Positions 1 to 18,241 of a stretch of 18,241 nucleotides of DNA are shown one piece after another; within the stretch, counting starts at the first letter, position 1, and every line of letters begins with the position of its first letter. The notes under the pieces are model-generated. The model was not told the origin of the DNA, did not search any database, and worked only from the letters and a program-made list of their open reading frames with translations. Source of the stretch: an uncultured Nitrososphaeraceae archaeon (GTDB taxonomy: Archaea > Thermoproteota > Nitrososphaeria > Nitrososphaerales > Nitrososphaeraceae); the NCBI GenBank assembly GCA_963837175.1, contig CAWIMJ010000019.1, forward strand, positions 1-18,241. Direction: 5' to 3'. Position numbers and translations under genes: made by a program.

Positions 1-3
1 TAC

Positions 4-707
4 GGCTCTGTTTACTTAAGCCATCATCTTCGTATTATGATAATCAACGAAAAAATTGAACCAATTTCTGATATGTTGTAGTTTACATTTATTTTTCTTT
101 TCTACTACAAGGAAAGTAGTCATGATCAAAGCTTTCGGTTCTATCCTTTTGATGTCCTCTGTATGGTTCTTTCAATCATGCTTTTCTCATAGGAGAAATG
201 CAGATGATGATGATTATTCATATTCAGGAATTTACAAGCCTGTGGATAGATACCATGTACCACTACCATCAGTAGAGACTGGATGTTTTCCATATTTCCT
301 AACCAATTCTTGTTGTAGAAATCGTTCAGCAACAAGCATTGTTCTTTCTTTTAAAGGAAATACGAATACCAAGAATTATTTTATCTATTGATTCAATTGC
401 AATCCACAGCCATACAAATTCATTACGAACTTTAAGCAATGTTTCATCTATAATAAATTCTGATAATACCTTCTTTCTCTTTTGAGATATCTTGGCTTAT
501 TATATCGTTGAATCCAGTTCCAAATAGAAACATGGTTTCTTTTGATAAATGCAGACAAATGTTCTGATGTTTTCCTAAGAGAAAGACCTGAAAAATATAA
601 GTGTAATGCATAATAATAGATATACTTTGAAGATGTTCTATTTCTTTTGAACATAAAGGCAATTAATATATTGAAAGCTATAGGTTTAACCTTAAGTGAA
701 CAGAGCC
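4..707 (-). mobile_element. IS6-family insertion sequence (degenerate)
   Basis: 17-bp terminal inverted repeats GGCTCTGTTTACTTAAG (4-20) and CTTAAGTGAACAGAGCC (691-707), one mismatch. GGCTCTGTT ends are typical of IS6 elements, and the repeats enclose a DDE transposase remnant. Confidence 0.9.
16..654 (-). pseudogene. IS6-family DDE transposase, multiply frameshifted
   Basis: Pieces read across frames: LHLYFSGLSLRKTS..NHVSIWNWIQRY, IIDETLLKV..VWLWIAIE, HPVSTDG..TWY, EKSMIERTIQ, DRTESFD..YFPC..CKLQHIRNWFNFF, with a stop at 16-18. Confidence 0.85.
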
Positions 708-806
708 CAGAAACACATCATAAAACTATAAATAATATATATATCATGTCTTTGTCTTAAATGCTAGAATTTAGCAGTTGTTGCTGCTATAACAAGATGA
801 TTTATA

Positions 807-1601
807 ATGAGTTATGAAACCCCCATGAAAACGACCATTTCTCTTAAATTGGTTTCACTTTTGACTATGACATTGCTGATATCTACTATAGTATTTTCTT
901 CAGAAATAGGTACAGCTAATGCACAGAAATATTCTGTAATTGCTACTATACCTGTTGGTCAAGATCCATTTGGAGTTGCTGTTGATCCATATTATGGCTT
1001 AGTATATGTGACCAGTGCTCTTTCAAACATGTCTCTTTAATATGTGACCAAGTGCTCTTTCAAACATGTGTCTCTTTAAAGCGGAGATCCTGCAACTAAC
1101 ACAGTAATTGCTACTATACCTGTTGGTGATAGTCCATATGGAGTTGCTATTAACCCAACTAATGGCTTGGTATATGTGGCCAATGGTTTTTCAAACACAG
1201 TCTCTGTAATAGATCCTACAACTCGCACAGTAGTTGCTACTATAACTGTTGGTAATGGTCCATTTGGAGTTGCTTTTAACCCAACTAATGGTTTGGTTTA
1301 TGTGACCAATGAAAATTCAAACACAGTCTCTGTAATATATCCTAGAACTAACACAGTTGCTACTATACCTGTTGGTGGTGGTCAATATGAAGTTGCTGTT
1401 AATCCCGCTAATGGTTTGGTTTATGTGACCAATGCTGATTCAAACACAGTCTCTGTAATAGATCCTACAACTAACACAGTAGTTGCTACTATACCTGTTG
1501 GTAGTAATCCAACTGGAGTTGCTTTTAACCCAATTAATGGTTTGGTTTATGTGACCAATGAAAATTCAAACACAGTCTCTGTAATTTCTACAGTATCATA
1601 A
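807..1601 (+). pseudogene. Secreted YVTN/YncE beta-propeller repeat protein, split (5 repeats)
   Basis: Hydrophobic signal peptide followed by 42-aa repeats ([28 protein letters not shown]). The frame is broken by a ~36-bp tandem duplication at ~1005-1080, giving ORFs 807-1040 and 1167-1601. Confidence 0.85.
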
Positions 1602-1895
1602 CCCCTGCTACTACTACCACCACCACTACCAACTACTACTATACCAGGTTTAGATGCAGCAGGCAGCAAAAGCAGCTAATCAAACATGCAGAGAAAAAGC
1701 AGTTGATTAAAGTGCTATAGTAGTAATGATTCCTCAAAGCACCATGGAAATGATGATGATGGGTAACAAGACTTCCTGACCGGCAGTATATATAGTGATA
1801 ATAAAGATGATGATGATGATCTTATGACCGAATTAGAAAGTTTTGATGAGAAATTACAGGGTGCAGCAAATGCATCAGGTATGTCTATACAACTT

Positions 1896-2050
1896 TATAG
1901 ATAGAACAGAATGTTTTGATGATTATTATTTTCCATGTAGAAAAAGAGATAACTGTAAACTAGAACATCATGTTAGCAATTGGATGATGAATCAGTTTGT
2001 TTATATGCATATAGAATGCTTATTAAAGGAAAAATTAAGTGAACAGAGCC
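1896..2050 (+). mobile_element. IS6 3' fragment with terminal inverted repeat
   Basis: IDRTECFDDYYFPCRKRDNCKLEHH..NW resembles the transposase C-terminus in 4-707. It ends in TTAAGTGAACAGAGCC at 2050. Confidence 0.85.
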
Positions 2051-2111
2051 TACTGCTACTACTAATAATTCAAATAATAAGAAAGCGACAAGCAAATAAC
2101 AAACAAATTGA

Positions 2112-2139
2112 TAGCTTATTATCTTGAGATAATAAGCTA
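2112..2139. repeat. 28-bp palindrome, site A (TAGCTTATTATCT-TG-AGATAATAAGCTA)
   Basis: Perfect 13-bp arms around a 2-bp centre. The reverse complement of 2109-2139 matches 17671-17701 at 30/31 positions. Confidence 0.9.
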
Positions 2140-2179
2140 AGCTATGACCACTTCTTACACACATATGTTTTATTTCATG

Positions 2180-2365
2180 AAAATAATAGGATGATAGTAA
2201 GTAAGAAACAAAGCAAGAGGTAGGTAGATAGGTAGGCAGCCAAGCAGTTAGCAGGTAAGTAAACAAGCAGAAGAGAAGAAGATTCTTCCCAAACCTACGA
2301 GCTATCAACTACTAACCTACTTACCTACTTACTAACCATCCCACCCACTTGCTTGTCTGCCTAAT
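2180..2365. repeat. Degenerate tetranucleotide-period tract, purine-rich then pyrimidine-rich
   Basis: TAGG TAGA TAGG TAGG CAGC CAAG ... TAAG TAAA CAAG, followed by CTAA CCTA CTTA CCTA CTTA ... CCCA CTTG CTTG TCTG. Confidence 0.75.
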
Positions 2366-2404
2366 TAGAAGTTCAACATATATTATTTAACAATTAAGAT
2401 CTAT

Positions 2405-2815
2405 CTACTCCTCGCCTGAAATGCCAGCACCGATATAATGCAAGCGAAATGACCCTTTACCCTCGTCTACTGTATCAACAGCAGGATGGGTATATACATA
2501 GTAAGTAATGCCTTGTATGGCTTCGTCTCTATTAAGCGCAGGCAAATTATAGTAATCGCGAAGGGCCTGCTTTACTTCTCCGGTGTGCATTATCTTTTCA
2601 AAGCGTAACGTCTGATCGACGAATAAATTGGCCTTCTTTTGTAAGTATTCTCGCCTTCTCTGGGTTCCATATTGGTCGTCTGCGCTAAGCTCTGGTAAAT
2701 TACTAATTGGCTTATAGCCAGGGTGAAACGGTGTAATTTTTCTGTTGCCGCCTGTTTCTGCTATCCCGCTGTCGTTTCTGACTGTGCGTCTGCTACTATT
2801 ATTGTATATTGACAT
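2405..2815 (-). CDS. Hypothetical protein (136 aa)
   Basis: Uninterrupted ATG ORF with globular-protein composition, visibly more GC-rich than the cargo region. No family recognised. Confidence 0.65.
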   Translation of the reverse strand: MSIYNNSSRRTVRNDSGIAETGGNRKITPFHPGYKPISNLPELSADDQYGTQRRREYLQKKANLFVDQTLRFEKIMHTGEVKQALRDYYNLPALNRDEAIQGITYYVYTHPAVDTVDEGKGSFRLHYIGAGISGEE

Positions 2816-2955
2816 ATCGCTATTTCGTCCTTCCTACCAAATTTATATTACAAAACGAATTGATTAAAATGTTGCTCTTCTCGTGGACGCCCACGCTATC
2901 TATCGCTAGTTGCCCGAAATGGGCTGTCAAAGGCAGGGGTGGAATATCTAACTAG

Positions 2956-4250
2956 CTGAGGCTGGGTCATAATTATTTCATTTTCATAACGAATAAAGCT
3001 AGTCTATGGGAGTATGATATTTTGGTGAAAGACAATCATCCTCGCCAACAAACTAGCACATAAGAGATTTATACTAACTAACAAAAGTTCGTTTACAGAT
3101 TTTTCTTAATATGTAAGGTTTACTATGCTTAAAAAATCCTTTTACTTGGTTTTAAAAGATATACGAAATTATGTTAGGCAGTATAGATCTATTCTAATTA
3201 GTATTTTGTATTTGATTGGTTTGATATAGTGGTCGAAACATGATAGGAGAAAAAATAAGAAATGTGGCAGACCATATGTCTATTCTCCCACTGTTATTTT
3301 GAGATGTTTTGTAGTACGTATCTGGTTTAGATCAGATTCGAACAGAGCATTACATGAATACCTTGCAATGGATCTATCATATAACAAAAAGGTAATGAAA
3401 GGTGTGGACTATCCAAAATACCATGCAGAAGAACATTTGATAGACGTCTTGCTACGATATCTAATGATATTAAAAATAGAATTACTACAATGGGTAAACT
3501 TTTTGTACGTGATAACATAATTGATCCGTCTATTCTCTCAGCAGACAGGTACTCTTGTAAAGGCTAAAGGTCATGTATGGCACAAATCCTCAATGAAGAA
3601 AAGAATAGTACCACGATCGGGTATTGATGATACTGATGCAAGATGGGGATTTAGTTAGTCATACAAAAGGATGGATATTTGGATACAAATTACATTTGAT
3701 ATCAAGTACTGGTTCCATTATTGTACCTTTGGCAGCAGATTTTACAACTGCCAACATACCAGATAATCAGATATACAATACGTTAATAGCAAGTCTACCT
3801 GTTACAACTTCAAGGAAAATACTCTATGTTTCTGCAGATCCTGGATATGATGATCATGAAATGTATGAACTCAGTACAGAGATGGGATTTCAGTTAGTGT
3901 GTCCAGTAAGGAGATATAAGAACACTTCTGTTGACAGGATAAAACTGGTAGAATTTTATAAATCTGAAGTAGGACAGGCTATCTATTCGTTGAGAGGTAT
4001 ATCAATAGAACCACTGATAGAACATATAAAATCTGTCTTTAGGATAAATCCATTGTAAGTAAGAGGATATAGTAAGGCTTGTGCTATAGTACTATTATCA
4101 TTATTGCTATATCAGATACTTGTTTATTATAACTGTAAAACCAACAAAAAGGATCCAAGAGCAATCAAATACATGCTAGGAACATAATGACTGACTATAT
4201 TGATTATTGATATGATAATATTTGTTCATCAAAATATGACCCAGCCTCAG
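2956..4250 (+). mobile_element. IS element of the IS4/IS5 clan (DDE_Tnp_1-type), degenerate
   Basis: Perfect 16-bp terminal inverted repeats CTGAGGCTGGGTCATA (2956-2971) and TATGACCCAGCCTCAG (4235-4250) around a transposase remnant. The true ends could lie 2 bp further inside. Confidence 0.85.
3125..4187 (+). pseudogene. DDE transposase with frameshifts and internal stops
   Basis: Reconstructed motifs GRPYVYS, RRTFDRRL, SAD(S)TLVKA, DTDARWG, GWIFGYKLHL, ADPGYD, IEPLIEHIK, ending KYMLGT*. Confidence 0.85.
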
Positions 4251-4417
4251 ATAAATAGCATATTTGAGCAGGATCATATCATATTGTCGAAGGAAATCCA
4301 AAATAGAGAAACAAATTATTGGACCAAAATACCCAAAGCGACAATATTCATACAGATCATCATGCCCTTGTATTTCATTTATAAAATGTATTTAAATAAA
4401 TATGAGATATAGAATGG

Positions 4418-4512
4418 TCAGGTACTACTACCAAGAATAGATCTAAGTGAGGTAATAGATGGTGAAAAGAAATATTCACCCCTTGTTGGAATAACCCAAT
4501 CTAATATACTGC
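4418..4512 (-). pseudogene. C-terminal fragment resembling a DyP-type peroxidase
   Basis: ILDWVIPTRGEYFFSPSITSLRSILGSST* resembles the DyP C-terminal motif V.P.GGEYFF.PSI..L. Confidence 0.55.
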
Positions 4513-4514
4513 TT

Positions 4515-4643
4515 GTAAAATACCATTCTTTTCCAAAACCAAAATATTATTACTATCTATAAGGCCATGCTAGTAGGGCGTGACAACTGGGAAGTAACGA
4601 GATCTATTTTCAAGTTAGGATCCTTTAGTGAAGGCATATTACC
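4515..4643 (-). pseudogene. N-terminal fragment of a PQQ-dependent sugar (glucose/sorbosone) dehydrogenase
   Basis: MPSLKDPNLKIDLVTSQLSRPTSMA(F)IDSNNILVLEKNG, with one frameshift, matches the first blade of GSDH-type proteins. Confidence 0.65.
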
Positions 4644-5340
4644 AACATAGACCTAATTTAGATGGATATCGAAAAAAGAAATAATATAATGATCGCAGTA
4701 ATTCGATATAAAAATAAAGCGGACAACAATTTAGTATTCACTCTCTGCCTAAAATGCATTCTTCTTCACCTTCAAAAAAGGTGATCACTGCAAAAATTCC
4801 TTATATAATTTCGTAATTAATATACATAATATCGTTGTCCAAATAATATTCATAGGTATCCCTTATCCTAATCTTTCTGATGTTTTACTATTGGCTTTAG
4901 ATGGTGATGAATCTTTTGTATCAAATGAGAAAATTTGTTATATTATAAAATCCATTTTTAAAAAATAACTTTTTTTTCAATTCTCTGATTCAAATGGGAT
5001 TGTATAATATATTTTATTGACGCTATCTTATCAAGGAAATAAATTCTTATCTTTTATAATTGCATACCAAGGATAAAATGTCATAATTTAATTTACCAAC
5101 TATAACTTTAACAGGTTTAAGTGTCATTTTGATTTTCTTCCTGATCGTAATAATGCATATATATCCTCATTATAGCTAATTGGCTTTGATATTCAATGAG
5201 CTTTTTGGGGGATGAACATAGTATAACTAATATAATTTACCTGTGAATTATTTTATGGCGTAAACTTGAAATTGTAAAAAGAAATCTTGTACTTCTATTT
5301 TGATAACTTTAGAATATATTTTTGTAAAAAAATAAAAGAA

Positions 5341-5850
5341 TTATTGGGATGTCGCGTTAGAAGTTGTTGTTGTCATGTTACCAATTCTTGTTGTTGTCAT
5401 GGTTGTTGTCATGTTACCAATTCCTGCAGCACCCTCCGGAGGCGTTGCGTGGAACATGCCATTTAGAACACAAACCGGCCAACTAGTAGGATCGATTACG
5501 TTGATCGTGACAACTGAGTTAGGATCTGCATCTATGCCCGTTATATAAAAGGCCCATGTCATTCCATCTGGCATCCAACCTTGTTTACCATCTCGTATTA
5601 CTCCTGAGGATGTTATCTGACCGTTTTTGACTACAGCATAATTTAATGTTGCTCCTGGACTTGGCGCATCGCGATTTTGAGGAGCTAGTTGTTGAGGAGG
5701 TAAATGAGTGGGATCTACATCTGCGCAGGTAACAATCATAGTTAAATTTGCTCCCTGTGCAAATGCATTGTTTGGAAGCGCGAAGATTCCTGCTGAGATT
5801 GTCAATACTGTTGCCCACCCCATTGCTAAGATTATTTTTGCGTCGAACAT
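5341..5850 (-). CDS. Secreted hypothetical protein with Thr-rich repeated tail
   Basis: Signal peptide ending AFA-Q. The C-terminal IGNMTTT motif is duplicated, with NxT sequons. Confidence 0.8.
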   Translation of the reverse strand: MFDAKIILAMGWATVLTISAGIFALPNNAFAQGANLTMIVTCADVDPTHLPPQQLAPQNRDAPSPGATLNYAVVKNGQITSSGVIRDGKQGWMPDGMTWAFYITGIDADPNSVVTINVIDPTSWPVCVLNGMFHATPPEGAAGIGNMTTTMTTTRIGNMTTTTSNATSQ

Positions 5851-6828
5851 ATTATAACGCTAGATCGAAATTAACTATAATAAGATTTTCCTTAATTTTC
5901 AAAATAACAGTCTGATAAAAGAGAAAGGCAATTATTAGCAAAAAAGAAACGATCGAAAATGTTCTGTAAAGTATCTCTACAACTGATCAAGGAAAATAAA
6001 TATACAGTATGTAACAAAAAGTATTCTGAATATTGAGATAGCACATATACAATCATTAATCATTCTGTTCAAATTTTATCGCATAGAAGACTAGTATAGA
6101 GCTCCACCACTAAGCATCCATTTGACCTATCCACATTATAAATTGATTTAATTGAAAAACACGATACAATCAATTTATTTTTATCTCTATTGTATTAGTG
6201 GAAAATTAATACTCTTTGGTTGTACGATGTAGTGAAATGTAACAACAGAACGTAGCTCTATCTAAAAACATATTAGTTATCATAACAAAATAATCTAGTC
6301 ATCAGGGAAAAAACACAGCTGCAATATCTAATTTGCGGATATGGGATCAGTGAACTAGCTCAACTTAGTTAAGTTAACAGGCCATTTGGTTATGGTTAAC
6401 ATATGAGCCAAATTTACATGTCTCTGCTTGTTATTTCATATATTAAGAGAAACGCCTATTTTTGCTTTTTATCAATTTTTCAAACAGATTAGGAAAAAAT
6501 ATGGAATAAGGAAGCTTTTATTAAATACATATTACATAATAGATTGATTTATTTAGAAGAACATACATAGTAGACATGATACACAAATGAATTTTTTGCA
6601 AGAACTTTAGGCAGATTATTCTCTATTTATAAGTTGGTAATTAAATGCTTGCATTTGGATCTTTCGCACAATCAATTTCTCATTGTGTTCGTTTTATTTC
6701 TGCGAGATAAACCTCTAAAGGTTTTTCTCTTCTGTCAATCTCTTTTACTGCTCTCCTGACTGTGTCATTGTATTATATATCTTGTTGAGAAAATTCCATC
6801 AATGTTCTTACCTTCTCTCGTCTTCCAC

Positions 6829-7284
6829 CTTGCAACATCTGAAATAAATCCTGATCAGCCAAAGAAAAGAGGATTTCCTTTTAACGATCTTACTCAATTG
6901 ATGCAAGATAATAATTCAACAAGAATAGTAGCAATTTTAGATTGTTGTTATAGTGGATCTGCGAAAATTAGTAAGGGTCATGAAGATGATGCAGCAAAAT
7001 TAGCTACGGCTGCTATTAACAGACAATCAAATGAACTTAATACCGGAGAAGGAAAGTGTATTTTGGCTGCTAGCCAAGCTCTCCAAGAAGCATATGTATT
7101 GGAAGAGCAGAATCATAGTGTATTTACTTATTACTTGCTTCAGGGTCTAAAAGGTGAAGAAGAAGCAGCGGCAGATAATAATGGTAATATTACAGTGGAT
7201 TCCCTGGGCAGGTATATTCATAATAAAATTATGTTACTGCCACAATTAATTAATTATCAATCAATCATTGCAATCAAATCCTGA
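6829..7284 (+). pseudogene. Caspase-like (peptidase C14) domain fragment
   Basis: ILDCCYSG catalytic-Cys motif, ILAAS..QEAY, HSVFTYYLLQGLKG and DNNGNITVDSL are present. The N-terminal SGHG catalytic-His region is absent. Confidence 0.8.
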
Positions 7285-7454
7285 ATACATTCAACTACTA
7301 CTAGATAGAATAAATGATAAGCCCTTTGGATCTGGTATATAGTAGAAGAACATAAGCAATAAGATATTATTAAAACGAAAGGAGATTGCTGCTTTAATTA
7401 TATCATTGGTATGCCAAACAAAAATGGATTAGACAAGGCATTCTTATGTTCTTA

Positions 7455-7943
7455 TCATAATGCTCTATTGTGTGCCTGATCATCTCGCTCATGTATTGGT
7501 CCTATAGATCCCCAGCTACCAGAATATTCACCTGTAATCTCCAAAACATCATCACTATACGAAATCTCCTTGAGTATCTCTAATGTCAACTTTTGATTTG
7601 TGACATAATGAGTGCCCTTATCATATACAGCAGGTCTCATTCCAGTTTTTTGAAATATATAGTTTTTAGCTTTTTCTGGATTTGTTCCATTTTTTGTAAA
7701 TACCTCTAGCGTATACATTGGTCCTTCTGCATTATTATTACTGGACTGATTATACTCCCTCTCACGAGAAAGTAAATCCTCAATAAATCCAGGTACCACT
7801 TTAGGTAAAACCTGTGTATATATTGCCTGCAATTTCTTACGCTGTATTCTTAATGCATTTAGTTCAACTGATTCTTTCCTGATTCCAGAGCCTGTTAATT
7901 CAAATATTTCTTTTCCAAACATAGATTCTGATAGTTTGCTCAT
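7455..7943 (-). CDS. Hypothetical protein (162 aa)
   Basis: Clean ORF with globular composition. The real start may lie upstream (~8005) across a frameshift in the G/A run at ~7950-7970. Confidence 0.75.
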   Translation of the reverse strand: MSKLSESMFGKEIFELTGSGIRKESVELNALRIQRKKLQAIYTQVLPKVVPGFIEDLLSREREYNQSSNNNAEGPMYTLEVFTKNGTNPEKAKNYIFQKTGMRPAVYDKGTHYVTNQKLTLEILKEISYSDDVLEITGEYSGSWGSIGPIHERDDQAHNRAL

Positions 7944-8283
7944 ATATTCTTCTTCCCCCTCCTCCTTTTGTTTCTTTTATCTTTTCTAACATTTCGGACA
8001 TCATATCAGTTAATGTAGCATCAGCAATTGATTTAGATATGGTGCAAGTCCAAGTTAGGTTTTAAGCCAATTTTAGTATCAGGTGTCTGGTTTGTATACT
8101 CTGACTACAGAAAGCAGACAGACAGAGTGTTAAAATCAATATATAAAAAAACTTAAGGATATTATCGATGGTCGGTGTTATATTATCTAACTTTATTCTT
8201 TAATCTATTAAATAATAATATTATTCCCTACTATTTTTTTTCTGAATTAATTTATATTGGTTAGTTCACAATAACAATAATGA

Positions 8284-9246
8284 TCAACTCTGTGCGGCAA
8301 GGCGTCTTTTTCTAGTTACTAATTCTTCTGACTCACTCAACCTTCTGTTAATTTCTCTTTTCAACCATTCTTGATAGTATACTAATTTAGTTGTAATAAA
8401 TACCTCAGTTCTCTCTACTCCATCATAAGATTCTAGCCTTTTCAATATTAAATCAACCGTGGGTATGTTTGCACAAAAGAATACTGCAAAAATAAGGTCA
8501 CTTTGATTTGGATTTTGAATAAAGACCAAGTATTCCTGCATTTCGTGGTATATTCTTTCAATGATATTTTGGTAAAGCGATCTTTGTACATGGATTATTA
8601 CTGCAAATTCGATGTATCCAACTAATTGCATAGAAGACATGTCTCTGAGAATAGAAAATTGTAGAACATGGTTTTCTCTCATTTTTTGCAATCGCCTTGT
8701 TACGGTCTTTGTTGATATTGTTGATTCTTTAGCAATATTTTCGACTTGCATTCTAGCATTTGATAACAGATATTTTATGATTTTAAAATCAGAGTTATGT
8801 ATTTTCATAGATATTTGTTTGTAAGTTACTAACATACTGTCCTCCACAATAACTGCTGGTTTTAGCAAATTAACCATTAGTCCAATCTTATCCTCTCCTC
8901 CAGCTTTAATTGATAGCACAAATATAGAAGCTCGTCCTAATTGCTTAGCAAACACAGATACATCTCCTAAGAGATTGAGGCGATTAACAATTTCCTCTTC
9001 TTTGATTGTTTTTTCAGTATGTCGTACTGTCAAAATACATTCTTTTTCATATCTGAAAATTACAGGGTTTACTCTTACCACAAAATTTTGTATTATTCCA
9101 TTAGAAGTCATTTTATTAATTCTTTCTTTGACTGCATTTGGAGTTATGCCAACAGTAGAAGCTATATTTCTATAAGGGATTCTACAATCTACAGAAAGAG
9201 AATTTATAATTGTTAAATCTATTTTATCTATCACTGTCTTGGGCAT
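8284..9246 (-). CDS. Lrp/AsnC-family transcriptional regulator with tandem duplicated HTH and effector domains
   Basis: Two AsnC-type wHTH motifs: DKIDLTIINSLSVDCRIPYRNIASTVGITPNAVKERINKM and DFKIIKYLLSNARMQVENIAKESTISTKTVTRRLQKM. Confidence 0.9.
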   Translation of the reverse strand: MPKTVIDKIDLTIINSLSVDCRIPYRNIASTVGITPNAVKERINKMTSNGIIQNFVVRVNPVIFRYEKECILTVRHTEKTIKEEEIVNRLNLLGDVSVFAKQLGRASIFVLSIKAGGEDKIGLMVNLLKPAVIVEDSMLVTYKQISMKIHNSDFKIIKYLLSNARMQVENIAKESTISTKTVTRRLQKMRENHVLQFSILRDMSSMQLVGYIEFAVIIHVQRSLYQNIIERIYHEMQEYLVFIQNPNQSDLIFAVFFCANIPTVDLILKRLESYDGVERTEVFITTKLVYYQEWLKREINRRLSESEELVTRKRRLAAQS

Positions 9247-9467
9247 TCAATTCCAAGTAACATAACGGACCCCGATAAGAGTTTTGGTCTCATTTATGCA
9301 GCAAGCCTTGCACTATAGATAAATTCTATGTATAACTTGGTAATTCAATGACAAAACTCTATATGTATACGGATAAGATGGGAGCTTACCAGTTACCTGG
9401 AATAGAAGAAATACTTCCATCACAGATAAAACAATATGAGATAATAAAAAAGGGGTGGCTGTAAAAA

Positions 9468-9904
9468 ATGGCAAAAAATGGTACAAGAGAACAACTATCT
9501 TCCTATCATTACTATCAATACTACTTTATTGCTGCTGAGCTGCTACTGCAATAGCTGGAATAGTACATCTGTATATGCCACTCGCGCATCCGAGAATGTT
9601 TGAAAATATACCAATGGTGACATTCTTTCTTGGTTCCGGAATTGCACAGATATTTTGGATATTGCCTATGATAAAGAGATGGGGAAGAATATGGTATTAT
9701 ATAGGAATTGCAGGAAATATAGCTTTTATAATACTATATGTTATAACACGATTCCCTGGCAATCTTGTTAATGGAAAAGGTGGAGATGTTGATGCAGTTG
9801 ATATGATATGTGAATTGGCGCAAGTAGCATATATAGCAATAACTGCAGTGATACTAGCTAAAGAAAGAAGTATAAAAGTAGTTGATAAGGAACAGCTAAG
9901 GTAA
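9468..9904 (+). CDS. Small multi-pass membrane protein, N-terminus probably frameshifted
   Basis: ORF 9575-9904 has three hydrophobic helices. The in-frame upstream ATAIAGIVHLY suggests a fourth helix and a start near ATG 9468. It is divergent from the Lrp/AsnC gene. Confidence 0.7.
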
Positions 9905-9907
9905 ACA

Positions 9908-10062
9908 GGCTCTGTTCACTTAATTTTTCCTTTAATAAGCATTCTATATGCATATAAACAAACTGATTCATCATCCAATTGCTAACATGATGTTCTAGTT
10001 TACAGTTATCTCTTTTTCTACATGGAAAATAATAATCATCAAAACATTCTGTTCTATCTATA
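9908..10062 (-). mobile_element. IS6 3' fragment with terminal inverted repeat (inverted copy of 1896-2050)
   Basis: GGCTCTGTTCACTTAA at 9908, and the translation is the same as for 1896-2050. Confidence 0.85.
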
Positions 10063-10349
10063 AAGTTGTATAGACATACCTGATGCATTTGCTGCACCCT
10101 GTAATTTCTCATCAAAACTTTCTAATTCGGTCATAAGATCATCATCATCATCTTTATTATCACTATATATACTGCCGGTCAGGAAGTCTTGTTACCCATC
10201 ATCATCATTTCCATGGTGCTTTGAGGAATCATTACTACTATAGCACTTTAATCAACTGCTTTTTCTCTGCATGTTTGATTAGCTGCTTTTGCTGCTGCTG
10301 CATCTAAACCTGGTATAGTAGTAGTTGGTGGTGGTGGTAGTAGTAGCGG

Positions 10350-10976
10350 TTATGATACTGTAGAAACCACAGAGACTGTGTTTGAACGAACATTGGTCAC
10401 ATATGCCCAGCCATTAGTTGGGTTAATTGCAACTCCAAATGGACCATCACCAACAGCTATAGTAGCAACTACTGTGTTAGTTCTAGGATATATTACAGAG
10501 ACTGTGTTTGAATTAGAATTGGCCACATATACCAAGCCATTAGTTGGGTTAATAGCAACTCCATATGGACTTACACCAACAGGTATAGTAGCAACTACTG
10601 TGTTAGTTCTAGGATATATTACAGAGACTGTGTTTGAATTAGAATTGGCCACATATACCAAGCCATTAGTTGGGTTAATAGCAACTCCATATGGACTTAC
10701 ACCAACAGGTATAGTAGCAACTACTGTGTTAGTTGCAGAATTTATTACAACGATTAGGTTTTCCTCAGCATTGGTCACATATACCAAGCCATTAGTTGGA
10801 TTAACAGCAACTCCATATGAATCACCACCAACAGGTAGAGTAGCAATTACAGAATATTTCTGTGCATTAGCTGTACCTATTTCTGAAGAAAATACTATAG
10901 AAATCAGGAGTGTCATAGTCAGAAGTGAAAACAATATAAGAGAAATGGTCGTTTTCATGGGGGTTTCATTACTCAT
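10350..10976 (-). CDS. Secreted YVTN/YncE beta-propeller repeat protein (4 repeats)
   Basis: Signal peptide plus four 42-aa YVTN repeats. Repeats 2 and 3 are identical 126-bp units. Confidence 0.9.
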   Translation of the reverse strand: MSNETPMKTTISLILFSLLTMTLLISIVFSSEIGTANAQKYSVIATLPVGGDSYGVAVNPTNGLVYVTNAEENLIVVINSATNTVVATIPVGVSPYGVAINPTNGLVYVANSNSNTVSVIYPRTNTVVATIPVGVSPYGVAINPTNGLVYVANSNSNTVSVIYPRTNTVVATIAVGDGPFGVAINPTNGWAYVTNVRSNTVSVVSTVS

Positions 10977-11241
10977 TATAAATCATCTTGTTACAGCAGC
11001 AGCAATTGCTAAATTCTAGCATTTAAGACAAGGATATGATATATATATTATTTATAGTTTTATGATATGTTTTCTGGGAATCCATTTTATCGATGATTAT
11101 TAGTAGTAAGGAATATTACACAACAATTTATGAAGTTCCCTGCTATCTCCACCGTTTTAATAGCCTGTCTTTACTATATCAAGAGCAAAACTAGTATACG
11201 TAAACTATATTATGATATCTATACAGCAGCGTGCTTAAAAA

Positions 11242-12064
11242 TTGAGATATAATATAATAAAACCTCTAAGCTCAGGTGCATTTGGAACAGTATATGGAGC
11301 AATAGGAGAAGATAACAACAAATACGCATTAAAAGAGTTGAAGAACTTTAATACAACTAACAAGGAACGTTTTGAAAGAGAAATCAAAATACTATCACAA
11401 CTAAATCATCCCAATATTGTTAAAATAATTCAATGGAATATAGGAGGTGATCCTCCAAATTTCATTCCTTACTATGTAATGGAATATCTCAGCGGCGGTC
11501 CTCTTAGACAACATATGGATGAAAAGTTTAGCCAAAGGTATGTTTTTGAGAGAAAGTGGACAATTAACCGAATAATCTTACCTTTATGTAATGCTCTAGC
11601 ACAAGCCCATAGTGAGAATATTTACCATAGGGATCTAAAACCAGATAATATTATGTATACAACCCGTGACAGATCTGAAATAAAAATTACTGATTGGGGT
11701 CTTGGCAAAGATGTCAACAGAGAATCAATAGCTCTAACTGGCAGCAGTAGGAGAACTTGGAGGAACACCAGGCTACTGTGCGCCAGAGCAATGGTTTACC
11801 CTAGATAACATTGATGGACGTGTCGATATCTTTTCCTTAGGAATAATATTTTATGAAATGATGACAGGAAAGAGGCCTGTAGTTTTTGATGAAAATGACA
11901 TTATGAAGAAGAGGCGAATTGATTCTCCGTCAAAATATCATCCAACGATCTCTGGAAAACTAGACCGCTGCATTTTGAAGATGATTGATCTTCAACCTGA
12001 AAATAGATATCAGTCTGTGTGGGATCTAATTTCTGAAATTGAAATTTTACCAGATTATCATTGA
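11242..12064 (+). pseudogene. Hanks-type Ser/Thr protein kinase with one frameshift (~11740)
   Basis: GAFGTVY, ALKEL, HPNIV, YHRDLKPDNI and DWGLGK, then in the shifted frame GGTPGYCAPEQW, DIFSLGIIFYEMMTGKRP and PENRYQS. Confidence 0.9.
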
Positions 12065-12119
12065 TGATGACGATAGCATTGGCTACATTAGAAACTTTAG
12101 ATTTAATTATTTGATCGAG

Positions 12120-12417
12120 AATCTTATTAGAAATAGGATCATACATTTCCACAGTGGTGGTACTTTGACCAGTTTTGTCAAATCCGGCAATAATGTAGAC
12201 CTTTCCATTCAAAGCAGCATCACCAATTTCCGATCTTGAAGTAGGTAGAGGTGCTCCAGTAGTCCAAGGGATAGGGTATTATTGTTGTCAGGCCGATTTT
12301 CTTCTTGTACATATGCATCGATATCTGTGTAAGTTATTGTAGTTAATAGAGAAAGGTAAAAAAACCCATTACACCAAAAATGATGAAGAAAGTTTTAAGA
12401 ATTTCCTTTGACTTCAT
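12120..12417 (-). pseudogene. Truncated secreted Kelch-repeat protein
   Basis: Signal-like N-terminus from ATG 12417, then (frameshifted) WTTGAPLPTSRSEIGDAALNGKVYIIAGFDKTGQSTTTVEMYDPISNK. Similarity stops after one repeat. Confidence 0.75.
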
Positions 12418-12532
12418 ATAAAAGACCTCATTGCTATTAGTATACCATTTCTTTGCACTTTAGAAACATCCTCATGGTATGTATTGGTAAGAGTTTTGTT
12501 CTTGCTACCTACTCTATCTCCTTATTACAAAA

Positions 12533-13444
12533 CTAGACATATTTTCCTAGAAAAGCCAAAGTCTTCTTCCAGGCATCCGCTGTCTCTTGTGGTGCATAGT
12601 TATCATTAGAAGGATTTGCAAATGCGTGGCCTACTCCTGGATATATGTAAATTTCATTTATAACCCCTGTTTCATTAAGACCCCGTTCAAATGCTTTTAC
12701 TGAATCTACAGATATTGATTGATCCTGGTCTCCAAATACACCAAGTACTGGCCATTTAATTTTGGAAATTTCATTTGTATCATTTATCACTTGACCATAA
12801 TATATTATAGTAGCAGCTAAAGGATGTTCTTCACTATTCAATGCTAATTGTAAAGATTGTCCTCCTCCAAAGCACCACCCTATAGAGGCTATCCTAGAAG
12901 CATTAACGTTTTGAAGAGAGCCAAGGTAATCAACTGCAGACTTCATATTTTCAATAGCAATACCAGGATTATTTCTTACAGATGAAGATAACTCTCTAGC
13001 CCGATTGGGATCGGCAGTTACCTGTCCTTGGAATAGATCAACAGCTAATACAACATAGCCTTGTTTAGCCAATATATCTGCTGTATTTTTAATATTATCA
13101 TTTAGTCCTCTGTTTTCATGAATCATGATGACTGCAGGAAGTTTCTCTGGTGCTACTGTTATATTATCAGGTAAATTCGATACAGGATAAACAAGGTATC
13201 CTGAGGCATTCTCATAGTAAGCAACTGTTTCATTTTGTATAGTGTGTTTGGCAGTACTGCTGCTATTAATATAATTGTTAGTAACAGTTGATATTGTTGT
13301 TACTGCAGCCGAGAAAAATGCTCTCTTATGTTCTTCTTGTGCTCCTGCTTTTTCAATAAACGGTATATAAAATGATAATATATTTAGGATCATTGCAGAT
13401 AGTATTAGTCCAGACACTATGTGGATTCTGTTTCCTTTAACCAT
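12533..13444 (-). CDS. Dienelactone hydrolase family protein with N-terminal signal/anchor
   Basis: PAVIMIHE, nucleophile motif GWCFGG, acid GDQD and His motif GHAFAN. Confidence 0.92.
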   Translation of the reverse strand: MVKGNRIHIVSGLILSAMILNILSFYIPFIEKAGAQEEHKRAFFSAAVTTISTVTNNYINSSSTAKHTIQNETVAYYENASGYLVYPVSNLPDNITVAPEKLPAVIMIHENRGLNDNIKNTADILAKQGYVVLAVDLFQGQVTADPNRARELSSSVRNNPGIAIENMKSAVDYLGSLQNVNASRIASIGWCFGGGQSLQLALNSEEHPLAATIIYYGQVINDTNEISKIKWPVLGVFGDQDQSISVDSVKAFERGLNETGVINEIYIYPGVGHAFANPSNDNYAPQETADAWKKTLAFLGKYV

Positions 13445-13675
13445 TGTAAACTACCTTACTAATCTGTATTATTAAATTGTACTTCTACTATGTGTTATAT
13501 AGCTATACAGTACTAGGAATATTACGTATTTCCAGCCAACAAAATAGATACTGGATATTATAATCCAGAAAGCGTAAACAGACTAATTCTTTATGGTTCA
13601 CATAATGGTGGTAAAGAACTAATACCCCATCTCCAGCACTTATTAATAATCTTAAAAGTGTATAATAACACAAGA

Positions 13676-14128
13676 ATGAAAGGAGAAGAAGAAAATGAGA
13701 CTGTAATAGAAGAAGTAAAGAAAATTAACAACCAGTTCTATCATGCATTTGAGAATCTATCCATTGAGATGATGGAAAGACTATGGAAGCATGTTGATAA
13801 TGCTGTTTGTATACATCCAGGTTGGGATTTATTTATTGGCTGGTTGGCAATACGCGAAAGTTGGATAACTATATTTCGCAATACAGAGATGATAAGATTT
13901 ACGATTACAAACACTAAGGTTAGAGTCTTCGGTGGCAACAACATTGCAGTAGTTGTATGCTTAGAAAATATAGAAACTTCACTCAATAGACAAGAACAAC
14001 CAATTGTTAAGATTGGCGTTGTTGCTACTAACATATTTGAGTACGATAAAAACCAATGGTTACTTATCCATCATCATGGTTCGTCTGTATCAAATTACAT
14101 TCCACCTAATATTTCGCCTCAATACTGA
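13676..14128 (+). CDS. SnoaL/NTF2-like domain protein
   Basis: NNQFYHAFE..MERLW..CIHPGW..GWLAIRESW..IF and ATNIFE..WLLIHHHGS. ATG 13676 is preferred over GTG 13658. Confidence 0.88.
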   Translation: MKGEEENETVIEEVKKINNQFYHAFENLSIEMMERLWKHVDNAVCIHPGWDLFIGWLAIRESWITIFRNTEMIRFTITNTKVRVFGGNNIAVVVCLENIETSLNRQEQPIVKIGVVATNIFEYDKNQWLLIHHHGSSVSNYIPPNISPQY

Positions 14129-14284
14129 GAAAAGATTATAGGATTGTAAGCATGTATTGAGTACGCGATTACATCCACAACAATTAATAATCAGTGGGCT
14201 ATCTATGTATTTCAGCAGCTTTTATAGAGCAAGAAAATAAAAGATATGTCATCAAAAAATAATAACATCAAAAACCCTCATACC

Positions 14285-15455
14285 ACTGCTGTTGCTAAGT
14301 TAAGTCTCTGATTTTCTATCAACTATTTTTTAACCGAATGACAGTTATTCTTGATAACTAAGATTTTAGCTCATTGATTTGCACTCATTATTCTGAAACC
14401 ACATCCGCTCAAGGTGTTTAATGTTCAGAAGAAGGAATTATTCGATTTCATCAAGAATACCAGAAACAAGGAAGAGTACAAACGTGCATTAGCTGTAAAG
14501 CAGAAGATTGAAGGTCTATCATATAGAACTATAGCCAAGAATATCGGAGTTAATTACAGGAATGTTTATCGAATAGTTGATGCCTACAGACAAGAAAGAA
14601 TTAATGGTACAACGAGTAAGAGAAACAATGCAGGTAGAATACCAAAGATATCATCTGAAAAGAATAAGCAGATGATCAAAGACATAGTAATAAACAAGTC
14701 TCCAAGTACATTTGGATATCTGAAGAACACTTGGAGTATCAGACTATTAGCCAAATATCTATCTAAAGAGTTAATGATGAATGTCAGTCCAATGCAAACC
14801 TGGAGGATAATTAATGAGCTTGGAATCAAATACAAGAGACCTAAACTTGCTCTTGAACACGAAGATGATTATGAAGAAAAGAAGAAGGTTGTAGACAATT
14901 ACAAGAAGGTATCTTCTGCACTTTTAAAAAATGGTTCTTTTAGGATTTGAAGATGAGACATGGCTATACTTACGACCATACATAACTAATACATATATGA
15001 TGAAAGGAGATCAACAAAATATATTCCATAATGGAGCGAACAAAAAGGTCAATGCATTCATAACATTGCTTTATCCATCGAACAAGGTTAAGTTCAAGAT
15101 AAGCAAATCCAGAACAAGCAATGATTTCATAGATCATCTTAAGAACGTAAAACGTTACGTGAAAAATAATAGAGTGAAGCGATTTATACTTGTAATAGAC
15201 AATGCATCATTTCATGTAAGTAGAAAAACTAAAGATTTTTTGGATAAACAAGCTCAGTGGCTTACTGTAATATTCTTACCAATACGATCACCAAATCTTA
15301 ATCCAGTTGAAACAAGAGTGAACAGGAACCTGAAGAAGGATATTTGTGCTAACCACAACTATCAAACAGAAGGGACTTTAATAGCTGCTGTAACAAAATA
15401 TCTTAAATCTATAGGTAGTTGGCAGAGATTATGATACTTGACTTACTACAGCAGT
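14285..15455 (+). mobile_element. IS630-family insertion sequence
   Basis: Imperfect terminal inverted repeats ACTGCTGTTGCTAAGTTAAGT and ACTTGACTTACTACAGCAGT enclose a two-ORF transposase. Confidence 0.82.
14414..15434 (+). CDS. IS630 transposase (HTH OrfA 14414-14950, DDE OrfB 14931-15434)
   Basis: HTH, GRIPK, WSIRLLA and LGIKYKRP in OrfA. FEDET, IDNASFH and SPNLNPVE in OrfB. The ORFs overlap at TTTTAAAAAA. Confidence 0.88.
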
Positions 15456-15513
15456 TAAAACTAAAATTAAAAAAGCCACTGTACAGAAGCAACAAGATCA
15501 GCAACTGCATCAG

Positions 15514-17153
15514 ATGCAACAGCAATTATCACTTCCTAAATTGCAGCGTAAAATTGAAGAAGTAACAGCTGATCTTCCAAATCAAGAAACTGTCAACAAA
15601 CTAACAGAGCTGCCCGCTGCCAATTCGCTGACCGTCTGCAGCTATTTAATTGCCATGAAGAAAGAGGTTAATTCATCAAAGAAGTACAGACAAACGAACA
15701 TCCAGACTCTCTGTTATTTATCCAGACATCATAAACATCAACTACGCTATGAAGACATGACTAGAGACGATGTAATCATGTACCTTAATAGTTTGATGAA
15801 ACCTGATAGTATAGAATCCTCAACATAAGTATGTAGGAACATATAACGTACGCCTGATCTATCTACAGAGATTCTTCAAATGGCTGTACTCCCCAAATAT
15901 CCCACAGAACCAAAGACCCATGCCAGCAGCAGTAATGCAAAACATTCCAAGACTAAGGCGTAAAGTGATCACTACAATCAAGCCTTCCGATCTGTGGACA
16001 GAGGAAGACGATGCTCTATTCTTGAAGTACTGCGATAGCAAAAGAGATAAGGCCTACCACATGATCGCTAGAGACTCATCATGTAGGCCCAGCGAGATTC
16101 TAGGACTAAGGATAAAAGATCTGGCCGTCATGCAGACTGTAGACAAGAAGCTGTATTACCAGATAACAGTAAATGGAAAGACTGGAACTAGAAACATCCC
16201 TCTGTTTACTGCTGTTCCCTATGTTAAGAACTGGCTAGACGATCACCCGATGGGTAAGAATCCAAACGCGTACCTGATTTCCACTTTGGACATTAGGCAC
16301 CATCTGACTAAGGGCAATCGCATGCTGTCCTCTTCAATGAACGCTATCTATAACAAGCACTACAAGACTGAAATCTTTAAAGACAGATTATTAAAAGACC
16401 CGATAGTACCGCCAGAAGATAAGATAAAGATTCGTGAGTTATTGAAAAAGCCATGGAATCCCTACATTAGAAGGCATAGCGCATTAACCCAGAAGGCTCA
16501 GAAACTGACAGCTCCCGTCTTGAAAGCAGCATGCAGGTTGGTCCCCTGGAAGCAAGATGGAAACTAAATATCTGCACTTTCTAGGCGCGGAGTCTAATGA
16601 CGCCATACTCTCTGAGATCTACGGCTTGGAGACTGCTGCCACTCTCAAGTCTAAGAAGCTGTCGCAGGCCATCGCTCCCAAGATCTGTACTAACTGCAAT
16701 GAGTCTAATATTCCTGATGCAAGATTCTGTAGCAAGTGCAGGATGGTATTAACGTATGATGCTTATCAAGAAACAATAGATGAACAGAAAAAGAAAGAAT
16801 CACGAGTAGAAGAATTAGAATTACAAGTCAAGAACCAGGCAGCAGCGCAGGCCGTTCATCAAAAATTATTAGAGACTATAGTAGGCATGCTTCAGAATGT
16901 CAATAGGCCAGAAATGCATGGTCAGAATAATGATCTGTTAAACATTCCAGAATTCAAGACGCTGACACATGAGCAAAAATTAGAAGGCCTGAAAGAAATT
17001 AGGGAAGAAACCCAAACCGCTATCAACGAAGTCCTAATTCCTGAAACTGCTAATCTCGTACATGGCTTATCAGAAAACAACAGAAAGAAGGTTAAAGACT
17101 CAGCAAAGAAAATGTTAGATGACAAAAGATGTAAGCAGGCCTTTGTTGAGTGA
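15514..17153 (+). CDS. Tyrosine recombinase/integrase with C-terminal zinc ribbon and coiled coil (three ORFs, two 1-bp frameshifts)
   Basis: SAM-like N-domain (LQRFFKWLY), catalytic R (CRPSE), K (GKTG), YIRRHS, QHAGW and Y (KYLHF), then CTNC..CSKC. Frameshifts at ~15815 and ~16525. Confidence 0.88.
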
Positions 17154-17227
17154 ATGAGTAAACAAGTAAGTTAGCAATCGTTAATAGTTCACTTTTTCAT
17201 ATTATATTATAGTGATCTAATAACAAC

Positions 17228-17734
17228 ATGCCCCAAGGCGATACAGTATATGATCAATTTTATCAGGCGGAACAGCAGAGAAAAGATAGGATAAAAACCT
17301 TCGGTACGTTGCGTTTAGCTGAGGATTATAGGAATGCTGCGGTTTGGTATACCGATAATATTTTGATACACAAAATCAATCAAGAAGACAATACTGAAAA
17401 TATTAGACAATGGCTTTCTGCAAACCTAAATATCAACACTAGAAATGAATCGGATCAAATAATCCGCTATATCGTTTTCAATCCCGATACAGATGTCATC
17501 CAACAGTACATTTCAGAAGCAAAGCAAATAGAATATAAAATTAAGCACAAGCAAACTGTGACAAGTGCTGCTAGGCTAGGGTTCAAAATGGCACACGCAA
17601 TTGAGGTTGAAAGACAGTTAGCAGAAGACAGAGAGCAGAAAGCAAAGAATACAAAAACAAAGATCCAGCATAGGTTATTATCTCAAGATAATAAGCTATC
17701 ACCGTCACCATACAAATTTTTAATTTTATTTTAA
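17228..17734 (+). CDS. Hypothetical protein downstream of the integrase
   Basis: 168-aa ATG ORF with helical composition. Its 3' end reads through palindrome site B. Confidence 0.7.
   Translation: MPQGDTVYDQFYQAEQQRKDRIKTFGTLRLAEDYRNAAVWYTDNILIHKINQEDNTENIRQWLSANLNINTRNESDQIIRYIVFNPDTDVIQQYISEAKQIEYKIKHKQTVTSAARLGFKMAHAIEVERQLAEDREQKAKNTKTKIQHRLLSQDNKLSPSPYKFLILF
17671..17698. repeat. 28-bp palindrome, site B (TAGGTTATTATCT-CA-AGATAATAAGCTA)
   Basis: Inverted copy of site A with one mismatch. Confidence 0.9.
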
Positions 17735-17900
17735 TAAAGTAAAATAAAGTAAGTAGACAAATAGAAAAGACTTCTCCATCCCTGAAAGCACTTTTTCTAT
17801 TCTTATTATTCGCTTTTCCCTTCCTTCCCCTTCTTCATTCTTAGTTAGCTTCTTGTTTGCTTACTTGTCTGTTTGCTCGCCCGCTTATTTGCTTCCTTCA
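17735..17900. repeat. Purine-rich then pyrimidine-rich tract with 4-nt periodicity
   Basis: AAAGTAAGTAGACAAATAGAAAAGA followed by TTAGTTAGCTTCTTGTTTGCTTACTTGTCTGTTTGCTCGCCCGCTTATTTGCTT. Confidence 0.7.
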
Positions 17901-17972
17901 CATGTTCTAAGCGTTTGATAAGGTAGATGTCCGTATGAAACTATATTATTTAAAAATTAAGTTGGATTATTC

Positions 17973-18241
17973 GGCTCTGTTTACTTAAGCCATCATCTTC
18001 GTATTATGATAATCAACGAAAAAATTGAACCAATTTCTGATATGTTGTAGTTTACATTTATTTTTCTTTTCTACTACAAGGAAAGTAGTCATGATCAAAG
18101 CTTTCGGTTCTATCCTTTTGATGTCCTCTGTATGGTTCTTTCAATCATGCTTTTCTCATAGGAGGAATGCAGATGATGATGATTATTCAGGAATTTACAA
18201 GCCTGAGGATACCATGTACCTCCATCGATTGAAACTGGATG
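17973..18241 (-). mobile_element. IS6-family copy, cut by the window end (direct repeat of 4-~295)
   Basis: 17973-18164 is identical to 4-195. Beyond that it is homologous but diverged. Confidence 0.92.

Follow-up and report, generated by a model that had tools for sequence, protein, structure and literature searches.

The 18,241-base contig C19, which is the whole of the window analyzed here, carries two diverged copies, A and B, of a non-coding cassette of about 290 bases. Each copy is built from two anchors held at a fixed distance, a palindrome and an AT-rich 20-mer; the sequence between them is first AT-rich, then purine-rich, and then pyrimidine-rich. We think that the cassette may be a self-contained minus-strand transcription unit, running from the 20-mer to the palindrome and its T-runs and surviving in eroded mobile-element DNA, a tentative reading to which we would give a probability of about 0.35. 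The parts of the two copies, and the open reading frames (ORFs) that adjoin them, are listed here.

2112..2139: palindrome A, with perfect 13-nt arms and a 2-nt center, TG
2140..2195: AT-rich spacer A, both strands showing short T-runs as read directly from the sequence
2190..2366, minus strand: filler A, with a purine-rich arm (2196-2274), a hinge (2275-2285), and a pyrimidine-rich arm (2286-2362)
2379..2398: 20-mer A, AT-rich
2405..2815, minus strand: ORF136, an orphan ORF with a local GC of 0.42, whose stop codon lies 6 nt from 20-mer A
17228..17734, plus strand: ORF168, an orphan ORF converging on cassette B
17671..17698: palindrome B, with one arm mismatch and the center CA, lying within the last 21 codons of ORF168
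17699..17941: spacer and filler B, AT-rich with T5/T4 runs, then a short purine tract to about 17770 and some 125 nt of period-4 pyrimidine sequence
17942..17961: 20-mer B, 19/20 identical to 20-mer A

Both anchors are rare. The 20-mer has only two matches in the window at three or fewer mismatches, where 0.04 would be expected and none of 200 shuffles reached two, and only two in the entire genome (3,810,681 bases) at two or fewer mismatches, both on C19. A 23-nt version of the palindrome gave four matches, which are the two sites read on both strands, against an expectation of 0.00, and no further exact copy of its 20-nt core is found in the genome beyond A and B. Palindrome A is among the top 15 of the genome's 68 perfect palindromes, counted with arms of at least 11 nt and a spacer of at most 8 nt. 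Motif order and strand are common to both copies, with a start-to-start spacing of 267 nt in A and 271 nt in B, and no ORF of at least 60 amino acids is common to the two. The earlier note, made from the letters alone, had described the recurrence of the 20-mer, its distance from the palindrome, and a direct repeat in which the palindrome core is flipped; the first and last proved correct as described and the distances correct to within 1 nt. The repeat, its rarity, and the conserved order and spacing of its motifs are established.

As direct repeats the two palindromes agree at 26 of 29 positions (29 nt), and as inverted repeats at 33 of 35, the inverted reading including an exact run of 27 nt. 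The inverted match is the better of the two because A has TG at its center where B has CA, and because a different outer arm has been kept in each copy. The centers could have come to differ through two adjacent transitions or through flipping of the hairpin loop. In copy A the TG center yields a TGA stop at 2125-2127, which closes an upstream open frame; with the CA center of copy B, ORF168 extends 17 codons further.

The copies were aligned segment by segment and compared with shuffles. High scores were obtained for the palindrome (z 9.4) and the 20-mer (z 8.2); the 57-nt tail upstream of the palindrome (z 0.0) and the 16 nt preceding the 20-mer (z -1.1) were at shuffle level, and the AT-rich spacer after the palindrome was marginal (z 1.7, with 17 of 200 shuffles equally good). 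The filler scored z 3.9, an overstated value, because the shuffle null breaks the segregation of purines from pyrimidines. Since the other segments align no better than shuffles, what the copies can be shown to have in common is limited to the two motifs together with their order and spacing; the earlier note had likewise seen no alignment by eye in the intervening DNA. A full alignment had hinted at homology reaching the boundaries of the adjoining insertion sequence (IS) elements, an idea that was dropped when the shuffle test did not support it. The combination of motifs at z 8 to 9 with flanks at shuffle level implies that selection or gene conversion has probably acted on the motifs, and the anchors appear to be under constraint.

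The switch from purine-rich to pyrimidine-rich sequence, with a 4-nt periodicity, is present in both copies, as had been noticed by eye, at GAAGATTCTTC (2275-2285, copy A) and AAAAGACTTCTCC (17766-17778, copy B). The period-4 purine/pyrimidine amplitude of copy A, 0.469, ranks second of the 279 genome peaks at or above 0.33, the only higher peak being a perfect (AATC)21 microsatellite; that of copy B is 0.387, and the genome 99.99th percentile is 0.376. TRF identified a period-4 array at 2196-2262 in filler A. With relaxed scoring it found 186 period-4 arrays genome-wide, 157 of which lie mostly outside long open frames (these frames cover 59% of the genome), and a highly similar TAAG/TAGG tract occurs on another contig (C35:20204-20268). 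The period-4 signal is strong and real, yet not peculiar to the cassette. It may represent slippage-derived cryptic simplicity of a kind common in the non-coding DNA of this genome; if so, the filler would be unalignable because such slippage makes it evolve too fast.

Copy A is also distinguished by its predicted folding. The minus-strand RNA of the 301-nt cassette (2100-2400) folds at -89.2 kcal/mol (z -5.62), and a 177-nt hairpin within it has 64 pairs, 14 of them G·U, and an energy of -66.4 kcal/mol, compared with -36.9 kcal/mol on the plus strand. Because a purine arm set against a pyrimidine arm in the same register will pair partly by composition, shuffling within arms was chosen as the null. 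On the minus strand, the observed -65.1 kcal/mol compares with -42.6 ± 4.1 for mononucleotide shuffles (z -5.5) and -51.4 ± 5.0 for shuffles of tetramer blocks (z -2.8), and in neither set were any of 100 shuffles as good; the plus strand was no better than the nulls (z -1.6 for mononucleotides and 0.04 for tetramer blocks). Random 177-nt genome windows (n = 2583) gave a mean of -29.2 ± 7.8 kcal/mol and an absolute strand difference of 5.8 ± 4.6, with a 99th percentile of 19.0; the difference for copy A is 29.5. Folded as single-stranded DNA, copy A is weak (-21.8 and -15.6), so that its structure would matter, if at all, at the level of RNA. That copy A carries a strand-specific, RNA-level fold is established as far as such predictions go.

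No significant fold was found for copy B (minus strand, z +0.65; plus strand, z -2.58), and a secondary structure common to the two copies is absent (minus strand, z -5.62 in A and +0.65 in B). The minus-strand non-coding RNA that had been suggested thus gains partial support, and in copy A alone, whose strand difference exceeds the 99th percentile of the 2583 windows; copy B has no such fold. A genome scan for purine-to-pyrimidine switches returned 70 candidates with a best fold of -52.9 kcal/mol, none of them like copy A, which itself scored under the threshold of that scan; because nothing comparable emerged, we see no family of such hairpins. Searches against Rfam gave no match at the gathering score over the whole window, and none at an E value of 1 or less over 616-3635 and 16175-18241.

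On the minus strand the 20-mer reads CTTAATTkTTAAATAATATA, which resembles a BRE-like stretch followed by a TATA-like box (TTAAATAA); TTAAATAAT is also found upstream of one tRNA-Thr gene in the same genome. With the TATA element centered in the 20-mer, the predicted start would fall near 2360, at the base of the copy A hairpin. A promoter weight matrix built from 16 tRNA upstream TATA regions placed the 20-mers at the 98.9 to 99.6th genome percentile, equally on both strands. The TATA-like box of the earlier note is to that extent compatible with a promoter, scoring near the 99th percentile, but unspecific as to strand. Read directly from the sequence, T4 to T5 runs flank each palindrome on both sides on the minus strand, and also follow the palindrome on the plus strand.

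We propose that a single self-contained non-coding cassette gave rise to both modules, which would be its diverged paralogues. The 20-mer would supply a BRE/TATA-type core promoter on the minus strand, with start sites near 2360 (A) and near 17923 (B). The transcript would then cross some 190 nt of purine-then-pyrimidine low-complexity sequence, forming a long G·U-rich hairpin in copy A, and would stop at the T-runs around the AT-rich palindrome, which might act as a two-way stop signal that also serves the converging ORF168-type gene. Archaeal termination is generally held to need T-runs, not hairpins, so that a terminator role for the palindrome itself is a guess. What we infer is that the unit is transcribed, that the 20-mer acts as its promoter and the palindrome as its terminator, and whatever function the RNA might have.

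Several points argue against a transcription unit. The putative RNA body is the least conserved part of the cassette, the opposite of what is usual for a structured small RNA, and copy B has no significant predicted minus-strand fold (z +0.65). Much of the calculated fold energy of copy A arises from purine and pyrimidine arms in the same register, the tetramer-block null already reaching -51.4 kcal/mol. The promoter score of the 20-mer is equally good on the plus strand, and, from the sequence searches, Rfam matches and relatives for covariation testing are absent. A literature search for small-RNA or start-site maps of the group returned none relevant among the matches listed. We nevertheless place minus-strand transcription first, at the probability given above of roughly one in three, as it would account for why copy A folds on one strand, where the 20-mer sits, and why T-runs are present.

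The setting of the cassettes bears on what else they could be. The assembly consists of 58 contigs, 3.81 Mb with 34% GC and a contamination of 3.24%. C19 is crowded with mobile DNA and is made up mostly of IS elements and gene fragments, with various host-like genes also present. The mobile-element features are as follows.

4-707: short IS6-like element with terminal repeats GGCTCTGTTyACTTAA
1663..2050, minus strand: 388-nt IS6-like left-end fragment from a related member, its terminal repeat ending at 2050
3624-4058: DDE_Tnp_1 fragment
14414-15434: IS630-type pair
17973..18241, plus strand: IS6-like element that begins 11 nt past 20-mer B and runs off the contig end

Positions 3-220 recur unchanged as 17972-18189, so that the contig begins and ends in near-identical IS copies, and the fragment at 1663..2050 is 100% identical to the reverse complement of 9907-10295, an inverted copy that starts at 9908. 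The terminal repeat has 156 matches in the genome at three or fewer mismatches and about 100 at two or fewer, and target duplications of 8 bp were seen at IS6-like copies on contigs C13 and C34. We call the elements IS6-like on account of the terminal repeat, the 8-base duplications, a weak, sub-threshold match to DDE_Tnp_IS240 (E = 0.0015) in the frame-shifted copy at 4-707, and, in part, the presumed likeness of the terminal repeat to that of IS26.

From the IS end at 2050 it is 59 nt to position 2109 and 62 nt to palindrome A at 2112; 11 nt separate 20-mer B from the IS end at 17973. Both cassettes are uncut and intact up to these ends, and the IS boundaries are established. The pattern resembles a natural deletion mapping of a unit that was worth retaining, though two cases make weak evidence. 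GC content is 0.40 to 0.43 at 2501-3000 (ORF136) and at 15501-17000 (the integrase and Zn-ribbon genes described below), compared with 0.34 for the genome, which suggests that the two islands could come from one foreign source. The cassette would then belong to GC-richer, decayed mobile-element DNA that comprises a split integrase, a Zn-ribbon gene, and orphan ORFs, and that has since been cut into islands by the short IS6-like elements.

In such surroundings the cassette could be a non-functional relic, an old intergenic duplication scrambled by slippage and truncated by IS elements, with its motifs left by chance or by short-tract gene conversion. The preponderance of IS elements and gene fragments on C19, the orphan status of the neighboring ORFs, the abundance of degenerate period-4 tracts in the genome, and the failure of copy B to share the fold of copy A would all fit. 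The non-repetitive flanks, however, no longer align above shuffle level, yet identity in the motifs remains at 19/20 and 26/29 or 33/35, and because exactly the two motifs have been spared, neutral decay is disfavored; both copies, moreover, end uncut at 11 to 62 nt from IS ends. We regard a relic as rather unlikely. The proposal that the module is a functional unit is accordingly a reasonable one, in that its motifs are far better conserved than their surroundings and its copies are intact to the IS ends, while function as such is what we infer.

Another concern is whether the pair of copies was created in assembly, by the joining of variants from different strains through IS repeats into a chimeric contig. 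The fragmented and slightly contaminated assembly, the near-identical IS copies at both contig ends, and the many IS-mediated joints in soil runs are of the kind that would favor such an error. Yet the copies have diverged far beyond strain variants, with wholly different flanks, and even a chimeric contig would leave the motif pair real in two genomes; we therefore find an artefact hardly credible.

We also considered whether the cassette might be the origin of replication, or the partition site, of a plasmid-like element later fixed between IS copies. An AT-rich spacer stands beside a long palindrome, the purine and pyrimidine tracts are strongly biased, and circularization of the IS-bounded segment 2051-17972 would make the two copies adjacent. 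Against this, initiator, Rep, Cdc6, ParA, and ParB domains are absent from the 19 ORFs scanned, and there are no iteron-like or ORB-like repeats, the AT-rich spacer being the only feature expected of an origin that is present. The fold of single-stranded DNA is weak, and the two IS junctions have no matching 8-bp target duplication (TACTGCTA versus GATTATTC); this mismatch leaves unsupported the idea that a circle was opened between the copies in one cointegration event. The origin or partition site put forward in the earlier note thus finds no support here, and we judge it very improbable.

A more serious alternative is that the cassette is a recombination site, used by the tyrosine integrase encoded nearby or by a relative. 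The genes concerned are the following.

15514..16567, plus strand: tyrosine-integrase gene, split into frames of 104 and 215 amino acids (Phage_integrase, E = 1.1e-6)
16557-17153: Zn-ribbon gene, following the integrase

The integrase/Zn-ribbon pair recurs on three other contigs (C45, C6, and C2), and the paralogue on C2 is an intact integrase of 405 amino acids, whereas the C19 gene is broken. PHROGs and NCBIfam returned nothing for ORF168 or ORF136, the integrase being the sole match. The palindrome would form the core of the site, two inverted binding arms around a short crossover region, and the 20-mer, some 245 bp to one side, an arm-type or accessory site kept at a fixed distance by a spacer that is free to vary in sequence. 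On this view, related elements would have integrated one after another, with the two copies as their att sites, or the copies would form an inversion pair.

Much is compatible with a recombination site. The integrase gene lies 1.1 kb upstream of copy B, with its Zn-ribbon partner, and conserved motifs at a conserved spacing with a free spacer are the pattern expected of protein-binding sites. Palindrome B overlaps the 3' end of ORF168, the raised GC of both islands hints at a single foreign source, and the palindromes share their 27-nt exact run in inverted orientation. In thaumarchaeal integrated elements (PMC6563490), att repeats are reported to be short (median, 17 bp), defined integration sites in 68 elements include 14 in the 3' ends of protein genes and 15 that are intergenic, and serial integration at one site is known; a recombination site on C19 would fit these reports. 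The direct repeats that should flank an integrated element are present, 29 nt with 26/29 and 20 nt with 19/20, in direct order and about 15.5 kb apart.

An identical crossover in direct orientation, however, is not found: the centers are TG in A and CA in B, a difference that would hinder excision, and the 27-nt identity is seen only when the palindromes are inverted. The integrase is split into 104 and 215 amino acids, against 405 in the C2 paralogue, and the tRNA target is absent, the window containing no tRNA gene. The paralogous integrase loci on C45 and C6 are not followed by any cassette of this kind. No palindrome-to-palindrome joint was found among those listed (15 of 23) for three soil DNA runs, in which cover of the cassette is unestablished, and the strand-specific RNA fold of copy A is left unexplained. 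The cer/psi-like site of the earlier note, or an att-like one, may still apply, given an integrase gene 1.1 kb from copy B, but that gene is split and the centers are unequal in direct orientation. We consider a recombination site unlikely, albeit less so than a relic.

Two bolder possibilities, which we take together, are less probable than a relic. One is that the palindrome pair is a recombinase-driven switch that inverts 15.5 kb. The other extends the minus-strand transcription unit to a mobile-element-borne RNA gene of a new kind, in which a conserved promoter and a palindromic end may bracket a fast-evolving body of degenerate YARG tetranucleotides, whose purine and pyrimidine halves may, as modeled, zip into a very long G·U-rich hairpin. 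Such a unit may have been kept while IS elements eroded its surroundings, for example as a regulatory or counter-defense RNA of an archaeal integrative element.

Relatives of the cassette were sought widely. The palindrome core, at one or fewer mismatches, matched in two of 400 other genomes of the order, each with one mismatch, which is background because the reversed-pattern control matched in six. A 26-nt degenerate palindrome had no match in the metagenome_contigs or genome_contigs collections. In viral_contigs, the 20-nt core gave seven loci, all with four to six mismatches to the full palindrome, and the 20-mer never came nearer than four mismatches. A spaced-pair query, consisting of the right arm of the palindrome, a gap of 225 to 255 nt, and 10 nt of the 20-mer, gave 20 genome loci (19 in bacterial records and one in a Promethearchaeota MAG) and one viral locus, none with both full motifs; none of the 20 genome loci was in ammonia-oxidizing archaea, and we attribute the matches to chance. 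The earlier note had looked to co-occurrence of the motif pair elsewhere, and no other instance was found, which speaks against a widespread element and is still compatible with a lineage-specific one. Within the genome, a 19-nt exact match to 20-mer B at C2:31080 was set aside as chance, since it lies inside an ORF of 327 amino acids.

The adjoining ORFs were just as isolated. ORF168 retrieved only itself from 5.8 billion proteins in a near-length search; a scan of 60 further family genomes gave one weak match, an IS-fused remnant, and there was no viral locus. ORF136 was found in none of 40 relatives and, from 147 pattern matches, at no metagenome locus; among 1.84 billion representatives it retrieved itself and one repeat protein, whose score was inflated by eight repeats. 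No soil metagenome run contained more than 0.37 of the words of 2052-9900, and 18 DNA runs from 7 studies contained 0.30 to 0.37. The soil-run contigs listed on C19 fall on IS elements and conserved genes, with cover of the cassettes unestablished, and those listed for the one RNA run fall elsewhere than on the cassettes.

At present, then, this is a two-copy feature of a single contig, without relatives in the collections searched, and its value is chiefly that of a lead. Little is known of functional non-coding DNA or RNA on the mobile elements of soil archaea that resemble ammonia oxidizers. If real, the cassette would be a self-contained unit of two conserved anchor motifs and a free-running, low-complexity body, and a tractable case of mobile elements that keep their signals while the intervening sequence turns over by slippage.

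Among known systems, the crossover sites of serine invertases (hix and gix) are 26 bp long. The palindromes resemble them in having inverted arms of 12 nt around an asymmetric 2-nt center, with opposite centers in the two copies; they differ in that no serine recombinase gene is present among the ORFs scanned and in that the flanks of the cassettes are in direct, not inverted, order. The Xer sites cer and psi have a palindromic core with some 200 to 250 bp of accessory DNA on one side only. The cassette likewise joins a palindromic core to one-sided accessory DNA, a likeness of layout. Unlike those sites, it lies in an archaeal host, has no apparent sequence likeness to dif-type cores, and has arms of 12 to 13 nt around an asymmetric 2-nt center; no accessory proteins are known here.

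The att sites of thaumarchaeal elements (PMC6563490) are matched by repeats of about 20 to 30 nt that flank some 15.5 kb with an integrase gene near one end, one of the repeats lying in the 3' end of an ORF. The cassette departs from them in having two conserved blocks 245 nt apart instead of one, a crossover center that is not identical in direct orientation, and a split integrase; no empty or excised form appeared among the soil-run joints listed, and the genome searches gave no related locus.

Compared with archaeal intergenic small-RNA genes, which have a BRE/TATA promoter and oligo-T termination, the cassette has an AT-rich, promoter-like sequence of about 20 nt suitably spaced from the foot of a stable hairpin, T-runs downstream, no shared ORF, and a strand-specific predicted fold with many G·U pairs. 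It differs from them in having no Rfam family and no structure conserved between its copies, and in a body of degenerate tetranucleotide repeats. Finally, the cassette shares with cryptic simple sequence its YARG-type 4-nt units, their detection by TRF at a relaxed score, and a non-coding location like that of 157 of the 186 period-4 arrays. It stands apart from such sequence in that the amplitude of copy A is the second highest in the genome, that its purine arm pairs with a complementary pyrimidine arm, and that unique conserved motifs bracket the tract.

An insertion-sequence fragment forms a perfect 389-nt inverted repeat in the window, positions 1663-2051 against 9907-10295, as identified by self-comparison, and is adjoined by genes encoding YVTN repeats (711-1625 and 10326-11072), which are themselves inverted duplicates with 85-91% identity. 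The 7.9 kb between the inverted repeats could flip via homologous recombination; among the joints listed, opposite-strand joints 1085/10394 and 1505/10567 were present in two soil sequencing runs, compared as contigs. The YVTN genes, of the beta-propeller type, also contain internal tandem repeats of 126 nt (42 aa) at 982-1585 and 10369-10850, with units that share 60-94% identity with one another.

A repeated element, widespread and with a variant of different length, lies at 3046-4263. Across three soil metagenome runs, the summed contig depth for 3046-3654 was 188-496, compared with ~10 for its neighbours, and all four runs compared, one of them an RNA run, showed contigs that skip 115 nt between 3068 and 3184.

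Four contigs of the genome (G000) carry a tyrosine-integrase gene with a Zn-ribbon/coiled-coil gene downstream of it.

Locations of the integrase and Zn-ribbon/coiled-coil gene pair
15514-17153, window
14613-15932, contig C45
24035-25256, contig C6
1923-3357 of locus L038, contig C2

The integrase of C2 is intact, at 405 aa, and that of the window is broken into two frames, of 104 and 215 aa. Between the window's Zn-ribbon gene and ORF168 lies a further short tract (17114-17177; …GAATGAGTAAACAAGTAAGTTAGCAA) with 4-nt purine/pyrimidine periodicity; the strongest such signal in the genome is a perfect (AATC)21 microsatellite at C12:222878-222960.

Protein database searches covering billions of proteins gave no homologue for ORF136 (2405-2815, minus strand), beside cassette A, or for ORF168 (17228-17734, plus strand), which converges on cassette B. 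The DNA around ORF136 has a GC content of 0.42, compared with 0.34 for the genome. Among 60 other genomes of the family, ORF168 had a single weak match, in a same-genus genome, at locus L015 (G242:C62:4241-7486), where it is spanned by no open frame of at least 80 aa and directly adjoins a transposase remnant and the end of an IS6-like element.

IS6-like elements, 617-720 bp in length, are very abundant genome-wide and are accompanied by 8-bp target duplications, seen at the copies on C13 and C34.

IS6-like elements or ends in the window
4-707, element
2050, end
9908, end
17973, end

The copies look too short to encode a full transposase, and the single copy examined is frame-shifted. A whole-genome pattern search with their terminal repeat, GGCTCTGTTyACTTAA, gave 156 matches across 3.8 Mb when as many as 3 mismatches were allowed; the name that we use for these elements derives in part from the likeness of this repeat to that of IS26.

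Follow-up and report, generated by a model that had tools for sequence, protein, structure and literature searches.

Organisation of the locus

The window, that is, the whole 18,241-nucleotide stretch of DNA that was analysed, is a complete contig, and both of its ends are copies of a multi-copy repeat. The features surrounding the two palindromic sites described below, A and B, are as follows.

1663-2051, no strand assigned: left arm of an exact 389-bp inverted repeat, comprising the 3' part of an NHL/YVTN gene and an IS-end fragment; 60 bp separate its end from site A
2405-2815, minus strand: ORF136, an ORFan adjoining site A
2948-4258, plus strand: IS4/IS5-like element, bounded by 27-nt terminal inverted repeats, into which a multi-copy MITE of ∼117 bp (3070-3186) has inserted
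9907-10295, no strand assigned: right arm of the same exact inverted repeat (389 bp), whose recombination with the left arm would flip 2052-9906, including site A
14296-15445, plus strand: IS630-like element whose two ORFs encode HTH and DDE_3; its insertion point is immediately upstream of the integrase gene
15514-17153, plus strand: tyrosine recombinase (integrase) pseudogene in three frames (15514-15828, 15836-16567 and 16524-17153), with a C-terminal CxxC...CxxC zinc ribbon
17228-17734, plus strand: ORF168, whose N-terminal ∼114 residues fall in a very small uncharacterised family and whose C-terminal part is not conserved
17968-18241, plus strand: copy, at the right contig end, of the multi-copy (IS-like) repeat family that is also represented at 1-710

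The DNA beside both sites is ORFan or near-ORFan. The genes in the interval between them are ordinary-looking cellular ones, including those for an Lrp/AsnC-like regulator (a double HTH_AsnC protein encoded at 8284-9246), a dienelactone hydrolase and a SnoaL-like protein, and truncated caspase and kinase genes are also present at the locus. No plasmid or virus hallmark genes were found between A and B, nor was there a tRNA gene or a recognisable target gene at the locus.

Two near-identical palindromes

2109-2143, no strand assigned: site A, a 35-bp unit containing a perfect 28-bp palindrome (2112-2139) with 11-nt arms, the spacer CTTGAG and an asymmetric centre, TG
17667-17701, no strand assigned: site B, a 35-bp unit that is the reverse complement of the site A unit (33/35), with its palindrome at 17671-17698 and the spacer CTCAAG

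A first-pass annotation had described these sites as two near-identical 28-bp palindromes in inverted orientation, and both are present at its coordinates with the letters as it gave them. Its figure of 30/31 identity was right as to near-identity but too short, since the sites match as reverse complements over 35 nt (94% complementary). Site A is a perfect 11-6-11 palindrome and, because its spacer is symmetric except for the two central bases, is effectively a 13-2-13 palindrome centred on TG. The arms of site B contain one mismatch, a C to G change at 17674, and its centre is CA. The overlaps of the two sites are identical, CTTGAG being read on opposite strands. The similarity ends abruptly on both sides of the 35-bp unit, the flanks of which are asymmetric (TGA outside, A/TGCT inside). 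This asymmetry indicates that the inverted reading is real; a hand count gives only 26 of 35 identities when the sites are read as direct repeats. As had been annotated, both sites lie outside all IS elements, the nearest IS pieces ending at 2051 and starting at 17968, and site B is indeed 0.5 kb downstream of the integrase, its palindrome beginning 518 bp past the last integrase codon. Site B falls within the last ∼20 codons of ORF168, with ∼15 codons beyond its spacer.

The pair is unique to the locus. The number of A/B-like matches expected by chance, from 200 shuffles of the window, was 0.00. A search of the genome (3,810,681 bases) allowing up to five mismatches returned A, B and a single unrelated five-mismatch match, and a search for the two arms with at most one mismatch each and any spacer of 0-20 gave matches only at A and B. 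There are 11 perfect 11-6-11 palindromes genome-wide, and none besides A itself resembles A. The scan of related genomes for the 28-mer that the first-pass annotation had proposed was run, and gave no match at three or fewer mismatches in any of 60 relatives; the public collections that were scanned contained no further copy of the A/B unit. With two copies in 3.8 Mb and none in the 60 relatives, a dispersed regulatory motif or a MITE is disfavoured.

The same scarcity bears on the idea that A and B are operators to which a dimeric protein from either the element or the host binds, such as the Lrp/AsnC-like protein encoded between them or an unknown repressor, and that they have no role in recombination. 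Perfect dyad symmetry is typical for dimeric regulators, a candidate regulator is at hand within the interval, and related integrase-bearing elements have other palindromes in their intergenic regions (L080, 13638-13684 and 14060-14106, with a similar one in L029). However, neither A nor B occupies a position upstream of a gene. Site A is found 265 bp past the ORF136 stop codon and faces the IS fragment; site B is within the 3'-terminal part of ORF168, and after it there are 270 bp before the IS copy begins. The 13-bp half-sites would also be long for an operator, and on balance we regard an operator function as unlikely.

A transposon-like origin, in which a transposase moved a large (15.6-kb) element with A and B as its terminal inverted repeats, is less likely still. 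The TGA end of the 35-bp repeat does face outwards on both sides, and the region is IS-rich. Yet no target-site duplication is visible beside 2109 or 17701, there is no second copy of the ends anywhere in the genome, and the terminal repeats of the two internal elements, IS630-like and IS4/IS5-like, are unrelated to A and B. Both sites are themselves complete palindromes, which would be unusual as the ends of a DDE transposon.

Each site can fold, as a single strand, into a 12-bp hairpin, and TG, the centre of A, is the reverse complement of CA, the centre of B, as might be expected of hairpin-type sites (telomere resolution, or the flip/flop alternative raised in the first-pass annotation) or of hairpins in RNA or DNA that serve as a terminator or origin. 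A replicated hairpin telomere, however, needs a perfect palindrome through its centre, and a protelomerase site was rejected because neither TG in A nor CA in B is self-complementary. Moreover, the sites are internal to the contig, the recombinase model described below matches Xer, Cre and lambda-type enzymes, there were no Rfam matches, and archaeal termination needs no hairpins. We give hairpin functions, flip/flop included, hardly any credence.

A broken integrase gene beside site B

Judged by its sequence, the gene at 15514-17153 is a member of the tyrosine recombinase superfamily. It scores 29 bits against Pfam PF00589 (cut-off 27.1) and matches the phrog_1 integrase with an E of 6e-12. 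When its fragments were aligned with 23 intact relatives, R (in RDSSCRPSE), K (NGKTG), RRH, W (AGW) and Y (KYLHF) fell at nearly invariant columns, and we read these R, K, R-H, W and Y residues as the catalytic set. An AlphaFold model of an intact relative (pLDDT 82) was closest in structure to XerH-difH (E 7.5e-8), followed by Cre-loxP, Tn1549 Int, the lambda Int core and XerA. All of these enzymes act on sites with inverted arms. The recombinase has no sequence-level match to any solved structure. The integrase family is multi-copy in Nitrososphaeraceae genomes, and paralogues are present in the same genome at C45 (49% identity) and C6 (45%).

The zinc-ribbon tyrosine recombinase reported earlier is upheld as to family and zinc ribbon, with the correction that its gene is split over three frames by two frameshifts, near 15815-15830 and 16515-16530, neither of which is in a long homopolymer. 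Owing to these breaks, the cognate enzyme is not made from the local copy.

We also looked for similar palindromes beside related integrases. The genome's own paralogues have none comparable nearby. Across 915,403 bases from 80 related loci there were 26 scattered 11-6-11 palindromes, none resembling A or B, and around 53 intact integrase relatives the density of palindromes was 0.31 per kb downstream, 0.29 upstream and 0.24 elsewhere, showing no enrichment. Co-location of the palindrome with integrase homologues, a check put forward in the first-pass annotation, was therefore not seen near these 53 relatives. The flanks of A and B were unmatched in five same-genus genomes, giving no example of an empty site.

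Orientation of the sites and the case for inversion

In the contig as assembled, A and B are inverted, and an inverted pair of lox/FRT-type sites with identical overlaps directs inversion. A and B could in this way support active, programmed inversion of the 15.5-kb segment 2140-17670. The 35-bp units, inverted as assembled, with identical overlaps and matching asymmetric flanks, are consistent with this. An inversion system calls for a functional recombinase, which the local, twice-frameshifted gene does not supply, so that the enzyme would have to act in trans, as a paralogous integrase or the host Xer. The paralogues at C45 and C6 are candidates, but at 45-49% identity they are distant ones, and any host dif present in the assembly must differ from both sites at more than five of 28 positions. 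Inversion would not visibly exchange any ORF or promoter; all that lies beyond the B spacer is the final ∼15 codons of ORF168, and no family-wide tie between the integrase and palindrome pairs was seen. Archaeal chromosomal invertons have barely been explored, with 12 putative cases in 42 genomes, none of them thaumarchaeal (bioRxiv 10.1101/2023.03.11.532203), which leaves some room for such a system.

The orientation on which inversion depends is itself not secure, because it depends on the resolution of an exact inverted repeat of 389 bp (1663-2051 and 9907-10295), one arm of which adjoins site A. Site A lies only 60 bp inside the segment 2052-9906 that this repeat bounds. Flipping that segment would place A and B in direct repeat, with 33/35 identity and a separation of 7.85 kb, and leave the integrase at one end; this would be the canonical layout of an integrated element. 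An attL/attR pair is expected to be in direct repeat, as A and B would be only after such a flip; the integrase is next to the site in the manner of att, with its last codon at 17153 and site B starting at 17671. Reads from four public runs gave zero cover at 2000-2533 and 15884-18000, so both sites are uncovered in the close strains that these runs represent, and no alternative A/B junction was found within the genome assembly. The other reading in the first-pass annotation, att sites, is at least as likely as inversion sites. The invertible 15.5-kb segment of the first-pass annotation is not borne out, given the broken integrase, the lack of a visibly switched gene or promoter, the intact relatives without palindromes and the repeat-dependent orientation, and we consider active inversion improbable. 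The point has some general relevance: where an exact inverted repeat lies by such a site, 'inverted' and 'direct' can become interchangeable in a short-read assembly, an ambiguity that concerns any assembly-based inverton scan.

There is a slim chance that A and B form a working dif-like module in this ammonia-oxidising archaeon, in which a trans-acting recombinase (a paralogous zinc-ribbon integrase or host XerA) could both invert and excise the interval, since the sites differ from full symmetry only at the central TG/CA. If so, the 15.5-kb block of cellular genes would be a flip-and-move cassette. No other inversion or cassette system of the site-specific kind would have been described in Nitrososphaeria before it, and it would be an archaeal equivalent of the pdif modules found on plasmids.

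Proposed reading as relic core recombination sites

Our preferred, though tentative, explanation, to which we assign a probability of ∼0.45, is that A and B are core recombination sites left as relics by a strain-specific integrase element that has decayed. As core-type sites they would belong either to the adjacent tyrosine recombinase or to the element with which it arrived. Each 11-nt arm would bind one recombinase monomer, and the 6-nt overlap would be the place of strand cutting and exchange, as in dif, loxP and att core sites. In the orientation given, A and B would direct inversion. They may mark the two ends of a strain-specific, ORFan-rich piece of DNA, with ORF136 by A and the integrase and ORF168 by B. 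Later decay would then account for the two integrase frameshifts, the IS630, IS4 and MITE insertions and the truncated caspase and kinase genes. Because the strain-specific DNA between them has decayed, A and B are most likely relics of integration or recombination rather than a working switch, and probably the leftover sites of the broken integrase beside them. The analysis shows the sites themselves, how they are built and that they are unique, as well as the family and fold of the recombinase and the breaks in the genes; we infer both that the integrase bound A and B and that any recombination took place there.

This core-site reading fits the 11-6-11 architecture, which is that described for dif, as well as the uniqueness of the palindromes to the locus, the position of site B 0.5 kb from a recombinase gene and the closeness of the intact-relative model to XerH-difH and Cre-loxP. 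It is further supported by the sharp stop of similarity at 35 bp, as in att identity segments and recombinase sites, and by the ORFan or near-ORFan DNA beside both sites. It is weakened by the two frameshifts, by the absence of like palindromes near the paralogues, the 80 related loci or the 53 intact relatives, by the ordinary-looking cellular genes of an interval without plasmid or virus hallmarks, by the failure to find an empty site in relatives and by the direct orientation of thaumarchaeal att repeats, A and B being inverted as assembled. The earlier proposal that A and B are the cognate sites of the recombinase therefore keeps its support from architecture, uniqueness, proximity and fold, whilst the frameshifted integrase and the palindrome-free surroundings of its intact relatives count against it.

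We know of no recombination site for the zinc-ribbon integrase family, and a word search of a review of archaeal tyrosine recombinases did not return the word 'zinc'. If the core-site reading is correct, the 28-bp dif-like core would be a candidate substrate for this large, uncharacterised family, which is multi-copy in soil Nitrososphaeraceae and has a conserved C-terminal zinc ribbon, and binding and recombination assays would be easy to design. The wider importance of the locus is limited, since it is a decayed locus in one genome.

Comparison with known systems

In bacteria and archaea, dif is a 28-bp site with two 11-nt inverted arms and a 6-nt spacer, cleaved at the spacer edges (PMC8371274, section 20). 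Sites A and B resemble the dif sites of archaeal XerA/dif and Helicobacter XerH/difH in having the same length and 11-6-11 form, and the best structural matches of the integrase family model are to XerH-difH, with XerA matched too. In contrast to dif, which is single-copy and conserved among relatives, A and B are two copies absent from 60 relatives. The integrase here also differs from Xer in its extra C-terminal zinc ribbon and long helix, in lacking a sequence-level match to solved structures and in being multi-copy in Nitrososphaeraceae genomes.

Tyrosine recombinases also operate inversion switches, among them Fim, the R64 shufflon and Int1 of the haloarchaeal virus phiCh1. With these, and with Cre/loxP and FLP/FRT, in which an inverted pair leads to inversion, the locus shares inverted-arm sites and an asymmetric spacer, and Cre-loxP was among the top structural matches; the locus differs in its broken recombinase, very large interval (15.5 kb) and lack of a switched gene. 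The pdif modules of Acinetobacter plasmids are likewise gene modules bracketed by 28-bp, 11-6-11 Xer-type sites in opposite orientation. Whereas pdif sites occur repeatedly across many plasmids and are acted on by the host XerC/XerD, A and B are one pair without a further copy, and the recombinase is element-borne.

[quoted passage not shown] 2019, PMC6563490). Although the repeat here has a length of 35 bp and, barring a flip of 2052-9906, is in inverted orientation, and although the locus has neither a tRNA or recognisable target gene nor plasmid or virus hallmark genes, it resembles these elements in having an integrase near one end, ORFan-rich DNA and short, sharply bounded end repeats, all within the same archaeal group.

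Sequence and uniqueness of the paired sites

Reading the window directly bore out the sequences and positions proposed in the first-pass annotation. Site A (2112-2139) is TAGCTTATTAT-CTTGAG-ATAATAAGCTA and site B (17671-17698) is TAGGTTATTAT-CTCAAG-ATAATAAGCTA. A repeat finder places the two in a 35-nt inverted repeat (2109-2143 against 17667-17701, 94% complementary), and when 480 nt about each site are aligned, the likeness breaks off sharply beyond these 35 nt. The spacer is symmetric but for its two central bases, so that each site is almost a 13-2-13 palindrome. Because the flanks are asymmetric at both sites (TGA outside, A/TGCT inside), an orientation can nevertheless be assigned, and as assembled the sites are inverted: 33 of 35 positions match as reverse complements, against 26 of 35, counted by hand, as direct repeats.

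The pair is real and specific to this locus. At up to three mismatches the 28-mer has an expectation of 0.00 in shuffled windows, and at up to five the whole genome yields only sites A and B plus one unrelated match with five mismatches. A host dif site, if the assembly contains one, would accordingly differ from A and B at more than five of the 28 positions. The two arms, each allowed one mismatch and separated by a spacer of 0 to 20, co-occur only at A and B. Perfect 11-6-11 palindromes number 11 genome-wide, and none besides A is related to A. Six half-sites were found in the window against 1.79 expected; four of them are the arms of A and B, which leaves no surplus beyond chance. A scan of related genomes, as the first-pass annotation had suggested, was run and found the 28-mer in none of 60 at up to three mismatches. 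Exact-pattern scans for the site gave eight single matches in genome_contigs, all in unrelated bacteria, three in metagenome_contigs and none in viral_contigs; these were set aside as apparently unrelated isolated hairpins that resemble the window in no other respect. BLAST found no A/B sequence in plasmid records and nothing meaningful in phage records (one chance match, E 0.09, in a duplicated record). Since the pair is confined to this locus across these searches, it is not a dispersed motif, nor is it a MITE.

Two other readings can be weighed on the same evidence. Operator sites are possible, but the first-pass annotation's sign of a transcription factor site, a palindrome spread before ordinary genes, is not what we see: the genome holds two copies only, and neither lies upstream of a gene. 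If A and B were instead the two ends of a transposon, they would be ends without a target duplication and with no further copy, and the ends of the IS elements between them are unrelated to A/B.

Gene surroundings

The window is a complete contig of 18,241 bp in a genome of 3.81 Mb (58 contigs, 34% G+C). Genetic code table 11 was used and suits the long ORFs; code 4 was rejected, as it did not lengthen real genes. Close relatives of the window's genes are all from Nitrososphaeraceae archaea. Scans for tRNA genes and Rfam families returned no match in the window. The locus is rich in pseudogenes, and reads as follows from left to right.

Features of the window
1-710 and 17968-18241, contig ends, two copies of a multi-copy repeat family with copies on many contigs
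711-2051, NHL/YVTN beta-propeller pseudogene and IS-end fragment, inverted duplicate of 9907-11078
2112-2139, site A
2232-2360, imperfect long palindrome between site A and ORF136
2405-2815 (-), ORF136, an ORFan
next inward, IS4/IS5-like element that has terminal repeats of its own and contains a MITE
then a secreted-protein ORF, a caspase fragment (truncated caspase-domain ORF, 6802-7284) and an unknown ORF
then an Lrp/AsnC-like double-HTH gene and a small membrane protein
9907-11078, second NHL/YVTN copy
11242-11808, protein-kinase fragment (truncated Ser/Thr kinase ORF)
then a dienelactone hydrolase and a SnoaL-like gene
14296-15445, IS630-like element, its transposase (14414-15434) divided between two ORFs, one HTH and one DDE_3
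15514-17153 (+), integrase
17228-17734 (+), ORF168, with site B (17671-17698) in its 3' end

A circular contig was considered and rejected: the ends share ∼218 nt, then diverge with indels, and match many other contigs equally. Judged by their sequence, they are two copies of one repeat family and not an overlap. The NHL/YVTN copies contain 126-bp internal tandem repeats, with more copies on contigs C9, C34, C16 and C8. The MITE-like element (∼117 bp, 3070-3186) has ∼45 genome copies at 95-100% identity. In the palindrome at 2232-2360 a purine-rich arm is followed by its pyrimidine-rich complement, and when 2095-2405 is folded as a single strand, the z-score relative to shuffled sequence is -3.0.

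A word-index search with ORF168 and ORF136 matched only the ORFs themselves, and neither had a match in genome_contigs. For ORF136, an atlas search gave scores all below 0.8. The AlphaFold model of ORF168 has a pLDDT of 52.5, and an exhaustive search of 1.84 billion proteins found three weak relatives of its N-terminal part. These ∼114 residues (17228-17570) define a tiny uncharacterised family, comprising three other representatives and one same-genus genome. Of 238 genomes searched, one other has a match, and the 10-kb contig on which it lies has no integrase and no similar palindrome; this relative (G002:C62:5672-5980) adjoins an HTH fragment whose IS-like family is also that of window positions 444-747.

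A broken recombinase beside site B

The integrase reading frame is broken into three pieces. In an alignment with 23 intact relatives (436-508 residues) these span the whole protein and retain R, K, R-H, W and Y at columns that hardly vary, which we read as the probable catalytic set; at the C-terminus they also preserve the family's CxxC...CxxC zinc ribbon, with a long helix after it. The reading frame shifts around 15815-15830 and again around 16515-16530, and since neither place falls within a long homopolymer we take the gene to be a true pseudogene. The family to which it belongs is large. A relative is encoded in 91 of 105 candidate genome_contigs stretches, at 36-60% identity and often with several per genome; paralogues occur in the window's own genome (on C45, C6, C54 and C2), and the family is multi-copy across Nitrososphaeraceae genomes.

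No solved structure in the PDB matched the integrase by sequence, profile search included. An intact relative, modelled with AlphaFold (pLDDT 82), is nearest to XerH-difH, then to Cre-loxP, the Tn1549 integrase, the lambda integrase core and XerA. On the strength of this model, the family is a two-domain Xer/Cre-like enzyme, of the kind acting on short inverted-arm sites. A word search of a review of archaeal tyrosine recombinases found no occurrence of 'zinc'. The first-pass annotation had also offered hairpin-type sites with flip/flop centres, and this alternative, like that of hairpin telomeres, loses ground on two counts: the centre of A/B is not self-complementary, and the predicted enzyme resembles Xer and Cre.

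Sites A and B as candidate recombination sites

Our leading reading is that A and B are dif-like core recombination sites, the remnant of a decayed, strain-specific integrase element; we put its probability at about 45%, a little short of even odds. In its favour are the dif architecture, the closeness of site B to a recombinase, the uniqueness of the pair, its sharp bounds and the ORFan DNA beside both sites. It is weakened by the broken state of the integrase, and also by the comparative searches. The co-location of such palindromes with integrase homologues, suggested earlier as a check, did not emerge: none like A/B lies near the integrase paralogues of the same genome, and 80 related loci (915 kb) contain 26 scattered 11-6-11 palindromes, none resembling A/B. 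Nor are flanking repeats conserved in six long related loci, and at 53 intact genes the density of palindromes nearby (0.31 and 0.29 per kb) compares with 0.24 per kb elsewhere.

Elements with an integrase of this family carry palindromes of another kind. Locus L080 has, between genes, ATTATTCG...CGAATAAT units as an inverted pair with a spacing of 375 bp (13638-13684 and 14060-14106), which is origin- or operator-like and common to L029 (10970-10997). In L061, a cluster of TTACCGGTAA / CTTATTAC palindromes (2735-2810) lies ∼0.65 kb downstream of that locus's integrase.

Possible inversion and the fragility of the orientation

The A/B overlaps are identical on opposite strands, and as assembled would direct a 15.5-kb inversion. 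That this segment is an active switch, as first proposed, is possible, unsupported and in our estimate improbable. The genome assembly has no alternative A/B junction and so gives no sign of a second state; ORF168 is the only ORF crossing a site, continuing ∼15 codons past the spacer, and inversion would switch nothing visibly. Among public soil runs, 20 from eight studies contain 35-51% of the words sampled from 11100-17960, and none seems to be the source of the genome. Contigs of four runs have zero cover at 2000-2533, 4670-5737 and 15884-18000 and so have no bearing on inversion; with cover missing at both sites, the A/B junctions are beyond the reach of these reads. Loose ends of the soil-run contigs gave only IS-type matches by BLAST against the genome.

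The orientation itself is fragile, because site A sits 60 bp inside a segment (2052-9906) bounded by an exact inverted repeat (1663-2051 and 9907-10295). The repeats are 100% identical over 389 bp, against 85.4% over the adjoining 559 bp, and the next best genome copies are 97.2% and 94.9% identical. This identity pattern points to recent exchange between the arms or to a repeat traversed twice by the assembler. Flipping 2052-9906 would leave every junction of less than 389 bp as it is, and would bring site A to 9819-9846, direct to B and 7.85 kb from it; the overlaps would be identical and the integrase would lie at the right end. The original state may have been inverted or direct, and both may coexist. 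The locus is a caution on orientation calls beside exact inverted repeats.

Contigs of close soil strains show further joints, none of which falls at site A or B. In two soil runs from two studies (X1 and X2), position 14153, just past the SnoaL-like gene, runs on to 7244 without a change of strand, across ∼120 unknown nt; in close strains 7244-14153 could be circular, in tandem or transposed as a block. Elsewhere 9154 (X1) or 9174 (X4) is joined to 9908 on opposite strands. As 9908 is the terminus of the IS-end fragment, exactly at the inversion breakpoint, this joint suggests an IS-driven rearrangement. The MITE is missing from contigs of X1, X2 and X9 (3069-3183; exact joint 3068 to 3184). 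Two same-genus genomes, unlike the window, have the hydrolase gene directly beside the membrane-protein gene, in tandem. Synteny with same-genus genomes and SnoaL-bearing loci allowed no empty site to be reconstructed, only single genes being common.

Comparison with known sites

Thaumarchaeal att sites are described as direct repeats of median length 17 bp (PMC6563490), whereas A and B are inverted as assembled, a difference that weakens the recombination-site reading; after a flip of 2052-9906, the arrangement of A, B and integrase would be that of the canonical integrated element. In practice the pair is of value mainly because it offers a candidate substrate for an abundant, uncharacterised archaeal integrase family. 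In bacteria and archaea, dif consists of 11-nt inverted repeats around a 6-nt spacer, with cleavage at the spacer edges (PMC8371274), and A and B share exactly these 11-nt inverted arms and this 6-nt spacer.
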